Positions 1-64,000 of a stretch of DNA of 64,000 nt are shown one piece after another. This DNA comes from Candidatus Eiseniibacteriota bacterium (GTDB taxonomy: Bacteria; Eisenbacteria; RBG-16-71-46; SZUA-252): NCBI GenBank assembly GCA_963703225.1, contig OY969801.1, forward strand, positions 804,001 to 868,000, written 5' to 3'. The position numbers and the translations under genes were made by a program. Numbering within the stretch: position 1 is the first letter of the stretch; each line of letters starts with the position of its first letter. The notes beneath the pieces are model-generated. The model worked only from the letters and a program-made list of their open reading frames with translations. It was not told the origin of the DNA and ran no database searches.

Positions 1-1
1 G

Positions 2-178
2 GGGCATCCATTTACGGCCCAAGGGCTTCTACGGGGTGCCACGGTCGCCGAGGGGCACGGCCTGAGGGCCCGGGCGGCTGACTATCTCGAGCAATTCCTC
101 CTGGCAAACCCCGACTCGCCGCTCCGGGACAAGGCCGGCGCGGACCTTGATCGGCTGCGGAAAACCCCGATTCCTTGA
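2..178 (+). CDS. hypothetical protein, C-terminal fragment (5' end lies outside window)
   Basis: Open frame from window edge to TGA at 176-178 (..LEQFLLANPDSPLRDKAGADLDRLRKTPIP*); no recognisable domain; GC-rich third positions. Confidence 0.3.
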   Translation, partial: GHPFTAQGLLRGATVAEGHGLRARAADYLEQFLLANPDSPLRDKAGADLDRLRKTPIP

Positions 179-265
179 CGCTCCGTCGCGCCCTATGGTA
201 CCATTGTTGTAAGCGTCTATTCCCATGGAATGAATTGAGTTACACCCCGCCACCTGGAGGCGCCG

Positions 266-2356
266 TTGAAGGACTTCCAGCCGAATCAGATCCGTAACCT
301 TGCACTCGCCTCGCACCACGGAACAGGAAAGACATCGCTCGCGGAAGCCATCCTCTTCCGCACCAAAGCTGCGGCCCGCCACGGAAAGATTGAAGACGGC
401 ACCACCGCGCTCGATTTCTCGCCGGAGGAGATTCACCGGAAGATTTCGATCAGCCTCTCCGTCGCGCCGGTCGAGTGGCGTGGACACAAGATCAACATGA
501 TCGACACGCCGGGCTACGCCGACTTCATCGGCGATTGCGTCGCCGGGCTCCGGGTGTCCGACGCCGCGGTCGTCTGTCTCAAGGCGTCGGCGGGCGTCGA
601 GGCCGGGACGGAGATGATCTGGGAAAAGGTGCTGGAGCGTGCCTGTCCGGTCCTTTGCGCGGTCACGCAGATGGAGAAGGAGCACGCCTCGTTCTCCAAG
701 GCGATCGAGAGCGCGACCGAAAGGCTGGGGATGCGCTTCGTGGCGGTCGCCTGGCCGTTCGGCGGAGCCGACAAGTTTCGCGGGCTCGTCGATCTCGCTT
801 CGATGAAGGCGTTCGTCTTCGAGAAGGACGGATCCGCCAAGGAGGGAGCGATCCCCCCGGAGATCGAGGCGGAGGTCAAGAAGGCCCGCGCGGCGCTGGT
901 GGATGCGGCGGCCGAGGCGGACGACGCTCTCTTGGAAAAGTTCCTCGACGGCAAGGAGCTGGACGTCGATGAGATCCACAGGGGGCTTCGCGAGGGAGTC
1001 CTCCATCGCTCGTTCGTGCCCACGCTCCCGGTCGCCGCGGTACCGATGCTGGGAATCGACTTTCTCCTCGACTCGATGATCGACGTGATGCCCTCGCCGG
1101 CGGACCTGGGGCCCGTCGTGGGGACCAAGCCGGGGACCCAGGAGAAGGTGGAGTTCCCACCCGAGCCGAACGCCCCGCTCGCCGCGCTCGTGTTCAAGAC
1201 GAGCAGCGAGTCGCACGCCGGGGACCTCTCCCTGGTGCGCGTCTATTCGGGCACGCTGTCGCCGGGCAAGGAAGTTTGGAATTCCACCGCGCAGCGGGCC
1301 GAGAAGATGGGCCAGCTCTTCGCCGTGCGGGGCAAGGATCGAAGCGACGCGGGGCACATCCCCGCGGGCGACATCGGTGCCGCGGTCAAGCTGCGCGAGA
1401 CCCACACCGGCCAGACGCTCTGCGACAAGAACCACCAGATTCTCCTTCCGTCGATTCCGTTCCCGGGCGTGGCGCACGAGATCGCGATCGCGCCGAAGTC
1501 GAAGGGGGAGGAGGAGAAGATGGGTACCGGGCTCCACAAGCTTCGGGAAGAGGATCCGACGCTCCATGTCCGGGTCGAGGGGGACCTCCATCAGACGATC
1601 CTCTCCTGCATGGGCGACCTTCAAGTCGACGTGGCGCTGGAGAAGCTGAACCGCCGCTTTGGCGTCCACGTGGAGACCGCCAAGCCGCGGATTCCCTACC
1701 GCGAAACCATCCGCCGCTCCGTGAGCAAGCAGGGGCGCCACAAGAAGCAGACGGGCGGCCGGGGCCAATTCGGAGACGTCCACGTGCGGCTGGAGCCCCT
1801 GAAGCACGGCCAGGGATTCGAATTCGTGGACGAGGTCGTCGGCGGCTCGGTTCCGCGGAATTACATTCCCGCGGTGGAGAAGGGAATCGTGGAAGCGATG
1901 CACGACGGCGTGCTCGCGGGCTACCCGGTGGTCGACGTGCGCGCGGCGCTCTACGACGGCTCCTATCACACGGTCGATTCCTCGGAAATGGCCTTCAAGA
2001 TCGCGGGCTCGATCGCGTTCAAGGAAGGCGCCAAGGAGGCGAGCCCCGTGCTCCTCGAGCCGATCGTCGAGATCGAAGTGCGCGTGCCCAAAGAATTCGT
2101 CGGAGCCGTGACGGGCGATCTCTCCTCCAAGCGAGGAAAAATCCTCGGCATGGACTCGGAAACCCGCTACGATGTGATCCGCGCGCAGGTCCCCCAGGCC
2201 GAGCTATACAAGTACTCGACCCACCTCCGCTCCCTGACCCAGGGACGCGCCTCACACCGAACGAAGCCATCCCATTACGAAGAGGTCCCCCGAGAGCTCG
2301 CCGAGAAGATTATCGCCCAGGCAAAGGCCGATCGGGAGGCGATGGCCTCAGCCTAG
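266..2356 (+). CDS. elongation factor G family translational GTPase (EF-G paralogue)
   Basis: 696 aa; TTG start at 266 preceded by GGAGG; P-loop-like HHGTGKTS, DTPG, and EF-G domain IV/V motifs (GRHKKQTGGRGQFG, ALYDGSYHTVDSSEMAFKIAG); G1 motif deviates from canonical AHIDAGKT. Confidence 0.85.
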   Translation: MKDFQPNQIRNLALASHHGTGKTSLAEAILFRTKAAARHGKIEDGTTALDFSPEEIHRKISISLSVAPVEWRGHKINMIDTPGYADFIGDCVAGLRVSDAAVVCLKASAGVEAGTEMIWEKVLERACPVLCAVTQMEKEHASFSKAIESATERLGMRFVAVAWPFGGADKFRGLVDLASMKAFVFEKDGSAKEGAIPPEIEAEVKKARAALVDAAAEADDALLEKFLDGKELDVDEIHRGLREGVLHRSFVPTLPVAAVPMLGIDFLLDSMIDVMPSPADLGPVVGTKPGTQEKVEFPPEPNAPLAALVFKTSSESHAGDLSLVRVYSGTLSPGKEVWNSTAQRAEKMGQLFAVRGKDRSDAGHIPAGDIGAAVKLRETHTGQTLCDKNHQILLPSIPFPGVAHEIAIAPKSKGEEEKMGTGLHKLREEDPTLHVRVEGDLHQTILSCMGDLQVDVALEKLNRRFGVHVETAKPRIPYRETIRRSVSKQGRHKKQTGGRGQFGDVHVRLEPLKHGQGFEFVDEVVGGSVPRNYIPAVEKGIVEAMHDGVLAGYPVVDVRAALYDGSYHTVDSSEMAFKIAGSIAFKEGAKEASPVLLEPIVEIEVRVPKEFVGAVTGDLSSKRGKILGMDSETRYDVIRAQVPQAELYKYSTHLRSLTQGRASHRTKPSHYEEVPRELAEKIIAQAKADREAMASA

Positions 2357-2377
2357 GCAAAGTTAGGGGACCGCACC

Positions 2378-4595
2378 ATGCGACGTCGTGCAGCTTGCTT
2401 GTCTCTCCATCTGATCCTCGGCGTGGCGCTTCTCGCATCGGGCAGAGCCGACGCGTCTCCTCGCGTCGAGCCCCACGCGCGATACGCCCCGCCCGCGCCA
2501 AGAGCGCCGCAGGTGCTCTCGGATCTCTCGCTGGCCCGGCTCCGGTCGGAGGGGCGCTCCGTCCTTTGGGTCTTCTTCACCGACAAGGAGGAGGGGGATG
2601 CCGCGTCGTTCGCGCGCTCCCTCCGCGAGGTGGGCGGCCGCGTGACCGAGCGCGCCCGCGCCCGAAGGGCGCGCGAGACCGGTGGCCGCTTTGTCCCCGA
2701 CTACTACGACCTCCCTGTGTCGGGCCGCTACGTCGACGCGGTGGCGCGGACCGGCGCTTTGACGCGCCACGTATCTCGCTGGCTGAACGGGATGACCGTC
2801 GAGGCCGACGAATCGCAGGCGCGGTTGATCGCGAGCCTTCCATTCGTCCGGATCGTGAGCCCGGCCCAGCGCTCGCGCCGCGTGGAAACGCTGCCCGCGG
2901 AACCCCTCGCGCCCTGGCCGGGGCAGGGCGGGCCTCCGGCATCACGTCCTGGCACGGAATCACCACGGGCTCCGTTCGAATGGGATGGATCCGCGCCCAC
3001 GCTCGTCAAGCCGGTCAACTACGGCGCCTCGTTCACCCCGCTCAACGCGCTCAACGTCATCGCGGCCTTTGATTCGGGTTGGAGCGCGGCGACGATCACC
3101 GTCGCGATGTTCGACGCGGGATTTGACAAGGCCCACAACGCCACGTCGCCGCTCTTGAGGATCGCGGAATACGATTTCGTGTTCCACGATGGCGAGACCG
3201 CCAACCAGCCGGGAGACGCCGCGGGAGCATGGGACCACGGCACCGGCACCTGGTCGGTCCTCGGGGGGTACTACCCCAACAACATGGTGGGCCCCGCCTT
3301 CAACGCTCGATTTCTTCTGGCCAAGACCGAGGACATCCGCTCGGAGACGCCGGTGGAAGAGGACAATTGGGTCGCGGCCGTCGAATGGGCCGATTCCATC
3401 GGCGCCGACGTCATCTCCTCGTCGCTGGCCTACTTCGACTTTGACGGGACCGCGAACGACTACACCTACACGGATCTCAACGGGTACACGACGGTGACCT
3501 CGCTCGGAGCCATCATGGCCGCGCGACGGGGAATCGTCGTCGCGAACGCCATGGGGAACTCGGGCGCCCTTCCCGGATCGCTCCAGGCGCCCGCCGACGC
3601 GGACAGCATCCTCTCTTGCGGCGCGGTCGACTCGGGGAACTCCATCGCGGGATTTTCTTCGCGGGGCCCGACCTTTGACGGACGGATCAAGCCGGAGGTG
3701 GTGGCGCAGGGGGTGGCCACGCCCTGGGCCATCGCGGGGAGCCCGTCGGTGGTGGGCACGGCGAGCGGCACGTCGCTCTCCACCCCGCTCATCGGAGGGG
3801 TGGCCGCGCTCGTGCGGGAGGCGCATCCCGAGTGGACGGTCGCCCAGGTTCGCCAGGCCCTCATGACCACGGCGGACAAATCGGCGACGCCCCAACAACG
3901 ACTACGGCTGGGGGCGGGTCGACGCCATCAAGGCGATCTACGGCTCGCCACTGGGCGGGATCGTCGCGCCCAAGCCCTTCAGCCTCCTCGTGCCGTCCAA
4001 CAACTCGGTCGTGAGCAAGCCGCCCAACGTGACGTTCAAGTGGAGAAAGGCGATCGATCCGCAGGGGAGCGCGCTGACCTACAGAATCGATTTTCGGTGC
4101 ACAGCACCTGACTCCTGCGTCTTTCAGGCAACGACGACGGACACCTTCATCGTCTACTCGAACTACCTGGGGCCGAACAAGGCGTATGAATGGACCATAA
4201 CGGCGATCGACCCCGAGGCGCACGAGCGCGAGAGTAAGGACCGTTTCCGCTTCACGACCAGCGCGACCACCGACGTCGGCGTACCCACGCCGCCGCCTTC
4301 GCCACCGCGCGTCACGCTCATGCAGAATCACCCCAACCCGACCCGATCGCTCACTCAGATCGAGTTTACGCTTACGGGGTCGTCGGGTTCGGTCCCTATG
4401 TCGCTCCGCATTTTCGACGCGTCGGGGAGATTGGTCCGGACCCTTATCGACTCCTACACGGCGGTGCCGGCGCGGTGGTCCCTTCGCTGGGACGGCCTCG
4501 ACGGAAATGGTCGCCGCGTTGGCTCCGGCATCTACTACTATAAGCTCCTGGTTCAAGGGAGCACCTTTTCCAAGCGGCTCGTTCTGCTCCGCTAG
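2378..4595 (+). CDS. secreted subtilisin-like S8 serine peptidase with C-terminal T9SS-type sorting (Por/FlgD-Ig-like) domain; frame disrupted near 3885-3895
   Basis: Signal peptide; Asp/His/Ser motifs (AMFDAGFD, HGTGTWS, GTSLSTP); downstream frame carries NNDYGWGRVDA and C-terminal ...IFDASGRLVRTL...GIYYYKL tail; single-base shift in a C run separates the two frames. Confidence 0.75.
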
Positions 4596-4640
4596 TTCGT
4601 ATCACGGCGCCGCCCTTGAGGCGGCCCGGGAGGAGTCTCG

Positions 4641-5393
4641 ATGTCCGGTCATTCCAAGTGGGCGACCATCAAGCGGAAGAAGGGCGCCCTCGATGCCAAG
4701 CGTGGGAAGGTCTTCACCAAGTGGATCAAGGAGATCACCGTCGCCGCGCGAAATGGCGGCGGCGATCCCGCCGGCAATCCGAGGCTCCGCACGGCGATTC
4801 TCGGGGCCAAGGGCGTCAACATGCCGGCCGACAACATTGAGCGCGCGATCAAGAAGGGAACCGGAGAGCTGGAGGGGACGACCTATGAGGAGGTCACCTA
4901 CGAAGGCTACGGCCCGGGCGGGATCGCGATCCTCATGGACTCGCTCACCGACAACCGAAACCGGACCACGGGAGAGATCCGGCACATCCTGACCAAGAAC
5001 GGCGGGCGGATGGCCGACGCCGGGGCCGTCCAGTACATGTTTCATTCCAAGGGCGTCATCGCCGTGGCCCACAGCGCCGCCGATGAGGAGACCCTCTTGA
5101 CCCTCGTGCTGGACGCGGGGGCCGAGGACGTCGACACCGAAGATCCCGAGGTCTACGAGATCACCACTTCGCCGCAGCGTTTCGAGTCCGTCAAAGCCGC
5201 GCTCGCGGGGAAGGGGATTCCAGTACTATCCGCGGAGCTGGCCAAGGTGCCTCAGAACGTCATCGCGCTCAGCGTGAAGGATGCCGAACAGGCCTTGAAG
5301 CTCATGGAGGTGCTCGAGGATCATGACGACGTCCAGCGGGTCTCGTCGAATCTCGACATCACGGCCGAAGTTCTCGCCAAGATCCAGCCGTAG
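4641..5393 (+). CDS. yebC: YebC/PmpR family DNA-binding transcriptional regulator
   Basis: 250 aa; N-terminal MSGHSKWATIKRKKG...KRGK signature; GGGAGGAG RBS upstream; precedes ruvCAB as in many bacteria. Confidence 0.9.
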   Translation: MSGHSKWATIKRKKGALDAKRGKVFTKWIKEITVAARNGGGDPAGNPRLRTAILGAKGVNMPADNIERAIKKGTGELEGTTYEEVTYEGYGPGGIAILMDSLTDNRNRTTGEIRHILTKNGGRMADAGAVQYMFHSKGVIAVAHSAADEETLLTLVLDAGAEDVDTEDPEVYEITTSPQRFESVKAALAGKGIPVLSAELAKVPQNVIALSVKDAEQALKLMEVLEDHDDVQRVSSNLDITAEVLAKIQP

Positions 5394-5955
5394 TCCGGGG
5401 GCCGGTACGCTCATCCTCGGCATCGACCCCGGCAGCCGGGCCACCGGATACGGGCTTCTCCGGCTCGTGGGGAGCCAGGTCCGTTACGAGCGCTCGGGGG
5501 TCATCTCGCCAAAGGCCACGCTTCCCTTTCCCGATCGCCTGGCCGCCGTCTACGACGGCCTTCTGGCGCTCCTCGACGAGGTCCATCCCGACGAGGTCGC
5601 GGTGGAGAGCGCGTTCGTCCGAAAGAGCGCCCTCGCCGCCCTCCAGATCGGCCACGTGCGGGGCGTCATCCTCCTCGCCGCCCGGCAGCGGGGCGCGGCG
5701 ATCCACGAGTACACCGCGCCGGAGGTGAAGATGGCCGTCGCCCGGCAGGGCGCCGCGGCCAAGCAGCAGGTCGAGTTCATGGTGCGCCGGCTCTTGCCGA
5801 TGGTCGGTGCCATGCGCGAGGACGAGGCCGACGCGCTCGCCGTCGCGCTCTGCCACGCCCACCGCGCGCCCTTTCGCGACCAGCGCATCGCCGTCGCGCC
5901 TCCCGTGCGCCGCCGCGCCGCGATCGCGGCCTGGAAGAGGATCGCGCTCCGATGA
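5323..5955 (+). CDS. ruvC: crossover junction endodeoxyribonuclease RuvC (start codon uncertain)
   Basis: ILGIDPGSRATGYG catalytic N-terminus and RuvC core; no canonical start codon between yebC stop (5393) and the ILGIDPG motif, so true start is either 5323 (overlapping yebC) or non-canonical near 5410. Confidence 0.8.
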   Translation: MTTSSGSRRISTSRPKFSPRSSRSPGAGTLILGIDPGSRATGYGLLRLVGSQVRYERSGVISPKATLPFPDRLAAVYDGLLALLDEVHPDEVAVESAFVRKSALAALQIGHVRGVILLAARQRGAAIHEYTAPEVKMAVARQGAAAKQQVEFMVRRLLPMVGAMREDEADALAVALCHAHRAPFRDQRIAVAPPVRRRAAIAAWKRIALR

Positions 5956-6560
5956 TCGACTCGATCACGGGGGCGCTCGCTTTCAAGTCGCCGACGGCGG
6001 CCGTGATCCGGACCGGGGGGTTCAATCTCCGGCTCCTGATCTCGGTCTCCTGCTTCGAGACGCTCCCGGCCCTGTCTCGGGAGATCACGCTCCTCACCTA
6101 CCTCCACGTCCGCGAAGACGCGCTCCAGCTCTACGGTTTTGCCGACGAGGTCGAGCGGAACCTGTTCGAGCGGTTGATCTCGGTCTCCGGGATCGGGCCG
6201 CGGCTCGCGGTGGGAATCCTGAGCGGCGCCACCGCGTCGCGGGTACGGGAGGCGATCGAGGCGGGGGACGCGGACTTCCTCGTCACCCTCCCCGGCGTGG
6301 GAAAGAAGCTCGCGCAGCGCCTCTTGGTGGAGCTGCGGGAGAAGTTCGCGCCGGGCCTTTCGGCCGCGGCCGCCCCCGGAGCGGGGACGCCGGGCGCGCT
6401 CCAGGCCGGGATCAGCGGGGACGCGGCGGCCGCGCTCGTCTCGCTCGGGTTCACCCGGAGCGCCGCCATCGCCGCGGTCCAGGAAGCGCTGCAAGAATTG
6501 GGTCCCGCCGCCAACGTCGAGACGCTGGTTCGCAGGGCCTTGCGCCAGGGGGCGCGGTAG
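5952..6560 (+). CDS. ruvA: Holliday junction branch migration protein RuvA
   Basis: 202 aa; ATGA overlap with ruvC stop; HhH motifs (LISVSGIGPRLA, LPGVGKKLAQRL). Confidence 0.9.
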   Translation: MIDSITGALAFKSPTAAVIRTGGFNLRLLISVSCFETLPALSREITLLTYLHVREDALQLYGFADEVERNLFERLISVSGIGPRLAVGILSGATASRVREAIEAGDADFLVTLPGVGKKLAQRLLVELREKFAPGLSAAAAPGAGTPGALQAGISGDAAAALVSLGFTRSAAIAAVQEALQELGPAANVETLVRRALRQGAR

Positions 6561-6563
6561 TCG

Positions 6564-7736
6564 ATGCCGAAGACGCCCAACAATCCTGAGCCGCCGCGAC
6601 GTCCTGCAGCCGCGGGGCGCCCCGCGCGCGCTGCCGTCGCCGCCGTGCCCGAGATCGACCACGAGCGGATCACCGATCCCGGGCCGTTGGGCAGCGAGGT
6701 CGATCTCGACCGCACCCTCCGCCCGCAGCGGCTCGAGGAGTTCGTGGGGCAGGAATCGCTCCGCGAGCAGCTCCGGATCGCGGTGGAGGCGGCGAGACAG
6801 CGCGGCGAGGCGCTGGACCACCTTCTCTTCCACGGCCCTCCCGGCCTGGGCAAGACCACCCTCGCGTCGATCATCGCGGCCGAGATGGACGTGCCGATCG
6901 TCCAGACCTCGGGGCCAGTTTTGGAACGGGCCGCCGACCTCGCGGGCCTTTTGACCAACCTCGAGTTCCGCTCCGTGCTCTTCATCGACGAGATCCACCG
7001 GATGAATCCGGTCGTCGAGGAGTATCTCTATCCCGCGATCGAGGACTTCTGCCTCGACATCATGATCGACCGGGGTCCCAGCGCGCGGAGCGTCCGGATC
7101 GACATCAAGCGATTCACATTGATCGGCGCCACGACGCGCACCGGCCTCCTGAGCGCGCCGCTCCGCGGCCGCTTTGGGATGAGCGCCCGGCTCGACTACT
7201 ACGCGCCCGAGGAATTGACGCGAATCATCCGCCGCTCGGCGAAAATCCTCGGCGTGCCGATCGACGCGGCCGGCGCCAAGGAGCTGGCCTCCCGCTCGCG
7301 CGGAACGCCGCGGGTGGGAAACCGCCTCCTGCGCCGCGTCCGGGACTACGCCGAGACGCGCGCCGACGGGAAGATCACCGAGGAGGTGGCTCGCGCCGCG
7401 CTCAAGCTTTTGGAAGTGGACGCGCGCGGCCTCGACGACATGGACCGCCGGATGCTCGAGGCAATCGTGGTCAAGTACGGCGGCGGCCCGGTCGGGCTCT
7501 CGACGATCGCCGTCGTGGTGGGAGAGGAGCCGGGAACGCTCGAGGACGTCTACGAGCCCTACCTGATCCAGGAGGGTTTCCTGAAGCGGACGGCGCGGGG
7601 CCGCGAGGCCACCGATCTCGCCTTCACCCACCTCGGCCTCACGCCACCCGACCGCGGCGCCTCCGCCGACCCGGCATTGGCGCGCCCCGAAGTGCCCGAA
7701 GAGGGCCCGGATACGCCTCAAAGCACGCTGTTCTGA
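6564..7736 (+). CDS. ruvB: Holliday junction branch migration helicase RuvB
   Basis: AAA+ Walker [10 protein letters not shown], Walker B LFIDEIH, sensor motifs; ~40-aa Ala/Pro-rich N-terminal extension. Confidence 0.9.
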
Positions 7737-7751
7737 CCCGCAAATATTTCC

Positions 7752-7783
7752 TTGAACCCGTACCATGGTACCGGGTCGATGAT
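7752..7783 (+). promoter_or_regulatory. MerR-type promoter/operator: TTGAAC followed directly by dyad CCGTAC-CATG-GTACCGG in a long (19-20 bp) spacer
   Basis: Perfect 12-bp palindrome GTACCATGGTAC at 7760-7771; half-site CCGTAC and the position immediately after the -35-like hexamer match, as recalled from the literature, the classical mer operator arrangement (TTGACT-CCGTAC..GTACGG); -10 element not clearly identifiable. Confidence 0.45.
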
Positions 7784-7798
7784 TCCAACCAGGTCGAT

Positions 7799-8227
7799 AT
7801 GAGCCAGAGATACCTGAGCAGCGGCGAGCTTGCCCGCGAGTCGGGCGTGAATTTGGAGACCCTCCGCTACTACGAGCGGCGGGATCTTCTGCCCCGGGTT
7901 GCGCGGACGGCAAGCGGACACCGGCGCTACGACCCTGAAGCGGTCTCACTCCTGAGGCTGATCAAGCGAGCCAAGGACCTCGGATTCACTCTCGCCGAGA
8001 TTCGGGGGCTGCTTCGAGGGCTCGAGCGTCCCAAAGCGGTCTGCGATGACGTCTGCCGGGTGATCGAAGCGAAAATCGGCCATTTGGATCAGGAGCTCAC
8101 GCGATTGAGGTCCCAGCGCGTACGGCTTTCGCGGTTACGGGATGACTGTCCGCGGACGCGGCCGTTGCGGGAGTGCCCGGTCGTCGTCGAGCTCAAGGGC
8201 GCCACACCAAGAAGGAGGAAACGATGA
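7799..8227 (+). CDS. MerR family metal-responsive transcriptional regulator (Cys82, Cys117, Cys126 present)
   Basis: 142 aa; N-terminal HTH (LSSGELARESGVNLETLRYYERRDLL), dimerisation helix, cysteines at 82, 86, 117, 126 by direct counting; matches positions of Hg-binding cysteines in Tn501 MerR (established knowledge). Confidence 0.8.
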   Translation: MSQRYLSSGELARESGVNLETLRYYERRDLLPRVARTASGHRRYDPEAVSLLRLIKRAKDLGFTLAEIRGLLRGLERPKAVCDDVCRVIEAKIGHLDQELTRLRSQRVRLSRLRDDCPRTRPLRECPVVVELKGATPRRRKR

Positions 8228-8340
8228 AACGAATCGTGCTGATGCTGCTCACAATCGGGCTCATCGTGGCGAACGACGCAGTGTCGTGGGGGTCGACCGT
8301 GGCGAATGCTTGCCCAGGGAAGTGCCCGTTCTGCCCCTGA
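8224..8340 (+). CDS. small Cys-rich peptide (38 aa), hydrophobic N-terminus plus C-terminal CPGKCPFCP motif; not in supplied ORF track
   Basis: ATG at 8224 overlaps merR stop (ATGA coupling); MKRIVLMLLTIGLIVANDAVSWGSTVANACPGKCPFCP*; G/C-rich third positions; followed by strong hairpin terminator. Confidence 0.45.
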   Translation: MKRIVLMLLTIGLIVANDAVSWGSTVANACPGKCPFCP

Positions 8341-8361
8341 ACGGAAAGAAGGGCGAAATCC

Positions 8362-8397
8362 GGCCGGCGGCCAGATTTGGTCGCCGGCCCTTTCATT
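8362..8397 (+). terminator. intrinsic terminator-like hairpin after the small peptide gene
   Basis: 8-bp GC stem GGCCGGCG / CGCCGGCC with 12-nt loop, followed by CTTTCATT. Confidence 0.5.
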
Positions 8398-8531
8398 CCC
8401 AGATAGAATTTGCGCGCCTGTCCCTCTAGTCGCGCTGCACTGAACTGAGGGCGTGGAAGCCCCTTGTCACAACCGGACGCGTTCACCGGTTCCTAGGTGA
8501 GAAAGACGTCCGTGAAAAGGAGGGTCGGAGG

Positions 8532-9419
8532 ATGCAGGGCCGTATCCCGGTTGCAGTCGCCATCGCCGCGATGCTGTGCATTCCCTTAAGCAGGATTGTG
8601 CCCTCGGCGCTGGCGGAACCGCTCCCGCCGAACCAGCGCGACCGCGAGGACGGAATTCCGACCTCGATGCTGGGGTCCTATGTTCAACGCCACGAGCTCT
8701 TGATCTATCCCTCCTACGAATACGTGACCGATCACAACATGGAGTACAACCCTGCAAACCTGGGCTACGGGCTGCAGGAGGATTTCCGCGGAAAGTTTCG
8801 CTCGTCCTCGGGAGGGATCTTCTTTGCTTACGGGGTTACTCGCAAGATCGCGCTGGAGTTCGAGACGGCGTACGAGAAGGCGTCACTCGAGAAGTCTCCC
8901 AGCGACCCATCGACGACTCCCGGCGAGATCAAGGAATCGGGGCTAGCCGACATCGAAGGACAAGTTCGGATCCGGCTGGCCGAGGAGCGCCGCAAGCGGC
9001 CGGAGATATACACGTTCGTCGAAATCACCGCGCCCACCCAGAGAGACGCGCTCCTTATCGGGAGCCCGGACTGGGATGCGCGCCCGGGCATCGGGTTGAT
9101 TCACGGATACCCCTGGGGCACGATGACGATCTGGTCCACGCTCGAGTACAACCGGGAACAGTCGGCCATCCAGGAACCGGCGCACTTCGATATCGGAGAG
9201 ACGGCCATCGAGTACCTGAGGCGCTTTTCGCGGTCCTGGCTGTTCAGCATGGCGTGGGAAGGCGGCGAAGGGGGTGCGCCAGACGAGTGGGAGCTGCGCA
9301 CCGGGATCCAGGGGCCCCTCGCCCATTGGGCGCACTTGAAGATCATCAACTCGGTGGGAGTCTTCTCGAAGTCTCCCGACTGGACGCTGCAAGCCGGGTT
9401 GATGTTCACCATGAAGTGA
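8532..9419 (+). CDS. secreted hypothetical protein
   Basis: 295 aa; AGGAGG-like RBS; N-terminal signal peptide (AVAIAAMLCIPLSRIVPSALA); no recognised catalytic motif. Confidence 0.55.
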   Translation: MQGRIPVAVAIAAMLCIPLSRIVPSALAEPLPPNQRDREDGIPTSMLGSYVQRHELLIYPSYEYVTDHNMEYNPANLGYGLQEDFRGKFRSSSGGIFFAYGVTRKIALEFETAYEKASLEKSPSDPSTTPGEIKESGLADIEGQVRIRLAEERRKRPEIYTFVEITAPTQRDALLIGSPDWDARPGIGLIHGYPWGTMTIWSTLEYNREQSAIQEPAHFDIGETAIEYLRRFSRSWLFSMAWEGGEGGAPDEWELRTGIQGPLAHWAHLKIINSVGVFSKSPDWTLQAGLMFTMK

Positions 9420-9479
9420 GATCACGGCTGGCCACTCCCGAAGAGGCGGGGACCGCCCAAATGGTCTAAGGTCGGAGTA

Positions 9480-10580
9480 TTGAAAACCTCCGACTTCGAT
9501 TACGACCTTCCCAAAGAACGGATCGCGCAGCACCCGGCGGCGACCCGCGACGCGTCCCGCCTCTTGATCCTCGATCGCGCGAGCGGCGCGATCGCCCACA
9601 GGACCTTCCGCGACCTCCCCGAGTTCCTGCGCCCGGGCGATCTTCTGGTCGTCAACGACACGCGGGTGATTCCGGCGCGGCTCTTTGGGCGGCTCCACCC
9701 CGAGCCCGGGGGCGAGGGCCGCGGGGGCGTGCCGAGCACCGCGAGCCAACCGACCCCGGACCGCGAAATCGAGCTGCTCCTCCTCCGCGAAGAGCCGGCG
9801 GTGGCGCCGGAGCGGATCTGGTCCGCGCTCGCCAAACCCGCCCGCGCGCTCCACCCCGGCGCCATCGTGCGCTTTGTCGATCCCTCCTACGAAGCCGCCA
9901 TCATCTCGATTGGAGAGCGGGGCGTCCGCCGCGTCTCCTTCCGCCCCGCCCAGGACGCCACCTTTCCGTTCGAGGTCTGGCTCGCCCGCGTTGGGCACGT
10001 GCCGCTGCCTCCCTACATCGATCGCTCCGACGAGCCGGGCGACCGCGAGCGCTACCAGACGATCTTCGCCCGCGAAGGTGGATCGGTGGCGGCCCCCACC
10101 GCGGGGCTTCACTTCACCGACGAGACTCTCGCGGCGGTCCGCTCCAGAGGAGCAGCCGTCGAGACCGTGACCCTCCACGTCGGTGCGGGCACGTTTCGGC
10201 CCGTGGCCACCGAAGACCCCGCCGAGCACCTGCTCGACCCCGAGCCCTATCGCGTGCCGCCCGAGACCGCGGCGGCGCTCCAAGCCAACCTGGGCCGCGT
10301 GATCGCCGTGGGCACGACTTCGGTCCGGACCCTCGAGTCGTGGGCCCTCGACGGCCGGCTCGACGACGGCGCGTGGCGTGAGACCGGCCTCTTCATCCTT
10401 CCCCCGTTCCGCTTTCAAGTCGTCCAGGGGCTCGTCACCAACTTCCACCTGCCCCGCTCGAGCCTCCTCATGCTGGTCTGCGCGTTCGCCGGCCGCGAAC
10501 CGGTCCTCGCCGCCTACAACACCGCGGTCCGCGAGGGCTACCGCTTCTATTCCTACGGAGACGCGATGCTGATCCTGTAG
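9480..10580 (+). CDS. queA: tRNA preQ1(34) S-adenosylmethionine ribosyltransferase-isomerase QueA
   Basis: 366 aa; N-terminal MKTSDFDYDLPKERIAQHP and C-terminal GYRFYSYGDAMLIL typical of QueA; TTG start. Confidence 0.9.
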   Translation: MKTSDFDYDLPKERIAQHPAATRDASRLLILDRASGAIAHRTFRDLPEFLRPGDLLVVNDTRVIPARLFGRLHPEPGGEGRGGVPSTASQPTPDREIELLLLREEPAVAPERIWSALAKPARALHPGAIVRFVDPSYEAAIISIGERGVRRVSFRPAQDATFPFEVWLARVGHVPLPPYIDRSDEPGDRERYQTIFAREGGSVAAPTAGLHFTDETLAAVRSRGAAVETVTLHVGAGTFRPVATEDPAEHLLDPEPYRVPPETAAALQANLGRVIAVGTTSVRTLESWALDGRLDDGAWRETGLFILPPFRFQVVQGLVTNFHLPRSSLLMLVCAFAGREPVLAAYNTAVREGYRFYSYGDAMLIL

Positions 10581-10844
10581 CCGCCAGGGTCCCCGGCTTC
10601 GTTCTGCACGGCGCATCGCAATTCGCTCAAGTTTTCGCCGCATTTGCCGATCCATTGTTCAAGCAATCCCCGCCGATTCCATCCGTTAACTCCCCGCAAA
10701 ACAACGACTTAATCCGATCCTGCCCGCATGGCTCGAAACGGGCACGAGCATTGCCCTCTCCTTGGCTCAGGAGTGGCCGGAAGGGGCGCGTCCAGGGGGA
10801 CACGCGATCCGGCCCAAACGGGGAGCACAGGGAGGGATACCGAG

Positions 10845-11000
10845 ATGACCCGCGTCAAGACCCGCAGCAGGAAGGGAAGCCGCTCCCGTCGCGCGAGCGA
10901 CGACCGCACGGTGGCCGTCGAGGAGATCCGGAACCGCCGCTACATCGCGTTCGTGCGCGCCATCGTCGGCGCCGCTCGGGTTCGCAATTCGTCTCGCTAG
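10845..11000 (+). CDS. small basic hypothetical protein (51 aa)
   Basis: ATG at 10845 preceded by AGGGAGGG RBS; MTRVKTRSRKGSRSRRASDD...; sits in a 435-bp gap between queA and fliN; function unknown. Confidence 0.25.
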   Translation: MTRVKTRSRKGSRSRRASDDRTVAVEEIRNRRYIAFVRAIVGAARVRNSSR

Positions 11001-11015
11001 GGGGAGAGGGCTGAC

Positions 11016-11327
11016 GTGTCGCGCTTACTCACACCAGAAGAGATCAAAGCCCTGCTCGCCGTTGACGAGCCCTGCGTCCCGGCGCCGCGGGAGCGGTTTC
11101 GCATCGTCGTCGACGCGGGTCACGCCGACTTGACGCCCGAGGATGTCGCGGGCCTCAAGCCGGGCTCGACGATCCCGCTCAACCGAAAGTCGGGCGAGCC
11201 TGTCGAGATCGTGGCCAACGCCGTCACCGTCGCACGAGGAGAGCTAGTGGAGATCGGCGGCAGGATCGCCGTGCGCGTCCTGTCCATGGAGAACCCGCCG
11301 GATCGGGCAGGGAGGTGCCAGTCATGA
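11016..11327 (+). CDS. fliN: flagellar motor switch protein FliN-like (SpoA domain)
   Basis: 103 aa; GTG start after GGGGGAGAGGG; SpoA core GSTIPLNRKSGEPVEIVANAVTVARGELVEIGGRIAVRV. Confidence 0.7.
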   Translation: MSRLLTPEEIKALLAVDEPCVPAPRERFRIVVDAGHADLTPEDVAGLKPGSTIPLNRKSGEPVEIVANAVTVARGELVEIGGRIAVRVLSMENPPDRAGRCQS

Positions 11328-11677
11328 ACCCGACCTTCGTCTACACCGTCGCGATCGCGGTCGCGGCCGTCACCATTTACGGCGTCCTGCGCGCGTGGTC
11401 GCGCCGGGAGGAAGCGGAGAGCGAATCCTCCGACGAGGCGCCTCCGGAGATCCGCGTCCTCACCCGCTCGCGCATGGGGCGTGGACGCACGCTCGTCGTC
11501 GTGGAGGTGGAGGGGCGTCGACTCCTGCTCGGGTCGACCCGCTCGGAGTGGTGCGCCCTCGCCGATCTCGGCACGGGGCCGGCCAAGCCGTCGGACGATC
11601 CCTTTGCCCCATTCGATGCCGAGCTGACGCGCGCCATGCACGCGACGCGGTACCGGAAGGGATGGAAGCACTCGTGA
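11324..11677 (+). CDS. fliO: flagellar biosynthesis protein FliO-like
   Basis: ATG at 11324 overlaps fliN stop (ATGA), GGAGG upstream; single N-terminal TM helix then LVVVEVEGRRLLLG motif. Confidence 0.55.
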   Translation: MNPTFVYTVAIAVAAVTIYGVLRAWSRREEAESESSDEAPPEIRVLTRSRMGRGRTLVVVEVEGRRLLLGSTRSEWCALADLGTGPAKPSDDPFAPFDAELTRAMHATRYRKGWKHS

Positions 11678-11832
11678 TCCTGGCCCGCGCTCACGCGCTC
11701 GGGGAACCGAGCAGAAGTTGGGCGCCGCGGGTGCCGGACACGCGGAATTGGCCGCGCCAGAACGCGCGGCGCTGCTCCAAGTAGCGTCGAAGGTGCTCTT
11801 TAGATCGCGGCATACGCCTTGCTCTATCCGCC

Positions 11833-12840
11833 ATGTCCACCACGACGATTACCGGACCTGAGCATCCAGCTCCGAGGAACGAAGGAATGAGCGACATCAC
11901 CGGGAAAATCGAAGGGAAGGCAAAGCCAAGCGCTTCCGCCGGGCGAAGCCGGAACAAGGCCGGGAAACCGGCCCGGCCCCGGAGAGCCGCAAGAGCGGCG
12001 TTCGCCCCACCTCCGTCGCGCCCCCGCCGCCGCGTCATCGCGGTGACCAGCGGAAAGGGCGGCGTGGGCAAGACGAACATCGTGACCAACCTGGCCATCG
12101 CGCTCGCACGCCAGGGAATCCGCGTCCTGATTCTGGACGGGGATCTCGGATTGGCCAACGTCGATCTGCTCCTGGGCGTCGCGCCGCAATTCGACCTTCA
12201 GGACGTGATCTTGGGAAACCGGAGCATCCGCGACATCGTTCTCGAGGGGCCCGACGGCATCCGCGTCATTCCCGCCTCGAGCGGCGTCGAGGAGCTGGCG
12301 AACCTGGACGAGTATCGCACCGAAGTGCTCCTTCGCTCCCTCGCGGAGCTGGAGCACGAGACCGACATCATCTTGATCGACTCGCCCTCCGGCATCGGCC
12401 AGCACGCCACGTCGCTCATCCAGGGAGCCGACCGGATCCTCGTCGTGACCACGCCCGAGCCCACTTCCTTCTCCGATGCCTACGCCATGATCAAGGTCCT
12501 CGTGAAGCGGCCGCTTCGCGCCACGCCGGCCCTGCTCGTGAACCAGGCTGACTCCGAAGACGCCGCGCTCGCCGTCGCGCGCCGCGTGAAGGGCGTCGCC
12601 AAGCGCTTCTTGAACCTCGATATCGATTACTGGGGCTACGTCCTCGCGGACGAGTCGGTGCCCAAGTCGGTTCTCCGCCAGGAGCCGTTCCTCTCCACCT
12701 ATCCCTACTCGCCCGCGTCGAGCTGCATCTACCAGCTCGCGCGCCGCGTCCTGGGCCAACCCGACCGCTCCGGCTCGGACGACACGACGCCGGGGCCGTT
12801 CGCCCTCGTTACCCGCGACGAAGTGCCGGAGGAGGTCTAG
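11833..12840 (+). CDS. flhG: MinD/ParA-family ATPase, flagellar number regulator FlhG-like
   Basis: Deviant Walker A TSGKGGVGKT, MinD-like core; basic ~65-aa N-terminal extension (start may be later); followed by fliA as in flhF-flhG-fliA arrangements. Confidence 0.7.
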   Translation: MSTTTITGPEHPAPRNEGMSDITGKIEGKAKPSASAGRSRNKAGKPARPRRAARAAFAPPPSRPRRRVIAVTSGKGGVGKTNIVTNLAIALARQGIRVLILDGDLGLANVDLLLGVAPQFDLQDVILGNRSIRDIVLEGPDGIRVIPASSGVEELANLDEYRTEVLLRSLAELEHETDIILIDSPSGIGQHATSLIQGADRILVVTTPEPTSFSDAYAMIKVLVKRPLRATPALLVNQADSEDAALAVARRVKGVAKRFLNLDIDYWGYVLADESVPKSVLRQEPFLSTYPYSPASSCIYQLARRVLGQPDRSGSDDTTPGPFALVTRDEVPEEV

Positions 12841-12842
12841 GG

Positions 12843-13088
12843 ATGCGGCGCCTCATCATCCGCCTCACCGCCATCACCTCGCTCGCGGCCGCGCTCCTCG
12901 CCGGCGGGATCGGCGTCGTGACAGGGATTTCCTGGCCCGTCGTCGTCCTTCGCTCCGCCCTCGCGCTCGTCATCGTCGTCCTGGTTGGCGGGGGAACGGG
13001 TTTGATTCTCATGAGAACCGCGTTGCGCCGCTACTACGAGCAGCGGCGCGTCACCTCCGGCGACCGGCAGGTCCGGGCCGACCGGTAG
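12843..13088 (+). CDS. small membrane protein (two predicted TM helices)
   Basis: 81 aa; GGAGGAGG RBS; ATG 2 nt after flhG stop; hydrophobic segments LTAITSLAAALLAGGIGVV and ALALVIVVLVGGGTGLIL. Confidence 0.4.
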   Translation: MRRLIIRLTAITSLAAALLAGGIGVVTGISWPVVVLRSALALVIVVLVGGGTGLILMRTALRRYYEQRRVTSGDRQVRADR

Positions 13089-13106
13089 CGCCCGAGGAAC
13101 CCCACC

Positions 13107-13877
13107 ATGGCCTCCATGTCCGTACTGCACACGCTCGCCAATCGACCCCCGCGCTCGAGGAGCAGGAAAGAGCGCCAAAAGGAGGTCGCGCTCAGCAAGT
13201 ACGCGCCGCTGGTCAAGTACGTCGTCGACCGGCTGGCGCTCCACCTACCGAAATCGGTCGAGCGGGACGACCTGATCTCCGCCGCGATCATCGGGCTCTT
13301 CGACGCGCTGGAGAAGTACGACGCGTCCAAGGGCACCAAGTTCGAGACCTACGCCATCTGGCGGATCCGGGGCGCCATCCTGGACGAGCTTCGCTCCCTC
13401 GACTGGGCGTCGCGGTCGATACGACGGAAGGCCCGGAACGTGGAGGAGGTCGCGAGGGATCTGGGCCAGAGACTGGGGCGCGCCGCGACCGAGGAAGAGG
13501 TGGCCGAGGCGCTCAACCTGAGCCCGGTCGAGCTATCGCGGCTCCTCGACGAGGTGCACGGGACCGCGCTCCTCTCCCTATCCAAGTCGGTTTCGAGCGA
13601 CGAGGAGCAGGACTTCATCCAGCTCGAGGACATCGTCGACGACCCCGCGCATCGGGACGCGCTCGATCAGATCGAGACCGAAGAGGCGCGCGAGGTGCTG
13701 CTCGAGACGATCGACGGGCTGCCGGAGCAGCAGCGGCTGGTGGTGGCGCTCTACTACTACGAAGAGATGACGCTGAAGGAGATCGGCGAGGCGCTCCACA
13801 TCTCCGAATCGCGCGTCTCGCAGATCCACACCCGCGCCGTGAAGACCTTGAAGGCCCGTCTGGGCCGCGTTCTCTAG
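13107..13877 (+). CDS. fliA: RNA polymerase sigma factor FliA/WhiG (sigma-28)
   Basis: 256 aa; sigma-70 region 2 (KFETYAIWRIRGAILDELR), region 4 HTH (MTLKEIGEALHISESRVSQIH). Confidence 0.85.
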   Translation: MASMSVLHTLANRPPRSRSRKERQKEVALSKYAPLVKYVVDRLALHLPKSVERDDLISAAIIGLFDALEKYDASKGTKFETYAIWRIRGAILDELRSLDWASRSIRRKARNVEEVARDLGQRLGRAATEEEVAEALNLSPVELSRLLDEVHGTALLSLSKSVSSDEEQDFIQLEDIVDDPAHRDALDQIETEEAREVLLETIDGLPEQQRLVVALYYYEEMTLKEIGEALHISESRVSQIHTRAVKTLKARLGRVL

Positions 13878-13883
13878 CGATCC

Positions 13884-14769
13884 ATGACCAAGACCATCGA
13901 CGCCACCTCCCTGAAGCGCGTCACCGAGGGGATGGTCGCGCTTCCGACCCTCCCGCTCGTCGCCTACCGCGTCATCGAGGCGGTGGCGCAGCCCGAGACC
14001 AGCTCCGAGGAAGTGGCCCGGATCCTCGCCCTCGACCCCTCGCTCACCGCGCGCACGCTTCGCCTGGCCAACTCCGATTTCTACGGGTTCCCGCGGAAGG
14101 TGGGGAGCGTCGATTTGGCGGTCGTCGTCCTGGGATCGAACACCCTCCGCGACCTCGTCTTGAGCGCGTCCGTATTCAAGACCCTCGGCGAGAGCGACGA
14201 GGAGATGGAAGGGCTCTGGAACCACTCGCTCGCGTGCGGCGTGGCCGCGCGGTCCCTCGCCGACCGGTGCGGCTACCGGTTGAGCAGCGAGGCCTACGCG
14301 GCGGGGCTGCTTCACGACATTGGAAAGGTTGTACTGCGCCAGACCGACCCCGAGCGCTTTCGGGCGGTGGTCGCGATGGTGCGGGAGCAGGGGGAGGCGA
14401 TGGAGGACGCGGAGCGAGGCCTGTTCGGCTCGAGCCACGCCGAGGTTGGCGCGTGGCTCGCCGAGCGGTGGGGACTTCCCGCCGACCTCGTGGAAGCAAT
14501 CGCCTGCCATCACCGGCCGGAGGCCGCGACACGGAACGAGGAGCTCGCGGCGCTGGTACACGTCGCCAATTCCCTCACGGAGCGGGCGGGGCTTTCGTGG
14601 CCCAACGGGGTCGATGACGCGCCCCATCTCGCCCTCGACGTGGGAGCTGGTGGAGGCCGACGAGCGGCGTCGAGAGACGCTTCTGGAAGAGCTCGTCGAG
14701 GACGTGGTCCGCGAGACCGAGCGGGAGCGAACGCTCTTCGCCGAATTCCGCGGCCCACAGGAGGATTGA
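13884..14769 (+). CDS. HDOD domain signalling protein; frame disrupted near 14585-14645
   Basis: HDOD motifs (ILALDPSLTARTLRLANSDFYG, GLLHDIGKVVL, ACHHRPE); C-terminal 40 aa (WELVEADERRRETLLEELV...) lie in the +1 frame ending at 14769 just before next start. Confidence 0.65.
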
Positions 14770-14773
14770 GTTC

Positions 14774-15139
14774 ATGGGCGTCGCCGCAACCAAGTCCGCG
14801 CACGATCGCGCGATCGAGATCCGGGTCCGTTTCGAGCCCGGCCTGGGAGCGTCTCTCTACGCGTCGCTCCAGGACGGCGAGGTGAGCCCGGTCACGGTCG
14901 CGAAGACGCTGGGGCGCGGCCGCGCGATCTTGCGCTACCACGGCTACACGCTGATGGCGCATGGCGCACCGGACTGGAAGGTCGGGGACACGTTCTCCGT
15001 GTTCGTGAAGGAAATGGGACCGCCGCTGGTGCTGGCGCCGGTGGGCCCAGGGAGCCAGGGAGGGAAGCCGGTCGCCACGGTCGAAACGGCGGTGGTGCCA
15101 GGAGTTGTCGATCGTCCCGGGAACGGCATCCGGCCCTGA
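14774..15139 (+). CDS. hypothetical protein
   Basis: 121 aa; ATG 5 nt after upstream stop; no recognised motif. Confidence 0.4.
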   Translation: MGVAATKSAHDRAIEIRVRFEPGLGASLYASLQDGEVSPVTVAKTLGRGRAILRYHGYTLMAHGAPDWKVGDTFSVFVKEMGPPLVLAPVGPGSQGGKPVATVETAVVPGVVDRPGNGIRP

Positions 15140-15164
15140 TCGAGAGAGGCCAAGGAGGAAGGCC

Positions 15165-16412
15165 ATGAAGCAGCGCAATGGAGCAGGCTCGAAGCGGCTG
15201 GTGGAGGCGACCGAACGATTCATCCGTTCGGAGCAGAAGCTACTCGAGGTGTTGGGCGATCGTCGCATCCTCAAGAAGGCCGAGTGCGAGCACTTCGCGA
15301 AGGATCTGTCCCTCTCCGCCGCGAAAAAGCGGTCGTCGGACGTCTTCGCGAGCGCGGTCTCGATCAACCGCAAGCTGATGGGCATTCTCTCCAAGTCCCG
15401 CAATGCGGGGGCGCGCCCCGTCTCCGACTCGGACGTGCTCGCCGAGCTGGGCCGGATCACGCAATCAACCGTCGATCCGGTCGAGGCGTTCCGCGAGGCG
15501 CTCCTCCAGATCAGAACCGCGATCCCATTCGAGAATTCCACCCTCTTCCTCCTGAACCGCGAGTCCCAGGTCCTGGAGGAGGTGGTCTCGATCGGCAGCC
15601 GGGTCGATCTCATCGGCCACGTCCGCTTCGACCGCGGCAGGGGCTTCTCCTCGTGGGTGGCCCAGCAGCGAAAGCCGGTCCTTCTGAACGACCTCCATCG
15701 CGAAGGGGGCCCCGATTCGGTCTGCCTGCGCTCCTTCCTCTCGGTGCCGATCCTGGTCCAGACCGAGGTGGTGGGGGTCGTCAACATGAGCCACTCGCGC
15801 CCAGGCGCCTTTGACGAGGAGAGCGCGAACCGGTTGGCGTTGATGGCCATGCCGATCTCGGCGGTCGCGATCCGGATGCTGCTCCGCCGCGAGCGGGAGC
15901 GGCTCACCACGACCGACGACGTCACGACCCTCTACAACAAGCGCCACTTTGACCGGAATCTCGAGGCGGAGGTCGGCAAGGCGAAGCGCTACGGCCACAA
16001 GGTGTCGGTGGTCGTGCTCGATGTCGACGGCACGCTGGAGCGGAAGGGTCGACACGGGCAGGGGATCGGGGACCAGGTTCTCTCGGACATGGGACGGCTC
16101 CTCAAGCGCTCGGCCCGCGGAACCGACTGCGTCGCGCGCTACCAGGGGGACGAATTCCGGATCCTCCTTCCGCACACCGACGCCGCGAGGGCCAAGGTGG
16201 CGGCGGAGCGTCTCCGCGGGGTCGTGGAGCGGCACGCCTTCCCGCGACGGAAGAAGCTGACCGTTCACGTCGGCGTCGCGACCTATCCGGTCGAGGCCGT
16301 CGATCCGAGCACCATCGTCCCGCAGGTCGAGCCGGAGGCCGCCGTGGTGGCGGGCAAGGCGGACGGGCCGGTTCCGCCTCCGGACGACCGGAACGGCGCG
16401 GCCGTCAACTAG
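15165..16412 (+). CDS. GAF domain-containing diguanylate cyclase (GGDEF)
   Basis: ATG at 15165 after AAGGAGGAAGG; GAF-like region then GGDEF-family motifs (TTLYNKRHF, RYQGDEFRILLPHTD active-site variant GDEF). Confidence 0.8.
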   Translation: MKQRNGAGSKRLVEATERFIRSEQKLLEVLGDRRILKKAECEHFAKDLSLSAAKKRSSDVFASAVSINRKLMGILSKSRNAGARPVSDSDVLAELGRITQSTVDPVEAFREALLQIRTAIPFENSTLFLLNRESQVLEEVVSIGSRVDLIGHVRFDRGRGFSSWVAQQRKPVLLNDLHREGGPDSVCLRSFLSVPILVQTEVVGVVNMSHSRPGAFDEESANRLALMAMPISAVAIRMLLRRERERLTTTDDVTTLYNKRHFDRNLEAEVGKAKRYGHKVSVVVLDVDGTLERKGRHGQGIGDQVLSDMGRLLKRSARGTDCVARYQGDEFRILLPHTDAARAKVAAERLRGVVERHAFPRRKKLTVHVGVATYPVEAVDPSTIVPQVEPEAAVVAGKADGPVPPPDDRNGAAVN

Positions 16413-16430
16413 AGGACGAGCACGGAGCCC

Positions 16431-18151
16431 ATGGAACAGAAGACTCAAACCACCGAGCCGACGCCGAGCACGGCCGCCCACCCACGGGCGCGGGTCCTGG
16501 TCGTGGACGATGAGGTCCAGGTCGTCCAGATCTTCCAGGATCTCCTGACCCAGCAGGGATACGTGGTCGAGTCGTGCGACAACGGCGACGACGCGATCCT
16601 CAAGGTGACCAAGGGGAAGTTCGACCTCGTCCTCACCGACATCAACCTGCCCGGCGTGGATGGCCTGGAGGTGATCCGGGCGGCCAAGGCCGCGGACAAG
16701 GACACCTGCGTCATCCTGATCACCGGCTACGCTTCCACCACCACCGCGATCGACGCGCTCCGCCAGGGCGCCTACGACTACATCACCAAGCCGTTCGATC
16801 TCTGGGAAACGCTCAAGGCGATCGAGCGGGGGCTGGAAAGCCGCCTGCTCACGCAGGAGAACCGGCGGCTGATCGGCGAGCTGGAGTCGGCCAACGTCGG
16901 GCTCCAGCAGCACGAGGATGATTCTCCGCCGCAAGGTGGCCCGCGCCACCGACCGGATGGCGGCGCTCCTGGAAGCGGGGAAGGCGATCTCGACCAGCCT
17001 GAGCCTCCAGAGCACGCTCGAGGTGGTGGTGGCGCAGGCCGCGCGGCTCGCCTCGGCGCGCGCCTGCCTCCTCTTCCTCCACGACGCCGCGTCGGACGAA
17101 TACGCCGCCGAGGCGGCCCTGGGCGTGCCCGAGGAGAGCCTCAAGCTGCTCCGGTTCCAGATGGGGATCGGCTATCACGGCCAGGTGGTCCAGAGCGCCC
17201 AGCCCGCGCTGGTGGAGAACCTGGGCGAGGCCGTTGGCACCGAGGAGATGCTCGCTTCGCTCAAGCCAACCGGCGCGCTGATCGTCCCCCTCCAAGGGAA
17301 CGAGAGCGTGATCGGGACGATCACCTGCCTCGACCACGACGGTGGCGCCTTCAGCACGGACGACCAGGACGTGCTCAAGATGCTCGCCAGCCAGGCCACG
17401 ATCGCGATCACCAACGCGATCCTCTTCGAGCGGACCAAGGAGCTGGACCGGCTCAAGTCGGAGTTCGTCGCGGTCGTGTCGCACGAGGTGCGGACGCCGC
17501 TCACCTCGATCAAAGGCTCGCTCGAGCTTCTGGGGGACGACCGCTTCCACAAGCTGCCCCCGCCGCAGAAGGAGCTGCTCAGCATCTGCCAGGCGAACAC
17601 CGAGCGGCTGATCAACCTGATCAACGACATTCTCGACTTCTCCAAGCTCGAGTCGTCCAAGCTCTCGCTCAACATCGAGGCGATCGACGCCGGCGCGGTC
17701 CTGATCGAGGCGGTCGAGAACATCCGAAACCTCGCGGCCCAGAAGGAAGTCGGGATCGACCTGAAGGTGGATCCCAGCACCGGCAACGATCGAGGCCGAC
17801 CCGATGCGCATCGGCCAGGTCGCCACCAACCTCCTCGGGAACGCGATCAAGTTCTCGCCCGAGCGGAGCCGCATCGAGATCTTCGCCTCCGGAGACGAGG
17901 GCCAGATCACGATCTCGGTGAAAGACTACGGCCGGGGCATTTCGCAGCGCGACTTGAGCCGCCTCTTCCAGCGCTTCGCCCAGCTCGATTCCTCCACCAC
18001 CCGGAAGGCCGGCGGAACGGGGCTGGGCCTGGTCATCTCCAAGGGGATCGTCGAGCAGCACGGCGGCAAGATCTGGGTCGAGTCGGCCGTCGGCGAGGGC
18101 TCCACGTTCTCCTTCTCGCTCCCCCGGCGGCGGGTGGAAGCGGCCGCGTAG
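16431..18151 (+). CDS. hybrid response regulator-GAF-histidine kinase; two frame disruptions (near 16905-16925 and 17780-17795)
   Basis: REC domain (VLVVDDE...DLVLTDINLPGVDG...ITKPF), GAF, HisKA (VSHEVRTPLTSI), HATPase_c (GNAIKFSP...GGTGLGLVISKGIV...GEGSTFSF) spread over three reading frames without intervening stops in each segment. Confidence 0.7.
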
Positions 18152-18217
18152 CCGCACCTCTCTCCAAGACCACTTCCCGCTTGGGCGCCGGGCCGGGCGC
18201 CGCTAGTATCCACCCGC

Positions 18218-19343
18218 GTGAGCCCACCCGATCGTCCTCGTAAGACCGTTCTCTCCGTTTTCGGCACCCGGCCGGAAGCCATCAAGATGGCGCCGGTCCT
18301 GAAGCTCCTCTCGCGCGAGGCGGGGATCCGTTCTCTCGTCTGCGTCACCGCGCAGCACCGCGAGATGCTCGACCAGGTGCTCTCGCTCTTCGAGATCCGC
18401 CCCGACCACGACCTCGACCTGATGCGGGAGGGGCAGACCCTCACCGAGATCACCACCCGCGCGCTGACGGAGCTGGCGCCCTATCTGGAGCGGGAGAGAC
18501 CCGACTTTCTCCTGGTCCAGGGGGACACCACGACCACGATGGCCGCCTCCCTGGCGGCGTTCTACGCGCGGGTGCCGGTGGGGCACATCGAGGCGGGGCT
18601 TCGGACGGGAGACAAGTCGTATCCCTACCCCGAAGAGGTGAACCGGCGGGTCACGACCGTGATCGCGGCGCACCACTTCGCGCCGACCGAGAAGGCGCGG
18701 CGAAATCTGCTCGCGGAGGGGATCTCGGACGCGGAGATCACCGTCACGGGCAACACCGTGATCGACGCGCTGCTCGAAGTGGTGAAGATCAAGCCCGAGC
18801 GCCTGCCGCAGCTCCCGCTGCGCGGGACAGCGGATCCTCCTCGTGACGGCCCACCGGCGCGAAAACTTTGGCGCGCCGCTTCAGGAAATCCTCGCCGCGC
18901 TCCGCGACCTGGTCACCCGCTACGCGGACGTCGACGTGGTCTACCCGGTGCACCGAAACCCGAATGTGGACGGCCCGGTGCGGGTCGCGCTCTCGAACGT
19001 TCCGGGCATTCACCTCATCGACCCGCTCGAGTACAAGGCCTTCGCCGATTTGATGGCCGCCTCCTATCTGATTCTCACCGACTCCGGCGGGATCCAGGAA
19101 GAAGCGCCCTCGCTGGGGAAGCCGGTCCTGGTGCTGCGCGACGAGACCGAGCGGCCGGAGGCGGTGGAGGCGGGCGTCGTCCAGCTGGTCGGCCCGCACC
19201 GCGAGAAGATCGTCGCGGCGGCCGTGGAGCTTCTGGACAACCCCAAGCGCTACGCCGCCATGGCGAACCGGATGAACCCCTACGGGGACGGGAAAGCGGC
19301 GGCGCGGATCCTCTCCAAGGTGCGAAAGCTGGTCGGGCCGTAA
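18218..19343 (+). CDS. wecB: UDP-N-acetylglucosamine 2-epimerase (non-hydrolysing); frame disrupted near 18815-18835
   Basis: N-terminal [14 protein letters not shown], central [14 protein letters not shown] and C-terminal [20 protein letters not shown] motifs in two frames. Confidence 0.75.
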
Positions 19344-19414
19344 GGGGGACGACCCCTCAGCGACCGGCGGGGATTGGCGACCGTCCCACCCCGTGAACCC
19401 GCCACGAACGGGCT

Positions 19415-19442
19415 TGGCAAGCCCTGCCGGCAGGTTCATTAT
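19415..19442 (+). promoter_or_regulatory. candidate sigma-70-like promoter (TTGGCA - 16 bp - CATTAT) with 12-bp palindrome CCTGCCGGCAGG in spacer
   Basis: Located ~45 bp upstream of the GGGAGGAGG RBS of the CxxCH gene; hexamers 5/6 and 4/6 to consensus. Confidence 0.3.
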
Positions 19443-19486
19443 GGCCCCGGGGCAAAGCGCCCCTTCCACCTAGGGAGGAGGTTGCT

Positions 19487-20155
19487 ATGAAGATTTCTAC
19501 CATGGTGATTGCCGCGTTCGCCTGCGCGATCACCGCATCGATTCCGATCAGCCTGCAGGGTCCAATGAAGGTGTCCGCTACTGTGCCGACTCCACCGCTG
19601 GGCAAGACGGGGGCTCTACCGAGCGAGGGTACTTGCGCCCAATGCCACAGCGGAGCCGCGACAACGGGCACGCCCTTTCTCACCGTCGTGCCGCCCATTA
19701 CCGAGTACGCCCCGGGCAACACGTACACGATCGGCGTGGGAGTCGAGGACTTTGGCATGGTTCGCTGGGGCTTCGAGGCGACGGTCCTAAAGGACTCCGA
19801 CAACACGACAGCCGGAAGCATCACGACCTTTGTCGATCCACACGTTGTGGCTTTGCCTTCCGGCGGCCGTATTTACGTTTGTCATACCACCAACGGGATA
19901 ACCTCCCCGAATGATCCCACGGACGGAACCTGGTGGGGGACGCAGGATGGCCCGGTCGCGTGGGGGTTTACCTGGACCGCTCCCGCGCAGGGAGCAGGGC
20001 CGGTGACGTTTTACGCCACCATGGTGGCAGCCAACGGGGACGATGACGCGAACAGCGCGGACAACACATACGTGACCACGATGACCCTCACCGAGGGCGC
20101 GCCGGTTGCGGTGACCCACACGACCTGGGGGAACATCAAGAACACCTACAAGTAA
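19487..20155 (+). CDS. secreted protein with single CxxCH heme-binding motif (putative c-type cytochrome-like domain)
   Basis: 222 aa; strong RBS; signal peptide; TCAQCHSG motif; Thr/Gly-rich beta-like remainder. Confidence 0.55.
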   Translation: MKISTMVIAAFACAITASIPISLQGPMKVSATVPTPPLGKTGALPSEGTCAQCHSGAATTGTPFLTVVPPITEYAPGNTYTIGVGVEDFGMVRWGFEATVLKDSDNTTAGSITTFVDPHVVALPSGGRIYVCHTTNGITSPNDPTDGTWWGTQDGPVAWGFTWTAPAQGAGPVTFYATMVAANGDDDANSADNTYVTTMTLTEGAPVAVTHTTWGNIKNTYK

Positions 20156-20163
20156 GCAGGAGC

Positions 20164-20952
20164 CTAGTGAGCCGTCGCCGTCTCGGGGCGGAACTTCCGC
20201 GCCACCCAGCGGAGTTGTTCCACCCCGAAGACGGCGTCTTCTTTCTCCTCGCCGTCCGACTTGGCGGCGGTCGCGTCGAACGCGGCGCAGGCTGACTCGT
20301 ACTGCGCGCGTCCTTCCGGCTCCCCGAGCGTCCAGCGCGCGATCCCCAGGTAGCCCGCGTAGAGAAGCACGCCGAAGTCGGAGCCGGCCCTGATTTCATC
20401 CCGCCCCGTTCCGACCACGGCGAGGCGCGCCAGCCCGGACGCCGTCTCGAACGCGCCGCGGGCCTCGTGAAGGTTCGCGAGCGACATCTGGTGCATTCCC
20501 ACGGCCCAGTAGGCCATCGCGCGGCGATCGGGGGTCTTCCCCAGCTCGCGCCGCCAACGGACGCAGTCCTCCGCCGCGCGGAGGCCCGCCTCGAAGTGCC
20601 GACGCTCGCGCGGCGCGTCGTCCGCCGGCCAGCACTCCGCGAGATCGGCCGAGAGGTTGTAGGAAAGGCGGTTCGCGAAATCGGTGAGCTTCCAGGCCGT
20701 CTCGCCGTCCTCGGTCTCCAGCGCCTGCCGCAGCGTCTCGCCAATCCCGGCCGTCACCACTTCCACCAGCGCGTCGAAGTCCCGCCCGGCCCACTCACGG
20801 TTGCCAAATTTCTTCTGCGCGATGGCGTAGACCGTCCGGCGCGTTTCGGGGTCGGCGATCGCGTCGATATAACGAACCACCTCCGGAGCGCCGCCGCGCT
20901 CCATGGCGGCTTTCAGCTCCTCCCATCGCCGTTCCTCGAGATCAGCGGTCAT
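20164..20952 (-). CDS. hypothetical protein (helical), co-directional with DegT-type aminotransferase
   Basis: 262 aa; starts 6 nt downstream of aminotransferase stop on minus strand; no recognised motif. Confidence 0.5.
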   Translation of the reverse strand: MTADLEERRWEELKAAMERGGAPEVVRYIDAIADPETRRTVYAIAQKKFGNREWAGRDFDALVEVVTAGIGETLRQALETEDGETAWKLTDFANRLSYNLSADLAECWPADDAPRERRHFEAGLRAAEDCVRWRRELGKTPDRRAMAYWAVGMHQMSLANLHEARGAFETASGLARLAVVGTGRDEIRAGSDFGVLLYAGYLGIARWTLGEPEGRAQYESACAAFDATAAKSDGEEKEDAVFGVEQLRWVARKFRPETATAH

Positions 20953-20957
20953 GGTTC

Positions 20958-22136
20958 TCAGCCCTTTCCGGTCAGGTGGAAGCGAACCCGTGCGGCGACG
21001 CGGTCGGCGTCGGCGTCGGTGAGGTCGGGGTAAATCGGAAGCGAGAGAGTCTCTTCAAAACAGCGCTCGGCACTCGGGAACGCGCCGGGCTTGAGACCCA
21101 AGCGCTCCTGATAGAAGGGGAAGAGATGGAGCGGCTTGAAGTGGACGCTGGTGCCGATTCCGTCTTCTCGGAGCGCGAGGGCGAGCGCCGTTCGATCGAG
21201 CCGCGCGGCCTTCGGGGTCACCGCGATCTGATAGAGGTGCCACGCGTGGCGCATGCCTTGGGCGACGGTCGGTGTCCGGAGCCCCGGAATCCCGGCGAGA
21301 GACTCTTCGTAGCGCCCGGCGATTGCCTCGCGGCGCGCGCGCATCGCCTCCGCGCGGCCCATCTGCGCCAGCGCCAAGGCGGCCTGGATGTCGGTCATGT
21401 TGTACTTGTATCCCAGCTCGGTAACATCGTAATCCCACCAGCCGCCCCTGTCGTACCGCGACCAGGCCGCGGCCGAGAGCCCGTGCAGCGAGAGCCGGCG
21501 GATCCGCTCCGCCCACTCCTCGCGCGCGGTGACCGCCATTCCGCCCTCTCCCGCCGTCACGCCTTTGGTGGCGTAGAACGAGAAACAGGTGATGTCGGCC
21601 TGGGTGCCCACGGGGACGTCCCAGATCCGAGCGGTGAGCGAATGGGCCGCGTCCTCGATCACCGGAATCTTGTGGCCATGCGCGATCGCGCCGATCTCCG
21701 CGGAGCGGCAGGGATGGCCCGCGAGGGAAACCGTCACGATGGCGCGCGTCTTGGGCGTGATCGCTTTCGGCAGGAGGGCCGGGTCCAGGTTCTTGGTCGC
21801 CGGCTCCACGTCCACGAAGACAGGCCGCGCGCCGAGATAGAGGATCGTCTCGCCGGTGGCCACGAAGGTGTAGGGCGAGGTGACCACCTCGTCGCCCTCC
21901 TTCACTCCGGCCGTGATGAGTGCCAGGTGGAGCGCCGCGGTGCAGGAGGAGAGCGAAACGGCGTGGAGGTCGGCGGCCCCGCTCTCCGGCGCGGCGACAT
22001 ACGACGCTACCGCGGCCTCCAGCTCCTTCGCCTTGGGCCCCGTCGTGAGCCAACCAGAGCGCAGCACCGCCGCCACCGCATCGAGCTCAGCCTGCGTGAT
22101 GGACGGGCGGTGAAAAGGGATGGGCGCCGCGGACAT
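20958..22136 (-). CDS. DegT/DnrJ/EryC1/StrS family PLP-dependent sugar aminotransferase
   Basis: 392 aa; IPFHRPSIT...SGWLTTGP N-terminus, PLP-lysine region FSFYATKGVTAGEGG. Confidence 0.85.
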   Translation of the reverse strand: MSAAPIPFHRPSITQAELDAVAAVLRSGWLTTGPKAKELEAAVASYVAAPESGAADLHAVSLSSCTAALHLALITAGVKEGDEVVTSPYTFVATGETILYLGARPVFVDVEPATKNLDPALLPKAITPKTRAIVTVSLAGHPCRSAEIGAIAHGHKIPVIEDAAHSLTARIWDVPVGTQADITCFSFYATKGVTAGEGGMAVTAREEWAERIRRLSLHGLSAAAWSRYDRGGWWDYDVTELGYKYNMTDIQAALALAQMGRAEAMRARREAIAGRYEESLAGIPGLRTPTVAQGMRHAWHLYQIAVTPKAARLDRTALALALREDGIGTSVHFKPLHLFPFYQERLGLKPGAFPSAERCFEETLSLPIYPDLTDADADRVAARVRFHLTGKG

Positions 22137-22253
22137 TCCGAAACGGTACCACAGGGCCGACTTCCATTGTCAGTGCTTGACTTACAGGCGAAATCGGTGT
22201 AACATAATTGTCTTGCCAGTCTCGCCTATGACCCCACATCTGAGGACCCATCC

Positions 22254-23081
22254 ATGACCAGGCATGCCGCGTTACGAGTGCGTCCGCTGTCGCCGATCCT
22301 CGTTGCAGCCTCCGTTCTAAGCCTCGGTATTTGGGCCGGTTGCGGCAGCGACGATAACAAGTCCTCGAATAACGGTGGCGGCGGTGGCGGGGGCACGACC
22401 ACCAGTTCCTTCACTGGCTGGCTCGCCAACTCGGTGGAAAACGGATCGGTCGCGATCACCGTCAACAAGGCAAATCTCGCGGGTCGCCCGAGGATTCCCA
22501 ACGCGCCGCGGGCCGCGGTTACCGCGAGCGGGACGCTCACTCTCTCGGGCGTCGCGCCCGTCGCACTTACCGGCACACTCGACGATACATCAGGCGATCT
22601 TGGACTGTCGGGGGGCGGATACACGCTGACCGGCCTTTACGATCCGGGTCCGCCGAGCAAACTCTTCGGATCGTATACCGGGCCGAACGGCAATGGAGGT
22701 TTCGACTGCGAGAGTGGCGGCTCGGCCTCGGCCACGGTGCTCTGCGGCGGCTGGACCAGCAGCGATCAGAGCGATTCCGGTACGTTTACCTTCTCGATCC
22801 GAGGCACAACGGTCGAAGGGATCGTCTATTCACCCGGGGCATCCCCGCCCTACGACGCGATCCCGTTCACCGGTACCGTCTCGGGCACGGGAACCACTCG
22901 TACGATTTCGGTCTCGTTCGAAATGCCGAACCTTTTCAGGCTCACCGCCTCCGGCACGCTCGATACGGCCACCAATACGGTGAGCAGCGGCACGTACTTA
23001 TTCGAAGACCTATCAGGCGCGGGGAACCCGGATCAGACCGGGTACTGGAGCGCCGCGCCTTGTCATAGCGGCACGCACTAA
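22254..23081 (+). CDS. secreted Gly/Thr/Ser-rich protein, lipoprotein-like
   Basis: 275 aa; signal peptide ending ...LGIWAGCGSDD (Cys after hydrophobic core); low-complexity G/T/S-rich body. Confidence 0.5.
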   Translation: MTRHAALRVRPLSPILVAASVLSLGIWAGCGSDDNKSSNNGGGGGGGTTTSSFTGWLANSVENGSVAITVNKANLAGRPRIPNAPRAAVTASGTLTLSGVAPVALTGTLDDTSGDLGLSGGGYTLTGLYDPGPPSKLFGSYTGPNGNGGFDCESGGSASATVLCGGWTSSDQSDSGTFTFSIRGTTVEGIVYSPGASPPYDAIPFTGTVSGTGTTRTISVSFEMPNLFRLTASGTLDTATNTVSSGTYLFEDLSGAGNPDQTGYWSAAPCHSGTH

Positions 23082-23091
23082 CCGCAAATTC

Positions 23092-23136
23092 ACGAAGACG
23101 ATTTCGAGAGGCGCTGGTTTCCCACCAGCGCCTCTT
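23092..23136. repeat. 45-bp hairpin-forming repeat, copy 1 (11-bp perfect stem AGAGGCGCTGG / CCAGCGCCTCT); likely bidirectional terminator
   Basis: 40/45 identity with 25954-25998; lies between convergent genes; reverse strand encodes ..EALVGNQRLSKSSS* homologous to the STK C-terminus. Confidence 0.5.
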
Positions 23137-23174
23137 TACAATTCAGGGGACAGGGCCGTCACGCCCTAGCCTGC

Positions 23175-23609
23175 TCACTTGCGTTTCGTGGACTTCTTAC
23201 CGCCAGAAGCATTGAGAGCGACGGCCGCGCGGATGAGCGCCTTGAACGCATTCGCGTCAATCTCCTCACCCTCGTGAATATCGATGGCGCGCCTTACGTT
23301 CCCGTCCAGGCTCGAGTTGAAGAGGTTGGCAGGATCCTTCAAGGAAGCGCCCTTATGGAAGGTCAGCTTCACGACCGACTTGTACGACTCTCCCGTGCAG
23401 ATGCCCCCATCATGGGACCATACCGGTGTTCCGGGGTTCGTCGGTTTCACCCACTTCACCTCTTCCACAACCTCAGGGTCGGCCTCCCTGATGAGGGCGC
23501 GCATCCTTGACAGTGCATCGCCTCTCCAGTCACCCAACTCGGCAATCCTTTCGCTGATTAGTTTGGTGGCCGCGTTGCCTGGTGCCTTTGGTGGACTCTT
23601 CATCGTCAT
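23175..23609 (-). CDS. DUF1801 (YdhG-like) domain protein
   Basis: 144 aa from ATG at 23609; WVKPTNPGTPVWSHDGGICTGESYKSVVKLTFHKGASL motif block typical of the family. Confidence 0.6.
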   Translation of the reverse strand: MTMKSPPKAPGNAATKLISERIAELGDWRGDALSRMRALIREADPEVVEEVKWVKPTNPGTPVWSHDGGICTGESYKSVVKLTFHKGASLKDPANLFNSSLDGNVRRAIDIHEGEEIDANAFKALIRAAVALNASGGKKSTKRK

Positions 23610-23671
23610 ACCTTTCGTTGGGGATAAGCCGCGTTGCCGATCCCGCCGTTGTTCGAGGACCCCTGCCAGCG

Positions 23672-24112
23672 CTACGGGACCCAACCGGGCAGGGCGGCCG
23701 CCTGTCGGATCCACGTCGCCATCTGCGCCTCGTCGAGCTGGTCGCCTTCGCGGATGTCGATGTAGCGCACTTCCTTCTGCTTGGACTCGCCGGGGGGGAC
23801 AGGGCGCAGTGACGTGCCGCGGAAGAAAGCCACCTTCACGTATTTCGTGAAGACATAAAAGCTGAGGAACCAGCCTTGGCCCTCGACTCCGTAGAACGGC
23901 GAGTTCCATTTGACCGCCTTACGCACGCCGGGGAGGGTGCGCACGATGAGCGCGTCGAGGCGGCGCCCGACGTCGCTTTTCCAGCCCGGCATGGCCGCGA
24001 TGTAGGCCTGCACGGGGGCGTCGCCGTCGCCCTTCGCGATCTGAGGGTTGCCGCCTGCGAGGAGGGTCGGCTTTGCGACCTTCGTCGACTTCTTGGACGT
24101 CCCTTTGGCCAT
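23672..24112 (-). CDS. DUF1801 (YdhG-like) domain protein, tandem paralogue
   Basis: 146 aa from internal ATG (MAKGTSKK...); VKWNSPFYGVEGQGWFLSFYVFTKYVKVAFFRG block parallel to neighbour. Confidence 0.6.
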   Translation of the reverse strand: MAKGTSKKSTKVAKPTLLAGGNPQIAKGDGDAPVQAYIAAMPGWKSDVGRRLDALIVRTLPGVRKAVKWNSPFYGVEGQGWFLSFYVFTKYVKVAFFRGTSLRPVPPGESKQKEVRYIDIREGDQLDEAQMATWIRQAAALPGWVP

Positions 24113-24152
24113 TGTATTCACTCCGACTAGGGTCAGACTCGCCTTCACGGTG

Positions 24153-24743
24153 CTAGGCTGCGGAGATCGCCTTGCGACGATTGGTCTCCGGCCAATCGAT
24201 CGAGCGCGAGCCATCGCGCCCCGGCGTCTGCCACGCGAGAGAGTAGTACGCCTGCCCCGTCACGCCGAGATACAAGCGATGGACCCGTTCGAAGAAGCCC
24301 GTGGTGTGATAGCTCCTCGGAAATCCGAGATGGACCGCATCCAGGTGATGCATGAACTCGTGGCACAGCGTGGCCAGGAGGGTCCGGCTGGAGGTCCATT
24401 TCCGAATCATCGGCGTTCGCGTCCAGAGCCGGATCCTCGTGAGGCTGAAGGTGTAGTCGCCGAGCAGCTCGGATGAGAGGAGCCCCTCGCGGGTACGATG
24501 TGGGCGAACGCCGAGCATCTCCACGCTCGGAGACGGAACCTCGTAGAACCCCGAGAATCCGTCGAGCAGCTCCTGACAGACTTGGGCCAAGGGAGCGCGC
24601 GCCTCCGCGTCGCGGGCGCTCTCGAGCAGCCCGAAGAGCGGCGTCAAGGTCACCGCGAGCGGCACGGGGACCTCCACGAGGCGGCTGCTGTCGTCGTATT
24701 CCTGGCGAAGCTTGGCGCGCGAAGGTCTGCGATCGGTCACCAT
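24153..24743 (-). CDS. hypothetical protein with HExxH motif (putative zinc-dependent hydrolase)
   Basis: 196 aa; LCHEFMHHLD motif; no other recognised feature. Confidence 0.45.
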   Translation of the reverse strand: MVTDRRPSRAKLRQEYDDSSRLVEVPVPLAVTLTPLFGLLESARDAEARAPLAQVCQELLDGFSGFYEVPSPSVEMLGVRPHRTREGLLSSELLGDYTFSLTRIRLWTRTPMIRKWTSSRTLLATLCHEFMHHLDAVHLGFPRSYHTTGFFERVHRLYLGVTGQAYYSLAWQTPGRDGSRSIDWPETNRRKAISAA

Positions 24744-24786
24744 CGTCCGGAAATCTTCTACGCTGGGCCTGTGAAGTCAATGCCCT

Positions 24787-25089
24787 CTAGCTGGCTTCAC
24801 CGGGGATCCGCCTGGCCGAGTCGCTGCCAGGCTCAGTGCGTCGCTCGCCGCGCCACTTGGTGGCGTACGGCAGCACGAACAAGTAGAGACCGGTCAACAG
24901 GAGCAAGGCGAGCGGGGCCAGCGGCACGTAGCTCACCCAGACGACAGGCTCCTTCTGTGCCAGGGCGACGAAGGTGACGATGACGGACACCGTAAAGGCG
25001 ATGGACAGCCAACGGTGGATCTGCCGAACCCATTGGTTCCAGTTCACTGAAACCTCCTTTGAAGACGAGCCCGAACTCGACCGGCTCAT
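24787..25089 (-). CDS. small membrane protein
   Basis: 100 aa from ATG at 25089 overlapping upstream stop (ATGA); two hydrophobic helices. Confidence 0.4.
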   Translation of the reverse strand: MSRSSSGSSSKEVSVNWNQWVRQIHRWLSIAFTVSVIVTFVALAQKEPVVWVSYVPLAPLALLLLTGLYLFVLPYATKWRGERRTEPGSDSARRIPGEAS

Positions 25090-25532
25090 GGGATCCTCGC
25101 GAGCAGGTCGACGAGCCTCCCGCCCATCATCTTCCAGCCGTAGCGCGCACCGCCGAAGTTCCGCTTCTGGTCCGGCTTGAAGCCCGACTGCACGAGGGAC
25201 AGGCGCGTGCCCGACGCCGTGGGCGTGAGCGTGAAGGTCACGACGGTGTCTATCTCCATATCGCCAACGACCCACGTGTAGCTGAGCTTCCTGTGCGCTT
25301 CGATCTCAAGGACCCGGCAGTTCACGGTGCCGTCCCACCCGGGGTGCGGCTGCGTCTTGAACGTGAACGCGGCCCCCAGCTCGAGCTTGAGCTCGACGAC
25401 GGGCAGGAGCCACCCGGTCAGCAGCATGGGGTCGGTGAGCGCGCGCCACACCTTCTCCGGCGAATGATGCAAATCGAACTCGAACGCAATGGATTCGGTT
25501 TGCGATGGGGCGGTCCTGTCGATGGGGTTCAT
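25086..25532 (-). CDS. SRPBCC / AHSA1 (activator of Hsp90 ATPase homologue)-like protein
   Basis: 148 aa from ATG at 25532; coupled by overlapping stop/start to ArsR gene; fold-family call from overall pattern, moderate certainty. Confidence 0.6.
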   Translation of the reverse strand: MNPIDRTAPSQTESIAFEFDLHHSPEKVWRALTDPMLLTGWLLPVVELKLELGAAFTFKTQPHPGWDGTVNCRVLEIEAHRKLSYTWVVGDMEIDTVVTFTLTPTASGTRLSLVQSGFKPDQKRNFGGARYGWKMMGGRLVDLLARIP

Positions 25533-25858
25533 TCGTCCATTTTCTCCAGCAGCTGTCGAAGGCGATCGACGTGCTCCGTCCAGAAGGCGCGGTAGTGCGC
25601 GATCCAGTCGATGAGCGGCTTCATCCCGCGCGGCCGCACCCGGTAATAGGCGCAGCGCCCCTCGCGCCGCGCGTTCACCAGGCCGGCCCGTTTCAAGGTG
25701 GCGAGGTGCTGCGAGACCGCCGGCTGCGAGATGTCGAAGCGCGCCGTGAGGTCCTTGACCGCCACTTCGCCACGCGTGAGAGACTCGAAGATCGCCCTGC
25801 GGCTGGGGTCCGCCAGCGCCTGGAAGATCTTGCCTTCGGCCACGGCCGCGCTCTGCAT
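25529..25858 (-). CDS. ArsR/SmtB family transcriptional regulator
   Basis: LADPSRRAIFESL...VKDLTARFDISQPAVSQHLATLKRAGLV winged-helix signature. Confidence 0.8.
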   Translation of the reverse strand: MQSAAVAEGKIFQALADPSRRAIFESLTRGEVAVKDLTARFDISQPAVSQHLATLKRAGLVNARREGRCAYYRVRPRGMKPLIDWIAHYRAFWTEHVDRLRQLLEKMDE

Positions 25859-25951
25859 GCATGAAAGATAAGCCAATACTTATTGATTGTCAAGCCCGCA
25901 GATTCGGCCGCCGGGGATCGGCGGAACAGGGGGCCAGGGCGGGTGGGGAGC

Positions 25952-28945
25952 TTACGAGGACGGTTTCGAGAGGCGCTGGATTCCCGCCAGTGCCTCTTCG
26001 TTTGCCTTCACGCCGGGCTCGGCCATTCTGTACTGGTAGGCGACCCGCTTGTAGAGGGCCAGCGCCTCGTCGCGGCGGCCGCGCTCTTCGTAGAGGCGGG
26101 CCAGCGTGTTCATCGCCTTGTAGGTATCGATAGGGTCCCCGCTGCCGGGGGCACTCTTGACGATGGCAACCAACTCGGTCTCCGCGCCAGCCATGTCGCC
26201 CGCGGCGATCAGGGCGCGGGCAAGCGCCCACCTGCGTTTCCATTGCCGGAATCCGGGCTGCGTTGCCGGGAGGTTCTCCCGGAACACCTTCACGGCTTCC
26301 GCCGCGTGCCCCTTCGCGAGGGCGAGCTGACCGCCAAGAAACCTCAGATTCTGGCGCTCGAGAGGCGTCGCGCCTTTCTCCAGCTGCCGCTCGTAGCCTC
26401 GGAGCATCGCCTGAGCGGACTCCAGCTTTCCCGTGCGGATCAATGCTTCCATGAGGTGGAGAGAGCTTGCTCCGCGGACCACCAAGATCCTGTTGTTCTG
26501 AGCGGCCTGGACTCGAAACTTCTGCACAGCCTCTTCCGCCCTTCCCATCTCGAGGAGCGCTTGGGCGTGGAAGCGCGTCACCAGTGTTTGATCTGGTCTC
26601 GTGTAGTGGCCGCCCAACTTCCGCTCAAAGCTCGCGGCCATGCGCGCCGCCTCGGAGAACCGGCCCTGGCTGAGTCTCAGGAAGACTTCGCCGGGAGCCG
26701 TGTCGAGCGGCTTTCCGTCATAGCCGGGGATCCCCGCGACCACGTCGATCGTGGCGCGGAGCGAATCGAAGTCGCCCATCGTTCCCTGGGCCCCGGCGAG
26801 GCCGAACAGGGCAGCGAGGTATCTCGGGTCCCTCGCGAGCGCTTCATGATAGGCGGCGAGCCCTCCCTCCAGGTCGCCACTTTGCAGAAGCACTTCCCCT
26901 TTCATCGAGTAGCCGACCGGGTTGTCCGGTTCGGCCCGAATGAGGCGCTCGATGCTTGTAAGCGCGCGATCGTACTCACCCCGATCTCCCAGGACGTCCG
27001 TTATGTGGGTGTACGCGACCACGAACGAGGGATCGATCTCGGTGGCCCGTCCGAGCGCGCTGAGACCCATGTCGTCCATGCCGCCGTGGTAGAGGGCCTC
27101 CCCCAGGCCGTAGAGGAACTCCTTATCGTCGGGGTATCGAACGAGCAGGGCCCGGTACTGGCGTGCCGCGCCCGCGTAGTCCTTCTGGATCACGGCCCCG
27201 AGCGCCATCAACCCATCGCGGTCGCGGCGCGACAGGCGGTCTCCGAGGCGGAGCCCGGTTTGCACTTCCTGCTGAGCGCCGTCGACGTCGGAATTCCACC
27301 ATGTGGCGACAGCCGCGTAATACCACGCGAGGGCGAAGGTGGAATCCGCCGCGATCGCCGCGCGGAATTCCCGTTCCGCATCGGCCCATTTGCTCTTGTA
27401 GAGTTCGTCGAGCCCGTGCACGTAGGCCCTGTAGGCCATTGGGCTCTGGGTCGTGAGGCTCGCCACGTCGACCGCCGACTGGCGGACTCCGAACCCCGCG
27501 CGGGCGAGGCCGTCCCGCAACGACGCGGTGAGCGAGTCGACGGCCGCGAAGAGGCCGCGTTCACCTCCCGCGGTCCGCACCTTGCTGGCCGTGAGCACGG
27601 TGCCGTCGGATGTGGAGGCCACTTCGGCCGCGAGGACGATGTCCGGCTGGGTCGCGTAGATGTACCCGGTCACCACGTAGGCGGCGCCGGCCCGTCCGGC
27701 CACCTCCAGCGCCTCCTTGCCCTTCACGGTCTCGTTCGGCTTTCCCATTTGGCGGAGCACGTCGTGGATCCGTTGGGCGCTCACGACCGGCATCACCTGG
27801 GACTCGCTCAACCCCACGTTTAGAAGGCTGGTCGCGATCGGAGCGGCACCGTGTGGATCGCCCGGCTCCGCCAGGTTCTCGAACGACAGAACCGCGATCG
27901 ACTTCTGGGCCGCCTCTGCCGCGGGTGGCTCGGGCTTGAGGCTGGGACGGTACGGGCCCAGGAGGTAGACCAACGCCGCGACCAGAACAATCGCGACCGG
28001 AACGACGATGCGCCGGGGGAGGCGACGTCTACCGGGAGATCCCGACGTCGGGGCGCTGCTCGTGATGGTCTCGGTGGCGTTCCGCGGACGGCGCCGGCCA
28101 CGCCCGTGAGCGTGGCGGTCCCCGGCGCCGCGGACGCGGCCAGGCGCCTTCAAGTCCGCCGCCAAGTCGTCCGCGTGCTGATACCGGAGCGCCGGATCCT
28201 TCTTCATGCACTTGAGGACGATCCGCTCCAGCTCGAGCGGGATTCCGCTTCGAAGCGCCGAGGGCGCCTCCGGCTCATGATGCTGGACCGCGTAGAGCGA
28301 AGCCTCCGGGCGGTCGCCGGCGAAGGCTCGCGTACCCCGGTCAGCGCCTCGTAGAGCACCGCACCCAGCGAGAAGAGGTCGCTCCTCCCATCCAGCGGCG
28401 TCCCGCGCGCCTGCTCCGGGCTCATGTACGCCACCGTGCCCGGCGTGAATCCCTCGGCGGTGAGGTGGGTCGCGCCTTCGAGGTGCGCGATTCCAAAGTC
28501 GGTCAGCTTGGCGTCGCCCTCGGGGGTGACCAGGATGTTGGCCGGCTTGACGTCCCGGTGGACGACTCCCTTCGCGTGCGCGTGGGCGAGGGCCCCCGCG
28601 ATCGAGATTCCGGTCGCGATGACTTCAGGGATGGGAAGAGGGCGATGGGCGATCCTCGCGGCGAGGGTCTCCCCCTCGACGTACTCCATGACGAGGCAGG
28701 AGCGCACGCCGTCGCTCTCGAGCGCGTGGACCGCGGCGATGTTCGGGTGGGAGAGCGACGCGAGCGATCGTGGCTTCCCGGCGCAGGCGCTCCTGTGCCT
28801 CGGGGTCGCCGGCGGCGGCCTGGGGCAGGAACTTGAGCGCGACGCGCCGGCCCAGGCGCTCGTCTTCCGCGAGGAAGACCTCGCCCATGCCGCCCTGGCC
28901 CAAGGGCCCCAGAATCCGGTAGTGGAGGAAGCGCTCCGCCCCCAT
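25952..28945 (-). CDS. Ser/Thr protein kinase with TM segment and C-terminal TPR repeats; at least two frame disruptions (near 28700-28720 and 28210-28340)
   Basis: Kinase subdomains [39 protein letters not shown] across three frames; long TPR-like C-terminal region. Confidence 0.7.
25954..25998. repeat. 45-bp hairpin-forming repeat, copy 2 (overlaps the last codons of the Ser/Thr kinase gene)
   Basis: 40/45 identity with 23092-23136; stem AGAGGCGCTGG / CCAGTGCCTCT (one G-U). Confidence 0.5.
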
Positions 28946-29057
28946 GGGGAGACCTTACCGGCGCGGCCCGGGGAAGTCGAGGGAGTAGGGCCAGAGTGGG
29001 CCGGCCCCTATCGCCGGCCAAAATTGAGCCGATTCGTTTTGACAGCGATGGGGCCGC

Positions 29058-31630
29058 GTGGTAACAATCGGCTGGCTTTCCGGAGCCGCCCCGAAAAGGC
29101 TCCGCGAGACGCCTGCCCCGATTGACGAACACCACGGACGGAGTCTACCACGAAGCAGCGCGTCACAATCGCCACGCATCCCGCCCGCTTCGGGCGCCTC
29201 ACCGGCACTTTCGCCGCTCTATTCTTCGTCTTTGTCCTGCTCTCTCTTCTCCGCGCCACCCGCCGCCGCCCAAACCGCCGATGATTTGAAGCGGCAGGCC
29301 GAGCAGATGGGCGTGAAGTCGGAGGCGGAGGCGATCCGCAAGGCCAAGGAAGCCGGGCTCACGCGCGACCAGATCCGCCAGGCGCTTCGAGAGGCCGGAT
29401 ACAGCGACGCGAAGGCGGAGGAAATCATCGGCGGGGGCGCCGCGAGCTCCGCGACCGGGAGCGCCGGGTCCTCGTTCACCGCGCCCTCGATTCTCGATTC
29501 AGCCGCGGTGGCTCCGGCAATGGTTCCGCCTCCGCGGGGCGACGCTCAAGCCCGAGGATTATCCCGAGTTCACCAAGGAGATCGCGCGGCGCGTTCCCGG
29601 CGCGCCCGCCATCCTTCCCTTCGGATACGAGATCTTCGGCTACGTCGCGTCGACGTTCGAGCCTCTGGCGGCGGGTCCGGTCGATCCCGACTATCCGATC
29701 GGCCCCGGCGACGAGGTCATCATCTCCGTCTGGGGCGACAACGAGTTCACGCACGCCGCCATCGTGACCCGCGAGGCCACGATCAGCGTGCCCGACATCG
29801 GCCAGGTCGTGCTGAACGGCCTCACGCTCTCCCAGGCCAAGCGCCTGATCACGGACCGGCTCGGCATGGTCTACTCGGGAATTCGGGCGCGCCGGCCCAC
29901 GACGTTCGTCGACGTGACGCTGGGCAAGCTCCGCACCATCCAGGTCTTCATCCTGGGCGACGTGGTCCGCCCCGGCGGCTACACGATCTCCTCGGTGAGC
30001 ACCGTGCTGAACGCGCTCTATAACGCCGGCGGTCCCACCTCCCGCGGCTCGATGCGCGACATCCGGATCATCCGGCACAACCAGATCTGGAAGGACGTCG
30101 ACCTCTACGGATACATCCTCACCGGCAACAAGGCCGAGGACGTGCGGCTCCAGAGCGGCGACGTGGTCTTCGTGCCGCCGGCGGGGAAGGTGGCCGCGGT
30201 CCTGGGCCAGATCCACCGGAGCGCCATCTACGAGCTGGCGCCGGGCGAAGGATTCCGGGATCTCTTGAGGCTTGCCGGCGGGATTCAGTCGACCGCCGTG
30301 GAGACTCGCGCGCTCGTGGACCGGGTGGTCCCGTTCGGGCAGCGCGACTCGCTGAGGGGCGAGGATCGCATCGCGCTGGATCTCCCTCTCCGCGAGATCC
30401 TGGCGGACAGCACGCAGAATCCCGACCTGTTCGACCGCGACATCATCCAGATCTTCCGGGTGGGGGAGGAGCGGAAGAACACGGTCTCGATCGCGGGGAG
30501 CGTGGTGATGCATCCCGGCACCTACGAGCTGCGGCCCGGGATGAGGGTTTCGGACTTGCTGAACGACGCCGGCGGGTTGAAGCCCGACGCGTACATGGAT
30601 CGCGCGACGCTGGTGCGGACCTCCGAGGACCGGCGGCGCAGCACGAAGCCCTTCAACGTGAGGCTCGCGCTGGAGCACGAGCCCACGAACGACCTGGAGC
30701 TGCAGAAGCTGGACGAGATCACGCTCCGCTCGATCTGGGAGATTCAGGAGCGGCACACGGTCTCGATCGGCGGGAGCGTCCGCGAGCCCGGGACCTACGA
30801 ATACCTCGACGGCATGACCGTGATGGATCTGATCTTCCGGGCCGGCGGGCTGAAGGAGTCGGCGTACAAGCAGGAGGCGGAAGTCTCCCGCGTGGACTCG
30901 ACCACGATCGTGACCAAGCAGGCCGCGGAGGTCTTCCGGGTTCCGATCTCGGCGAACTACGCCGTCCACTCCGCCGACACCACGTTCGCGCTCCAGCAGT
31001 GGGACCAGGTATACGTCCGGGAGATTCCCGACTGGCAGATGCAGCGCAACGTGAAGGTCACGGGCGAGGTGATCTATCCCGGCACCTATTCGATTGAAGG
31101 ACAAGGATGAACGGCTGTCGTCGGTGCTGGCCCGGTCGGGCGGGTTGAAGCCGACGGCCTATCCGAAAGCGGCGGTGTTCGTGCGAAACAAGGGTGGCGC
31201 GGGGCGGCTGGCGCTGGACGTGAAGGACGTGGCCAAGCACAAGGACAGCCGGTACGACATCGCTTTAGAGGATGGCGACAGCCTCAACATTCCCAAGGAG
31301 CCGAAGACGGTCAAGGTCGCCGGCGCGGTCGGATTCCCATCGAGCGTGCTCTACGAGCGGGGGAAGTCGCTGGGCTATTACATCGACCAAGCCGGTGGAT
31401 ACACCGACGAGTCGGACAAAGGCCGGGTGAAGATCGTCCAGCCGGACGGGAAGGTGAAGCCGGTCAAGAAAATGTGGTGGGACCCGGAGCCGCAGCCCGG
31501 CGCATTGGTCGTTGTGCCGCCGAAACCGCCCGTGGAGAAGAAGGAGACACTCAAGGACGTCGCAACCATCATGACCATCATTACGGGGGCCGTGACGACG
31601 ATCTTTATCGCCCATGAGGCGACGAAGTGA
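29058..31630 (+). CDS. polysaccharide export protein, Wza/GumB-like with multiple SLBB domains; start uncertain, frame disruptions near 29500-29560 and 31080-31110
   Basis: PGDEVIISVWGDNEFT..., repeated SLBB-like units, C-terminal segment ending at 31630. Confidence 0.7.
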
Positions 31631-32568
31631 CGGGACGCCGTCCCGGGCGCCCTTGGTGGGACATCGCCGCAAACCTGAGCCGACTCCCGCAGCTTGCCAT
31701 TGTTGGGATCGCGGGCGCGGTGCTCGCGTATGCCGCATCGAAGTTGGTACCTGCTGACTACGAATGCCAGTCGGCCCTCCTGCTGGACTCAGGCACGACG
31801 CTCTCTGGCCTCGGGAACGTCGCAAGTCTCGTAAACATGGTTCAACCGACTCTGCTCGGCGTGTCCGGTGAGGGCCAGCGCGCCTACAGCTATATCGCCG
31901 TTGCGCAAAGCCGGACCATTCTGGAGCGGATTCTCCAGAGCTCCACCCCTGAGGGCAATGGTGCCAGGCTCTTCTTCGAAGATTTCGCTCCCACCTCGGG
32001 CAGCCCGGCACGAAGAATGGAGACGGCAGTCTCCCGTCTCCGGGGCCACGTCCGCGGGAACTATTCCTCTAAGACATTCATTCTCACGATCACGGTCGGC
32101 GATAGGCACCCCGGGCACTCCAAGGCCATCACTGAAAATCTCATTCGCTACCTTCGGGAATTCAACTCAGCGACCCGAGTGTCTCGTGCGCGAGAGGCAC
32201 GGGAGTTCATCGCACAAAGGACCCTCGATGCAGGTGATTCATTGGCCGAGGCGGAGAGCCGCCTCGTCGAATTTAGGCGGGAAAATGTTCGAATTGGCGG
32301 GTCCCCTACGTTGCAATTGACCGAGACAAGGCTAACGAGGCGCGTTCGCATTTGCGAGGATGCATACTCACTCCTGTCCCAACAACTCGAAATCGCCAGA
32401 ATTGAAGAGAAACGAGAGGCGCCCACCTTCTCAGTCGTCGACAGTCCTCAGGAATCCAGTCGGCCCAGGCGAGTGCCGGGCCCGCTGGCTCTAGTGCTGG
32501 GCGGCGTCTGCTCCGTTGGCATACTATTGTTGGCCTCGGCAGTTAGGCAGGCGTTGCGTGGCGATTAG
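31627..32568 (+). CDS. polysaccharide chain-length determinant (Wzz/PCP-like) protein
   Basis: 313 aa; GTG overlaps upstream stop; N- and C-terminal TM helices flanking a periplasmic helical region. Confidence 0.6.
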   Translation: MTGRRPGRPWWDIAANLSRLPQLAIVGIAGAVLAYAASKLVPADYECQSALLLDSGTTLSGLGNVASLVNMVQPTLLGVSGEGQRAYSYIAVAQSRTILERILQSSTPEGNGARLFFEDFAPTSGSPARRMETAVSRLRGHVRGNYSSKTFILTITVGDRHPGHSKAITENLIRYLREFNSATRVSRAREAREFIAQRTLDAGDSLAEAESRLVEFRRENVRIGGSPTLQLTETRLTRRVRICEDAYSLLSQQLEIARIEEKREAPTFSVVDSPQESSRPRRVPGPLALVLGGVCSVGILLLASAVRQALRGD

Positions 32569-34012
32569 TTCCAAGCCCCTACGCGGAGCGTGGCTTGGGA
32601 ACGCCGGGAATGGGGCCTGGATCCTAGCTGCCGCTCTGGCGGGAGGGGCGGCAGGCTCCAGTGTCGTGGGATTGGTGTTTGTTGGGACGGCAGCATTGGC
32701 GATCGCTGCCGTGTTCTTTCCTCTGCAGGCTGCGATTTGCTCCATCTGCATCCGACCGCTGATTGATGTCTTCTGGTACGCGGAGGTTCTTGCCTCTGGC
32801 GGAATCGCGATCAATGCCCAATCAATCCTGGGCGCCATAATTCCCCCTGCGATCCTCTTGGGTTTGCTCCGTGACGGATGGAAACCGAAACCCTCGCCTG
32901 TGATCTTGCTAGCTGGCCTCTACGGCGTGGTGTGTTTGTGGGACGTTTGGGTTGCGCCGAGCCGGGGAGTGGCGCTGGGCGACTTCGGTAGGTTGGCCCT
33001 TCCTCTCGTTTTCGTCGCTCTTGGGGAGCATCTGGCCACGACGGGACTTCGGCCGATGCGCCTTGCAGCGATCCTAGCCCTCTACAGTGTCGTGGCCGTT
33101 GCTACCGGGGTAATGCAGATTGCTGGGTTCATCTCACCAAGGGAAGGCGCGGTCACATCATCCGGTGAGTTGACCAGACTTACAGGCCTCTACCACCACC
33201 CCCTGGACCTAGCCTGGCGCTCAGCGATCAGTCTGCCGTTCGCCCTGATGCTGGCGCGGTCGTTAGAGGGACGGCTGCAAAGAGTCACCATGTATGGTTG
33301 GGCGGCTGTGTGCACAATCATCGCATTCGCTTCGCTCGCCCGGGTGGCGTTCGTTGCAACCACAGTGCAGGTCGCCATGTGGCTGTGGAAGCAAGGACGA
33401 CGGAGATCGGTTGTAGTTGCTGTCCTTCTGACGGCCATGGCCGCGAGCCTGTTCTCCCCTGTAAGGATTGCTGTGGAGCAAGCGATCCGTCCTGTTGTCG
33501 AGGGCAAGTACTACGAATTGGGCACGGGCCGAGGTCTTTTGTTTGTTGCCCAGGCCCGGGCATTTCTGGCCGGTACTCCCATACAGAAGGTGCTAGGTCA
33601 TGGGCTTCACACCAGCCCTGGATTGACCGTTGAATACAACCCAATACCATTCGTTGACCTCGGAGGACCCGAGTCGATTGAAGGGCAGCTCAGCGCCCAC
33701 AATCAGTTCCTGAGGCCCCTCGTGGAGTCGGGAATCGTAGGGGCAGTGTCGCTCCTCCTGATCTTTGTTGGAGGTTTTGCTGCTTCCCAACGTCTCACGA
33801 CGGTGACGCTGGATCCTCACTTGAGAGAACTGGGTGTGGCAGTTGGAGTCCTCTTTACTGGTTTTGCTGTCTACTCGCTGAGCTCGCAGCCTCTTGATCG
33901 CCCTCCGATCACATGGCCGCTTTGGGCCGTCCTCGGCTACGTAACGCAGGTCGTCAGCAAGGCGGCTGCCATGGGCCCCTCGACGCCCAATCCGGACGGA
34001 GGGAACCCGTGA
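32558..34012 (+). CDS. O-antigen ligase/polymerase family membrane protein (Wzy_C-like)
   Basis: Multi-TM protein with periplasmic loop SAHNQFLRPLVESGIVG typical of the O-antigen ligase/Wzy family; start codon uncertain. Confidence 0.65.
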   Translation: MAISSKPLRGAWLGNAGNGAWILAAALAGGAAGSSVVGLVFVGTAALAIAAVFFPLQAAICSICIRPLIDVFWYAEVLASGGIAINAQSILGAIIPPAILLGLLRDGWKPKPSPVILLAGLYGVVCLWDVWVAPSRGVALGDFGRLALPLVFVALGEHLATTGLRPMRLAAILALYSVVAVATGVMQIAGFISPREGAVTSSGELTRLTGLYHHPLDLAWRSAISLPFALMLARSLEGRLQRVTMYGWAAVCTIIAFASLARVAFVATTVQVAMWLWKQGRRRSVVVAVLLTAMAASLFSPVRIAVEQAIRPVVEGKYYELGTGRGLLFVAQARAFLAGTPIQKVLGHGLHTSPGLTVEYNPIPFVDLGGPESIEGQLSAHNQFLRPLVESGIVGAVSLLLIFVGGFAASQRLTTVTLDPHLRELGVAVGVLFTGFAVYSLSSQPLDRPPITWPLWAVLGYVTQVVSKAAAMGPSTPNPDGGNP

Positions 34013-34014
34013 CC

Positions 34015-35508
34015 ATGCCGGTGGCAGAGGCTAGGCGCGGTGAACTCCGGTTGGAGCAACCGCTGAGGACGGGCCGCTTTAGGATTCCGGCTGTCCTGCA
34101 AACCTACCTCGTGCTCCTTGCCGGGCACATCGTTTCGAAGGGCCTAGTATTTGTAAGTACGGCCATGGCGACTCGAGCCATTGGACCCGCACAGGCGGGA
34201 ATTCTCGGTGCTTGCACAACGATTGTCGCGTACCTGTGGGTGTTGGCCAACTGCGGCATGGATGTCATCGGAACGAGGCAAATCGCGGGTCGACGGGAAC
34301 GTGTACGCGATACAGCCCTCGAGATCGTCCCGTTCCGCCTCTCGGTAGCGACCGGGGCAACGATCCTGTCCATCATTGCCGGGTTTACCGGCCTGGTTCC
34401 AATTGGGCTGATCTTGCCGCTTGGTGTTGCAGTCATAGCGTACTCCTTTCGAGTCGACTGGATATTGCTGTCGATGGGTATGGACCGCGCGATTTCCTTC
34501 GCTGCAGTTGCGCGCGAAGCGACCTACCTGCTGCTAGTCGCGATCTTCGTGGTGACGTCGCGAGCATTGACTTCGGCGCTCTGGGCATTCGCCCTCGCAG
34601 AAGTGGTCTGGTCAATCCTAACGCTCCTGACCGCGGGGACCTGGCTCCGCCGCTCCGGGTCACAGCGTGACCCGAGGACATGGTCAGGGAGGAGCGGACT
34701 GATGTGGGCCGGCGTGCCTGTCGCCCTCATGAGCCTGATGGCGCTCAGCTACAACAAGATCGACTCCTTGATGCTCGTATGGATGCGCAGTAGCCACGAG
34801 GCGGGGATCTACCTGGCCGCCTATTCGGTGGTCTTCGGCGCCAGTGGACTCGCTGGCGTGTTTTCGAGGTCGGCGTTCGCGCACATGGTGCGTGCGGGGG
34901 GGGAATCCCCCACCGCTGCGTTACCAGGGGGCGTCCGCGTGAGCATCTACACCGCCTGCTGTGGGGCTGCCGTTGCGACTCTCATCTATGCATGGGCCGG
35001 CCACATCATGAGTGGTGTCTACGGCCCGGAATTTGCCGCCGGTGCCGGCCCTCTACGCACTCTGATTTGGTGCGTCTGGGCTGCTTACGCGTACGGTGTT
35101 TTGCAGCAGGGGGCGATCGTCGCTGGCAGGCAAGGGGCGGTCGCCATTGCGACCGTTGCGGCAGTTGCCCTGAATATCGGACTCAATACTTGGCTGATTC
35201 CTAGAGAGGGAATGCAGGGGGCGGCGGTTGCAAGCGTCGTGGCAGAGTGTGCCGTTCTTGTAGGTGTCCTTCTTACGTACAGGCGCCAACGTGGTTTCGC
35301 GGTTCTTGCTGCGGCCTTGTTGTCAACGGCCCTGGCAGCTTGGCTCGCGATGGCGATCATGGGCACGGAGATTCACAAGGTGTCCGCCGGCTCTATCGTC
35401 CTTGCTGCGGCCACATTCATTACCGTCGCGTTAGGTGTAACTCTTCCGCTCACCCAGCTTGTCGGTGGAGGAAATGCTCGTGCAAGGCACGTCGGCCATA
35501 CAACCTAG
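34015..35508 (+). CDS. polysaccharide flippase (Wzx/MOP superfamily)
   Basis: ATG 2 nt after upstream stop; ~12 predicted TM helices; MOP-flippase-like pattern. Confidence 0.65.
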   Translation: MPVAEARRGELRLEQPLRTGRFRIPAVLQTYLVLLAGHIVSKGLVFVSTAMATRAIGPAQAGILGACTTIVAYLWVLANCGMDVIGTRQIAGRRERVRDTALEIVPFRLSVATGATILSIIAGFTGLVPIGLILPLGVAVIAYSFRVDWILLSMGMDRAISFAAVAREATYLLLVAIFVVTSRALTSALWAFALAEVVWSILTLLTAGTWLRRSGSQRDPRTWSGRSGLMWAGVPVALMSLMALSYNKIDSLMLVWMRSSHEAGIYLAAYSVVFGASGLAGVFSRSAFAHMVRAGGESPTAALPGGVRVSIYTACCGAAVATLIYAWAGHIMSGVYGPEFAAGAGPLRTLIWCVWAAYAYGVLQQGAIVAGRQGAVAIATVAAVALNIGLNTWLIPREGMQGAAVASVVAECAVLVGVLLTYRRQRGFAVLAAALLSTALAAWLAMAIMGTEIHKVSAGSIVLAAATFITVALGVTLPLTQLVGGGNARARHVGHTT

Positions 35509-36692
35509 AAACGAGCAGGTGCGGACTGCGGCACCAGCAGTCGGTCCGGCCCGTTTCGCACGCCTACCGCGATTGCTTGTGATTGCACAGTTACCGCCGC
35601 CAACGCATGGCGTAAGCGCCATGAACGAACTTCTGATTGGTTCCCGCGCGCTCCGCAGCAGGTTTCAACTGGATGTTCTACCGTTGAAGTTTACCCGCTC
35701 CATCAAGGACGTGGGATATGCGAGCGCACGTAAGCTTGCCCAACTGCCGGCCGTATGGGCCCGACTAATCGCCAAGTGCATCGTGCGCACCCCGAACGCG
35801 ATCTACTTCACACTGGCGCCGACTGGAATCGCATTCTTTCGCGATCTCACCATCGTCGCTATCGGCTAAGACACTCCGGATACCCATGGTCTTGCACCTG
35901 CATGGCCGAGGCATCGATGAATACCGGGACGACGCTGTTAGAAGGTGGTTCTACAAATGGACCTTCGCTGGTACCTGGGTCATTCTCCTGTCTACTCGGC
36001 TCTACGGGGAAATCGCGCCTTACGTCAAGCGTGAGCGGTGTTGGGTCGTCCCGAACGGAGTGCCACCAAGCGATGAATTGGACGGGGAATCGGCACCCGT
36101 ATCCCGGACGGGAATAGTACGCATTGTGTTTCTGTCCAACATGATTCCGGAAAAGGGACCACTTGAAGTTGTTGGAGCAGTCGAGCGGCTGCATCGGGAG
36201 GGAATCCGTGTGACCGCCAGCTTGGTGGGGGAGGAACAATCGACCGCGTTTCAGAGAGTGCTCTTGAGCCGCATTAGTGCTGCGGGCCTTGGCGACATCG
36301 TGGAGTATAGCGGCCCAATGCATGGCCGGGCTAAGTGGCAATGCCTTCTTCGGAGTGACATTTTCGTGTTTCCATCGTCGTACAAGTATGAGGCGTTCCC
36401 GCTGGTCATCCTAGAAGCCATGGCGGCGAGCCTGCCAGTAGTGGCTACTGATATCGGCGCCGTTGGCGACATGGTTGTCGACGGCGAAACTGGGTTTCTC
36501 GTGCCGCAGGGTGATTCGGAGGCTCTTGCAGACAAGCTCCGGATGCTTTGCAACGATTCAGACCTAAGACACCGGATGGGTGCGGCGGGGAAGGAACGGT
36601 TCCAGGCGAAGTTCTCGTTTGAGCGATTCGAGACCTCGATGGCCAAGGTGCTCCAGGCGGCCATGGGCACACGGGGGCGCGTGGATGCATAG
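35459..36692 (+). CDS. glycosyltransferase family 4 (GT-B); frame disrupted with in-frame stop at 35867-35869
   Basis: N-terminal half ends at TAA; C-terminal half in next frame has EAFPLVILEAMAASLPVVATDIGAVGDMVVDGETGFLV (GT4 E-x7-E region). Confidence 0.65.
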
Positions 36693-37932
36693 TAATCGTC
36701 AGTCAGGGGCCGTTGTCACGGGGATGCCAGCCTCTGTCGTGGCAAGCCAAAGCGCCGTCCGGCCTGATCCGCCGAAAATCCGCGTCGCTGTATTTCAGCG
36801 GATGGTGCCTGAGTATCGAGTACCCGTTCTAGATAGGCTCGGCGCAGTAGACGACCTAGAACTGACAATCTATTCGACGCGGTTCGCGGGCCCATTCGCC
36901 CACGCGACTGCAGTTAGCGTCGGTGAGCTTCGCGTGGGGCGCGTCCGGCTCCACCCTCGCGTTCTCTCGCAGGAGGTTCGCCAGGGGTACGACGTCCTGG
37001 TCTGTGAGGGGGGTCTTTCACTGGTGACGTCCGTCGCCCTGGCGCTCGGCCGCGCGCGAGTTCCTGTGGTCTGGTGGACCTCACTTTGGAACCGAAGGGG
37101 AGGCGTCCAGGTCGGGAGCGGCCTCCGAGGAATGCTGACGGCAGCGGTACTCAGGCGCTGTGCCGCAGTTGCGACGTACTCAAACACCGCTAAGCGGGCT
37201 GCGATTGGGGCCATGGGCCGGTCTGACAGGGTCTTTGTCGCGGCCAATTCACTGGACACAGTCCTCCTTGGTTCCGCGGAGCGCGAATGGCGGGAGGACG
37301 GCCGGCACCTTCGCAGCTTCGCCGCCGCGAATCGCCTGACGGGCGCGCGGATCGCGCTTTTCTCTGGCCGGATGACGAGAGATAAGCGGATTCCTGACCT
37401 GATTGAAGCTTTCGACCAGCTTGCAAGGCACTATCGCGAGGAACCGCTTCGACTAGTCCTCCTTGGCGATGGACCCGAGCGGAAACGGATTGAGCGGGAG
37501 ATTCAATACCGCGGGCTCGGGTCTCGGATCCTGCTGTGCGGCGATGTAAGGGACTACAGGGTCTCTTGCCCCTATTTTCTGCTCGCCCGGGCGGTGGTCC
37601 TTCCCGGAACGGGAGGCTTAGCACTGAATCAAGCGATGACGCATGGCGCTCCCGTGATTGCTGCGAGAGGGGACGGAACCGAGCTCGACCTGATTCAAGA
37701 AGGAATCAATGGATTCCACGTTGCAACCGGTGACGTTGGAACCCTAAGGAATCGAATGGAGCAATTGCTCCTCGCGACCCCCGATGAATGGCGCCTAATG
37801 TCTGAGGCCGCACGGTCGGCCATTCGAAGCCGTGCGAACGTGGACGCAATGATATCTGGTCTTGTAGCGGCCATTCGACATGCGGCCGATTCTCGACCTG
37901 GGTTCAAGATCCAGCAGGCAGTGCGAGACTAG
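36685..37932 (+). CDS. glycosyltransferase family 4 (GT-B)
   Basis: ATG overlaps upstream stop; C-terminal LNQAMTHGAPVIAARGDGTELDLIQEGINGFHV motif. Confidence 0.75.
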   Translation: MHSNRQSGAVVTGMPASVVASQSAVRPDPPKIRVAVFQRMVPEYRVPVLDRLGAVDDLELTIYSTRFAGPFAHATAVSVGELRVGRVRLHPRVLSQEVRQGYDVLVCEGGLSLVTSVALALGRARVPVVWWTSLWNRRGGVQVGSGLRGMLTAAVLRRCAAVATYSNTAKRAAIGAMGRSDRVFVAANSLDTVLLGSAEREWREDGRHLRSFAAANRLTGARIALFSGRMTRDKRIPDLIEAFDQLARHYREEPLRLVLLGDGPERKRIEREIQYRGLGSRILLCGDVRDYRVSCPYFLLARAVVLPGTGGLALNQAMTHGAPVIAARGDGTELDLIQEGINGFHVATGDVGTLRNRMEQLLLATPDEWRLMSEAARSAIRSRANVDAMISGLVAAIRHAADSRPGFKIQQAVRD

Positions 37933-37933
37933 C

Positions 37934-39916
37934 ATGTGCGGAATTGCGGGATTCTGGGGGCCAGACTCGACTGAGAGAGTCCGTTGGATGACAAGTCTGA
38001 TGGTCCATCGCGGGCCCGACGATGGTGGCGTCTGGACGTCTGAGTCACGCCCGCTTGCCCTGGGAAGCAGACGGTTGAAGATAATAGACCTTACGCCCCA
38101 CGGGCATCAACCCATGGTGTCGCGCGACGGCACGCACGTGATTACATTCAACGGCGAGATCTACAACCATCCAGAACTCCGTCGGGAGCTCGAACAAGAC
38201 GGTCAGACGTTCAGGTCGCGGTCCGACACCGAAGTGCTCTTGAATGTACTGACAACCTGGGGTGTGGAAGGCATCACGCGACTGAACGGCATCTTCGCAT
38301 TCGCACTCTGGAACGAGACTTCTGGTCAGCTCACCCTGGGGAGGGACAGGCTTGGCGTGAAGCCTGTCTACTACGCGTGCGTGCAGGACTCGTTCTGCTT
38401 CGCTTCTGAGATCAAGGCTATTCTCGGATCTGGTCTGGTCGAACCACGGCTGGATCCTAAGGAACTCGAGAGCTACCTGCGCCTGTTGTGGGTTCCTGAG
38501 CCCGGGACCCTTTTTGCCGGCATTCGAAAACTTGAGCCCGGAACCATTCTTCAATGGAACGGGAGTAGCGTTAGGACGCAACGGTACTGGGATGTCCCAC
38601 TCCCAAACGACGGACCCCCGCTCTCGGAGGCGGCCGCGCTCGTCGGGGGAGTGTTGGAGCGCTCCATTCGCCGGCAACTACGCGCAGACGTCCCGGTCGG
38701 CGCCTTCCTGAGCGGTGGAATTGACTCAACAGCAATCACGGCGATTGCTGCCCGCGAGATGGGCCGGGCTGTCCGCACCTATACCATTCGTTTCGAATCC
38801 CAGGACAGGGCTCATGAAGGCGCGATCGACGACGCGCGGTATTCACGGCTCGTGGCCGACTGGGCCGAAGTGGAGCATCGAGAGATAGTGATCTCTCCGG
38901 ACGTACTCTCGCTTCTACCAAAGATGGTGTGGCACCTTGAGGATCCCGTGGCGGATCCAGCGGCCATCAATACATTCCTCATTTGTGAAGCAGCACGCGC
39001 AGAGAGCACGGTATTGTTGAGCGGGTCGGGTGGAGACGAGCTATTTGGGGGGTACCGAAAGTATCCGGCGACGATTCTCGCTGGGAGTTACCAGCGACTC
39101 CCCAAATTTCTTCGCGAGTGGGTCATTGCTCCGTTGGCCCGGCGACTGCCAGTTGTTGTTGGTAAGTCCGGTCTCCGAGACGTTCGATTGGCCAAGAAGT
39201 TTTTGCGGTACTCGGGGCATGAGTACCTCGAGAGGTTCCTGGGGTATTCAACCTATTACGATGGTGTGGAGCTATCGGAGCTCCTCGGCCGGGGCGGCTC
39301 ACGATCTGAGAATGACTACATGGGGCTGGATCGCCTCAGGGCGTCATGGGACGCGAGATCATCCGGGGATTTCGTTGATCGGATGCTATACCTAGATCTC
39401 AAGTACTACCTTCCCGGCCTTGGCCTAGCGTACATGGATAAGGCAAGCATGGCGGCTTCCGTGGAAGTACGCGTGCCACTCCTGGACGACGAGCTCGTCG
39501 AGACCGTTTCTCGCTTGCCTGGTGACAAGAAGGTGAAGGGGTCAAAGACCAAGATTGTCTTAAGGGAGGCCCTCCGAGGAAGGATTCCAAACGCGATTCT
39601 CCGGCGCCGAAAGGCGCCATTTTCAGCTCCGATCCGATCTTGGCTCAGAGGACCATTAGAGCCGGCCGTTTCGGAGCTCTTGGGCCCCTCGCAACTCCGG
39701 ACGCGGGGGCTTGTCGACCCGGAAATGGTGGAACGAATCCTTGCCGAGAATCGGCGGGGCATTGAAGACCATTCATTGAGAATATGGGCTCTGCTAACGC
39801 TTGAAATCTGGCACCAGGAGTTTTTTGATCACCGAAATCGCTACGCCATGAAGTCAGAGGCCCACTCGGTCCCGGAAGCGCTTCGCGTTGGGGGAAGAAC
39901 GGAGGTGTCCGCATGA
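37934..39916 (+). CDS. asnB: asparagine synthase (glutamine-hydrolysing)-like amidotransferase
   Basis: N-terminal MCGIAGFWG nucleophile Cys2, GATase-II then synthetase domain SGGIDST PP-loop. Confidence 0.85.
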   Translation: MCGIAGFWGPDSTERVRWMTSLMVHRGPDDGGVWTSESRPLALGSRRLKIIDLTPHGHQPMVSRDGTHVITFNGEIYNHPELRRELEQDGQTFRSRSDTEVLLNVLTTWGVEGITRLNGIFAFALWNETSGQLTLGRDRLGVKPVYYACVQDSFCFASEIKAILGSGLVEPRLDPKELESYLRLLWVPEPGTLFAGIRKLEPGTILQWNGSSVRTQRYWDVPLPNDGPPLSEAAALVGGVLERSIRRQLRADVPVGAFLSGGIDSTAITAIAAREMGRAVRTYTIRFESQDRAHEGAIDDARYSRLVADWAEVEHREIVISPDVLSLLPKMVWHLEDPVADPAAINTFLICEAARAESTVLLSGSGGDELFGGYRKYPATILAGSYQRLPKFLREWVIAPLARRLPVVVGKSGLRDVRLAKKFLRYSGHEYLERFLGYSTYYDGVELSELLGRGGSRSENDYMGLDRLRASWDARSSGDFVDRMLYLDLKYYLPGLGLAYMDKASMAASVEVRVPLLDDELVETVSRLPGDKKVKGSKTKIVLREALRGRIPNAILRRRKAPFSAPIRSWLRGPLEPAVSELLGPSQLRTRGLVDPEMVERILAENRRGIEDHSLRIWALLTLEIWHQEFFDHRNRYAMKSEAHSVPEALRVGGRTEVSA

Positions 39917-42114
39917 AGCAGCTCGCGCTGGACCCTCATTCGGGTGCCATCTCCATCATGGAGTTGGCCAATCCCTCTTTGCGACCAGACGAGGCGCTTG
40001 TGCGGGTTAGATGTTCGGTCGTCTCATCTGGGACCGAGTTGGCAAAGGTGAGCCTTGCTGGCCAGTCCTTGGTGAATAAGGCACGGAGTCGACCGGAACA
40101 GGTCACAAACGTCATCCATAGCGCGCGGATGGATGGAATAGCCGCAACGGTGCGGAAGGTCAAAGAGCGTCTCGGCACTCCGATGCCGCTGGGCTACTCC
40201 TTGGCAGGTGTCGTTGAAGAGTGTGGAGCGGCGTGTGGCGGATTGTGGCCAGGGGCAGCGGTTGCTTGCGCCGGGGCAACCGCCTCGCACGCTGAGATGG
40301 TTGCCGTTCCTTCTATGCTTGTGGTCCCCGTACCGCCAGATGTGGCCCTCGAGGATGCTGCGTACACGACGCTCGGTGCGATCGCCATGCACGGGTTGAG
40401 AACGGGTAACGTTCAGCTAGGTGATCGGGTGCTGATCATTGGCCTTGGCCTCCTGGGCCAGATTGCAACCCGCCTCTGTGTCGCCGCTGGCGCTCACGTG
40501 TTTGGGGTCGATCTGCGCGAAGACAGGGCACAGCTGGCTGTCGACTCTGGGGCGGACGCTGCGCACACCGCGCTCGACTCAGCCACGGCCAGGGCGGTTA
40601 CCGCTTGGAGTGGAGGAAGAGGGGCCGATGTGGTCCTGATCACCGCGGGAGGAACGGACAATTCGCCGTTGGTCCTGGCGGGCGATGCGGCGCGTGACCG
40701 CGCCCGGGTGGTGGTCGTGGGTGCGGTCGAGCTTGCCGTCCCGAGAGAGACGTTCTATCACAAAGAGCTCTCGCTCGTGGTTAGCAGGTCCTACGGCCCC
40801 GGCCGGTACGACCGTGACTATGAGGAACGCGGGATTGCCTATCCAGTGGGCTTCGTCCCCTGGACGGAGCGAAGAAACATGGAGGAGTTCCTGTCCCTCC
40901 TGAGCGCCGCGCGGATCACACTCCAGGGCCTCAAGGGCGAAACGGTGCCATTCGAAGATGCGCCGGCCGCATACCAGCGGCTTTCGGGGCAGAATCCGCC
41001 AATCTCCGTCGTCTTCCGCTACGGGGAGCCCGACTCCTCGCCGAGTACGATCGAGCCTCCTCCCGAACGCACAGAGCTGCTGCCTCATGTACTCACAAGC
41101 AATTGGCGTGACTCCGCGTCGCGTTTCGAGCCAAGACCCCTCCAAGTCAGCTTCGTTGGCGTTGGAAATTTCGCGACAGGCACCCTGCTCCCTGCTATTC
41201 GAGGGGCAAGCGACGCGCTCCTTGTCACTGCCGTAGCCTCGACCCCACTCAAGGCGGAGTCGGTGAAGCGCCGCTGGAAGTTCGCAGCCTCTGGGTCAGA
41301 CCCAAGTGAGGCGTGGTCGGGACACGACACGCAAATCGTGGTCCTCGCGACCCGGCACGATACGCACGCGGCCTTCGCGGAGGCTGCCCTGCGCGCCAAC
41401 AAGGCGGTCTTCGTGGAGAAACCTCTAGCACTTCTCCCAGCGGAATTTGACCGGGTAAAGACAACGCTCGACGCAACCGCGGGGAGGCTCATGGTGGGCT
41501 TCAATAGGCGGTTCGCACCGGCGGTGCGCTGGGCCGTCGATTGCCTTGGGTCCGATCGCGGGAACGCGCGCCTGCTGTTGCGGGTGAACGCCGGGCCACT
41601 CCCTTCGGATCACTGGCTTCTCGACCCTAAGATTGGAGGAGGGAGGCTCCTCGGCGAAGGCTGCCACTTCATCGATCTGGCGTGTTTTCTTGCCGGGTCG
41701 GAACCGGTCGAGGTATTGGCGCGGGGCCGCGACCGGGTTTCTGGCAATGTGCCGAACCAGGATTTTTGCGTTGAGCTGACCTTCGCCAACGGGACGACAG
41801 CCCTCATTGAATACGTCTCCAGCGGAGACCCCACTCTCGGCAAGGAACGTTACGAGATCCACCGGCAGGGAATATCGATCGTCATAGATGATTTCCGACG
41901 AGCGGAATGCCGCCGGTCGGGGAAGGTAAAGAGACACGCATGGGCGGCGCGGGACCGGGGCCACAGGGCCGAAGTACACGAATTTCTTGAGGCTGTGCGA
42001 ACCGGCGCCCCTACTCCCATCCCCGAAGCACAAAGCGTCCTATCGACCGCTCTTACCCTTGCAGCGGCGAGGTCCCTGCGCGAGGGTCGAGCTCTGGGGG
42101 CTGATGCTTGGTGA
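39913..42114 (+). CDS. bi-domain oxidoreductase: N-terminal Zn-dependent alcohol dehydrogenase (MDR) fused to C-terminal Gfo/Idh/MocA domain
   Basis: 733 aa; ATGA overlap with asnB; MDR Rossmann GLGLLGQ; C-terminal VGVGNFA...FVEKPLA and EGCHFIDL Gfo/Idh/MocA motifs. Confidence 0.75.
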   Translation: MKQLALDPHSGAISIMELANPSLRPDEALVRVRCSVVSSGTELAKVSLAGQSLVNKARSRPEQVTNVIHSARMDGIAATVRKVKERLGTPMPLGYSLAGVVEECGAACGGLWPGAAVACAGATASHAEMVAVPSMLVVPVPPDVALEDAAYTTLGAIAMHGLRTGNVQLGDRVLIIGLGLLGQIATRLCVAAGAHVFGVDLREDRAQLAVDSGADAAHTALDSATARAVTAWSGGRGADVVLITAGGTDNSPLVLAGDAARDRARVVVVGAVELAVPRETFYHKELSLVVSRSYGPGRYDRDYEERGIAYPVGFVPWTERRNMEEFLSLLSAARITLQGLKGETVPFEDAPAAYQRLSGQNPPISVVFRYGEPDSSPSTIEPPPERTELLPHVLTSNWRDSASRFEPRPLQVSFVGVGNFATGTLLPAIRGASDALLVTAVASTPLKAESVKRRWKFAASGSDPSEAWSGHDTQIVVLATRHDTHAAFAEAALRANKAVFVEKPLALLPAEFDRVKTTLDATAGRLMVGFNRRFAPAVRWAVDCLGSDRGNARLLLRVNAGPLPSDHWLLDPKIGGGRLLGEGCHFIDLACFLAGSEPVEVLARGRDRVSGNVPNQDFCVELTFANGTTALIEYVSSGDPTLGKERYEIHRQGISIVIDDFRRAECRRSGKVKRHAWAARDRGHRAEVHEFLEAVRTGAPTPIPEAQSVLSTALTLAAARSLREGRALGADAW

Positions 42115-43351
42115 CCTGACCGCTGAGCGGGCGCTCGTCCATACGCTGGAGCGCGCGGAGCGGGCCGGATGGAAGGGAGCCGATCCCTACGACGGGTTGC
42201 TCTCGACCATTGGGGCAGCGGCCATTCCCCTTGGATCGCTGGCTCGGATGGCCCTCCTGCAAACGGTGACGAGGTCTGGGCTAGTTCGCCGGGTCGTCAA
42301 CCCCACGAGATCCACAAATCCGAAGGGTCTGGGACTGTTCCTCGGGTCTGTTTTGAGGGGCCGGGACACCCTGGGCCCTCGTCGCGCGCGAGATCTTGGG
42401 GTGGCGCTCCTGTCCGAGATTGAGTTGGCAGCTAGGAAGGCGCCGCACGGGATCGGTTGGGGGTACCCGTTTCCTTGGCAGTCCAGATTCTTCTATGCGC
42501 CGGCCGGAACATCCAACGCGGTAGTTACCGCCACCGTAGGCTGGCACCTTCTTGATTGGGCTGATGAGATGGCATCGGATCGCGCGAGGTCGCTGGGATT
42601 CGGTGCTGCTCAATTCCTATCGCAATCGTTGGTGCATCAGGAGGCACCTTCCAGTGGAGCCTCAGTCTCCTACATCGAGTCGAGCCGAGACCGCATCGTC
42701 AATGTATCCATGCTGGCGGCCAGACTCCTGATGCGGGTCGGCGCCGACGCCCCACGCCGCCCAAGCCAGGCCGTCACGGCAGCCGAGGCGGCGTTGATGA
42801 GAGCCCAGGCCGACCGGCTCCTTCAATTCGGGCTCTCCCAGCAGCTCCCATCCGGATTTTGGAAGTACGCTGTTGAGGCTCGCGGCAATTGGGTGGACTC
42901 CTACCACATGGGGTTCATCCTGGAGTCGCTTCTCTCCCTCCGTACTCTGGGAGCCCCGGTCCCCAACGCACCTTTGCTCCGGGGACTGAGTGCCTACGCC
43001 TCGTTCTTCGATCCCGACGGCGGGGCACGATACTCAAGTGGGAGCCGGTCCTTTTACGATGCACACTCCGCGGCACAGGGAATCGTCACCTACACTTCCC
43101 TGGCCAGTGACGACGGTATGCCCTCCGCCGCTCGCGAGGATGCCGCGGAGCGGGCTGGCCGGATCGTGGACTGGTCGCTGAGAAATTTGTGGATCTCTCC
43201 AAAAGGCTATTTCGCCTATAGGGTGATTCGTGGTAGGAGGGACGAGCGGGACTACTCCCGATGGGTCCAGGCGTGGATGGCTCTGGCCCTTGGAACCGCA
43301 CTAGGAAAGCCAAGCCAGGCTGAGGTGGTGGAAGCGCAGGAAGCGCGGTAA
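42104..43351 (+). CDS. hypothetical protein within polysaccharide locus
   Basis: 415 aa from ATG overlapping upstream stop; no confidently recognised family. Confidence 0.5.
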   Translation: MLGDLTAERALVHTLERAERAGWKGADPYDGLLSTIGAAAIPLGSLARMALLQTVTRSGLVRRVVNPTRSTNPKGLGLFLGSVLRGRDTLGPRRARDLGVALLSEIELAARKAPHGIGWGYPFPWQSRFFYAPAGTSNAVVTATVGWHLLDWADEMASDRARSLGFGAAQFLSQSLVHQEAPSSGASVSYIESSRDRIVNVSMLAARLLMRVGADAPRRPSQAVTAAEAALMRAQADRLLQFGLSQQLPSGFWKYAVEARGNWVDSYHMGFILESLLSLRTLGAPVPNAPLLRGLSAYASFFDPDGGARYSSGSRSFYDAHSAAQGIVTYTSLASDDGMPSAAREDAAERAGRIVDWSLRNLWISPKGYFAYRVIRGRRDERDYSRWVQAWMALALGTALGKPSQAEVVEAQEAR

Positions 43352-43380
43352 TCCGTCAGGGATTGGCGGGGGGTGGTGGG

Positions 43381-44472
43381 ATGGGGCAGGGGCCCGTCTG
43401 GTTCGACTTTGAGAACACGCCGCACGTCTTGTTTCTGGAGCCGATCATCCGGCGGCTCCACGAGACAGGCCTAGAGACCGTTGCGACAGCGAAGCCTCAG
43501 TCCCAAACCATTGAGCTCGCGGCCGCGCGCGGAATCCCCGTCGATGTCGTAGGCGGCGGAAATCACAAGGGTCGGCTCAGGAAGTTCCTCTACGGTCTTG
43601 GGCGAGCCGCACAGCTCGCTGCTTGGGCCGTCTCCAAGAAACCCCCGCGTCTGCTTGTCTCCAGCTCCAGGACTGCTTCGCTGGCCGCCAGGGCGCTCGG
43701 CATCCCAGCGATCGGTCTCCTCGACTACGAGCATTCCGAATACCGGCCCATTGCCATGGCCTCCAGGCCGGTCCTGATGCCCGATCTCTTTCGCGGAGCG
43801 AATCTTCCGCTCGCGCTCCGTCGGGTGGTCGGGTTTTACGAAGGCCTCAAAGAAAACCTCTACATTGATGATCGCTCTCTAAACCGCGGCGCCTGTCGCG
43901 CGGGTCTTGGCATACACAATGGGGCGTACGTCGTCGTCGCTCGGCCTCCTGCGTGGAACGCTCACTACGCGGAAAGGGCGGATACGAGCGTCGCCCTCTG
44001 GATGCGGGCAGTCCGTCAGTTTCATTCTGTGGATCACACGCGAATCTACTTGGTTCCGAGAGATCGGGAACAGCTCGACTGGCTGAACCGGTCCTTCGGT
44101 TCCTCGGCTGGCGTGCATGTGTTTTCAACGGCTATGGATGGCCCTGCCCTGATCGCTGGCGCGGATTTGGTGATCAGCGGTGGTGGAACGATGAATCGAG
44201 AGGCAGCGGCTCTCGGCGTGCCGGCGTGGAGCGTGTTCACGGGGCGCACACCGCACGTGGACGAGTGTTTGGCGCGAGAGGGGCGGCTGCGCTGGGTGCG
44301 AACCGAAGAGGAGTACGCGGACGCCTGGCGCGCACCACGACCACAACTCCTCCCGAGGAGGGGGCCGTACCCGGCGGGCCTTGAGCGTATCGCCGATGAA
44401 GTCCTTTCGGCGACGGGTGTGGTGGCGGAGAGACAGTCAGAACTGGCAAGCGAGGAGGCACGTCAACTCTAG
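43381..44472 (+). CDS. DUF354-like protein (GT-B fold, glycosyltransferase/epimerase-like)
   Basis: VWFDFENTPHVLFLEPII N-terminus reminiscent of DUF354 family; assignment tentative. Confidence 0.45.
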   Translation: MGQGPVWFDFENTPHVLFLEPIIRRLHETGLETVATAKPQSQTIELAAARGIPVDVVGGGNHKGRLRKFLYGLGRAAQLAAWAVSKKPPRLLVSSSRTASLAARALGIPAIGLLDYEHSEYRPIAMASRPVLMPDLFRGANLPLALRRVVGFYEGLKENLYIDDRSLNRGACRAGLGIHNGAYVVVARPPAWNAHYAERADTSVALWMRAVRQFHSVDHTRIYLVPRDREQLDWLNRSFGSSAGVHVFSTAMDGPALIAGADLVISGGGTMNREAAALGVPAWSVFTGRTPHVDECLAREGRLRWVRTEEEYADAWRAPRPQLLPRRGPYPAGLERIADEVLSATGVVAERQSELASEEARQL

Positions 44473-44491
44473 CGCCGATTGAGAACCATCA

Positions 44492-46064
44492 GTGGAGGCA
44501 GCTGGGACGCTGCCGGGAGGATCGGAGCTGAAGCCGGAAGGAGCACCGGCTCGCGAGCGCGAGACCGGAAGCATCGAAATCCGACAGCAGCAGGTCGCTG
44601 GGCGTCGCGCTTACGACCCGGCGGCTCGCGAAGCACCCTTCCAGCCCAGGGCCAGGCGGCCCGCCGGGCACAGTGCTCTCGTTTTCGCGACGGTTCTTGG
44701 CGATCTCGCATCCGTGGCGATCGGGACGTTGGCAACCTCCACCCTCCGATACCCAATCGCTGAGACATTCTCATCGCTGCTCACGCCCGAAGGATCGACC
44801 CTTGTTCTTCTAGCTTCCCTAGCGTGGGTTGGCCTCCTCTCCGCCCGCGGGGCCTACTGGCCGAAGGTCACTCTTGGACGCGGTCGCCAGGCCGTTGTCA
44901 TCGTCGGGGCGGGGTTGCCCGCCTGGATCGTCGTCCAGCTCGCTGCATCCTGGCTCAAGGTCACCGTGCCGCTCGACAGCAGGCTGGTCATGGCCCTATC
45001 GCTACCCGCCACCCTGCTGGGCTTGGTGCTGTTCAGGCTGTCCATCGTGCGCCTTGGGGCGCACCAAGTGTATCGCCGGCGCGGTCAAGGGCTTCTCCTA
45101 GCTTTGAGCGCTTCCGACCCGTTTGCTCGGGGGGCGAGCAGCCCGTGGGCCCCGCATTTCCGTGGCAGGGTGGTCGTGCACCAGTACCTGGGTCCTCTCA
45201 GTCCCGGTCGTGCGCAGTCGCTTGTGGCCGAATATGAAGCAGAAGAAGTACTGCTGGAAACGGGTGTCCTTCCAGGAGCGGACACTCTGCAGATCGCCTT
45301 CGCGTGTCTGGATGCAGGGGCCGAGGTTCAGCTCGTACCTGCGGAGGGCCGCGCATCCGGGCGTGGACTCTCCGAGGATCGGGTCGGCGCGCTGCCGATG
45401 CTGCACCTCCGACGATTCGACCTAGCAGGTCCAGAGGTCATCTTCAAACGAATGGCGGACGTCGTTGGGTCGACGCTTGGCCTCTTGCTTCTCTCGCCCT
45501 TGTTTGCCGCGCTCGCGCTTGCGGTCAAGATCAACTCATCCGGCCCGGTCATTTACACGTCGGAGAGAATCGGCAAGCGCGGCCGGAGATTTCGGATGTT
45601 CAAGTTCCGAACGATGTTCCACGGGAACGACTCGAGGGAATATGAGAAGTACCTCGGTTCTTTATCCGGCAGGGAAGACCGGCGGTTGTCACGGCGGACG
45701 GGACGCACATCTACAAGCCGCCCACATGATCCGCGCGTCACCGCGGTCGGGGCTTGGCTCCGGAGGCTCTCCCTGGACGAGCTCCCACAGCTGCTTCAAC
45801 ACCCTTCTTGGCAGAATGAGCCTCGTCGGTCCTCGGCCGTGCCTGCCGTATGAGTGGGAGCTGTATGCGCCGTGGCAGCGGCGACGCCTCGATGTGACGC
45901 CCGGCTGCACAGGGCTGTGGCAGGTGAAAGGGAGGAGTCGGGTTCGATTCGAAGACATGGTGATACTCGACCTCTACTACGCGCATCACGGAACTCTTCT
46001 GAGCGACTTGCGGCTGATGGCTCAGACTATCCCCGTCATGGCGCAGGGACGCGGAGCGTACTGA
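44492..46064 (+). CDS. undecaprenyl-phosphate sugar phosphotransferase (initiating sugar transferase, WbaP/EpsL-like); frame disrupted near 45785-45800
   Basis: TM N-terminus; C-terminal bacterial sugar transferase motifs (PVIYTSERIGKRGRRFRMFKFRTM, SLDELPQL / LLGRMSLVGPRP, PGCTGLWQV) across two frames. Confidence 0.75.
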
Positions 46065-46084
46065 GAGGCGGGCACCCGCCTCAC

Positions 46085-46174
46085 CCACTCCACCCTCCCG
46101 CCGACGAGGAACGGCGTCTCGTTCGTTGAGGACCCGGGGATGTGATCCAGGTTCTCGATCGAAACCGTTCCGAT
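46085..46174 (-). pseudogene. remnant of Wzi-like outer-membrane protein 3' end
   Basis: Encodes IGTVSIENLDHIPGSSTNETPFLVGGRVEW, homologous to the C-terminus (VGTASIENLDHILAPAESETPFRVSGKVAW) of the intact gene at 48846-50423; about 50/70 ungapped nucleotide identity between 46100-46170 and 48860-48930. Confidence 0.45.
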
Positions 46175-46175
46175 C

Positions 46176-46310
46176 GATGTGAAGTCGATTCCCGATGGGA
46201 TGGTGGCCGCCGGAAACCCTGCCGAAGTCCTCAAGAAGATTGAGGATCTCAAGTGTTATCCCGGCTTCTTTGAACGCCCCTACGTCTGGGAGCCATACCA
46301 GAAGGGCTAG
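46176..46310 (+). pseudogene. possible remnant of hexapeptide-repeat acetyltransferase C-terminus
   Basis: ...IPDGMVAAGNPAEVLKKIEDL... resembles acetyltransferase C-terminal IP-x-x-VAAGNPA-V motif; no start codon or upstream body. Confidence 0.3.
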
Positions 46311-46450
46311 CGCCTCCCGCCACGCACTCCAGAGCGATGCGCGTCCGTCGAAGCTCGAACCGGCGCCATGCAGTATCACAACCGAATCATAGGATTAGCC
46401 TAGCTGATTCATCATAGCTACAATCTCTCCGTCACCACACCGGAGGGACT

Positions 46451-47410
46451 GTGCAGACGAACAGCGCGAAGTGGCTTCTCCTCATCCACCAAATCCCCGC
46501 GAAGCCTGACTACCTACGCGTGAAGGTCGGGCGCGAATTGCGCCAGCTTGGTGCCGTGGCGATCAAGAACTCGGTCTACGTGGTGCCGGCGGCTCCAGGG
46601 ATGCGAAAGGCGCTCGCGGACTTTTCCCGGGAGGTCCTCCAGCGCGGCGGGGAGGCGGCCGTCTGCGAGGCTCACTTTATTGAGGGCCTCGCCGATGGCG
46701 CGGTGGAGGACCTATTCCGCAAGGCGAGCGACGCGGAGTACTCCAAGCTCGCCGAGGAAGCGAGGGGTCTGGCCTCTGAGATGCGGGGCAGGCGGGCGGC
46801 CAACGACGCGGCCCGGCGAGCGGCGGCGCGGAAATTGGAACGGCTACGCCTGCGGTTCGACGAAATCGTCTCGAGGGATCCCTTTGACGCGCGAGGGCGA
46901 GCGGCCGCGGCGAGCGCAATTTCCCTGGCCGAGGATCGGGTCGAGGGAGTCGACGTGGGAGCGAAGGGGGGCGCCGGCGATCTGGAGCCGCCTCGGGGCG
47001 CCACCTGGGTGACGCGCACGGGCGTCATGGTGGATCGAATCGGGAGTGCCTGGCTCATTCGCCGGTTCATCGACCCGAAAGCCGAGTTCAAGTTCGTCTC
47101 CGCCCGCGGCTACAAACCCGTTCCGGGCGAGATCCGCTTCGACATGACCGGCGCGGAATTCACGCATCGGGACCACCTCTGCACTTTCGAGGTGCTGGTG
47201 GAGCGATTCCGGCTGCGGGATTCGGCTCTCAAGCCACTCGCCGAGATCGTCCACGACCTCGATTTGGAGGATGAGAAATATCGCCGACCGGAAGCCGCCG
47301 GGGTGGAGCGGATGATCGTGGGACTGGCCATCGCGGAGAAGAGCGATGAGGTGCGGCTCCGCCAAGGGGCCGCGGTGTTCGAAAACCTCTATGAGTCCTT
47401 TCGCAGGTGA
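46451..47410 (+). CDS. chrB: ChrB-like chromate resistance regulatory protein (N- and C-terminal ChrB domains)
   Basis: 319 aa; GTG after GGAGGGA; N-terminal WLLLIHQIPAKPDYLRVKVGRELRQLGAVAIKNSVYVVP and C-terminal WVTRTGVMVDRIGSAWLIRRFIDPKAEF motifs. Confidence 0.65.
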   Translation: MQTNSAKWLLLIHQIPAKPDYLRVKVGRELRQLGAVAIKNSVYVVPAAPGMRKALADFSREVLQRGGEAAVCEAHFIEGLADGAVEDLFRKASDAEYSKLAEEARGLASEMRGRRAANDAARRAAARKLERLRLRFDEIVSRDPFDARGRAAAASAISLAEDRVEGVDVGAKGGAGDLEPPRGATWVTRTGVMVDRIGSAWLIRRFIDPKAEFKFVSARGYKPVPGEIRFDMTGAEFTHRDHLCTFEVLVERFRLRDSALKPLAEIVHDLDLEDEKYRRPEAAGVERMIVGLAIAEKSDEVRLRQGAAVFENLYESFRR

Positions 47411-47453
47411 GGTTGTTGCGACTGGGTCGAGGCAAACGGAGGAGGGAAGCGCG

Positions 47454-47915
47454 ATGAAATGGGTAACGAGAGAGAACGTGCAGGTGGATCGAGTGGCATG
47501 CCCGTGGCTGATCAAGAAGTTCGTAGATCCGAAGGCTGAATTCCTGTTCGTGCCGGCGGACCAGGTCATGGCCGTGGCGGAGCGCGAGAAGGCGATCCCG
47601 TACGATGTGAAGGGCGTCGAGCTAGGCCATCATGGGAAGGAGTGCTCGTTCGATGCGATCGTCAAGAAGCACGGCCTGACGTCCGACCCGGCGCTGGTGC
47701 TGCTGGCCCGGATCGTGAACGGAGCCGACACGGACAACACGCTCTGGAACCAGCCAGAATCGGCCGGGCTGAGGGCGGTCGCCAAGGGCTTTCGCGGTCT
47801 TGGCTTCAAGAACGACCACGAGCTGAACGCCGCCGAATGGATCGTCTACGACGCGCTCTACGCCTACTGCGGGAAGATGGTGGAGGAGGGGAAGCTGGAG
47901 GGCGCGGCGAGGTGA
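47454..47915 (+). CDS. ChrB C-terminal domain protein (chromate-resistance-like)
   Basis: 153 aa; GGAGGAGGGAAG RBS; WVTRENVQVDRVACPWLIKKFVDPKAEF parallel to ChrB C-domain. Confidence 0.6.
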   Translation: MKWVTRENVQVDRVACPWLIKKFVDPKAEFLFVPADQVMAVAEREKAIPYDVKGVELGHHGKECSFDAIVKKHGLTSDPALVLLARIVNGADTDNTLWNQPESAGLRAVAKGFRGLGFKNDHELNAAEWIVYDALYAYCGKMVEEGKLEGAAR

Positions 47916-48868
47916 GTTCGGTCTTGGGGGCGGACGGTTCTCTGACGCGCGTCGGCTACATCGATCTACCGGAGCACATCGGGCAGGGCGGTTTCGATCA
48001 CGCGGCGGTCGATCGAGGCCGCGCCCTGCTCTACGTGGCGCACACGGCCAACGATGCGGTGGACGTTGTCGACACGCGGGCGGGCACCTACGTGCGGTCC
48101 ATGATCGGCCTCAAGGAGGTCGCGGGGGCGGCGGTGGACGAGCCGTCGGGCTTGGTCTTTACCTCGAACCGCGGTGAAGATACGGTTGGCATCTACTCAC
48201 CCGATTCGGCTGGCACAATCGAAAAGGTCGCGGTCGGCCACAGGCCCAATGGTCTCGCCTATGATCCCGGCCGCGGAATCCTCCTTTCCGCAAACGTGGG
48301 GAACGCGAAAACCGGCCGCCCGCCCAGCGTCACCCTGGTGGATGTCCCCGCGCGGTCGGCGGTGGTGACGATCCCCATGCCGGGTCGAACCCGCTGGGCG
48401 ATCTTCGACCCCAACCGCGGGGTCTTCTTCGTCAACATCGCGGACCCGCCGCAGATCGTCGAGATCGATCCGCGGGCGTCCGGCGAGGTGTCGCGCGCTC
48501 TCGGCGTGCCTGCCCGCGGGCCCCATGGCCTGGATCTCGACTCGACACGGCAGCGTCTCTATTGCGCGTGTGATGATGGGACCCTGGTGAGCCTCAGCTC
48601 GCGATCGGGGGAGGTGCTCGATACTCTCAGCCTGAGCGGTGCGCCCGACGTCGTATTCCTGAATCGCGCGCTGGCGCACCTCTACGTGGCGATCGGCGAC
48701 CCCGGCGTCATCGACGTGATCGACGTCGCCTCGTGGAAGCGAGTAGACGTGGTCCCCACGGAGGCCGGCGCGCATACGATCGCGCTCGATGAAGGCGGGA
48801 ATCAGGTCTACGCCTTCCTGCCGCGGACGCACCGGGCGTCCGTTTTCACCACGCCACCTTCCCGCTGA
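47912..48868 (+). CDS. YncE/YVTN-like beta-propeller repeat protein
   Basis: GTG overlapping upstream stop; repeated ~40-aa units with GxxPxGLxxD-like pattern. Confidence 0.55.
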   Translation: MSSVLGADGSLTRVGYIDLPEHIGQGGFDHAAVDRGRALLYVAHTANDAVDVVDTRAGTYVRSMIGLKEVAGAAVDEPSGLVFTSNRGEDTVGIYSPDSAGTIEKVAVGHRPNGLAYDPGRGILLSANVGNAKTGRPPSVTLVDVPARSAVVTIPMPGRTRWAIFDPNRGVFFVNIADPPQIVEIDPRASGEVSRALGVPARGPHGLDLDSTRQRLYCACDDGTLVSLSSRSGEVLDTLSLSGAPDVVFLNRALAHLYVAIGDPGVIDVIDVASWKRVDVVPTEAGAHTIALDEGGNQVYAFLPRTHRASVFTTPPSR

Positions 48869-50423
48869 CGCGAAACGGCGTCTCGCTCTCGGCGGGCGCC
48901 AAGATATGATCCAAATTCTCGATCGACGCCGTACCCACAACCGCCTCCACGCGCAGCCACCGCGCCGGCGAATAGATCGCCGCACCGCTCACGCGCGTCT
49001 CCTGCTCCGCCACGCCCTGAAAGGCTGAAGCATCCACTTCGCCGTCCGAGGGCTTCCAGGGATCGCTGACCTGGCCTTCACCCTTCTTTCGATATTCGCC
49101 GCGCACCTGAAACTCCCAATTCGCGCCCCACTCCAGCGCGACCTCGCCGGCGAGTAACTCGACGTCCGGGCCGAGAACAAACCCTGTGGGGAAGCCGTCG
49201 AACGAGAAATCGTGGTCGTGCCAGGCCGAGTAGACGTAATTGTGGACGCGGGAGTACTCGGCCGATACGCCGAGCGCGCCGCGTCCAGCCAATTCCCGCC
49301 GCCACTCGCCGCCTGCCTGGTACCCGATCATGTCGGGCTTGTAGTCGCTGCTGAACGAGTAGTCGTCCATGAGGAACTCGCCGTAGACGCGCCAGCCGGG
49401 GCGGACAACCCACGAGGCGTCGGCCGCCCAGAGCACGTTGTTCTTGGCGAAGAGGGCGCCGGTCGAGTCGCCGGGCAAGGAACCGGCGCTCTTCGGTCGC
49501 TTTTCCCAGAACGAATAGGGCACAAAGGGAATCAAATAGAGAGGTGCCTGGCTCGTGCCGTCGAACCGGGCCAGCTCCGTGGCTCCCACGGTGAGCCCGC
49601 CGCGCGCCTGCCACTCCAGCCGGTGTCCGGCCAAATAGGTCTCTTGGCCAGGGTCGAGCATCGCGACGAGCTGGTTGTAGCGGAACCGCCGAAACATGCC
49701 CAGCTCCACCCTCAGCATGTCGAGCGCGGGCGCGGCGTCGGAGAGCGCGAGCGTTCCGCTTTCGCCCGGTCCCCATCGCAGCCACGTGTGCCCGAAAAGG
49801 AACCGAAGGCGCGAGATGGGGAACTCGACGTAGGCCTCGTTCACGTACGAATTGAAGTCGACTCCTTGTACCAGCGAGTTGAAGTCGCCGAAGTCGGGAG
49901 TCCCACGTCCGCCCTGGGACGCCGTCCCCTCGTAGAGATCCACGACAAAGACGCCCGACGAGTCGAGCGCACCCGCCATGGAAGCGCCGACTCGATAGTC
50001 GCGGTTGATGTCGGGATTGTTCCGGGGATCGTCGGAGTAGAGGAGCGACACGTACGGCGAAATCTCGAGCCGCTCCCCATTGTCCTCGGCGTCACCGTCG
50101 CCTTTGGCCGAGATCAGCGGCCGCGTCGCGCCCTTCGCCTCTGGATCCAAATACCGCGCCGCGCGTTGAAACGCCGGATCGTCAGCGGCGCCCTCCCGCT
50201 CTTCGGCCAATCCGCGCAGGAACGCCAGCGCCTCCGCGCGCCGCAGCGGCCGGCTCGACAGGAATCGAGGCGCGACGCCGAACCGCGTGGCCAGTCTCTC
50301 GAGGTCGCGATAGACGGGGCTGTCGGTGGGGATCCGCTCTTGGGGCAAATAGGTCGCGCGGGCCGCGCCGGTGGCAACGAGAAGCGCGCTACCGACGATG
50401 ATCGCGACACAGAAGCGCTTCAT
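48846..50423 (-). CDS. Wzi-like capsule assembly outer-membrane protein
   Basis: 525 aa; signal peptide; N-terminal YRDLERLATRFGV helical motif then beta-barrel-like alternating pattern; family call tentative. Confidence 0.5.
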   Translation of the reverse strand: MKRFCVAIIVGSALLVATGAARATYLPQERIPTDSPVYRDLERLATRFGVAPRFLSSRPLRRAEALAFLRGLAEEREGAADDPAFQRAARYLDPEAKGATRPLISAKGDGDAEDNGERLEISPYVSLLYSDDPRNNPDINRDYRVGASMAGALDSSGVFVVDLYEGTASQGGRGTPDFGDFNSLVQGVDFNSYVNEAYVEFPISRLRFLFGHTWLRWGPGESGTLALSDAAPALDMLRVELGMFRRFRYNQLVAMLDPGQETYLAGHRLEWQARGGLTVGATELARFDGTSQAPLYLIPFVPYSFWEKRPKSAGSLPGDSTGALFAKNNVLWAADASWVVRPGWRVYGEFLMDDYSFSSDYKPDMIGYQAGGEWRRELAGRGALGVSAEYSRVHNYVYSAWHDHDFSFDGFPTGFVLGPDVELLAGEVALEWGANWEFQVRGEYRKKGEGQVSDPWKPSDGEVDASAFQGVAEQETRVSGAAIYSPARWLRVEAVVGTASIENLDHILAPAESETPFRVSGKVAW

Positions 50424-50493
50424 CGCGGCGCAGGATAGCGGCTTCCTGTCGCGGAGTCCATCGTTGACCCCGACTTCCGAGCGTCGCTACTGC

Positions 50494-50841
50494 TTAGCCC
50501 AGCAGGCCTGAACTCACGAGGAGCCGCTGCGACCAAACGCCGGCTTCTTCCGCGACGCCGGTTAGGTCATCGGGCGAGGATGGGGGATGGGAGAGTCGAA
50601 TCGTCCACGAGCGGACTCGCTCGCCAAGCCGGGAGAGCTCCAACGCGAGATCAGAGTCTCTCGGCACGGCCGTGTGCTGAATAAACATCTCTGTTTCCTC
50701 GATGAGTCCGCGGACAATTTCGCGATGATCGGGATTCGATGAGAAGGAGCGAATCCGCGCGAGGTTGGCCGCGATACCTCCAACTTGCATGTCGAGGCGA
50801 TCGCTCAAGTACCGGTTCAGCCTTTCGGTCGAATTCTTCAT
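50494..50841 (-). CDS. hypothetical protein
   Basis: 115 aa from ATG at 50841 overlapping upstream stop (ATGA). Confidence 0.4.
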   Translation of the reverse strand: MKNSTERLNRYLSDRLDMQVGGIAANLARIRSFSSNPDHREIVRGLIEETEMFIQHTAVPRDSDLALELSRLGERVRSWTIRLSHPPSSPDDLTGVAEEAGVWSQRLLVSSGLLG

Positions 50842-51176
50842 ATCCCGCCTAGTATGCGCCTGGTAACCTTGTCGACGCGCGCCCGGATCGCGGCGCTTTG
50901 AATCTCGACTGACGGGTTTGCTTGGCGCGGCCTGATGTTTATCAGGGAGTGGTACCTGACTTCCTGGGTCGAAGGCACCCAATCAGCACCCCAAATGTCT
51001 TCTTGGTTGCTGCCGGCCTTGAGCAAGGCCGCCTCGCAGTCGGCATGCATGATGCCCCCACCCGCGACAACCTCTCGCCGAATGTCGACCGCTACCTTGA
51101 CATAGTCCTCGAGCGCATGGAGCATCTCGTCGAGTTGTTGCCGTGTGGGTTGAGCGCGCAGCACATGCACCGTCAC
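50838..51176 (-). CDS. hypothetical small protein (112 aa), not listed separately in ORF track
   Basis: GTG 3 nt after CYTH-CHAD stop with GGGGGAG upstream; MTVHVLRAQPTRQQLDEMLHALEDYVKVAVDIRRE...MHADCEAALLKAG...; coherent non-repetitive sequence hidden in tail of long ORF 50838-52751. Confidence 0.45.
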   Translation of the reverse strand: MTVHVLRAQPTRQQLDEMLHALEDYVKVAVDIRREVVAGGGIMHADCEAALLKAGSNQEDIWGADWVPSTQEVRYHSLINIRPRQANPSVEIQSAAIRARVDKVTRRILGGI

Positions 51177-51178
51177 CC

Positions 51179-52706
51179 CTACTCCCCCGTCGCCCGCTCC
51201 CAAGCCAGCCGCAAGTCTCCGCGCTTGATCCGCGCCGCGCGCTCGAGATGCCCGAGCGCGCTGCCGGTTCCCATCACCAGCTCCCGGTCCTTCTTGGGCA
51301 CGCTGCCGGCGTACTTTCTCATTCGCCGCCAGAGCGCCACCGCGTCGCGGTGGTCTCCAAGGAAGTCTTGCAGGGTCGCGATCCGCCGGGCGCGTCGGAC
51401 CGCGCCGTGGCCCTCGATGTCCGTGAAATACTCGATCGCGTACCGCGCCTTCTTCGCCGCGATCCGAAGCGTGTGGAGGTCCTCGATCTCCATCGAGCGC
51501 TCGGCCTTCTCGTAGGCTTCGCGCATCGCGTCGTTCCATTGGGCGACGATCCGGGACGCGACCGCGTACCCTGGCATCCCCCCCTCGGCCACCGTCGAAG
51601 CTGGGGGCGGACCCGCGTCCACCCATCCGCGGGCGCGGGCGGCAAACGCTCCAAAGCGCTCCGAGTCGAGGCGCTCGACCAGTCGGCGGCGCCGCTCGGC
51701 GCGCCTCACCGAGAGCCCCTGCGCGAATATCTGGAGCGCGGGACGCTCGTGCGAGGTCCCATCGGCTATGAGCGCCGCGACGTGCGTCAGCGCGACATCC
51801 AGATCCCGCACCCGGCCGAGCGCGCGGCCGATCCAGCGAAGCTCGCCCTCCAGCTCCTCCCGGAGCGCTTGGGGGTAGCCGTCCGCGAGGACGACGAGCG
51901 CGGTCCGAAGCCGCCTGCAGGCCACCCGCATGTCGTGGACGTACGTCGGGGTCGACGCCGAGTCGCGTCCCTGGCTCGTTCCAGAAGAGCCGCCCCAAAT
52001 GGCGGCCAAAGGACTTGTGGGCTACGTCGAGGAGACGGTCGGCGTGGTTCAGCGCGAACGCGCGCTCGTCCCGCTCCGGGAGCCGCTCGCCCATCGCGGA
52101 GAGCGCGGCCGAGAGCTTGGTCTCGACCGTTTGCGCGAGGCCGAGCTGCTCCTCCACCGCGCGCCGCACCTGGCCCAGCGCCTCGTAGGCGCCGTTCTGA
52201 AGCTCGAGCTCCACCTCGCGGAACGTCGCGGGTGGCGCGCTCACGTGGTCGACCGTGAGCGAGCCGAGCAGCGTCTCCCCGCGGAGCCAGCGGAAGCACT
52301 CGCGGTCGTTTCGGACGCGGGCGCGAACCAGGAGTCTCTCGATCGCGTGGAGCCCCGCGAGCGGGTGGAGCAATCCCGCCACTGGACCGGGCTCGAGCGC
52401 GGTCCAGGGCGGATCGCCGTTGGGCGCGTCCTGGGCCCATTCCTCCCGCACCAGCGCCTTCTCGTCGGCCGACCGGAGCGATTTCGCCTCCAGCCGGAGC
52501 CGTGTCCCTTCGGAGCGTAGCCGAAGCGCGATCCCGGCGCGGAAGAGCGTCCAATTCTCGGTGTCGAGGTAGCGGTCCTCGTGGACGACGGTGCCGCTCG
52601 GCTCCAGATGAAATCCGGCCGATTCCACAGCCGCGCGCACGGTGGCGGGGTCGCGCCCCTCGGGCAATCGAAACTTGATCTCGCGCTCGATCATGGCGAT
52701 ATCCAT
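51179..52706 (-). CDS. CYTH-CHAD domain protein (triphosphate tunnel metalloenzyme-like plus CHAD); frame disrupted near 51940-51980
   Basis: N-terminal EREIKFRL CYTH motif; C-terminal CHAD (VHDMRVACRRLRTALVV) in second frame; start overlaps sixA stop. Confidence 0.7.
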
Positions 52707-53212
52707 CACGAATCGGCGATCCGCCGGAGCGCGCCCGGCTGGAGCAGCCATTCCAGGAATCCAAGCCCCGGCGCGGGCTCGGAGGGGAATCGCAGCAACG
52801 CGGCGGCGCCCTTCCGGAATACGAGCGAAGCTGAGTGGTGCGGGCCGCAGAGGAGGTACGAGGCGAATCCGCTCAGGTGTGGCTCGTGCCCCACGACCGC
52901 GACCGACTTCACGCCGAGCGCGGCCACCGCCCCCAGCGCGTCTCCATAATCGGCGTCCGGCTTGAGGCGAGGGGTGTGCTCGATCTCCAAATGCGGCTGC
53001 ACGGCGTCGCGAAGAATCTCAGCCGTCTGGCGGGCTCGCAGGAGCGGGCTCGAGAGGATCCGGTCGGGGCGCACGTCGAGTTTTTCCAAGCCCTTCGCGG
53101 CGAGGCGGAACTTGTGAATTCCCTCAGGGGTCAGCGGGCGATCGTCGTCCCACGGGTAGGCAGGATCGCCGCGCTCGACGGCGATGGCGTGACGCACGAT
53201 ATAGAGATCCAC
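52706..53212 (-). CDS. sixA: phosphohistidine phosphatase SixA (histidine phosphatase superfamily)
   Basis: 168 aa; LYIVRHAIAVERGD N-terminal RHG-type motif, VVGHEPHLS. Confidence 0.75.
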   Translation of the reverse strand: MDLYIVRHAIAVERGDPAYPWDDDRPLTPEGIHKFRLAAKGLEKLDVRPDRILSSPLLRARQTAEILRDAVQPHLEIEHTPRLKPDADYGDALGAVAALGVKSVAVVGHEPHLSGFASYLLCGPHHSASLVFRKGAAALLRFPSEPAPGLGFLEWLLQPGALRRIADS

Positions 53213-53409
53213 GCTTCCCCCGGGAACCGACTGGCGTAGCGAGACTTGCAGCGAGGCTGGCCCTGGCGCAGCCCTTATATTGTCTCACTCCTATGCCGGG
53301 CGGTCAACCGCAGCCCGGCTCCCTCCCTTGACGGCCCGGCCTCGGGCGAGCGAAGATGGCCCTAATGGCTTCACCGACAAAGACTTCCTTTCCCATCCGC
53401 TGCGCCGGC

Positions 53410-55011
53410 ATGGACGTCGGCTCGAACGCCCTACGGCTGGCCATCGCGGAATTCAGAAGCCCCACCGAATACGAGGTCCTCGACCGGGTGCGTGCCCCGG
53501 TCCGGCTCGGGGAGTCGGTTTTCAAGAGCCAGCGGATCGACCCGGCCACCATGGAGGCGGCGCTCGACGCGTTCCGCACGTTCCGCCGGAAGATGGAGCA
53601 GCACGGCGTGGTGGTCCATCGCGCCGTCGCGACCAGCGCGACGCGCGAGGCGAAGAACCGCGCCGCGTTTCTGGAGCGGGTCCGGAGCGAGACCGGTCTC
53701 GATCTCGAGCTGATCCAGGGGACAGAGGAGGCGCGGCTCGTCGCGCTGGGCGTGAAGAGCCGCCTCTCCTTGGAGCGCGGGCTCTCGATGATCCTTGACG
53801 TGGGGGGCGGGTCGAGCGAGATCGCGCTCGTCGGGCACGGAGAGATCCTGATCGTGGAGTCGCACGACGTGGGCGGGGTGCGGCTCCTCGAGCGGGCCGG
53901 CAAAGGACCGCCCGAGAAACTGTTCAAGCTGATCCAGGCCACCCTGCGCTCGTCGCGGTTTCCGATCCTCGACTACTTCAAGCGCCGGCGGCTGAATCGG
54001 CTGATCGGAACGGGCGGAAACATCGAAACGCTCGCGCTCCTGACCTCGGCCAATGGACACGCCCGCGCGAACGGGGACGAGCGTCCGGTGGCCAAGGTCA
54101 CGCTCCCCCGGCTTCGGAAATTCCTCCATCAGCTCACCAAGCTCTCGCCCGCCGAGCGGGCGTCCCGCTTCGACCTCCGTCCGGATCGCGCCGACGTGAT
54201 CGTGCCGGCGGGGGCGATCTTCGAGTACGTGGCCACGCGGGTGCGCGCCCGCGAGATCTGGGTGCCGTTCGTGGGGCTCGTGGACGGGGTGCTGATCGAC
54301 GTGGCGCAGGCCGCGGGCACGGAGGGAATGAAGCAACTCGAGGTTTCCCAGACGCGAAACGCGGCGGTCGCGATCATGCACAAGTACGACCCCGAGCCAA
54401 GGCACGCGCAGCGGGTGAGCGCGCTCGCGGTGTCGCTCTTCGACCAGCTGAAGCCGATGCACGGGATGGGGAAGCGCGACCGGCTCCTGTTGGAGCTGGC
54501 GGCGCTCCTCCACGAGGTGGGGAACTTCATCGGACCGAACGGCCACCATCGCCACTCGCTCTACATCATCGCGCAGACCCCGATCCTCGGGCTGGGCGAC
54601 GACGAGCTGATGGTGGTGGCGAACGTCGCCCGCTATCACCGGAAGGCGCCGCCCGACATGAGCCACGAGTACTACCGCGATCTCTCGGAGGGCGACCGCG
54701 AGCGGGTCCGCGCCCTCGCGGCCATCCTCCGTGTCGCCGACGCGCTCGACCATGACCACCGGCAGCAGGTGACCGCGGTGCGCGCCAAGCAGCGGGGCTC
54801 CGAGCTGAGGCTCAAGGTGAAGACCCGCGGGGACGTGACCCTGGACGAGTGGTCGGTGGGCGACAAGGGCGATCTCTTCCAGGACGAGTTCGGCCTCAAG
54901 CCCGTGGTCGCGCGCCGGTGGCTGACGCGCTTCCGGTCATCTCGGTCATCGACGTCGGCGCGAGCGGGATCCGCATGCTCCTCGCCGAGCTTCGCCCGGG
55001 CGGCGAGTTGA
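53410..55011 (+). CDS. ppx: Ppx/GppA family exopolyphosphatase (3' end uncertain)
   Basis: MDVGSNALRL...ATSATREAKN...DVGGGSSEIAL actin-fold motifs and C-terminal HD-like region; C-terminal ~30 aa low complexity, may be artefact. Confidence 0.75.
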   Translation: MDVGSNALRLAIAEFRSPTEYEVLDRVRAPVRLGESVFKSQRIDPATMEAALDAFRTFRRKMEQHGVVVHRAVATSATREAKNRAAFLERVRSETGLDLELIQGTEEARLVALGVKSRLSLERGLSMILDVGGGSSEIALVGHGEILIVESHDVGGVRLLERAGKGPPEKLFKLIQATLRSSRFPILDYFKRRRLNRLIGTGGNIETLALLTSANGHARANGDERPVAKVTLPRLRKFLHQLTKLSPAERASRFDLRPDRADVIVPAGAIFEYVATRVRAREIWVPFVGLVDGVLIDVAQAAGTEGMKQLEVSQTRNAAVAIMHKYDPEPRHAQRVSALAVSLFDQLKPMHGMGKRDRLLLELAALLHEVGNFIGPNGHHRHSLYIIAQTPILGLGDDELMVVANVARYHRKAPPDMSHEYYRDLSEGDRERVRALAAILRVADALDHDHRQQVTAVRAKQRGSELRLKVKTRGDVTLDEWSVGDKGDLFQDEFGLKPVVARRWLTRFRSSRSSTSARAGSACSSPSFARAAS

Positions 55012-56476
55012 AGACGCTGGAGCAGCTCGAGCGGCCGCTCGCGCTGGGACGCGAGACGTTTCGCACCGGGACGCTCTCGGCGGGGAGCATCCAGAAGGCG
55101 GTGAACGTGCTCCGCCAGTACCGCGCGCTGATGGACACCTACGGCGTGACCCACACGCGCGCGGTCGCGACGAGCGCGGTGCGCGCGGCGCTGAACCGCG
55201 ACACGTTCGTCGACCGCGTCTTCCTGGCCACCGGGATCGAGATCGAGGTGATCGAGGGATCGCAGGAGACGCTGCTCACCTTCGCCGCGGTCCAGCGGGC
55301 TCTGGGAGAGCATCCGGAGGTGGGGGCGGGCGAATCGCTGATGTTCGAGCTGGGCGGCGGCGCGACCGAGTGGGCGTTGATGCGAGACGGCGAGGTGGTC
55401 GCGTCGGTGACCCACGACCTGGGCACCGTCAGGATGCGGGAGCTGCTCCGCACCGGCGAAACGGAGCGCCGCGCCAAGACGCGGCTCATCCAGCACAACG
55501 TACGCGAGATGATGAACGCGATCCGGCGCGCGCTCCCGTTCAAGGAGGTCTCGAACCTGATCGCGGTGGGCTCGGAGGCGCGCTTCGCGGCCCGCGCGCT
55601 GGCCGACCCCGAGAAGAAGAACGGCTCGGAGAACGACACCTTGGGCGCGGTGAGCGCGAAAGACTTGAAGAAGCTGGCCGACCAGATCCTTCCGATGACG
55701 CCCGATCAGGTCGCCTCCCAGTTCGGAGTGGCCGCGGGAGAGGCCGAGTCGCTGGCGCCGGCGCTCCTCGCCTACGCGGAGCTGATCCGGCTCAATCAGG
55801 TGGAGCGCCTCCTCGTCCCGCGGGTCAGCATGCGGGACGGGCTCGTGCTCCAGATGGCCAAGTCGATCCAGAGCGGCTCGAGCGTCTTCTTCCCGGAGCA
55901 GACGATCGCCGCGGCGATCAATCTCGCGCGGAAATATCAGGCCGACGAGAAGCACGGGACCGCCACCGCCGCGCTCGGCCGGAGTCGATCTTTGAGGCGA
56001 CGCGGGCGCAGCACCGGATGGGTGAGCGCGAGCTTCTGCTCCTGGAAGTGGCGTCGATCGTCCACGACATCGGCGGTTTCGTCGCGGCGCGCGGCCATCA
56101 CCGCCACGCCTACTATCTCCTGACCAATTCGGAAATCTTCGGGCTCTCCGGCGTCGATCTGGAAATCGTCGCGAACCTCGCGCGCTACCACCGTCGGGGC
56201 GGCCCGCAGTCGGATCATCCCGCGTACGCGTCGCTCCCGCGCCCGGCGCGGCTCACCGTGAATCGCCTCTCCGCCATCCTCCGCGTCGCCGACGCGCTCG
56301 ACAAGGGGCACAACCAGCGCATCCGCGACCCCAAGATCAGCGTGGTGGGCGATGAGCTTCGGATCGAGGTCGAGGGGGCGGAGGACCTCGCGCTCGAGCG
56401 TTTGGCGCTCGACCAGAAGGGGGGTCTCTTCGAGGAGGTCTTCGGCCTCAAACCGGTCCTGGTCGAGGTCGCGTGA
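54918..56476 (+). CDS. ppx: Ppx/GppA family exopolyphosphatase, tandem paralogue; frame disrupted near 55970-55990
   Basis: VIDVGASGIRMLL...ATSAVRAALN...ELGGGATEWAL then second frame HDIGGFV...HHRHAYYL. Confidence 0.7.
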
Positions 56477-58577
56477 GCGAGCCGCGATTTCTCAATCGGT
56501 CCCTCACCTGGCTCGGATTCAACGGGAGGGTGCTGGAAGAGGCACAGGACGATTCGAACCCGGTGCTCGAGCGGGCGCGCTTTCTTGGCATCTTCGCCTC
56601 GAACCTCGACGAGTTCTTCATGATCCGGGTGGCCGGGATCCGCGAGCTGGTCCGCGCCGGCGTGGAGCACCAGGAGCCCGACGGGAGCACGCCCGCGGAG
56701 CTTCTCTGACCAAGATCGCCGTCAAGGCGCGCGAGCTGGGCGCGGCGGCGGCTGCGCTCTACGCGAAGCGAGATCGCCCCGGCGCTCCGTGAAGGGGGCG
56801 TTCGCTTTCGTCACCCCGGTCGGACCTCGAGCCGCGGGAGCGCGCCTTTCTCGACCGGCTCTTCGCGTCGGAGATCTTTCCCGGTCCTGACCCCGGCCGC
56901 GATCGATCCGGCCCTGCCGTTTCCGCACGTGACGAACCTCGCTCTCTATCTGGCCGTCCGTCTGGAGCGAAACGGCGATGATTCGAAGCTCGCCATCGTC
57001 CAGCTTCCCCGCACCGCCGCGCGGTGGATCCAGGTGGCGGGTAAGGACGAGGTCCGCTTCGTGCTTCTGGAGGAGGTGGTTCGGGAGCGGATCGGCGAGC
57101 TGTTCGAGGGGCACGCGGTGGCCGAGGCGGTCGCGTTTCGGGTGACGCGGGACGCCGACTTCGCGACCGACGATCAGGAGGCCGAGGATCTGGTCGACGC
57201 GGTCCGTCAGGTTCTGCGAGAGCCGGCTGCGGGGCGATCCGGTCCGGCTGGAGGTGGAGGAGGGCGCGAGCGCGGGGCTGGTGGATCGGCTCGCGGGAGC
57301 GCTGGGGCTGACCGAGGACGAGGTCTATCGGTTGCCCGCGCCCGCTCGATCTCAAATTTCTCACCGACTTCGCCCGGCATCCCGTCGCTTCCGGCGCCGC
57401 GCGCGACCCCGTGGCCGCCCCAGCCGCGGCCCGACATTCCGCCGGGGGACGCGATCTGGGAGCGCGATCGCCGAGCGGGACATCCTTCTCTTTCACCCGT
57501 ACGAGAGCTTCGAGCCGGTACTCCGGATCGCTCCGCCTCGCGGCGGAGGACCCCGCGGTGTTGGCGATCAAGCAGACGCTCTACCGGACTTCGTCCGGGT
57601 CGGAGGTCGTGCGCGCGCTGGAGCGGGCGGCGGAGAACGGGAAGCAGGTGACGGTGCTGGTCGAGCTTCAGGCGCGCTTCGACGAGGAGCGGAACGTGAC
57701 CTGGGCCCGGCGACTCGAAGACGCGGGGGCGCAGGTCCTCTACGGGCTCGCGGGGCTGAAGACCCACGCCAAAGCGCTCCTGATCGTGCGGCGCGGTGCC
57801 GGCGGGATCGAGCGGTACGCCCACGTCGGCACGGGGAATTACAACGAGCGGACGGTGCTCGATTACTCCGATTTGAGTCTCTTGACCGCCGACGAGGACC
57901 TCTGCGTCGATCTGACGGCCTTCTTCAACGTCGTGACCGGCTACTCCGAGCCGCTCCCCTGGAGGCGGATCGCGATGGCCCCGCTGGGTCTCAGGCAGCG
58001 CCTCCTCGGCCTGATCCGGCGCGAGGTGGAGAAGTCGACCGCCGAGGAGCCGGGGCAGATCCGTGCGAAGATGAACTCGCTCGTCGACGTCGCGCTCATC
58101 GAGGCGCTGTACGCGGCGTCCTCGGAAGGAGTAAAGATCGACCTGAACGTCCGCGGCTCCTGCCTGCTCCGTCCCGGCGTGAAGGGGATGAGCGAGAACA
58201 TCCGCGTGGTGACGATCGTCGATCGCTTTCTGGAGCACAGCCGGATCTTCGAGTTTCGAAACGGCGGGGACACCGAGGTATTCATCGGAAGCGCCGATTG
58301 GATGCCGCGAAATCTGGACCGCCGCGTGGAGCTGGTGGTGCCGATCGTGGACGTGGAGCACCGCGCCCGCCTCAGCCGGGTCCTCGACACGTTCTTTGCC
58401 GACAATGTGAAGGCGCGGGAGTTGCGACAGGACGGAACGCTGGTGAAGCGGGATGGCCGAAAGCGGGCGGTCCGAGCCCAGGAGGTTTTCTGGGAAGAAG
58501 CGCGCGAGAGGGCGGCGCGGCCGCCCGATCCGGAGCGCGCAGCGTTTCAACCGGTTCGGAGGCCGTCGCACGGGTAG
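56473..58577 (+). CDS. ppk: polyphosphate kinase 1; multiple frame disruptions between ~56700 and ~57550
   Basis: N-terminal FLNRSLTWLGFNGRVLEEA...FLGIFASNLDEFFMIRVAG; C-terminal PLD-like domains (HAKALLIVRR, YAHVGTGNYN, GSADWMPRNLDRRVE) in several frames. Confidence 0.75.
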
Positions 58578-58601
58578 CGGTCCGAGCCAAGGAGGGCGAA
58601 C

Positions 58602-59150
58602 ATGGCTACCTTTGTCCAGCGGATGATCGGGGCCGCCAGGCTGAACCCGGCGACCTACGAAGAGGTCGAGGCCGACAAGTCCGCCACGGGGCAGGCGACC
58701 GTGGTGGTCGTTCTCTCCGCGATCGCGGCCGGCATCGGCTCGATCGACGCGGGCGCCCGCGGCGTGGTGGTCACCATCGTGGCCGCGCTCCTCGGATGGG
58801 TCATCTGGGCGTTTCTGACCTGGCTCATCGGGACCAAGTTTCTCGCCGAACCCGAAACCAAGGCCGACATGGGGGAGCTCCTCCGCACCATCGGCTTCGG
58901 GTCGTCCCCGGGACTCATCCGGGTCTTCGGCGCCCTGCCCTTTGTCGGCGGCCTCTTTCTGATCGCGGCGTGGATCTGGATGCTCGTTTCGACGGTGGTG
59001 GCGGTGCGGCAGGCGCTCGACTACAAGAGCACGGGGAAGGCGATTCTGGTCTGCGCGATCGGTTGGTTCGTCTACGTCCTCTTCTTCATCTCGGTCGTCT
59101 CGCTGCTCGGGATCGCGATCATTGGGATCGGGGGCACGGTCGCCAGCTAG
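58602..59150 (+). CDS. Yip1 family membrane protein
   Basis: 182 aa; AAGGAGGG RBS; N-terminal NPATYEEVEADKSATGQA then 5 TM helices. Confidence 0.6.
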   Translation: MATFVQRMIGAARLNPATYEEVEADKSATGQATVVVVLSAIAAGIGSIDAGARGVVVTIVAALLGWVIWAFLTWLIGTKFLAEPETKADMGELLRTIGFGSSPGLIRVFGALPFVGGLFLIAAWIWMLVSTVVAVRQALDYKSTGKAILVCAIGWFVYVLFFISVVSLLGIAIIGIGGTVAS

Positions 59151-60718
59151 TAGCGAAGCTCCGCCGCCATGCGGAGGAGCCACGCCGTCTCGTCGACGCC
59201 GCTCTGGTTGTTCACGTTCTCGCGCCGGCGGTAGCCGACTCCGGCGCTCAGGTCGACGTTGTCTCGGGGGAGCCAGCGCAGGTCGCCCCAGACTTCGCGC
59301 GCTTCCTCCACGACGCCCGAGAGGGATGAGTTCGAGACCGGTCCCATGGCGGGATACCAGGCCTCGCCGATTCGTCCCTCGCCCTTATTGACGAAATCCC
59401 CGGACCATCGGAGCTGCCAGTCGCGCGAGAGGTCGTAGCCGACCTCGAGCCAGAGATCCTCGACGTCCGGCCCCAGCACGTACCCGAGCGGCCGCTCGCG
59501 GTAGATGAAGTTCTCGTCGTAGTAGACGCTGTAGGTGAAATTCCGCACCCTGGCGTACTCCGCGAGGAAGTGGATCATGCCGTTCCCGAGGGGGCGGTCG
59601 CTGCGAAGCCCCGCCTGCCAGCCGAATCGGTCGGGCATCGACGTGTCCTCGGTTGTGAAATCGTCCACCAAGAATTCGCCGTAGAGGGTCAGGCCGGGCG
59701 AGAGGCGGAACGCCGCGTCGGTCGAGACCATGACGTTCGAGCGCTCTGCCGCACGCACCGAGTCGTTCGAGGCTTCGCGGACGTGGATCCGCTCGATCAG
59801 GGTGTAGGGGATGATCCCGATTCCGTAGAGGAGGTCGATGCCGTTGTTGGAGTAGCGGACCGCCTCGGCCAGCCCCAGCGTGAGCCGCCGGGTCGCCGCG
59901 AATTCCAGCCGGTGGGCCGCGAACATCCGGTCCTCCGCGTCGCGAGAGAACGCCCGACACCGCGGTCGCCGTGAGACGGCCCACGGCGTTTCCCTGAAAC
60001 ATGATGAATCCCATCGGCCCGGCCGCGTCGGAGAGAAGCAAGCGTGCCCCGTCGGCCCGGCCCCCATCGAAACTCGTCGTACCCGACGGCCCCGGTGACG
60101 GCGCCGCCCCGCGCCGTCATCTCCGCGTGGAGCACGGCGGCCTCGACGTCGGTGTGCGCCGCGATCGGGTCGATGAACTCGCGATCGCTCGCGGATTCTG
60201 GTGAAGGCGATGTCTTCATAGGCGCCAAACGCGGGCCAGAGCTGGAGCCCGGCGCGCACCCCCACCGCGGTCTCGTCGCGGAATCGGAAGTGGGCGCCGT
60301 CCCGGGTTTCGTCGTAGTCCCCGCGGACGTGGGCGGCGCTCTGAATGCGGAACCGGCTTTCCTTGGGGCCCACATCGACCAGCGGGCCGGTCTCGTGGCG
60401 ATCGGGCGGCTGCCCCAGGTCGCTCAGCTCTCGTGCGAACTCCCGCTCCAGGCGCTGATAGCTGAGGTTTTTCGGCAGGTCCTCGTGGAGCCGTCGGGCG
60501 CGGAGCAGCGCGTGGGCGATGTCGACCCGGACCAGAGGTCGGGTGTAGATACGAAGGGAGTCGAGAAGGCCCCGGGCGACGAGCACTTCGATCTCGTCGT
60601 AGGAAGCGCTCCCCACGGGCAGAAACTCCGCGGGCTCGGCCGCCGCCCCCGGCGCGACCCCCGCGCAGAGCAGCGCGGCCAGGACGATCGCTCGGATCGA
60701 CACCCGGGTCGGCATCAC
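59147..60718 (-). CDS. Wzi-like outer-membrane protein, paralogue; compensating frame disruptions in central part (~59930-60250)
   Basis: Signal peptide, N-terminal YDEIEVLVARGLLDSL motif, C-terminal beta-barrel-like region; central ~100 aa read as Arg-rich nonsense in the long frame while alternative frames carry plausible sequence. Confidence 0.5.
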   Translation of the reverse strand: MMPTRVSIRAIVLAALLCAGVAPGAAAEPAEFLPVGSASYDEIEVLVARGLLDSLRIYTRPLVRVDIAHALLRARRLHEDLPKNLSYQRLEREFARELSDLGQPPDRHETGPLVDVGPKESRFRIQSAAHVRGDYDETRDGAHFRFRDETAVGVRAGLQLWPAFGAYEDIAFTRIRERSRVHRPDRGAHRRRGRRAPRGDDGAGRRRHRGRRVRRVSMGAGPTGHACFSPTRPGRWDSSCFRETPWAVSRRPRCRAFSRDAEDRMFAAHRLEFAATRRLTLGLAEAVRYSNNGIDLLYGIGIIPYTLIERIHVREASNDSVRAAERSNVMVSTDAAFRLSPGLTLYGEFLVDDFTTEDTSMPDRFGWQAGLRSDRPLGNGMIHFLAEYARVRNFTYSVYYDENFIYRERPLGYVLGPDVEDLWLEVGYDLSRDWQLRWSGDFVNKGEGRIGEAWYPAMGPVSNSSLSGVVEEAREVWGDLRWLPRDNVDLSAGVGYRRRENVNNQSGVDETAWLLRMAAELRY

Positions 60719-60886
60719 GAGAGAGTATCCGAAGGTGTGGCCGCGAGGCCACAGGGTGCCGCTGGGACCGCGGCGCCTTTGCGGCCGGCCGCCGCTAACT
60801 CATTTGTTTTCAGCGATCTTTCCGGTGGCACGACGGCTGCTTTGTGGGTGACTGCCCAGTGCCACACTCAGCACCCGGAGGGAGTC

Positions 60887-61630
60887 ATGAAGCGTCTGGC
60901 TTGCGGTTCGACCTGGATTTGCGCGCTGCTCCTGGCGCGCCCGCCCCCGCGGCGGCCGCGGAGGCGAGCACGGTGCTCCTGCGCGCGGGCTCGTTTGGCT
61001 CCGTCGGCGGCGCGGCCGATCCGACACCGCGCGCCCTACGATTACCATCGCCAGGCTCCCTACGGGTTTCTTCACCCTTGGAGGCGGCGTTTTCGAGCCG
61101 GTCCACCAGCCGGGAAACGGATTTTACGGCGTGATTACCGCCGGCACCGAGGTGGGAAAGGCGCTCGACCTGGGGCTCCAGTTCTCCTGGTACCACCGCG
61201 GCTCGGAAGGAGAGCAATTCGTTGGCTCCTACGTGGGGCCCGGCGGGAACGTCATCCAGCAGTCGATCCAGACGCAGTCGGTCAACACCGACCTCCTGCC
61301 CCTTATGGGCATCGTCCGTCTGAAATTTCCGATCACCACCGTGCTCCAGCCCTACGTCGGCGGAGGCGCCGGATTTGAGTGGCTCTTCATCGAGGGGGTC
61401 GACGGCGCCGGGTACCAGTTCAGCAACGACTACGGCGGCTTTGGCGCCCAGGCGATGGCGGGCGTGAATCTCGCGCGCAAGCCCCACGGTCGCTCTCTAC
61501 GGCGAGGCCGTCTACAACTGGACCACCGTCGAGGCCGACTTCTACGATCCCTTCTACGGCGTCGTGGTCCACGAATCGCTCAACTACGACGGGCTGGGCC
61601 TACCACGGGGGTCTCCGATTCCGGTTCTAG
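60887..61630 (+). CDS. outer-membrane beta-barrel protein (OmpW/OmpA-like fold); several frame disruptions
   Basis: GGAGGGAG RBS, signal peptide MKRLA...; C-terminus ...YHGGLRFRF with terminal Phe; segments in three frames. Confidence 0.5.
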
Positions 61631-61732
61631 TTGTCTCCCAAACGTTTGTGCGCTAGTTTCCCGGCGAGCAGGGCCGGCCCGCGTCGGGCCGTAGGGGGTC
61701 TCGACCCAACGCCACCAAGGAGGGACTTCGCG

Positions 61733-62308
61733 ATGATTCGATCTGCGGTTCGTTTCACGACGCTGCTCGCGGCGGTCGGCGCTCCTCAGCGCCGGATCGC
61801 CCGCCTGGGCGCAGGATCACTCCGCGCAAGCGCAGAGCGACGTCGGACTCGGGGTCAAGGGGATCGGCGCGCGGATCGGCTACGTCGATCCGGAAGACGT
61901 GAGCGGCGCCGCCGTGCTCGGCCTCCACATGGACGCGGGGACCATCGTCAAGGGCGTCCACATGATGCCGTACATGGAGTACTGGAGCACGGGCGTCAAC
62001 GTCTCGGGCGTGAGCGCCGACATGAGCGACCTGGCGTTTGCGGTGGACGTGGACATGGATTTCCCGCTCCAGGGGAGCCGGATGACGCCATACTTGGGCG
62101 GCGGCTTGGGTCTTCACTTTCTCAGCGAGGACAGCAACGTTGGGACGCAGCTTCCGACGATACCAAGCTCGGGCTGAACATCCAGGGTGGAATCCGCAAT
62201 CAGGTCATGCCGAACATCTCACTCTTCGGCGAGGCCCGGTATGCGTTCGTTTCCGACGCGAGCCAACTCAAGTTTGTCGGCGGCTTTACGTACCAGTTCA
62301 TCTACTAG
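61733..62308 (+). CDS. outer-membrane beta-barrel protein, tandem paralogue; frame disruptions
   Basis: AAGGAGGGA RBS, signal peptide MIRSAVRFTTLLAAVGA; C-terminus FVGGFTYQFIY; middle in alternative frame. Confidence 0.5.
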   Translation: MIRSAVRFTTLLAAVGAPQRRIARLGAGSLRASAERRRTRGQGDRRADRLRRSGRRERRRRARPPHGRGDHRQGRPHDAVHGVLEHGRQRLGRERRHERPGVCGGRGHGFPAPGEPDDAILGRRLGSSLSQRGQQRWDAASDDTKLGLNIQGGIRNQVMPNISLFGEARYAFVSDASQLKFVGGFTYQFIY

Positions 62309-62356
62309 TTGGCGCGCGTCGCCCGCGGCGGGGCGCGTCCCGACTCAGGAGGACTT

Positions 62357-63179
62357 ATGAGAGCGATCCGCATCGCTGGAGCGCTGCTGCTCGTCTTGGT
62401 TTGGCGGCGGCGCTCTCGGCCTGTCAGAAGAAGTCGGACATCCGAGATCTCGTCGACGATGCCGGAGGAGAATCCCGCGACCGCGCAGGAAACCCCGACG
62501 CCCGGAGCCACCACGCCGGAAGCCGCGGTGCCGGTCGCGCCGGAGTCGAAGCCCGTCGCGAAGCCGACCGCGGCCAAGTCGGCCACGACCAAGTCCGGCG
62601 CGTCCAAGTCGTCGCCCGCGGTTCCCGCCGCCGAAACGCGCACCGTCTCGCTGCCCCCGGGCGCGGTGTTCGACGTGGAGTTGACCACCGCGGTCAGCAC
62701 GGCGACATCCAATCTCAGCGACAAGATCGAAGGGACGCTGCTCCAGCCGCTGAGCGCGCCCGACGGGTACGTCATCGCGAATCAAGGCGCCATGATCCGC
62801 GGAGAGATCGCCGAGCTCAAGCGCGCGAGCAAGTCGCAGGGCCGAAGAAGACCGCGCGACGGTGAAGCTCGTCTTCACGTCGATCGAGACCGTGGATGGC
62901 GAGAAGTCGCTCAATGCAACGGTGACGAATGCCGAGGGGATGACGGCCGGCGGGACGGGCAAGCGGGACGCGCTCGTCATCGGCGGCAGCGCCGCCGTCG
63001 GCGCGATCCTCGGCAAGATCATCGGGAAGGATACGAAGGGCGCCGTGATCGGAGCCTTTAGCGGCGCCGTTCTCGGAACCGGCGCGATGATGGCGTCGAA
63101 AGGACACGAGCTGGAGGTCCCGGCCGGAAGCAAGATCACGCTCCGGGCGGAAGAGCCGATCACCGTCGTCGCCAAGTAG
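62357..63179 (+). CDS. lipoprotein with C-terminal glycine-zipper segment; frame disruptions
   Basis: AGGAGGA RBS; lipobox-like LSAC in alternative frame near N-terminus; C-terminal GGSAAVGAILGKIIG...GAVIGAFSGAVLGTGAMM. Confidence 0.45.
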
Positions 63180-63183
63180 CGCG

Positions 63184-63714
63184 GTGGGAGGTCAGGGGTT
63201 CGCGCTCTCGAACCCGTTCCTCGACATTGTTGTCCGCACCGCGGTCATCTACCTGATGCTTCTGGTGGGGCTCCGCCTCACGGGGAAGCGTCAGGTGGGG
63301 CAGTTCACCCCGTTCGATCTCCTGCTCCTCCTCCTCCTCGCCAACGCCGTCCAGAACGCGATGGTCGGCCCTGACACCACGGTCTACGGAGGCCTCATCG
63401 CCGCGGGGACCCTGTTCGCGTTGAACGGGGTCGTGGCCGCGATCTCGAGGAGGAGCCGCGGCGCCGCGAAGCTCGTGGAGGGAACGCCCACCCTGCTTAT
63501 CCGCCACGGCAACGTGCTGAAGGAGAATCTGGCCAAGGAAGGGGTCTCGGAGGAGGACCTGCTCCGGGCGCTCCGGGAGCACGGCGTCGAGGCGGTCTCG
63601 ATGGTGCGGAGCGCGATTCTGGAAGTGGACGGAACGATCAGCGTGCTGCGCGAGGACGAATTCCCCACCACGCCGCGCGCCCACCACCGCATCCGCTTCC
63701 GGCGGAATAACTGA
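63184..63714 (+). CDS. DUF421 (YetF-like) membrane protein
   Basis: 176 aa; GTG start; two N-terminal TM helices and C-terminal soluble domain with FDLLLLLLLANAVQNAM motif typical of family. Confidence 0.6.
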   Translation: MGGQGFALSNPFLDIVVRTAVIYLMLLVGLRLTGKRQVGQFTPFDLLLLLLLANAVQNAMVGPDTTVYGGLIAAGTLFALNGVVAAISRRSRGAAKLVEGTPTLLIRHGNVLKENLAKEGVSEEDLLRALREHGVEAVSMVRSAILEVDGTISVLREDEFPTTPRAHHRIRFRRNN

Positions 63715-63758
63715 TCCGCCCGAGGTGGCCTTCCTCGGCCGGGTCGCGACGAAATTCC

Positions 63759-64000
63759 CTAGAGGATCCGCTTCCCCAAGAGACTCTGCGCCAGCTCCAC
63801 CGCGAGGATCCCGGTCATGTTTCGCGTGTCGAGAACCGGGTTGACCTCCACTAGGTCGAGCGCGACGACGTTCGCCCGCTCGCTCAGGATCTCCATCGCG
63901 AGGTGGGCCTCGCGGTAGGAAATCCCGCCCCAGAGGGCCGTTCCCACGCCGGGCGCATCTTCCGGGTCCACGACGTCGAGGTCGAAGGAGACGTGGATTC
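63759..64000 (-). CDS. arginase/agmatinase/formiminoglutamase family protein, C-terminal part (5' end outside window)
   Basis: ...VVALDLVEVNPVLD... C-terminal ureohydrolase motif; ORF continues to window edge. Confidence 0.55.
   Translation of the reverse strand, partial: IHVSFDLDVVDPEDAPGVGTALWGGISYREAHLAMEILSERANVVALDLVEVNPVLDTRNMTGILAVELAQSLLGKRIL

What the first reader, a model, noticed from the sequence alone, without database searches (positions are those of the whole stretch)
7752..8397. Minimal mer-like module: MerR-type sensor plus cryptic Cys-rich peptide, with merO-like operator and own terminator
A compact unit directly downstream of ruvB: a promoter whose -35-like hexamer is followed immediately by the dyad CCGTAC-CATG-GTACCGG, a 142-aa MerR-family regulator carrying cysteines at exactly 82, 117 and 126, a 38-codon ORF translationally coupled by an ATGA overlap, and a GC-rich hairpin terminator. 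No merA, merT or merP-like gene is nearby, so this is not a canonical mer operon. It could be a minimal metal-sensing and sequestration or signalling module.
Basis: partly seen in the sequence, partly recalled or inferred. Interest (0 to 1): 0.8.

Follow-up and report, generated by a model that had tools for sequence, protein, structure and literature searches.

The report
MerR metal sensor with tri-cysteine mini-peptide
A mercury-type metal-sensing regulator and an unannotated 38-residue exported peptide ending in three cysteines form a conserved, self-contained two-gene unit found only in the uncultured phylum Candidatus Eisenbacteria; it is probably a minimal metal-trapping device.

Summary
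It has one omission: the regulator has a fourth cysteine, C86.

- **The unit.** Window 7752-8397 carries, in order:
  - a mer-type promoter/operator (TTGAAC, then CCGTAC-N4-GTAC inside a 19/20-bp spacer);
  - a 142-aa MerR whose C82, C117 and C126 align with the Hg(II) ligands of Tn21 and Bacillus MerR;
  - an ATGA-overlapping 38-codon gene with its own AGGAGG ribosome-binding site;
  - a 12-bp GC hairpin.
- **The short ORF is a real gene.** I found 27 distinct homologues of 34-40 aa with the consensus M[KR]R, a hydrophobic stretch, W, then CPGKCP[F/L]CP. The last nine codons have pN = 0 against pS = 0.79.
- **The pairing is strict.**
  - All 16 loci of this MerR clade (52-85% identity) have the peptide gene directly downstream.
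  - All 6 peptide genes found from the peptide side have this MerR upstream.
  - None of 75 outgroup MerR loci has it.
- **The unit stands alone.** Flanking genes differ from locus to locus.
- **C86 marks the clade.** It is present in 45/45 clade members and 0/75 outgroup proteins. It sits where CadR has its fourth Cd ligand, Asn81, which suggests a four-thiolate site.
- **No prior description.** Pfam and NCBIfam gave no match, and the literature search found nothing.
- **Not shown.** The metal (Hg most likely), the peptide's topology and its chelating role are all inferred.

Verdict: a new variant of a known kind.

The parts
7752..7757 (+). -35 hexamer TTGAAC
   Evidence: Read. In the 15 aligned upstream regions the hexamer is TTG followed by variable bases (TTGAAC, TTGCAT, TTGACC, TTGAAT, TTGATT or TTGCAC), at the same distance from the dyad.
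7758..7774 (.). merO-type operator dyad CCGTAC-CATG-GTACCGG; the core GTACCATGGTAC at 7760-7771 is a perfect palindrome
   Evidence: It is the only GTAC-N4-GTAC site in the 64 kb (0.13 expected). It has the same half-site, 4-bp spacing and position against the -35 as Tn21 merO, TTGACT-CCGTAC-ATGA-GTACGG. That Tn21 sequence was confirmed between merR and merT of plasmid R100. The dyad is conserved in related loci.
7778..7783 (+). Weak -10-like hexamer GATGAT, 20 bp after the -35 (19 bp if read as CGATGA)
   Evidence: Read from the sequence. Orthologous loci have GATCCT, CATCCT, TATCCT or GATACT at 19-20 bp. The standard scan for 16-18-bp spacers finds no promoter here, as expected for an over-long MerR-type spacer. 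Function is inferred.
7799..8227 (+). merR-like gene: 142 aa, Cys 82, 86, 117 and 126
   Evidence: Pfam MerR_1, MerR-DNA-bind and MerR. Best NCBIfam model is TIGR02051 MerR at 95.2 bits, below its cutoff of 150.85. Best solved structure is Bacillus MerR 4ua1, E = 5.7e-24, aligned without gaps across all three ligand Cys. The alignment to Tn21 MerR puts C82, C117 and C126 at the same residue numbers. All four Cys are present in 45/45 clade members; C86 is present in 0/75 outgroup proteins.
8212..8218 (+). Shine-Dalgarno AAGGAGG for the peptide gene, lying inside the last merR codons
   Evidence: Read. An AGGAGG-like run 5-9 nt before the peptide start is present in 14 of the 15 loci where the junction was read; L101 has only GGAGG, before an upstream GTG. 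The same purine run encodes the basic C-terminal tail of MerR (RRRKR).
8224..8340 (+). Gene for the 38-aa peptide MKRIVLMLLTIGLIVANDAVSWGSTVANACPGKCPFCP: N-terminal export/anchor segment and C-terminal tri-Cys motif
   Evidence: ATGA overlap with the merR stop. 27 distinct homologues. Pooled dN/dS is 0.27, and the last 9 codons have pN = 0 with pS = 0.79; four of the five other frames have pN/pS above 1, and the fifth, on the opposite strand, has 0.55. Always found next to the clade MerR. No Pfam or NCBIfam match.
8362..8397 (+). Terminator-like GC hairpin GGCCGGCGGCCA-GATT-TGGTCGCCGGCC, then CTTTCATT
   Evidence: Found by the terminator scan. Folds at -33.5 kcal/mol, z = -4.25. A comparable 11-16-bp hairpin follows the peptide stop in all 10 loci folded.

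Best explanation
This is an autoregulated two-gene operon specific to Candidatus Eisenbacteria.

**Sensor (architecture shown, activity inferred).** A MerR-type homodimer binds the GTAC-N4-GTAC dyad, which lies in the over-long 19/20-bp spacer between TTGAAC and a weak -10. A thiophilic metal then binds through C82 and probably C86 of one subunit and C117'/C126' of the other. Hg(II) is the most likely metal; Cd(II) and Pb(II) are the main alternatives. As in other MerR activators, the dimer would then re-align the promoter and switch on transcription of merR and the overlapping 38-codon gene.

**Effector (inferred).** The product has a positively charged N-terminus, a hydrophobic segment and an invariant C-terminal CPGKCP[F/L]CP. 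I read it as Sec-targeted, in one of two forms:
- a single-pass N-in/C-out membrane peptide; or
- after signal-peptidase cleavage in front of the conserved Trp, a free 15-17-residue periplasmic peptide.

Either way, its three thiolates would trap the metal outside the cytoplasm. That makes it a minimal functional analogue of MerP or of a metallothionein, possibly handing metal on to other systems.

**Shown:** gene reality, strict linkage, operator type, ligand alignment and module boundaries. **Inferred:** metal identity, induction, topology and chelation.
For: **Sensor**
- MerR family domains.
- Ungapped alignment of C82, C117 and C126 to the Hg ligands of Bacillus MerR 4ua1, E = 5.7e-24, and of Tn21 MerR.
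- All four Cys are present in 45/45 clade members.
- The operator has the same half-sites, spacing and position as Tn21 merO.

**The peptide is a real protein**
- 27 distinct homologues with all three Cys invariant.
- pN = 0 against pS = 0.79 in the motif codons. The annotated frame has the lowest pN/pS of the six (0.43); four others exceed 1, and one opposite-strand frame gives 0.55.
- An AGGAGG-like ribosome-binding site in 14 of 15 loci and an ATGA overlap in 12 of 15.

**Linkage**
- 16/16 clade MerR loci carry the peptide gene.
- 6/6 peptide genes found by an independent DNA-motif scan of metagenomes have the clade MerR upstream; the 9 chance matches do not.
- 0/75 outgroup MerR loci carry it.

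**A stand-alone unit**
- Neighbours differ at every locus: ruvB/queA, CHRD/inhibitor_I42, Wzi/ars genes, cytochrome/cupredoxin, Band_7.
- A hairpin follows the peptide stop in 10/10 loci folded.

**Link to metals**
- In L003, L005 and L006 the next gene encodes a secreted HMA + thioredoxin fusion.
- In a related genome a MerR paralogue with the same operator heads an island with MerT-HMA, MerC and a MerA-like reductase.

**Export**
- The best 19-residue hydropathy windows score 1.6-2.4.
- N-terminal charge is +2 in 26 of 27 peptides (+1 in one); the C-terminal part carries -1 to +1.
Against: - There are no expression, induction or binding data.
- The MerR scores below the curated cutoff of the Hg(II) MerR equivalog model (95 against 150.85 bits), and CadR-PbrR scores almost as well at 88 bits.
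- The clade-specific C86 occupies the position of CadR Asn81, the fourth Cd(II) ligand (PMC6789929). That argues for a four-coordinate site, unlike the trigonal Hg(II) site of classical MerR.
- Three periplasmic cysteines could instead form disulfides.
- A peptide with one binding site per molecule is a low-capacity sink.
- Signal-peptide cleavage is uncertain. The -1 residue before the conserved Trp is often Thr and sometimes Val, Met or Arg, and no dedicated predictor could be run.
Confidence: 0.55

Rival explanations
1. The sensor is the same, but the peptide is an accessory of a canonical mer system elsewhere in the genome rather than a sink. It would act as a membrane-face Hg(II) acceptor that passes metal to MerT or MerC and on to MerA, much as MerP or MerE do. 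The module's MerR may also be the master Hg sensor for that distant island.
For: A related genome carries, 30 kb from its module, an island with MerT-HMA, MerC and a MerA-like reductase. The island's MerR paralogue lacks the C82 equivalent, yet its promoter has the same TTGAAC-CCGTAC-N4-GTACGG operator. Cross-regulation by the fully equipped module MerR is therefore plausible.
Against: - The module is never adjacent to mer transport or reductase genes in 16 loci.
- It keeps its own terminator.
- The peptide shows no similarity to MerP, MerT, MerC or MerE.
- Whether the window's own genome has a mer island is unknown.
Confidence: 0.2
2. The pair responds to a metal or metalloid other than mercury: Cd(II), Pb(II), Zn(II) or As(III)/Sb(III). 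The four-cysteine site tunes the sensor, and the Cys3 peptide buffers that ion.
For: - C86 is present in 45/45 clade members and 0/75 outgroup proteins, at the position of CadR's fourth ligand.
- The CadR-PbrR model scores nearly as high as MerR.
- PbrR-like 5gpe also aligns without gaps, with the same 9-residue Cys spacing.
- One locus lies beside ars genes and another near a heavy-metal P-type ATPase and a cupredoxin.
Against: - The operator is of the mer (GTAC-N4-GTAC) type. That it differs from the CadR, ZntR and CueR operator types rests on my recollection of those sequences and was not checked here.
- The best structural relative by sequence is a true Hg(II) MerR.
- The ars and ATPase neighbours are convergent or divergent and are not conserved.
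Confidence: 0.17
3. The system has nothing to do with metal detoxification. The four cysteines would sense redox or thiol stress, or hold an Fe-S cluster. The small membrane peptide would be a regulatory or redox-active partner of another membrane protein, comparable to small membrane regulators with periplasmic cysteines such as MgrB (my recollection, not checked here).
For: - Four Cys per site could ligate a cluster, as in SoxR (general knowledge).
- CPFC resembles a thiol-disulfide exchange motif.
- The downstream partners in some loci are thioredoxin-fold proteins.
Against: - The cysteine positions match the metal site of MerR, CadR and PbrR, not the SoxR C-terminal CX2CXCX5C cluster.
- SoxR and NmlR models score far lower.
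- The thioredoxin partner in L003, L005 and L006 is fused to a heavy-metal-associated domain.
Confidence: 0.06
4. The 38-codon ORF is not a functional product. It would be a chance ORF, a leader whose translation only affects merR mRNA, or a RiPP precursor.
For: The ORF is very short, gene callers often miss it, and no family model matches it.
Against: - Amino-acid conservation with saturated synonymous change: pN = 0, pS = 0.79 in the motif.
- 27 distinct homologues of constant length.
- A strong ribosome-binding site in nearly all loci.
- No conserved maturase or transporter gene next to it.
Confidence: 0.02

Closest known systems
Hg(II)-responsive MerR with merO: Tn21/Tn501, and the Gram-positive type of Bacillus (PDB 4ua1), where merR is the first gene of the regulated operon
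   Same: - Same fold family.
- The three Hg-ligand cysteines align, at the same residue numbers as in Tn21.
- The 9-residue C117-C126 loop ends in Cys-Pro.
- The operator has CCGTAC-N4-GTAC directly after the -35, inside a 19/20-bp spacer.
- merR is co-directional and first in the operon, as in Bacillus-type operons (this last point is general knowledge).

   Different: - It scores below the equivalog cutoff.
- It has an extra invariant Cys86.
- No merT, merP or merA follows; the only regulated partner is a 38-aa peptide.
CadR / PbrR, the Cd(II)/Pb(II)-responsive MerR regulators (PDB 6jgv, 5gpe)
   Same: A three-Cys site at the end of the dimerisation helix. Residue 86 occupies the position of CadR Asn81, the fourth ligand of Cd(II) (PMC6789929). 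PbrR-like 5gpe shares the 9-residue Cys spacing.
   Different: - The fourth ligand here is a thiolate, not an amide.
- There is no His-rich second site or tail.
- The operator is mer-type.
- CadR's loop spacing is 7 residues, not 9.
MerP, the periplasmic Hg(II)-binding protein of mer operons
   Same: The proposed role is the same: an exported, MerR-controlled thiol ligand for Hg(II) outside the cytoplasm.
   Different: MerP is a 72-residue HMA-fold domain with GMTCxxC and two Cys. The peptide is 34-40 aa before any processing, has three Cys in CPGKCPxCP, shows no HMA match, and is not next to merT.
Small bacterial metallothioneins under metal-sensor control, for example the MymT-like 47-aa ORFs that follow outgroup MerR genes in Acidobacteriota
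   Same: A short Cys-rich protein encoded directly after a MerR-type sensor. It was seen here in L030, L066 and L081, with a weak MymT match of 22 bits, below the cutoff of 80.
   Different: Those proteins are cytosolic, lack a hydrophobic N-terminus and have 9-10 Cys that form clusters. The Eisenbacteria peptide has an export or anchor segment and only three Cys.
MerE / MerF / MerT, the small inner-membrane Hg(II) transporters
   Same: Small, membrane-associated, Cys-bearing products of mer operons.
   Different: Those proteins have 2-3 transmembrane helices, with Cys pairs inside the first helix and on the cytoplasmic side. The peptide has one hydrophobic segment, with all its Cys in the C-terminal tail. 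There is no sequence similarity.

Membership tests
MerR family transcriptional regulators | N-terminal winged HTH (MerR_1 / MerR) followed by the coiled-coil dimerisation helix (MerR-DNA-bind) | tested here: met
   PF13411 at 72.7 bits, PF09278 at 52.9 bits and PF00376 at 51.3 bits, all above their cutoffs.
Hg(II)-responsive MerR (TIGR02051 equivalog) | Score above the curated equivalog cutoff | tested here: not met
   95.2 bits against a cutoff of 150.85. It is the best-scoring model, but CadR-PbrR follows closely at 88.4 bits.
Hg(II)-responsive MerR | Three metal-ligand cysteines: C82 on the dimerisation helix, and C117 and C126 in the C-terminal loop | tested here: met
   They align without gaps to Tn21 MerR C82, C117 and C126 and to the ligand Cys of Bacillus MerR 4ua1. 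They are present in 45/45 clade members.
Hg(II)-responsive MerR | merO-type operator: a dyad with GTAC-N4-GTAC core inside a 19-20-bp -35/-10 spacer | tested here: met
   Window 7752-7783 compared with R100 merOP. The architecture is conserved in the 15 upstream regions read; the GTAC half-sites are degenerate in several of them.
Hg(II)-responsive MerR | Controls mer structural genes (merT, merP, merA or equivalents) | tested here: not met
   None in the 64-kb window and none adjacent in the other loci. Distant targets cannot be excluded.
Hg(II)-responsive MerR | Hg(II)-dependent activation of transcription | not testable with these tools
   This needs a reporter assay or in vitro transcription.
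CadR/PbrR (TIGR02047) | Score above the equivalog cutoff; the CadR type also needs the 7-residue Cys loop and the His-rich site II | tested here: not met
   88.4 bits against a cutoff of 151.45. Loop spacing is 9 residues, and the alignment to CadR needs a 2-residue gap. There is no His-rich tail.
MerP / HMA domain | HMA fold of about 70 residues with a GMxCxxC motif | tested here: not met
   No Pfam or NCBIfam hit for the peptide. It is too short for the fold, and its motif is CPGKCPxCP.
MerT / MerC / MerE / MerF transporters | Sequence similarity, and at least 2 transmembrane helices with an intramembrane Cys pair | tested here: not met
   No family hit. No Tn21 MerT or MerC match in the window. 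The peptide has a single hydrophobic segment without Cys.
Bacterial lipoproteins | Lipobox [LVI][ASTVI][GAS]C before the first Cys | tested here: not met
   The residues before the first Cys include ANA, VKA, SWR, AAR, KQV and KDV. There is no consistent lipobox.
Sec signal peptide / single-pass membrane peptide | Positively charged N-region, a hydrophobic core, and optionally a small -3/-1 cleavage site | tested here: inconclusive
   - M[KR]R is followed by a hydrophobic stretch, and the best 19-residue hydropathy windows score 1.6-2.4.
- A small residue usually precedes the conserved Trp, but Thr, Val, Met or Arg also occur at -1.
- No dedicated predictor was available.
RiPP precursor | A conserved neighbouring maturase or transporter | tested here: not met
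   No gene other than merR is conserved next to the peptide gene across loci.

The most novel reading that the evidence does not exclude
The Eisenbacteria carry a stand-alone extracytoplasmic metal defence that has not been described. It would consist of a MerR subclade with a tetra-thiolate site (C82/C86 + C117'/C126') and a ribosomally made, Sec-exported tri-cysteine peptide of 15-17 residues once processed. The peptide would act as a minimal secreted or membrane-tethered chelator, in effect a gene-encoded mini-metallothionein or metallophore. The sensor may also be the master regulator of distant mer islands through the shared operator.
Probability: 0.3. Interest if true: 0.75.

Novelty: new variant of a known kind. 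Interest (0 to 1): 0.6.

Why it matters
- **A new kind of mer-type effector.** If the peptide is a metal trap, it is the smallest effector yet linked to a mer-type switch, and it shows metal handling without a transporter or a reductase.
- **An engineering part.** The cassette is about 650 bp and self-contained: sensor, operator, effector and terminator. That suits biosensors or bioremediation strains.
- **A natural test of metal selectivity.** The clade-specific fourth cysteine lies at the position known to tune Cd selectivity in CadR. It offers a natural experiment on how MerR sensors set their metal preference.
- **A gap in annotation.** This conserved small-protein family sits in a widespread soil phylum that has not been cultured, and no Pfam or NCBIfam model or name covers it.

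Tried and rejected
1. **The 295-aa secreted protein downstream (8532-9419) as a module member: rejected.** It has no Pfam hit even at E = 10. Its homologues are widespread and lie in unrelated contexts without merR. It shows no significant similarity to the outer-membrane barrel that follows the module in L005.
2. **RiPP precursor: rejected.** No conserved maturase lies nearby.
3. **Lipoprotein: rejected.** There is no lipobox.
4. **An RNA element in 7000-9600: none.** There was no Rfam match at E <= 1.
5. **Plasmid-borne relatives: none.** The best MerR match in PLSDB is below 45% identity, and the peptide gives only chance matches.
6. **Direct word-indexed search with the 38-aa peptide: refused as too short.** I repeated it with the 55-codon upstream-extended ORF (3 hits). 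An exhaustive phmmer search then gave 15 hits, 13 of them true members including the window's own peptide.
8. **Literature: nothing relevant.** Searches for the motif, for Eisenbacteria + MerR, and for MerR + small Cys-rich periplasmic proteins returned nothing on this system.
9. **The standard sigma-70 scan finds no promoter here.** I read this as the consequence of the 19/20-bp spacer, not as absence of a promoter.
Full report
**1. The observation**

- TTGAAC at 7752-7757 is followed at once by CCGTACCATGGTACCGG (7758-7774). The core GTACCATGGTAC (7760-7771) is a perfect palindrome; the outermost bases are not.
- The composite pattern TTGNNNCNGTACNNNNGTAC occurs once in the 64 kb, against 0.05 expected. 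The bare dyad GTAC-N4-GTAC also occurs once, against 0.13 expected.
- A weak -10-like GATGAT lies 20 bp after the -35. The standard scan for 16-18-bp spacers finds no promoter, as expected for a MerR-type spacer.
- The ORF at 7799-8227 encodes 142 aa with Cys at 82, 86, 117 and 126.
- The 38-codon ORF at 8224-8340 overlaps the merR stop as ATGA and is preceded by AAGGAGG.
- A 12-pair hairpin with 10 G-C pairs at 8362-8389 is followed by CTTTCATT. It folds at -33.5 kcal/mol, z = -4.25.
- Upstream are yebC, ruvC, ruvA and ruvB. Downstream are a 295-aa secreted protein and queA.
- tblastn found no MerT, MerP, MerC or MerA homologue anywhere in the window. This held for Tn21 queries and for Eisenbacteria queries.

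**2. The regulator**

- It carries the MerR family domains.
- Its best NCBIfam model is the Hg(II) MerR equivalog TIGR02051, but at 95 bits it is below the cutoff of 150.85. CadR-PbrR (88 bits), ZntR and CueR follow closely.
- Among solved structures the best match is Bacillus MerR 4ua1, E = 5.7e-24. The alignment is ungapped and pairs C82, C117 and C126 with the three Hg(II) ligands, including the 'C-P ... E-C-P' pattern. CadR and PbrR-like 5gpe score about 1e-15, and Tn501 MerR scores 2e-14.
- I took the Tn21 MerR sequence from plasmid R100. It aligns so that C82, C117 and C126 carry the same residue numbers.
- The protein database holds a sharply bounded orthologous clade: 45 clusters at 53-85% identity, then a drop to 47% or less. 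All four cysteines are invariant across the 21 clade sequences aligned.
- C86 is present in 45/45 clade members and in 0/75 of the nearest outgroup proteins, which mostly have Arg or Lys there.
- In the CadR alignment C86 falls on Asn81. In the CadR crystal structures Asn81 is the fourth ligand of Cd(II) in site I and contributes to Cd selectivity (PMC6789929).
- I therefore infer a four-thiolate site (C82/C86 + C117'/C126').

**3. The operator**

- I recalled the Tn21/Tn501 merOP sequence as TTGACT-CCGTAC-ATGA-GTACGG-AAG-TAAGGT. It was confirmed at 100% identity in the merR-merT intergenic region of R100.
- The window has the same architecture: the dyad starts directly after the -35, with CCGTAC/GTAC half-sites 4 bp apart and a 19/20-bp spacer.
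- The architecture is conserved in the 15 orthologous upstream regions I could read. All have a TTG-type -35, a dyad of the form C(C/T)GTAC-N4-G(T/G)(A/C)C with some degenerate half-sites, and a -10-like (G/C/T)AT(C/G)(C/A)T at 19-20 bp.

**4. The small ORF is a real gene**

- In five Eisenbacteria genomes a MerR orthologue is followed by a 34-39-codon ORF ending in CP(G)KCP[F/L]C[P/S].
- The same holds at four further contigs reached from MerR orthologues.
- Exhaustive phmmer with the 38-aa peptide returned 13 family members of 37-39 aa, counting the window's own peptide and one annotated with a 33-residue N-terminal extension. It also returned two unrelated repeat proteins.
- Altogether there are 27 distinct sequences. 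The consensus is M[KR]R, a hydrophobic stretch of 12-16 residues, a conserved Trp, and CPGKCP[F/L]CP at the very C-terminus.
- Among eight 38-codon orthologues, pooled dN/dS is 0.27.
- In the last nine codons pN = 0 while pS = 0.79, so synonymous sites are saturated without one amino-acid change. The annotated frame has the lowest pN/pS of the six. Four of the others exceed 1, and one opposite-strand frame gives 0.55.
- The ATGA overlap is present in 12 of 15 loci. An AGGAGG-like ribosome-binding site lies 5-9 nt upstream in 14 of 15.
- That purine run also encodes the basic C-terminal tail of MerR.

**5. Linkage and module boundaries**

- From the regulator side, all 16 distinct clade loci with readable downstream sequence carry the peptide gene.
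- From the peptide side, a degenerate DNA pattern for CPGKCP[F/L]CP scanned across the metagenome collection gave 15 matches.
  - Six encode a true family member, and all six have a clade MerR immediately upstream.
  - The other nine are chance matches and have none.
- None of the 75 outgroup MerR loci from other phyla carries the motif.
- All genome records holding the clade are labelled Candidatus Eisenbacteria.
- Flanking genes differ from locus to locus:
  - ruvB and queA in the window;
  - CHRD and inhibitor_I42 in L097;
  - Wzi and convergent arsC, aquaglyceroporin and arsR in L099;
  - cytochrome c, a P-type ATPase and a cupredoxin in L101;
  - Band_7 in L102;
  - BlaI and BlaR in L005.
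- A GC hairpin of 11-16 bp follows the peptide stop in all 10 loci folded, z = -2.7 to -5.3.
- The unit is therefore promoter/operator, merR, peptide gene and hairpin, about 650 bp.
- The 295-aa neighbour in the window is not part of it.

**6. Links to metals beyond the regulator**

- In one subclade (L003, L005, L006) the module is followed by a secreted HMA + thioredoxin fusion, with GxxCGxC and WCGPC motifs, and by a Phenol_MetA_deg outer-membrane barrel. A periplasmic metal-binding thiol reductase fits an extracytoplasmic cysteine peptide.
- In L095 a DF-family thioredoxin-like protein follows the module.
- A related genome, GCA_973857535.1, has a module whose MerR is 84% identical. About 30 kb away it holds a mer-like island. 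The genes in order are a second MerR paralogue (P0119), HMA, two other genes, a CsoR-like gene, MerT-HMA, CMD, HMA, MerC and a MerA-like reductase. The reductase has GGTCVNVGCVPSK and is 40% identical to Tn21 MerA over 207 residues.
- P0119 lacks the C82 equivalent, yet its promoter reads TTGAAC-CCGTAC-CTAG-GTACGG-GATGCATCCT, the same operator type.
- P0119 is followed by the same AGGAGG...ATGA junction and a degenerate 16-codon ORF, MKRTVEVLDVSSDPSA.
- This ties the operator type to mercury genes within the phylum. It also raises the possibility that the module's MerR cross-regulates such islands.

**7. Mechanism**

*Shown:*
- a MerR-type regulator with a complete soft-metal cysteine site;
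- a mer-type operator in an over-long spacer;
- a co-directional, translationally overlapping, strongly selected peptide gene;
- a terminator.

*Inferred from established MerR biology:* the dimer sits on the dyad, represses or idles without metal, and on metal binding re-aligns the -35 and -10 to activate transcription of its own gene and of the peptide gene. This is autoregulated, as in Bacillus-type mer operons.

*Inferred from the peptide sequence:*
- The N-terminus carries +2 charge and the C-terminal part -1 to +1.
- The best 19-residue hydropathy windows score 1.6-2.4.
- Together these indicate Sec targeting with the C-terminus outside.
- A small residue usually precedes the invariant Trp, so signal-peptidase cleavage could release a 15-17-residue peptide. 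Thr, Val, Met or Arg at -1 in some members makes this uncertain.
- The short variants have a hydrophobic stretch of about 21 residues running up to the Cys motif, which looks more like a membrane anchor.
- In either form, three thiolates sit at the outer face of the inner membrane and could bind Hg(II), Pb(II), Cd(II) or As(III).

My estimates for the separate steps are:

| Step | Estimated probability |
|---|---|
| The regulatory logic is as described | about 0.85 |
| The peptide is a translated, exported product | about 0.85 |
| The peptide binds metal | about 0.55 |
| The metal is Hg(II) | about 0.5 |

**8. Comparison with known systems**

- It works like a mer switch and resembles MerP or a metallothionein in its proposed role.
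- It fails the membership tests for the Hg MerR equivalog (HMM score, adjacency to mer genes) and for MerP, MerT, MerE and metallothionein.
- A partial precedent exists in the outgroup. Some MerR genes in Acidobacteriota are followed by 47-48-aa cytosolic Cys-rich ORFs with a weak MymT match, and one in L016 is followed by a 67-aa secreted Cys-rich ORF.
- I found no Pfam or NCBIfam model, no source annotation and no paper for the CPGKCP peptide family.

**9. Verdict**

It is a new variant of a known kind: a mer-type sensor with a clade-specific fourth cysteine, coupled to an unannotated exported tri-cysteine mini-protein and restricted to Candidatus Eisenbacteria. Interest is 0.6. The gene pair and its conservation are solid and directly testable. 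The function rests on inference, and the organism has not been cultured.

Noticed in passing
L105 5930-6470 and 6545-12417 (GCA_973857535.1, contig CCZUAY010000008.1): About 30 kb from that genome's merR-peptide module lies a mer-like island. Its genes in order are a MerR paralogue that lacks the C82 equivalent, HMA, two other genes, a CsoR-like gene, MerT-HMA, CMD, HMA, MerC and a MerA-like reductase. Its promoter has the same TTGAAC-CCGTAC-N4-GTACGG operator. The paralogue is followed by the same AGGAGG..ATGA junction and a degenerate 16-codon ORF, MKRTVEVLDVSSDPSA, possibly a decayed copy of the peptide gene.
   Followed up: partly
L003 1174-2831; L005 4617-6274; L006 1823-3093: In one subclade the module is followed by a secreted fusion of a heavy-metal-associated domain (GxNCGxC) with a thioredoxin domain (WCGPC), and then by a Phenol_MetA_deg-type outer-membrane barrel.
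   Followed up: partly
window 8532-9419: This 295-aa protein has a signal-peptide-like N-terminus and no Pfam or NCBIfam match. It belongs to a family of at least 90 clusters annotated only as hypothetical, in Eisenbacteria, Calditrichia and Gemmatimonadales. Its homologues occur without the merR module, so it is an unrelated neighbour.
   Followed up: partly
L030, L066 and L081 (Acidobacteriota / Thermoanaerobaculia), 24-56 nt after the merR stop; L016, overlapping the merR stop; L075: Other MerR-type genes outside the clade are followed by different short Cys-rich ORFs. These include a 47-48-aa cytosolic one (MAFKKGERFKC...CCCGRDMVKQ, weak MymT metallothionein match), a 67-aa secreted one with CCC runs, and a 26-aa one (MLHIDASCCETGGCSCGCGSGCCGEE). 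Pairing a MerR sensor with a small Cys-rich ORF may be a wider, under-annotated theme in soil phyla.
   Followed up: partly
L013, L015, L018, L023, L039, L053, L073, L074, L076 and L095 (1025-1336): In many phyla a thioredoxin-like protein beginning M-K-(V/I)-E-L-I-Y-x-x-x-C-P-N overlaps the stop of outgroup merR genes by ATGA. The L095 copy matches the NCBIfam 'DF family (seleno)protein' model at 88 bits; in that locus it follows the merR-peptide module.
   Followed up: partly
L001 4421-6004: In a near-identical long-read assembly, ruvB and merR are called as one 527-aa ORF, presumably through a frameshift error. As a result the protein collection places the window's MerR in a 90% cluster made up of RuvB proteins. 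This is a clustering artefact to keep in mind.
   Followed up: no
L004 4001-4558: In this Eisenbacteria genome the merR reading frame has no stop at the usual place and runs through the peptide gene in another frame. The peptide there is a variant, ...APGCPKCPLCP, with C-x2-C-x2-C spacing. Either this is an assembly error or a real extended MerR.
   Followed up: no
window 8203-8227: The purine-rich Shine-Dalgarno sequence of the peptide gene lies inside the last merR codons and encodes the conserved basic tail of MerR (P-R-R-R-K-R). The tail may be a by-product of the ribosome-binding site rather than a functional part of the regulator.
   Followed up: no

What the first reader, a model, noticed from the sequence alone, without database searches (positions are those of the whole stretch)
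7757..7775. Operator dyad CCGTAC-CATG-GTACCGG resembles the classical mer operator half-sites
The 12-bp perfect palindrome GTACCATGGTAC sits immediately after a TTGAAC hexamer. As I recall it, the Tn501 mer operator is TCCGTAC-N4-GTACGGA placed directly after the -35 box within an unusually long 19-bp spacer; here the left half-site CCGTAC and its placement are the same. That supports regulation by MerR-type DNA distortion. A related 10-bp palindrome ATGGTACCAT occurs at 195-204 upstream of the EF-G-family gene, which might indicate a second binding site, though this is weak.
Basis: partly seen in the sequence, partly recalled or inferred. Interest (0 to 1): 0.55.

Follow-up and report, generated by a model that had tools for sequence, protein, structure and literature searches.

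The report
MerR-type operator driving cysteine-peptide cassette
The palindrome is very probably the binding site of the neighbouring mercury-sensor-like regulator, placed inside an over-long promoter, and it controls the regulator's own gene plus an overlooked 38-residue, three-cysteine exported peptide that is conserved as a unit in about a dozen uncultured bacteria.

Summary
The sequence is as described: TTGAAC (7752-7757), then CCGTAC-CATG-GTACCGG, with the perfect palindrome GTACCATGGTAC at 7760-7771. As a palindrome it is not unusual (34 twelve-base palindromes in the window, 32.6 expected). Its context makes it significant. It lies 24 bp upstream of a MerR-family gene (7799-8227). Twelve orthologous loci with unrelated neighbours all carry the same layout: -35 box, yCCGTAC-N4-GTACGGr dyad, -10-like hexamer 20 bp after the -35 box, regulator, an overlapping 34-40-aa ORF ending CPGKCP[F/L]CP, and a GC hairpin. 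A weight matrix built only from the other loci scores the window site 21.6 bits (next best 11.3; 0 of 200 shuffles reach it). The central 4 bp are not conserved, so the perfect palindrome is partly accidental. The regulator is closest to Bacillus Hg(II)-MerR and keeps its three Hg-ligand cysteines and 8-residue loop. However, it falls below the curated MerR cut-off, has an extra invariant Cys86, and no mer genes lie nearby. The 195-204 palindrome is unrelated (-3.9 bits) and overlaps an ordinary promoter. It controls an undescribed autoregulated sensor-plus-micropeptide cassette.

The parts
7752..7757 (+). -35 hexamer TTGAAC; its last base is the first base of the dyad, as in Tn501
   Evidence: TTG is conserved in all 13 cassettes. 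TTTCC just upstream is also conserved.
7757..7774 (.). Operator dyad CCCGTAC-CATG-GTACCGG (7-4-7); its core GTACCATGGTAC (7760-7771) is the perfect palindrome
   Evidence: 21.6 bits with a matrix built from the other 12 loci, and 0 of 200 shuffles reach it. Per-column information is 1.3-1.6 bits in the half-sites against 0.4-0.8 in the central N4. It matches the Tn501 element TCCGTAC-N4-GTACGGA.
7778..7783 (+). -10-like hexamer GATGAT, 20 bp after the -35 hexamer
   Evidence: At spacing 20, 13 of 14 orthologous promoters have A2 and T6; at any other spacing 0 or 1 do. The standard 16-18-bp promoter scan finds nothing here.
7791..7793 (+). Conserved AGG, a short Shine-Dalgarno-like element 5 nt before the ATG
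   Evidence: cAGG is conserved at the same distance from the start codon in most cassettes.
7799..8227 (+). MerR-family metal-sensor-like regulator, 142 aa, with Cys82, Cys86, Cys117 and Cys126 invariant in its clade
   Evidence: Pfam MerR_1, MerR and MerR-DNA-bind. NCBIfam best hit MerR at 95 bits, below cut-off. Best solved relative is Bacillus MerR 4UA1, E 5.7e-24. Invariant columns are listed.
8212..8219 (+). Shine-Dalgarno AAGGAGGA of the peptide gene
   Evidence: GGAGG is conserved before the peptide start in the other cassettes.
8224..8340 (+). 38-aa peptide gene (MKRIVLMLLTIGLIVANDAVSWGSTVANACPGKCPFCP); its start overlaps the regulator's stop (ATGA)
   Evidence: Present in every cassette. 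Third codon positions vary in 9 of 9 final codons, first and second positions in 1 of 9 each; 227 synonymous against 38 non-synonymous pairwise differences. The family has 16 representatives among 1.84 billion proteins.
8362..8389 (+). GC-rich hairpin, probable terminator of the two-gene unit
   Evidence: 12 pairs, 10 of them G-C. -33.5 kcal/mol, z = -4.4. Same stem GGCCGGYG/CRCCGGCC in 10 cassettes.

Best explanation
The dyad at 7757-7774 is the operator of the MerR-family regulator encoded 24 bp downstream. It lies in the 20-bp spacer of a sigma-70-type promoter (TTGAAC ... GATGAT), a spacing too long for efficient open-complex formation. By analogy with MerR, ZntR and CueR, a regulator dimer sits on the dyad, holds the promoter off without its ligand, and on binding a thiophilic metal underwinds and shortens the spacer so that the -35 and -10 boxes realign. 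The transcript covers the regulator's own gene and a translationally coupled 38-aa gene, and ends at the hairpin at 8362-8389. The peptide has a signal-peptide-like N-terminus and an invariant C-x3-C-x2-C-P end. It is probably exported and cleaved to a tri-thiol peptide of about 15 residues that binds the inducing metal outside the cytoplasm. SHOWN: the motif, its position, its conservation, the 20-bp spacing, the gene pair, selection on the peptide, and the ligand cysteines. INFERRED: binding, distortion, the transcription start, the inducer (a soft metal about 0.6, Hg(II) specifically about 0.4), and the export and role of the peptide.
For: Thirteen cassettes with non-syntenic neighbours share the -35 box, dyad, -10 hexamer, regulator, peptide gene and hairpin. 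The half-sites are the most conserved intergenic columns, while the centre and upstream flank are not conserved. With the window left out of the matrix, its site scores 21.6 bits and is unique in 64 kb. The 20-bp spacing is supported in 13 of 14 promoters, and is kept in L173 even though the dyad there is shifted by 1 bp. Symmetric compensating changes occur in L091 (CCTGTAC/GTCCAGG) and L175 (CCTGCAC/CTGCAGG); the permutation test of half-site pairing gives p = 0.036. L084 carries a second copy of the same promoter-operator in front of a Thioredoxin_3 CxxC gene. Relatives at 35-47% identity, including one (L008) followed by MerP-like and MerA-like ORFs, have the same TTGAC-CCGTAC-N4-GTACGG layout. 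The element matches the published Tn501 operator and the 19-20-bp rule. The regulator aligns with Hg-MerR 4UA1 so that its Cys82 falls in the same column as a Cys of the Bacillus chain and the loop C-P-x7-E-C-P is shared. Those cysteines are the Hg ligands Cys79, Cys114 and Cys123, and the 8-residue loop is the feature said to favour tri-thiolate Hg(II).
Against: There is no transcription-start or binding data. GATGAT is a weak -10 hexamer, and promoter rules in this probably Eisenbacteria lineage are unknown. The window's right half-site has one mismatch to the consensus. The regulator scores below the curated MerR cut-off, and CadR/PbrR and ZntR models score almost as well, so the inducer is uncertain. 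No merA, merT, merP or HMA signatures occur in the window, and none were called in the orthologous loci. The 13 loci are related by descent, so part of the conservation is inherited. The covariation signal is modest.
Confidence: 0.82

Rival explanations
1. It is a chance palindrome with no function; restriction-site-like words (GTAC, GGTACC, CCATGG) happen to coincide.
For: 12-bp palindromes occur at chance frequency, 34 against 32.6 expected. 35 of 100 shuffles give a match with up to 2 mismatches.
Against: The half-sites are conserved at a fixed distance from the -35 box, the -10 hexamer and the start codon in 12 other loci with different neighbours. The score of 21.6 bits with an independent matrix is reached by 0 of 200 shuffles. 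GTAC and GGTACC are under-represented in the window, not over-represented (133 against 203, and 15 against 22).
Confidence: 0.02
2. The dyad is the regulator's operator, but it works only as a simple autorepressor site by steric block, without MerR-style activation by spacer distortion.
For: The operator overlaps the promoter of the regulator's own gene, a classic autorepression layout. Activation is not shown. The -10 hexamer is weak.
Against: The 20-bp spacing is conserved in 13 of 14 promoters and kept even when the dyad shifts by 1 bp. That is the hallmark of distortion-activated MerR promoters. The same module drives a separate effector gene in L084.
Confidence: 0.1
3. The operator reading is right, but the signal is not a metal. 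Cys82 and Cys86 (i, i+4) form a redox or electrophile-sensing thiol switch, and the cassette responds to thiol or oxidative stress.
For: The invariant extra Cys86 is absent from Hg-MerRs. Some neighbours are redox-related: AhpC-TSA, DoxX, DinB/MST and Thioredoxin_3.
Against: The complete MerR metal loop C-P-x7-E-C-P, with invariant Cys117, Pro118, Arg121, Cys126 and Pro127, is retained. In CadR the i+4 residue, Asn81, is a fourth metal ligand, so Cys86 fits an S4 or S3+1 metal site equally well. The co-transcribed product is a tri-Cys peptide.
Confidence: 0.15
4. The small ORF is a cis-acting, CutF-like exported leader peptide whose metal-dependent ribosome stalling controls a downstream gene, so the promoter's real target is the next gene.
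For: It has a signal-peptide-like N-terminus, a Cys motif and a Pro-rich end, superficially like CutF-like proteins.
Against: No member has the PP motif that defines CutF-like proteins. The ORF is followed by a strong conserved hairpin. The next gene is convergent in most of the 11 loci where the downstream gene could be read, and is unrelated between loci.
Confidence: 0.04
5. The inverted repeat acts at the RNA level, as a terminator or stabiliser hairpin for ruvB.
For: It lies 21 nt after the ruvB stop codon.
Against: The stem would have at most 7 pairs with one mismatch, and no T-run follows. The terminator scan does not report it. In other loci the upstream gene is divergent or unrelated, yet the dyad is kept in register with the -35 and -10 boxes.
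Confidence: 0.02

Closest known systems
Tn501/Tn21 MerR with the PmerT operator-promoter
   Same: The half-sites are the same (TCCGTAC-N4-GTACGGA against CCCGTAC-N4-GTACCGG). The dyad starts on the last base of the -35 hexamer. The spacer is over-long. The regulator has three Cys at positions 82, 117 and 126.
   Different: The spacer is 20 bp, not 19. There is no divergent merR promoter, because the regulator is itself the first gene of the controlled unit. There are no merTPAD genes. There is an extra invariant Cys86.
Gram-positive-type MerR (Bacillus megaterium, PDB 4UA1/4UA2)
   Same: It is the best solved relative (88 bits, E 5.7e-24). The Cys that aligns with the query's Cys82 and the loop C-P-x7-E-C-P-(I/V)(I/V) are shared. 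The 8-residue loop favours tri-thiolate Hg(II). mer spacers are stated to be 19-20 bp.
   Different: The clade is separated from all such MerRs by a gap from 53% down to 47% identity. It is below the NCBIfam cut-off. Arg121 replaces the MerR-specific Lys118. No mercuric reductase or transporter genes are linked.
ZntR with PzntA (E. coli)
   Same: It has a 20-bp spacer, the one exception among the classical metal MerR promoters.
   Different: The operator sequence and ligand set differ. The ZntR models score lower than the MerR model.
CadR (Pseudomonas putida, PDB 6JGV)
   Same: Its site I uses Cys77, Cys112' and Cys119' plus the i+4 residue Asn81. The clade has Cys86 at that i+4 position. The related operator type ACCCTGTAG...CTACAGGGT is seen in L175 and in the Pseudomonas loci.
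   Different: The loop between the two C-terminal cysteines has 6 residues in CadR and 8 here. There is no His-rich site II and no cadA neighbour.
CutF-like exported metal-sensing leader peptides (CutF, CopL, CruR)
   Same: They are small, have a signal peptide and a Cys motif, and occur in metal-linked contexts.
   Different: The peptide here has no PP stalling motif and no conserved same-strand downstream gene, and a terminator follows it. It is therefore not a member.
MerP, the periplasmic Hg(II)-binding protein
   Same: It is an exported, thiol-based metal binder expressed from a MerR-controlled promoter. This is a functional analogy only.
   Different: MerP is a ~72-residue folded HMA domain with GMTCxxC. 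The peptide here would be about 15 residues when mature, has three Cys, and matches no Pfam or NCBIfam family. The family scans were inadvertently run one base out of frame; the in-frame peptide was tested only against the protein collections.

Membership tests
MerR-type (distortion-activated) promoter-operator | A dyad-symmetric operator lying between the -35 and -10 hexamers | tested here: met
   The dyad at 7757-7774 lies between TTGAAC and GATGAT, and the same layout is found in 13 loci plus a second site in L084.
MerR-type (distortion-activated) promoter-operator | [quoted passage not shown] | tested here: met
   The spacer is 20 bp. 13 of 14 promoters have the -10 positions A2 and T6 only at spacing 20, and L088 fits 19. 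The hexamers are assigned by sequence, not from a mapped transcription start.
MerR-type (distortion-activated) promoter-operator | Regulator binding, and ligand-induced underwinding that activates transcription | not testable with these tools
   This needs EMSA or footprinting, reporter assays and spacer-deletion mutants.
mer operator (Hg-MerR type) | The half-sites TCCGTAC-N4-GTACGGA | tested here: met
   The window has CCCGTAC-N4-GTACCGG. The clade consensus is yCCGTAC-N4-GTmCGGr, against the published Tn501 element.
MerR family (Pfam MerR_1 / MerR-DNA-bind) | An N-terminal winged HTH plus a dimerisation helix, scoring above the gathering thresholds | tested here: met
   PF13411 72.7 bits (cut-off 21.6), PF09278 52.9 (25.4), PF00376 51.3 (28.2).
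MerR, Hg(II)-responsive regulator (NCBIfam TIGR02051 equivalog) | A score at or above the curated cut-off of 150.85 bits | tested here: not met
   The score is 95.2 bits. CadR-PbrR scores 88.4 and the Zn(2+)-responsive regulator model NF007069 scores 85.6, all below their cut-offs.
MerR, Hg(II)-responsive regulator | Three Hg-ligand cysteines (Bacillus 79/114/123, Tn501 82/117/126) with an 8-residue loop | tested here: met
   Cys82, Cys117 and Cys126 correspond to these ligands and are invariant in 22 clade members, and the loop is C-P-x7-E-C-P.
MerR, Hg(II)-responsive regulator | Genomic linkage to merA, merT, merP or merC | tested here: not met
   No HMA, MerA-type or CC-transmembrane signatures occur in the 64-kb window. 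No such genes were called within 2-3 kb in 12 orthologous loci.
MerR, Hg(II)-responsive regulator | A transcriptional response to Hg(II) | not testable with these tools
   This needs reporter or binding assays.
CutF-like exported regulatory peptides | Under 150 aa with an N-terminal signal peptide | tested here: met
   The peptides are 34-40 aa, with MKR, a hydrophobic core of about 13 residues and a small-bulky-small site such as S-W-A/G. The signal peptide is judged by rule, not by a predictor.
CutF-like exported regulatory peptides | A PP motif within the last 15 residues | tested here: not met
   None of the 12 peptides has PP.
CutF-like exported regulatory peptides | A same-strand downstream gene controlled in cis | tested here: not met
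   The downstream gene is convergent in most loci and never conserved, and a strong hairpin follows the ORF.

The most novel reading that the evidence does not exclude
The cassette may be an undescribed minimal metal-defence module. It would consist of a MerR-lineage sensor with a four-cysteine (Cys82/Cys86/Cys117'/Cys126') site, possibly tuned to a ligand other than Hg(II), such as Cd, Pb or even As(III) given the ars-like genes beside three cassettes. That sensor would switch on itself and a Sec-exported tri-thiol peptide of about 15 residues, which sequesters the metal in the periplasm or outside the cell. This would be a genetically encoded, unmodified 'mini-MerP/metallothionein', invisible to gene callers.
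Probability: 0.3. Interest if true: 0.65.

Novelty: new variant of a known kind. Interest (0 to 1): 0.45.

Why it matters
The operator itself is a textbook-type MerR site, so on its own it is ordinary. Its target is what adds value. The same promoter-operator, regulator, 38-aa three-cysteine peptide gene and terminator travel together as a unit of about 650 bp through otherwise unrelated neighbourhoods of uncultured bacteria. The peptide is largely unannotated: only 3 called proteins were found by the word-indexed search of the 5.8-billion-cluster collection, it was missed by gene callers in two of the loci examined, and no paper contains its motif. If the peptide is a metal-binding effector, this would be one of the smallest self-contained metal-response systems known, and a compact sensor-plus-output part for biosensors. 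The case also shows how an operator motif can flag a hidden small gene.

Tried and rejected
- Palindrome statistics: the palindrome alone is at chance level.
- Second site at 195-204: rejected. It scores -3.9 bits and overlaps an ordinary promoter, TTGACG-18-TACCAT.
- Other operator copies in the window: none; the next best score is 11.3 bits, within the null range.
- Standard promoter scan: it finds nothing at 7752-7783 because it allows only 16-18-bp spacers.
- Classical mer genes in the window: none found by signature scan.
- GTDB species-representative and JGI metagenome scans with exact peptide words from the window: these returned mostly relatives at 47% identity or less and only one clear orthologue, L091. 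The orthologues came from the protein search.
- First family scans of the peptide: run one base out of frame by my error. They were not repeated in frame, so the absence of a family match rests on the protein-collection searches.
- Names or taxonomy for orthologues: none available. The Eisenbacteria assignment rests only on names of RuvB homologues.
- Rfam: nothing in the window.
- CutF-like leader-peptide model: rejected.
- Mobility: no clade member on plasmids (best 44.8% identity) and no peptide motif on viral contigs.
- The 295-aa ORF at 8532..9419 against an ORF in the mer-like operon of L003: no similarity, E = 0.23.
- A 1473-aa hit to the peptide profile (P0249): an unrelated repetitive Cys-rich protein.
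- Structure prediction: not run. The metal site is formed across the dimer, so a monomer model would not show it.

Full report
OBSERVATION. The window reads ...tttccTTGAAC CCGTACCATGGTACCGGGTC GATGAT tccaaccAGGtcgat ATG. TTGAAC is at 7752-7757, the perfect palindrome GTACCATGGTAC at 7760-7771, and the 18-nt dyad CCCGTAC-CATG-GTACCGG at 7757-7774. ATGGTACCAT is at 195-204.

Palindromy alone carries no weight. The 65.7% G+C window has 34 perfect 12-bp palindromes against 32.6 +/- 5.1 in shuffles, and 118 ten-base palindromes against 116. The exact word with up to 2 mismatches is matched in 35 of 100 shuffles.

CONTEXT. ruvB ends at 7736. A 142-aa ORF starts at 7799 and matches the Pfam families MerR_1, MerR and MerR-DNA-bind. 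Its best NCBIfam model is the Hg(II) regulator MerR, but at 95 bits against a cut-off of 150.85. The CadR/PbrR model (88 bits) and a Zn(2+)-responsive regulator model (86 bits) score close behind.

Its stop codon overlaps (ATGA) the start of a 38-aa ORF at 8224-8340. That ORF is preceded by AAGGAGGA and followed by a 12-pair hairpin at 8362-8389. The standard promoter scan finds nothing at the dyad because it allows only 16-18-bp spacers.

COMPARATIVE EVIDENCE. In the protein collection the regulator has a distinct orthologue clade of about 45 clusters at 53-85% identity. Below that there is a gap to 47% or less, where generic MerR-like proteins begin.

Contexts were fetched for 12 different orthologues. 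Their neighbours are unrelated from locus to locus. Every locus nevertheless has the same unit:
- a -35 box, TTGmmy
- the dyad yCCGTAC-N4-GTmCGGr
- a -10-like hexamer
- a leader of about 15 nt with a conserved AGG
- the regulator gene
- an overlapping or abutting 34-40-aa ORF ending CPGKCP[F/L]CP
- a GC hairpin

Gene callers had missed the small ORF in two loci.

Column information is 1.3-1.6 bits in the half-sites and the TTG, 0.4-0.8 bits in the central four bases, and about 0.1-0.5 bits further upstream. A symmetrised matrix made from the other 12 sites scores the window site at 21.6 bits. The runner-up in 64 kb scores 11.3, and 0 of 200 shuffles reach 21.6.

The central tetranucleotide varies (CATG, CGCG, GGCG, CGTA, TGAG, CCAG, CACG). 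The perfect 12-bp palindrome is therefore partly an accident of a palindromic centre. The functional element is the 7-4-7 dyad, and the window's right half (GTACCGG) has one deviation from GTACGGr.

Two loci carry changes mirrored in both halves: L091 (CCTGTAC/GTCCAGG) and L175 (CCTGCAC/CTGCAGG). A permutation test of half-site pairing across loci gives p = 0.036, which is modest support for recognition by a symmetric dimer.

SPACING. When hexamers at every spacing from 15 to 22 bp are scored across 14 promoters, 13 have the key -10 positions A2 and T6 at spacing 20. At any other spacing 0 or 1 do, and L088 fits 19. In L173 the dyad is shifted by 1 bp, yet the total spacer stays at 20.

SECOND SITE IN L084. 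L084 has a second copy of the whole promoter-operator (TTGAAC CCGTACCCAGGTACAGGGTG CATCCT, 20.1 bits). It lies in front of a Thioredoxin_3 CxxC gene next to the cassette. The module is therefore reused to drive another thiol protein.

LITERATURE ANCHORS. The Tn501/Tn21 symmetric element is TCCGTACxxxxGTACGGA at -32 to -15 in a 19-bp spacer (PMC11049809). The -35 box is TTGACT and the -10 box is TAAGGT, and metal MerR promoters have 19-bp spacers except ZntR at 20 bp (PMC3431237). mer spacers are also described as 19-20 bp (PMC4551924). The window differs by one extra base between the dyad and the -10 box.

More distant relatives (35-47% identity) from many phyla show the same TTGAC-CCGTAC-N4-GTACGG-...-TATnnT layout. 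Several head mer-like operons with MerT/MerC-like, MerP-like and, in L008, MerA-like ORFs. Pseudomonas CadR-like loci have the related ACCCTGTAG-type site in divergent orientation.

THE REGULATOR. The best solved relative is Hg(II)-MerR of Bacillus megaterium (4UA1/4UA2, 88 bits, E 5.7e-24). It is followed by CadR and PbrR (61 bits), Tn501 MerR (57) and CueR (54).

The printed alignment places the query's Cys82 in the same column as a Cys of the Bacillus chain and shows the loop C-P-x7-E-C-P-(V/I)(V/I) as shared. Those Bacillus cysteines are the Hg ligands Cys79, Cys114' and Cys123'. The 8-residue loop is the feature said to favour tri-thiolate Hg(II) over the 7-residue loop of CueR.

Across 22 clade members Cys82, Cys86, Cys117, Pro118, Arg121, Leu123, Cys126 and Pro127 are invariant. 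Cys86 is extra. It sits four residues after the first ligand, the position where CadR uses Asn81 as a fourth Cd(II) ligand (PMC6789929). I infer an S3 or S4 thiolate site for a soft metal. Hg(II) is the single most likely inducer but is not established.

No merA, merT, merP or HMA signatures occur in the window or in the fetched flanks.

THE PEPTIDE. An exhaustive profile search finds only 16 representatives among 1.84 billion proteins. All genuine members are 36-39 aa, apart from one 70-aa gene call that carries an N-terminal extension. The word-indexed search found only three called proteins. The motif occurs in none of about 160 loci of distant MerR relatives, and no paper in the library contains CPGKCP.

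In the final nine codons, third positions vary in 9 of 9 columns, while first and second positions each vary in 1 of 9. Pairwise codon differences are 227 synonymous against 38 non-synonymous (that pairwise count covers eight of the nine codons because of a slicing slip). This is a protein under purifying selection.

By rule it looks like a Sec signal peptide. MKR is followed by a hydrophobic core of about 13 residues, too short for a stable membrane span, and then a small-bulky-small site (S/T-W-A/G). Cleavage there would leave a peptide of about 15 residues, STVANACPGKCPFCP. This is inference; no predictor was available.

It is not CutF-like. It has no PP motif, no conserved same-strand downstream gene, and a terminator follows it. 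The hairpin is very stable (-33.5 kcal/mol, z = -4.4). Its stem is conserved mostly in sequence, with double changes at only 3 of 10 pairs.

THE 195-204 PALINDROME. It scores -3.9 bits with the operator matrix. It overlaps the -10 region of an ordinary promoter-like site, TTGACG-18-TACCAT with an extended -10 TG. It is unrelated to the operator.

SOURCE. A 689-kb contig (L176) is 98.7% identical to the window and has an identical operator region. Small indels there made a gene caller fuse RuvB and the regulator into one product. Named RuvB homologues at 75-87% identity are mostly 'Candidatus Eisenbacteria'. No clade member occurs on plasmids and no peptide motif occurs on viral contigs.

VERDICT. 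This is a MerR/Hg-type operator in a 20-bp-spacer promoter. It is a new variant rather than a new kind. The promoter is autoregulatory and its only conserved cargo is an overlooked tri-cysteine micropeptide. Binding, distortion, the inducer and the peptide's role remain to be shown.

Noticed in passing
window 8224-8340: An unannotated 38-aa ORF belongs to a small conserved family. Members have a signal-peptide-like N-terminus and an invariant C-x2,3-C-x2-C-P at the extreme C-terminus, and are always coupled to this regulator clade. Gene callers missed it in L172 and L173.
   Followed up: yes
L084 2611-2648 and 2668-2928: A second copy of the same promoter-operator (TTGAAC / 20 bp / CATCCT, 20.1 bits) drives a Thioredoxin_3 CxxC protein. 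The same protein type follows MerR in the mer-like operons of L001, L007 and L010.
   Followed up: partly
L084 3582-5963; L086 3592-5032; L174 1-1637: ars-like genes lie directly beside the cassette in three of twelve loci. They include an LMWPc arsenate-reductase-type gene, a MIP channel, an ArsR-type HTH_5/HTH_20 regulator and a methyltransferase. This hints at a metal(loid)-resistance neighbourhood.
   Followed up: no
L176 1-1504 (equivalent to window 6725-8227): In a 98.7%-identical contig, RuvB and the MerR-like protein were called as one 527-aa fusion protein. The operator region is identical, so the fusion is an indel or annotation artefact. It also hid the regulator from the protein search.
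   Followed up: yes
L018 2563-2796, L019 3429-3569, L021 3444-3614, L022 1811-1954: A different small peptide family follows MerR-like genes in Desulfobacterota and Myxococcota MAGs. It has one transmembrane helix and a tail ending in GGCCG or GGCWG. A YHS/TRASH-like membrane protein comes next. The arrangement is analogous to the window's cassette, not homologous.
   Followed up: no
window 175-204: An ordinary sigma-70-like promoter, TTGACG-18-TACCAT with an extended -10 TG, lies upstream of the EF-G-family gene. The 10-bp palindrome ATGGTACCAT is part of its -10 region.
   Followed up: yes
window 7747-7751 and 171-174; the same position in L081-L175: A T/C-rich TTTCC or TTCC motif directly 5' of the -35 TTG is conserved in the cassettes and also precedes the EF-G-gene promoter. 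It may be a lineage-typical extended -35 or UP-like element.
   Followed up: no
window 8362-8389 and orthologous hairpins: The stem sequence GGCCGGYG/CRCCGGCC of the 3' hairpin is conserved across loci far more than base-pairing alone requires (mostly invariant pairs, few compensatory changes). Most copies lack a T-run.
   Followed up: partly
window 8532-9419: A 295-aa ORF with an N-terminal signal-like sequence has no Pfam or NCBIfam match. It lies between the cassette's hairpin and queA. It is not conserved next to other cassettes and is not similar to the L003 operon ORF (E = 0.23).
   Followed up: partly
contig of L081 (503 kb): A second MerR paralogue (P0119, 45% identical to the window's regulator) is on the same 503-kb contig as the cassette orthologue P0004. 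These genomes therefore probably carry a separate conventional MerR-type sensor as well.
   Followed up: no

Follow-up and report, generated by a model that had tools for sequence, protein, structure and literature searches.

A short gene coupled to a mercury-type merR encodes a putative exported tri-cysteine peptide

Mercury-resistance (mer) loci encode short, hydrophobic, cysteine-bearing products such as MerE and MerF, which hold their cysteines in two or three membrane helices and import Hg for MerA. MerE has a Cys-Pro-Cys motif. MerE, MerF and MerT, the last with a CC pair, are among the listed mer functions (PMC8261052). Mer operons of the Gram-positive type begin with merR, which is transcribed together with the effector genes from a promoter whose 20-bp spacer holds a 9-4-9 dyad with GTAC-N4-GTAC. 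Here, we analyze a locus from the candidate phylum Eisenbacteria, whose members are uncultured soil bacteria and are abundant in some paddy soils affected by Hg (PMC10349881). The sequence analyzed, referred to below as the window, is a contig stretch of 64 kb.

The locus resembles the Gram-positive-type operons in the position of merR, its apparent co-transcription with an effector gene and the operator; of the solved MerR structures, the closest comes from Bacillus. It differs in that its sole "structural" gene encodes a peptide of 38 codons, with no merT, merP, merA or merB in the cassette or in the 64 kb. Like MerE and MerF, the product is short, hydrophobic and cysteine-bearing; unlike them, it has one short hydrophobic segment and a predicted extracytoplasmic tail. 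No similarity of the peptide to MerE or MerF was detected with phmmer, which returned only a family of 37–39 aa. The features of the locus are collected in Table 1.

Table 1. Features of the merR-peptide cassette, with positions in the window.
Feature	Position	Strand	Details
MerR-type promoter/operator of the cassette	7752..7783	+	-35 TTGAAC 7752-7757; -10-like GATGAT 7778-7783
merR, 142-aa MerR-family metalloregulator	7799..8227	+	Pfam MerR_1, MerR, MerR-DNA-bind
Shine-Dalgarno AGGAGG of the peptide gene	8213-8218	+	5 nt before ATG; AGA/AGG Arg codons of the merR tail
Peptide gene	8224..8340	+	Supported by sequence, homologues, alignment and pN/pS
Predicted Sec signal peptide, residues 1-23	8224..8292	+	MKR, hydrophobic core IVLMLLTIGLIVA, c-region NDAVSWG
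Predicted mature 15-mer STVANACPGKCPFCP	8293..8337	+	Invariant C30, C34, C37 and P38; tail pN/pS
Tri-cysteine tail CPGKCPFCP	8311-8337	+	C-x3-C-x2-C
Intrinsic terminator	8362..8399	+	Hairpin 8362-8389, 12-bp stem, then T-rich tail CTTTCATTCC

The peptide gene and its family

The peptide gene consists of 38 codons and a TGA stop, and its product is MKRIVLMLLTIGLIVANDAVSWGSTVANACPGKCPFCP, with the C-terminal tail C30-P-G-K-C34-P-F-C37-P38. Direct reading of the sequence bears out the coordinates and translation given in a preliminary description of this DNA, as well as the three details on which that description relied. The ATG (8224–8226) overlaps the merR stop codon (8225–8227) as ATGA, the GC content by codon position is 0.51/0.51/0.79, with the bias in the third position, and a hairpin with a T-rich tail lies downstream. 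The same description had called the peptide unannotated, which is correct only in part: the exact 38-aa product (P0001) has already been called by the NCBI and ENA gene callers, but the call carries no name or family.

The Shine-Dalgarno sequence of the peptide gene is built into the end of merR. Codons of the AGR type account for 10.6% of the Arg codons in the long open reading frames of the window, compared to three of the final four Arg codons in merR, and a GGAGG is kept 6–10 nt 5' of the peptide start in every locus. The hairpin downstream of the gene is the sole terminator-like site within positions 7600–8700. A GC-rich hairpin is found 15–25 nt past the peptide stop in nearly all homologous loci; the stem sequences differ, and several are followed by clear T-runs. 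No Rfam match was obtained over positions 7500–8700.

We collected 34 distinct family members of 34–40 aa (most 37–39), in which Cys30, Cys34, Cys37 and Pro38 are essentially invariant and R3 and W22 are near-invariant. A phmmer search against 1.84 billion representatives gave 13 clusters of 37–39 aa with the same architecture, one of them called with a 70-aa N-terminal extension; homology searches with a 55-aa upstream-extended query and with a 40-aa member returned three and two proteins, respectively. The back-translated DNA pattern CPGKCP[F/L]CP-stop, searched in 596 Gb of genomes, yielded only 3 matches, compared to ~0.1 expected by a uniform-composition estimate. All three are located in metagenome-assembled genomes of Candidatus Eisenbacteria, each directly behind a merR. 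The same pattern matched 8 metagenome contigs, and the family members beyond the three genome matches all come from metagenome contigs of soil or groundwater.

The tail has a pN/pS of 0.07 (pS 0.67, i.e. near-saturated synonymous divergence), compared to ~0.6 for residues 2–29; ascertainment inflates the tail signal, since the search pattern that located 11 loci itself requires the motif. Two departures from the conserved pattern were observed: the middle Cys is lost in member P0031 of one subgroup (P0015, loci L016–L019), and one locus type (L009/L013) retains only a 12-codon remnant of the gene. The peptide gene represents a real, conserved family under purifying selection. Its very small size and the 12-codon remnant would suit a chance reading frame or a functionless fossil, but the 34 conserved sequences, the purifying selection on the tail, the Shine-Dalgarno sequence made of rare codons, the terminator and the coupling to merR reduce the probability of this explanation to almost nothing, and the comparative data have already refuted a chance origin.

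Scans of the peptide against Pfam and NCBIfam gave no family at E≤1, and a profile search of the family against the PDB gave nothing significant. A literature search found no description of the motif or of merR-linked small exported peptides. Judged by its sequence, the peptide matches no described protein family, in agreement with the preliminary description, which knew of none with this architecture. Two checks which that description had proposed, on the conservation of the Cys spacing and on synteny with a merR gene, were both positive, the former among the 34 members and the latter in ~19/20 distinct loci.

The partner regulator, its operator and the genomic context

The product of merR displays the helix-turn-helix and coiled-coil architecture of its family and contains three cysteines (Cys82, Cys116 and Cys125), with a loop of sequence CPRTRPLRECP. 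Its best PDB match is the Hg(II)-bound MerR of Bacillus (4UA1, E 6e-24), compared to ~1e-15 for CadR and PbrR. The three cysteines align without gaps on the Hg ligands C79, C114 and C123 of the Bacillus protein with its C-x8-C loop. The CPRTRPLRECP loop is conserved between loci apart from L005, in which Ser takes the place of its last Cys. The top NCBIfam match is TIGR02051 (MerR) with 95.2 bits, under its cutoff of 150.85, while CadR-PbrR, ZntR and CueR score 88, 86 and 79; since the score is below every NCBIfam equivalog cutoff, these matches do not settle the metal specificity.

The 20-nt promoter spacer holds the dyad ACCCGTAC-CATG-GTACCGGGT (7756–7776), and a perfect palindrome, GTACCATGGTAC, is located within the operator at 7760–7771. 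Seven other loci have the operator ACCCGTAC-N4-GTACCGGGT in the same register ahead of merR, again in a 20-bp spacer, which is within the 19–20 bp expected of an Hg(II)-responsive MerR promoter. Both the CCGTAC-N4-GTAC core and its position are those of the Tn21/R100 merO, as checked on the R100 merO sequence. The mer-specific signals have been defined as TCCGTAC-4-GTACGGA and ACCGTGTAC-4-GTACAGGGT, with a separate consensus for ZntR (PMC1526738); the cassette operator fits the former signals and not the ZntR consensus. Judging from its closest solved relative in Bacillus, the three Hg-ligand cysteines and the operator, the partner regulator is a mercury-type MerR.

The merR gene is situated directly upstream of the peptide gene in almost all of the distinct loci, usually with a 4-nt overlap and otherwise within 3 nt. 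The P0015 subgroup is without an adjacent merR. The genes that flank the pair vary between loci. Together with the terminator, this variation indicates that merR and the peptide gene form a self-contained two-gene cassette. No flanking direct repeats or target-site duplications were found around the cassette. A 14-nt similarity between the codons for "RECPV" in MerR and those for "GKCPF" in the peptide is at chance level by our own estimate.

Several loci are located near other genes of metal homeostasis. In L005, a further regulator of the MerR family, whose metal loop is CxC-x5-C, is accompanied by a CPCC protein of the thioredoxin fold and, immediately downstream, by a secreted HMA(CxxC)-thioredoxin fusion. 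The same fusion is found in L006, together with a BlaI/CopY-like repressor and a CzcA/CusA-like RND protein that was identified by eye. L015 carries genes for a P1B-2 ATPase of the Zn/Cd/Hg/Pb type, a DUF302 protein and a CsoR-like protein, and L026 carries ArsC-like and MIP genes. A thioredoxin-type neighbor occurs in only two loci. No other metal gene is nearby in the window or in L003, L004 and L024, and neither an HMA motif, a MerA redox motif nor a CPC ATPase motif was found within the 64-kb window. Since the regulator and several of these neighborhoods point to soft-metal stress, the "thiol metal-binding peptide" of the preliminary description is the favored one of its two proposals.

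Its other proposal, the precursor of a modified peptide, gains no support from the ~20 contexts, none of which shows a conserved gene for a modifying enzyme next to the cassette. A RiPP precursor, for example of a thiol-derived metallophore with modifying enzymes encoded elsewhere, would account for the short length, the variable N-terminal part and the invariant Cys-rich C-terminal core, and methanobactin and bufferin are precedents for Cys-derived metal ligands. However, merR is the sole constant neighbor in the ~20 loci, a terminator of the cassette itself follows the peptide gene, the putative leader resembles a Sec signal peptide rather than a recognition leader, and no RiPP family was matched in Pfam or NCBIfam. 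We consider a RiPP precursor improbable.

A gene downstream of the cassette in the window encodes a 295-aa FapF/COG4313-like barrel. It was rejected as a part of the cassette, its homologues in other genomes being without merR and the peptide gene alongside, and its sequence is unrelated to that of the PF13557 barrel in L006. As a FapF/COG4313-type outer-membrane channel adjoins the cassette both in the window and in L006, such a channel might, on the bolder reading given below, release the peptide to the medium.

Signal peptide, tri-cysteine tail and proposed function

Signal-peptide features were judged by rules over the 34 family members. A hydrophobic region of 13–14 residues follows the N-terminal KR, and in most members is itself followed by a polar N or D. 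A putative cleavage site is located after W-x, where position -1 is Ala in 26/33 and position -3 is T, S, A or V. The signal peptide of MerP ends similarly with V-W-A, compared to the T/S-W-A site of the peptide family. The preliminary description had left the choice between a signal peptide and a single membrane anchor; a cleavable Sec signal fits the short core, the N/D residues and the T/S-W-A site better than a permanent anchor. These features suggest that the mature product, by the rule-based cleavage site, is probably a free exported peptide of 15 residues.

In an uncleaved single-pass membrane peptide (N-in, C-out), the hydrophobic stretch ending at Trp22 would instead serve as an anchor and keep the tri-cysteine tail on the outer side of the inner membrane, where the tail could capture metal and either hand it to a transporter, as in the first step of MerT, MerE or MerF, or hold it at the surface. 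Consistent with such an arrangement, the near-invariant Trp22 is typical of a membrane interface, residues 4–22 (19 positions) could span the membrane, and the N-terminal KR agrees with the positive-inside rule. The uncharged core, however, has only 13–14 residues before the N/D of most members, and the -3/-1 pattern after the Trp suits signal peptidase I, as in MerP. Furthermore, no transporter partner is conserved in the ~20 contexts, and Hg import would be harmful without MerA, of which the window contains no motif. Membrane retention is thus unlikely, but it deserves some weight.

Two other types of export signal were considered and rejected. The lipobox [LVI][ASTVI][GAS]C is absent before Cys30, where position -1 is A, S or G in 29/34, position -2 is mostly K, Q or N, position -3 is rarely L, V or I, and the hydrophobic core ends ~13 residues upstream. 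A Tat signal is argued against by the KR found in most members, the 3-residue n-region and the very hydrophobic core.

The spacing of the tail equals that of the radical-SAM [4Fe-4S] motif CX3CX2C, and the only PDB matches of the tail are radical-SAM cluster motifs, which are non-significant (E 3.3). In addition, JGI has named one 40-aa member "ThiH"; this name is a mis-annotation. Membership in the radical-SAM superfamily was rejected, as the spacing agrees but a radical-SAM domain is absent. Cys-Pro is a haem-regulatory motif, and the tail could bind either an Fe-S cluster through C-x3-C-x-Phe-C or haem through its three Cys-Pro dipeptides. Against both cofactors, a Sec-type signal exports unfolded chains, so that a cluster assembled in the cytoplasm could not travel along, and the partner regulator and the neighborhoods indicate soft metals. 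The chance that the tail serves such a cofactor appears slight in the extreme.

On a narrow balance of probability, we favor a role for the peptide as a metal-induced, exported thiol ligand for soft metals, acting as a minimal MerP. The cassette of merR and the 38-codon gene would be a self-contained, autoregulated pair. A thiophilic metal in the cytoplasm, with Hg(II) as the best guess and the Pb/Cd/Zn class as a further possibility, would bind at the three cysteines of the dimeric MerR positioned on the CCGTAC-N4-GTAC dyad, and the resulting remodeling of the 20-bp-spacer promoter would lead to transcription of both genes. The peptide would be made by translational coupling, through the ATGA overlap and the strong internal Shine-Dalgarno sequence, and would leave the cytoplasm post-translationally via Sec. 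Cleavage by signal peptidase I after T/S-W-A(G) would free the ~15-residue peptide into the periplasm, where the thiols of C-x3-C-x2-C, each followed by Pro, may chelate the metal. Which metal is involved, and that it induces the cassette and is bound by an exported peptide cut at this site, we infer from sequence features. Three free thiols in the oxidizing periplasm could form a disulfide, which counts against this main reading.

A bolder version, which we put forward tentatively and regard as rather doubtful, is that merR and the peptide gene form a complete, minimal and reductase-free resistance determinant for mercury or other soft metals, and that the peptide, its secretion switched on by the metal sensor, is a 15-residue tri-thiol chelator of ribosomal origin that stays unmodified, in effect a genetically encoded "secreted phytochelatin/metallophore" and a new class of mer effector. 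If the proposed function is correct, no smaller effector would be known for a metal response under MerR control, and the peptide would add a new type of gene to the mer toolbox, which now comprises merA, B, C, D, E, F, G, P, T and R. Protection against thiophilic metals would then be obtained for ~650 bp of DNA and without an enzyme. The nine-residue motif CP-x-x-CP-x-CP would be a naturally optimized ligand of use in metal-binding chemistry, biosensing and bioremediation, and the cassette also offers a compact sensor-plus-promoter part. The peptide gene is a further case of functional genes too short to pass the length cutoffs that ORF tracks and family databases apply.

Comparison with small-peptide systems and MerP

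CutF-like (DUF2946) proteins are shorter than 150 aa and are characterized by an N-terminal signal peptide, a Cys/His metal motif, a Pro-containing C-terminus, a downstream stem-loop and a context of metal homeostasis (PMC9973294). The peptide resembles them in these features, with a signal peptide-like N-terminus, CPGKC as its CxxxC motif and a C-terminus that ends with Pro-stop, and might accordingly be a cis-acting sensor of the CutF/CruR/CopL type, in which metal-dependent stalling of the nascent exported peptide controls the translation or termination of a downstream gene. In contrast to these proteins, the peptide has no match to DUF2946 in Pfam (E≤1), and a PP dipeptide, expected in the last 15 residues, is absent from 34/34 members, which have three Pro in the last 8. 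The gene order is also different: the peptide gene comes after its regulator and not before an effector gene. A terminator lies behind it, and at least seven locus types have a convergent gene next (opposite strand in L003, L014, L016–L023 and L026). The stem-loop, being the terminator, lies ~140 nt before the next Shine-Dalgarno sequence and leaves it unmasked. Moreover, with an exit tunnel of ~30–40 residues, the Cys motif of a 38-residue product would still be within the ribosome at termination, which would preclude co-translational sensing of the periplasm. The gene order largely refutes the sensor mechanism, to which we assign a very low probability.

The Rap-Phr cassettes, whose precursors have ~38–44 aa, likewise combine a regulator with a small gene for a Sec-exported pre-peptide that overlaps its 3' end. 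By analogy with Rap-Phr or NprR-NprX, the peptide could be exported as a signal, re-imported, and modulate MerR or another receptor. The regulator here is, however, a minimal metal-sensing MerR of 142 aa, and not an RNPP protein with a TPR domain. The core is near-invariant in lineages that differ by ~50% elsewhere, which is the opposite of pherotype diversification, and this invariance sits on the three cysteines. A signaling role is as improbable, in our view, as the stalling sensor.

A close functional parallel to the favored thiol ligand is MerP. Membership of the peptide in the MerP/HMA family (PF00403, TIGR02052) was rejected, with no Pfam or NCBIfam match at E≤1. The family profile scores 6–9 bits against MerP, a level that 47/500 decoys with a shuffled mature part also reach. 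A truncated MerP was rejected as well: cutting MerP after CAACP leaves 37 aa, and HMMER aligns WA with WA and PG-C-x-x-CP in both, but the same 47/500 decoys do equally well. MerP adopts the beta-alpha-beta-beta-alpha-beta HMA fold and has 72 mature residues, compared to a predicted ~15 without this fold in the peptide. It has two cysteines instead of three, the GMT of its GMTCxxC is absent from the peptide, and neither MerT nor MerA goes with the peptide. Parallels between the two are the apparent control by MerR, the x-W-A at the end of the Sec signal, which is a predicted one in the peptide, a C-x-x-C-P (CAACP in MerP, CPFCP in the peptide) that would be exported in both, and the presumed task of binding Hg(II) outside the cytoplasm. 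The peptide may therefore be regarded as a candidate fold-less, minimal counterpart of the metal-binding loop of MerP, one that would provide protection of the sequestration type without a reductase.

The peptide gene and its conservation

The preliminary description of the 38-residue peptide was right in every statement about the sequence: the reading frame, its translation, the overlap of its ATG with the merR stop, the GC-rich third positions (GC of 0.51/0.51/0.79 by codon position) and the downstream terminator, the only terminator-like site in 7600–8700. The AGGAGG is composed of AGA/AGG arginine codons at the merR 3' end; in the window's long ORFs, AGR accounts for only 10.6% of arginine codons. 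An Rfam search of the peptide region matched no family. The gene had also been called unannotated; the product indeed has no name, but gene calls for an identical 38-aa product already exist in two records, an NCBI genome (3.1-Mb contig) and an assembly at ENA. In the ENA record (L001) ruvB and merR are fused, probably through a 1-nt indel that changes the frame near the ruvB end; in the window they are separate and in different frames, and this difference is probably an assembly error in one record.

A phmmer search of 1.84 billion representative proteins recovered 13 clusters of 37–39 aa with the same architecture, one of them called with a 70-aa N-terminal extension, and two spurious repeat proteins. 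With cluster members and DNA scans added, the family comprises 34 distinct sequences, whose source names are absent, "hypothetical protein" or mis-annotations. The back-translated pattern CPGKCP[F/L]CP-stop, expected about 0.1 times in 596 Gb by our uniform-composition estimate, matched three contigs in a genome collection of that size, all Candidatus Eisenbacteria (now Candidatus Eiseniibacteriota) MAGs, and eight metagenome contigs; record names suggest soil, farmland and groundwater sources for the metagenome matches.

Conservation of the cysteine spacing and synteny with a MerR gene had been proposed as checks, and both are observed. C30, C34, C37 and P38 are invariant in a 15-sequence alignment, with M1, R3, W22, P31 and P35 at least 90% conserved, and about 19 of 20 distinct locus types have merR immediately before the peptide gene. 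By the Nei-Gojobori method (13 loci), pN/pS is 0.07 at pS 0.67 for the tail (residues 30–38), a figure inflated by ascertainment in loci found with the motif pattern, and 0.59 and 0.66 for residues 2–16 and 17–29. Five loci found by protein search (L002, L003, L015, L016, L020) display the same synonymous-only variation in the tail. GGAGG occurs 6–10 nt 5' of the peptide start in every locus. Judged from sequence, the peptide ORF is a real, conserved gene.

A two-gene cassette in varied surroundings

The junction of merR and the peptide gene is usually a 4-nt overlap, otherwise within 3 nt, and in nearly all loci a GC-rich hairpin follows 15–25 nt after the peptide stop, with clear T-runs in several and stem sequences that vary between loci. 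Genes outside this pair vary by locus (see table). merR and the peptide gene are a two-gene cassette, and this genetic architecture is directly visible in the loci.

Features of the window and of homologous loci in other genomes or metagenome contigs (L numbers)
Locus	Feature	Position	Strand	Remarks
Window	ruvB			upstream of cassette
Window	promoter TTGAAC	7752–7757		upstream of merR; 20-nt spacer
Window	promoter GATGAT	7778–7783
Window	merR	7799–8227	+	142 codons; stop overlapped by peptide ATG as ATGA
Window	Shine-Dalgarno AGGAGG	8213–8218	+	upstream of peptide ATG
Window	peptide ORF	8224–8340	+	ATG, 38 codons, TGA; encodes MKRIVLMLLTIGLIVANDAVSWGSTVANACPGKCPFCP
Window	terminator hairpin	8362–8389		12-bp stem, then CTTTCATTCC
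Window	outer-membrane barrel gene	8532–9419	+	295 aa, secreted; downstream of cassette
Window	queA			downstream
L001	fused ruvB-merR	8421–10004		window's organism, ENA assembly; one 527-aa called gene, RuvB and MerR domains
L003	unrelated convergent genes
L004	LVIVD-repeat protein
L005	second MerR-family gene	within 48–1029		upstream; CxC-x5-C metal loop
L005	membrane ORF/fragment	within 48–1029		upstream; frameshifted, CPLC motif
L005	Thioredoxin_3 (thioredoxin-fold) protein	within 48–1029		upstream; CPCC
L005	peptide-linked merR	1214–1645		Ser for last metal-ligand Cys (CPQPLPLRRSP)
L005	secreted HMA-thioredoxin fusion	1823–2488		CxxC, GxNCGNC; WCGPC; 65 nt downstream of peptide gene
L006	same secreted fusion	1417–2205	-	immediately downstream of peptide gene
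L006	CzcA/CusA-like RND pump			by eye
L006	BlaI/CopY-like repressor			adjoining 387-aa ORF BlaR1/M56-like by eye
L006	PF13557/COG4313 barrel			near cassette
L009	apparent relic	1086–1124		equivalent site in L013
L011	DF-family thioredoxin-fold protein
L011	second peptide copy	1399–1506 (oriented)		frameshifted; 450 nt downstream of standard copy, after the DF-family gene
L014	integrase
L015	P1B-2 Zn/Cd/Hg/Pb-type ATPase			above TIGR01512 cutoff
L015	DUF302, CsoR-like gene
L024	CHRD and chagasin-like genes
L026	ArsC-like and MIP genes			convergent

Several contexts are metal-related (L005, L006, L015, L026, L011). In two Eisenbacteria MAGs (L005, L006) the HMA-thioredoxin fusion directly follows the peptide gene and might serve the peptide as a periplasmic reductase or metallochaperone, and the L005 cluster of second MerR, CPLC ORF and CPCC protein looks mer-like. 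HMA, MerA-redox and CPC-ATPase motifs are absent from all 64 kb of the window.

The barrel protein of the window has no Pfam or NCBIfam match. Its AlphaFold2 model is a 12-stranded outer-membrane barrel (pLDDT 89.5, pTM 0.82), best matched in the PDB by the polypeptide transporter FapF (E 5e-12, TM ~0.6) and the COG4313 channel 4RL8. Its conserved, uncharacterised family occurs in Eisenbacteria, Calditrichia and Gemmatimonadales, with the closest named homologues in Eisenbacteria MAGs; together with the three pattern-matched contigs, this makes Eisenbacteria the probable source phylum of the window. The barrel is a possible but unsupported outer-membrane exit for the peptide; however, no cassette was found beside its homologues in other genomes, and no sequence relation to the L006 barrel was detected.

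Two exceptions to merR linkage occur. The P0015 subgroup (L016–L019; proteins P0015, P0030, P0031) has a divergent tail, CPGPCQLCP, with Ser for the middle Cys in P0031, and lies behind two GNAT acetyltransferase genes with no merR upstream. L009 and L013 retain no more of the peptide gene than its 12 final codons (MRSCPGKCPFCP), stop and terminator, beside a divergent HTH gene, excisionase/MerR-like by eye; this looks like a cassette truncated by rearrangement or insertion. A second subfamily (P0013, P0017, P0029) has C-P-x-C-P-F-C-P, the first two cysteines being closer together by one residue; its copy in L011 is readable only with two frameshifts and would be either a pseudogene or an assembly error.

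The preliminary description had also offered a precursor of a modified peptide; no conserved maturase lies near the cassette, and we regard a RiPP precursor as improbable. With cis-acting sensor ORFs like CutF the peptide shares its predicted signal peptide, its CxxxC, prolines near the C-terminus and a stem-loop (PMC9973294). However, such a sensor needs a downstream gene in the same orientation whose Shine-Dalgarno is masked, which the cassette lacks; the peptide has neither a PP motif nor a DUF2946 match, and its Cys motif would still be inside the ribosome at the end of translation, which makes such a sensor very unlikely.

The partner regulator and its operator

The cassette regulator carries MerR HTH and dimerisation domains. 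Its best NCBIfam match is TIGR02051 MerR (95 bits), followed by CadR-PbrR (88), ZntR (86) and CueR (79), all below cutoffs. The closest solved relative is the Bacillus Hg(II)-MerR 4UA1 (E 6e-24; CadR/PbrR ~1e-15, CueR 1e-13), and in a gap-free alignment Cys82, Cys116 and Cys125 fall on its three Hg ligands ("AVCDD" on "AKCRD", "CPRTRPLRECP" on "CPENKDIYECP").

The 20-nt promoter spacer contains the dyad ACCCGTAC-CATG-GTACCGGGT, and seven other loci share this arrangement 5' of merR, in an identical register. TTGACT-CCGTAC-ATGA-GTACGG-AAG-TAAGGT was confirmed as the merR-merT intergenic region of R100/Tn21 (mer operator). The operators of CueR, CadR and PbrR are dyads unlike the mer type. As described by Permina et al. 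(PMC1526738), the proteobacterial mer signal is TCCGTAC-4-GTACGGA with a 19-bp spacer, the firmicute signal is ACCGTGTAC-4-GTACAGGGT with a 20-bp spacer and merR as first operon gene, and the ZntR consensus presented there differs from both. Since dyad, spacer and merR-first order fit known mer signals, the predicted operator is mer-type with firmicute-type organisation. The partner regulator is, by sequence criteria, mercury-type, and our best guess is that Hg(II) acts as inducer; Pb, Cd or Zn may act instead, candidates kept because of the sub-cutoff NCBIfam scores and because a P1B-2 ATPase gene neighbours the cassette of L015.

Upstream of the barrel gene (8465–8500), an AACCGG-N9-CCGGTT inverted repeat was noticed by eye just after a TTGTCA hexamer; having no GTAC dyad, it was rejected as a cassette-type MerR site. 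Separately, 8169–8182 (MerR "RECPV", GGGAGTGCCCGGTC) and 8318–8331 (peptide "GKCPF", GGAAGTGCCCGTTC) agree at 12 of 14 nt. By our estimate the region should yield roughly one match of this quality by chance, and the similarity lends no support to derivation of the peptide tail from the MerR loop.

A signalling peptide of the Phr kind would be expected neither with a regulator that has no peptide-binding domain nor with an invariant, undiversified core, and seems highly improbable.

Predicted export and predicted metal retention; related systems

The layout is common to the 34 members: M-[KR]-R, an uncharged core (13–14 residues, or 18 in four members), in most cases N/D or S/T, then A-x-x-W-A, six variable residues and the tail C-P-G-K-C-P-[F/L]-C-P. 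The putative cleavage site lies one residue beyond Trp. Of 33 members, 26 have A at position -1 (5 have V and 1 has G) and 30 have T, S, A or V at position -3; cutting at this point would leave 15 residues in 29 of the 33. No lipobox precedes Cys30, and the hydrophobic core ends ~13 residues before it. The n-region, mostly KR and three residues long, and the strongly hydrophobic core point to Sec and away from Tat as the predicted route, and because the peptide has only 38 residues its predicted export must be post-translational. Precursors of this size, such as Phr peptides, can be Sec substrates.

The tail spacing CX3CX2C equals the radical-SAM motif, which accounts for its only PDB matches (radical-SAM motifs, non-significant, E>3) and for the source name of P0027, a 40-aa JGI/IMG member called "2-iminoacetate synthase ThiH", a mis-annotation probably prompted by the C-x3-C-x-Phe-C spacing. 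An Fe-S cluster would suit this spacing, and haem the Cys-Pro dipeptides; however, Sec exports an unfolded chain, and we consider an Fe-S or haem ligand very improbable.

Induction, export, processing and binding are what we infer for the peptide system. A thiophilic metal entering the cytoplasm would lead dyad-bound MerR to activate the long-spacer promoter, with coupled synthesis of the merR product and the peptide, which would then be exported and cleaved. The free 15-mer would offer three thiolates within eight residues, a geometry suited to linear or trigonal Hg(II) and also to Pb(II), Cd(II), Cu(I) or As(III), and would retain metal outside the cytoplasm. Where the HMA-thioredoxin fusion adjoins the peptide gene (L005, L006), it could maintain the thiols in reduced form or take over the metal. 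Presentation of the thiolates by an anchored, uncleaved 38-mer is less likely, though not far-fetched. A metal-induced, exported thiol peptide that holds metal outside the cytoplasm is the reading we favour, with moderate confidence.

The preliminary description knew of no described family with this architecture, and none emerged here: Pfam, NCBIfam and PDB searches with the peptide matched no family, and the literature searched contains no description of the tail motif. A truncated MerP was considered and rejected, the resemblance being no better than that of decoys. The signal peptide of Tn21 MerP is of the same type as the one predicted here and ends in V-W-A; the MerP loop is C-A-A-C-P, compared with C-P-[F/L]-C-P in the peptide tail. 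The cassette belongs to a known kind of system, operons under MerR control that encode an extracytoplasmic thiol ligand, the ligand role of the peptide being predicted; its putative effector peptide forms a new, fold-less family, and the operon is cut down to regulator and peptide.
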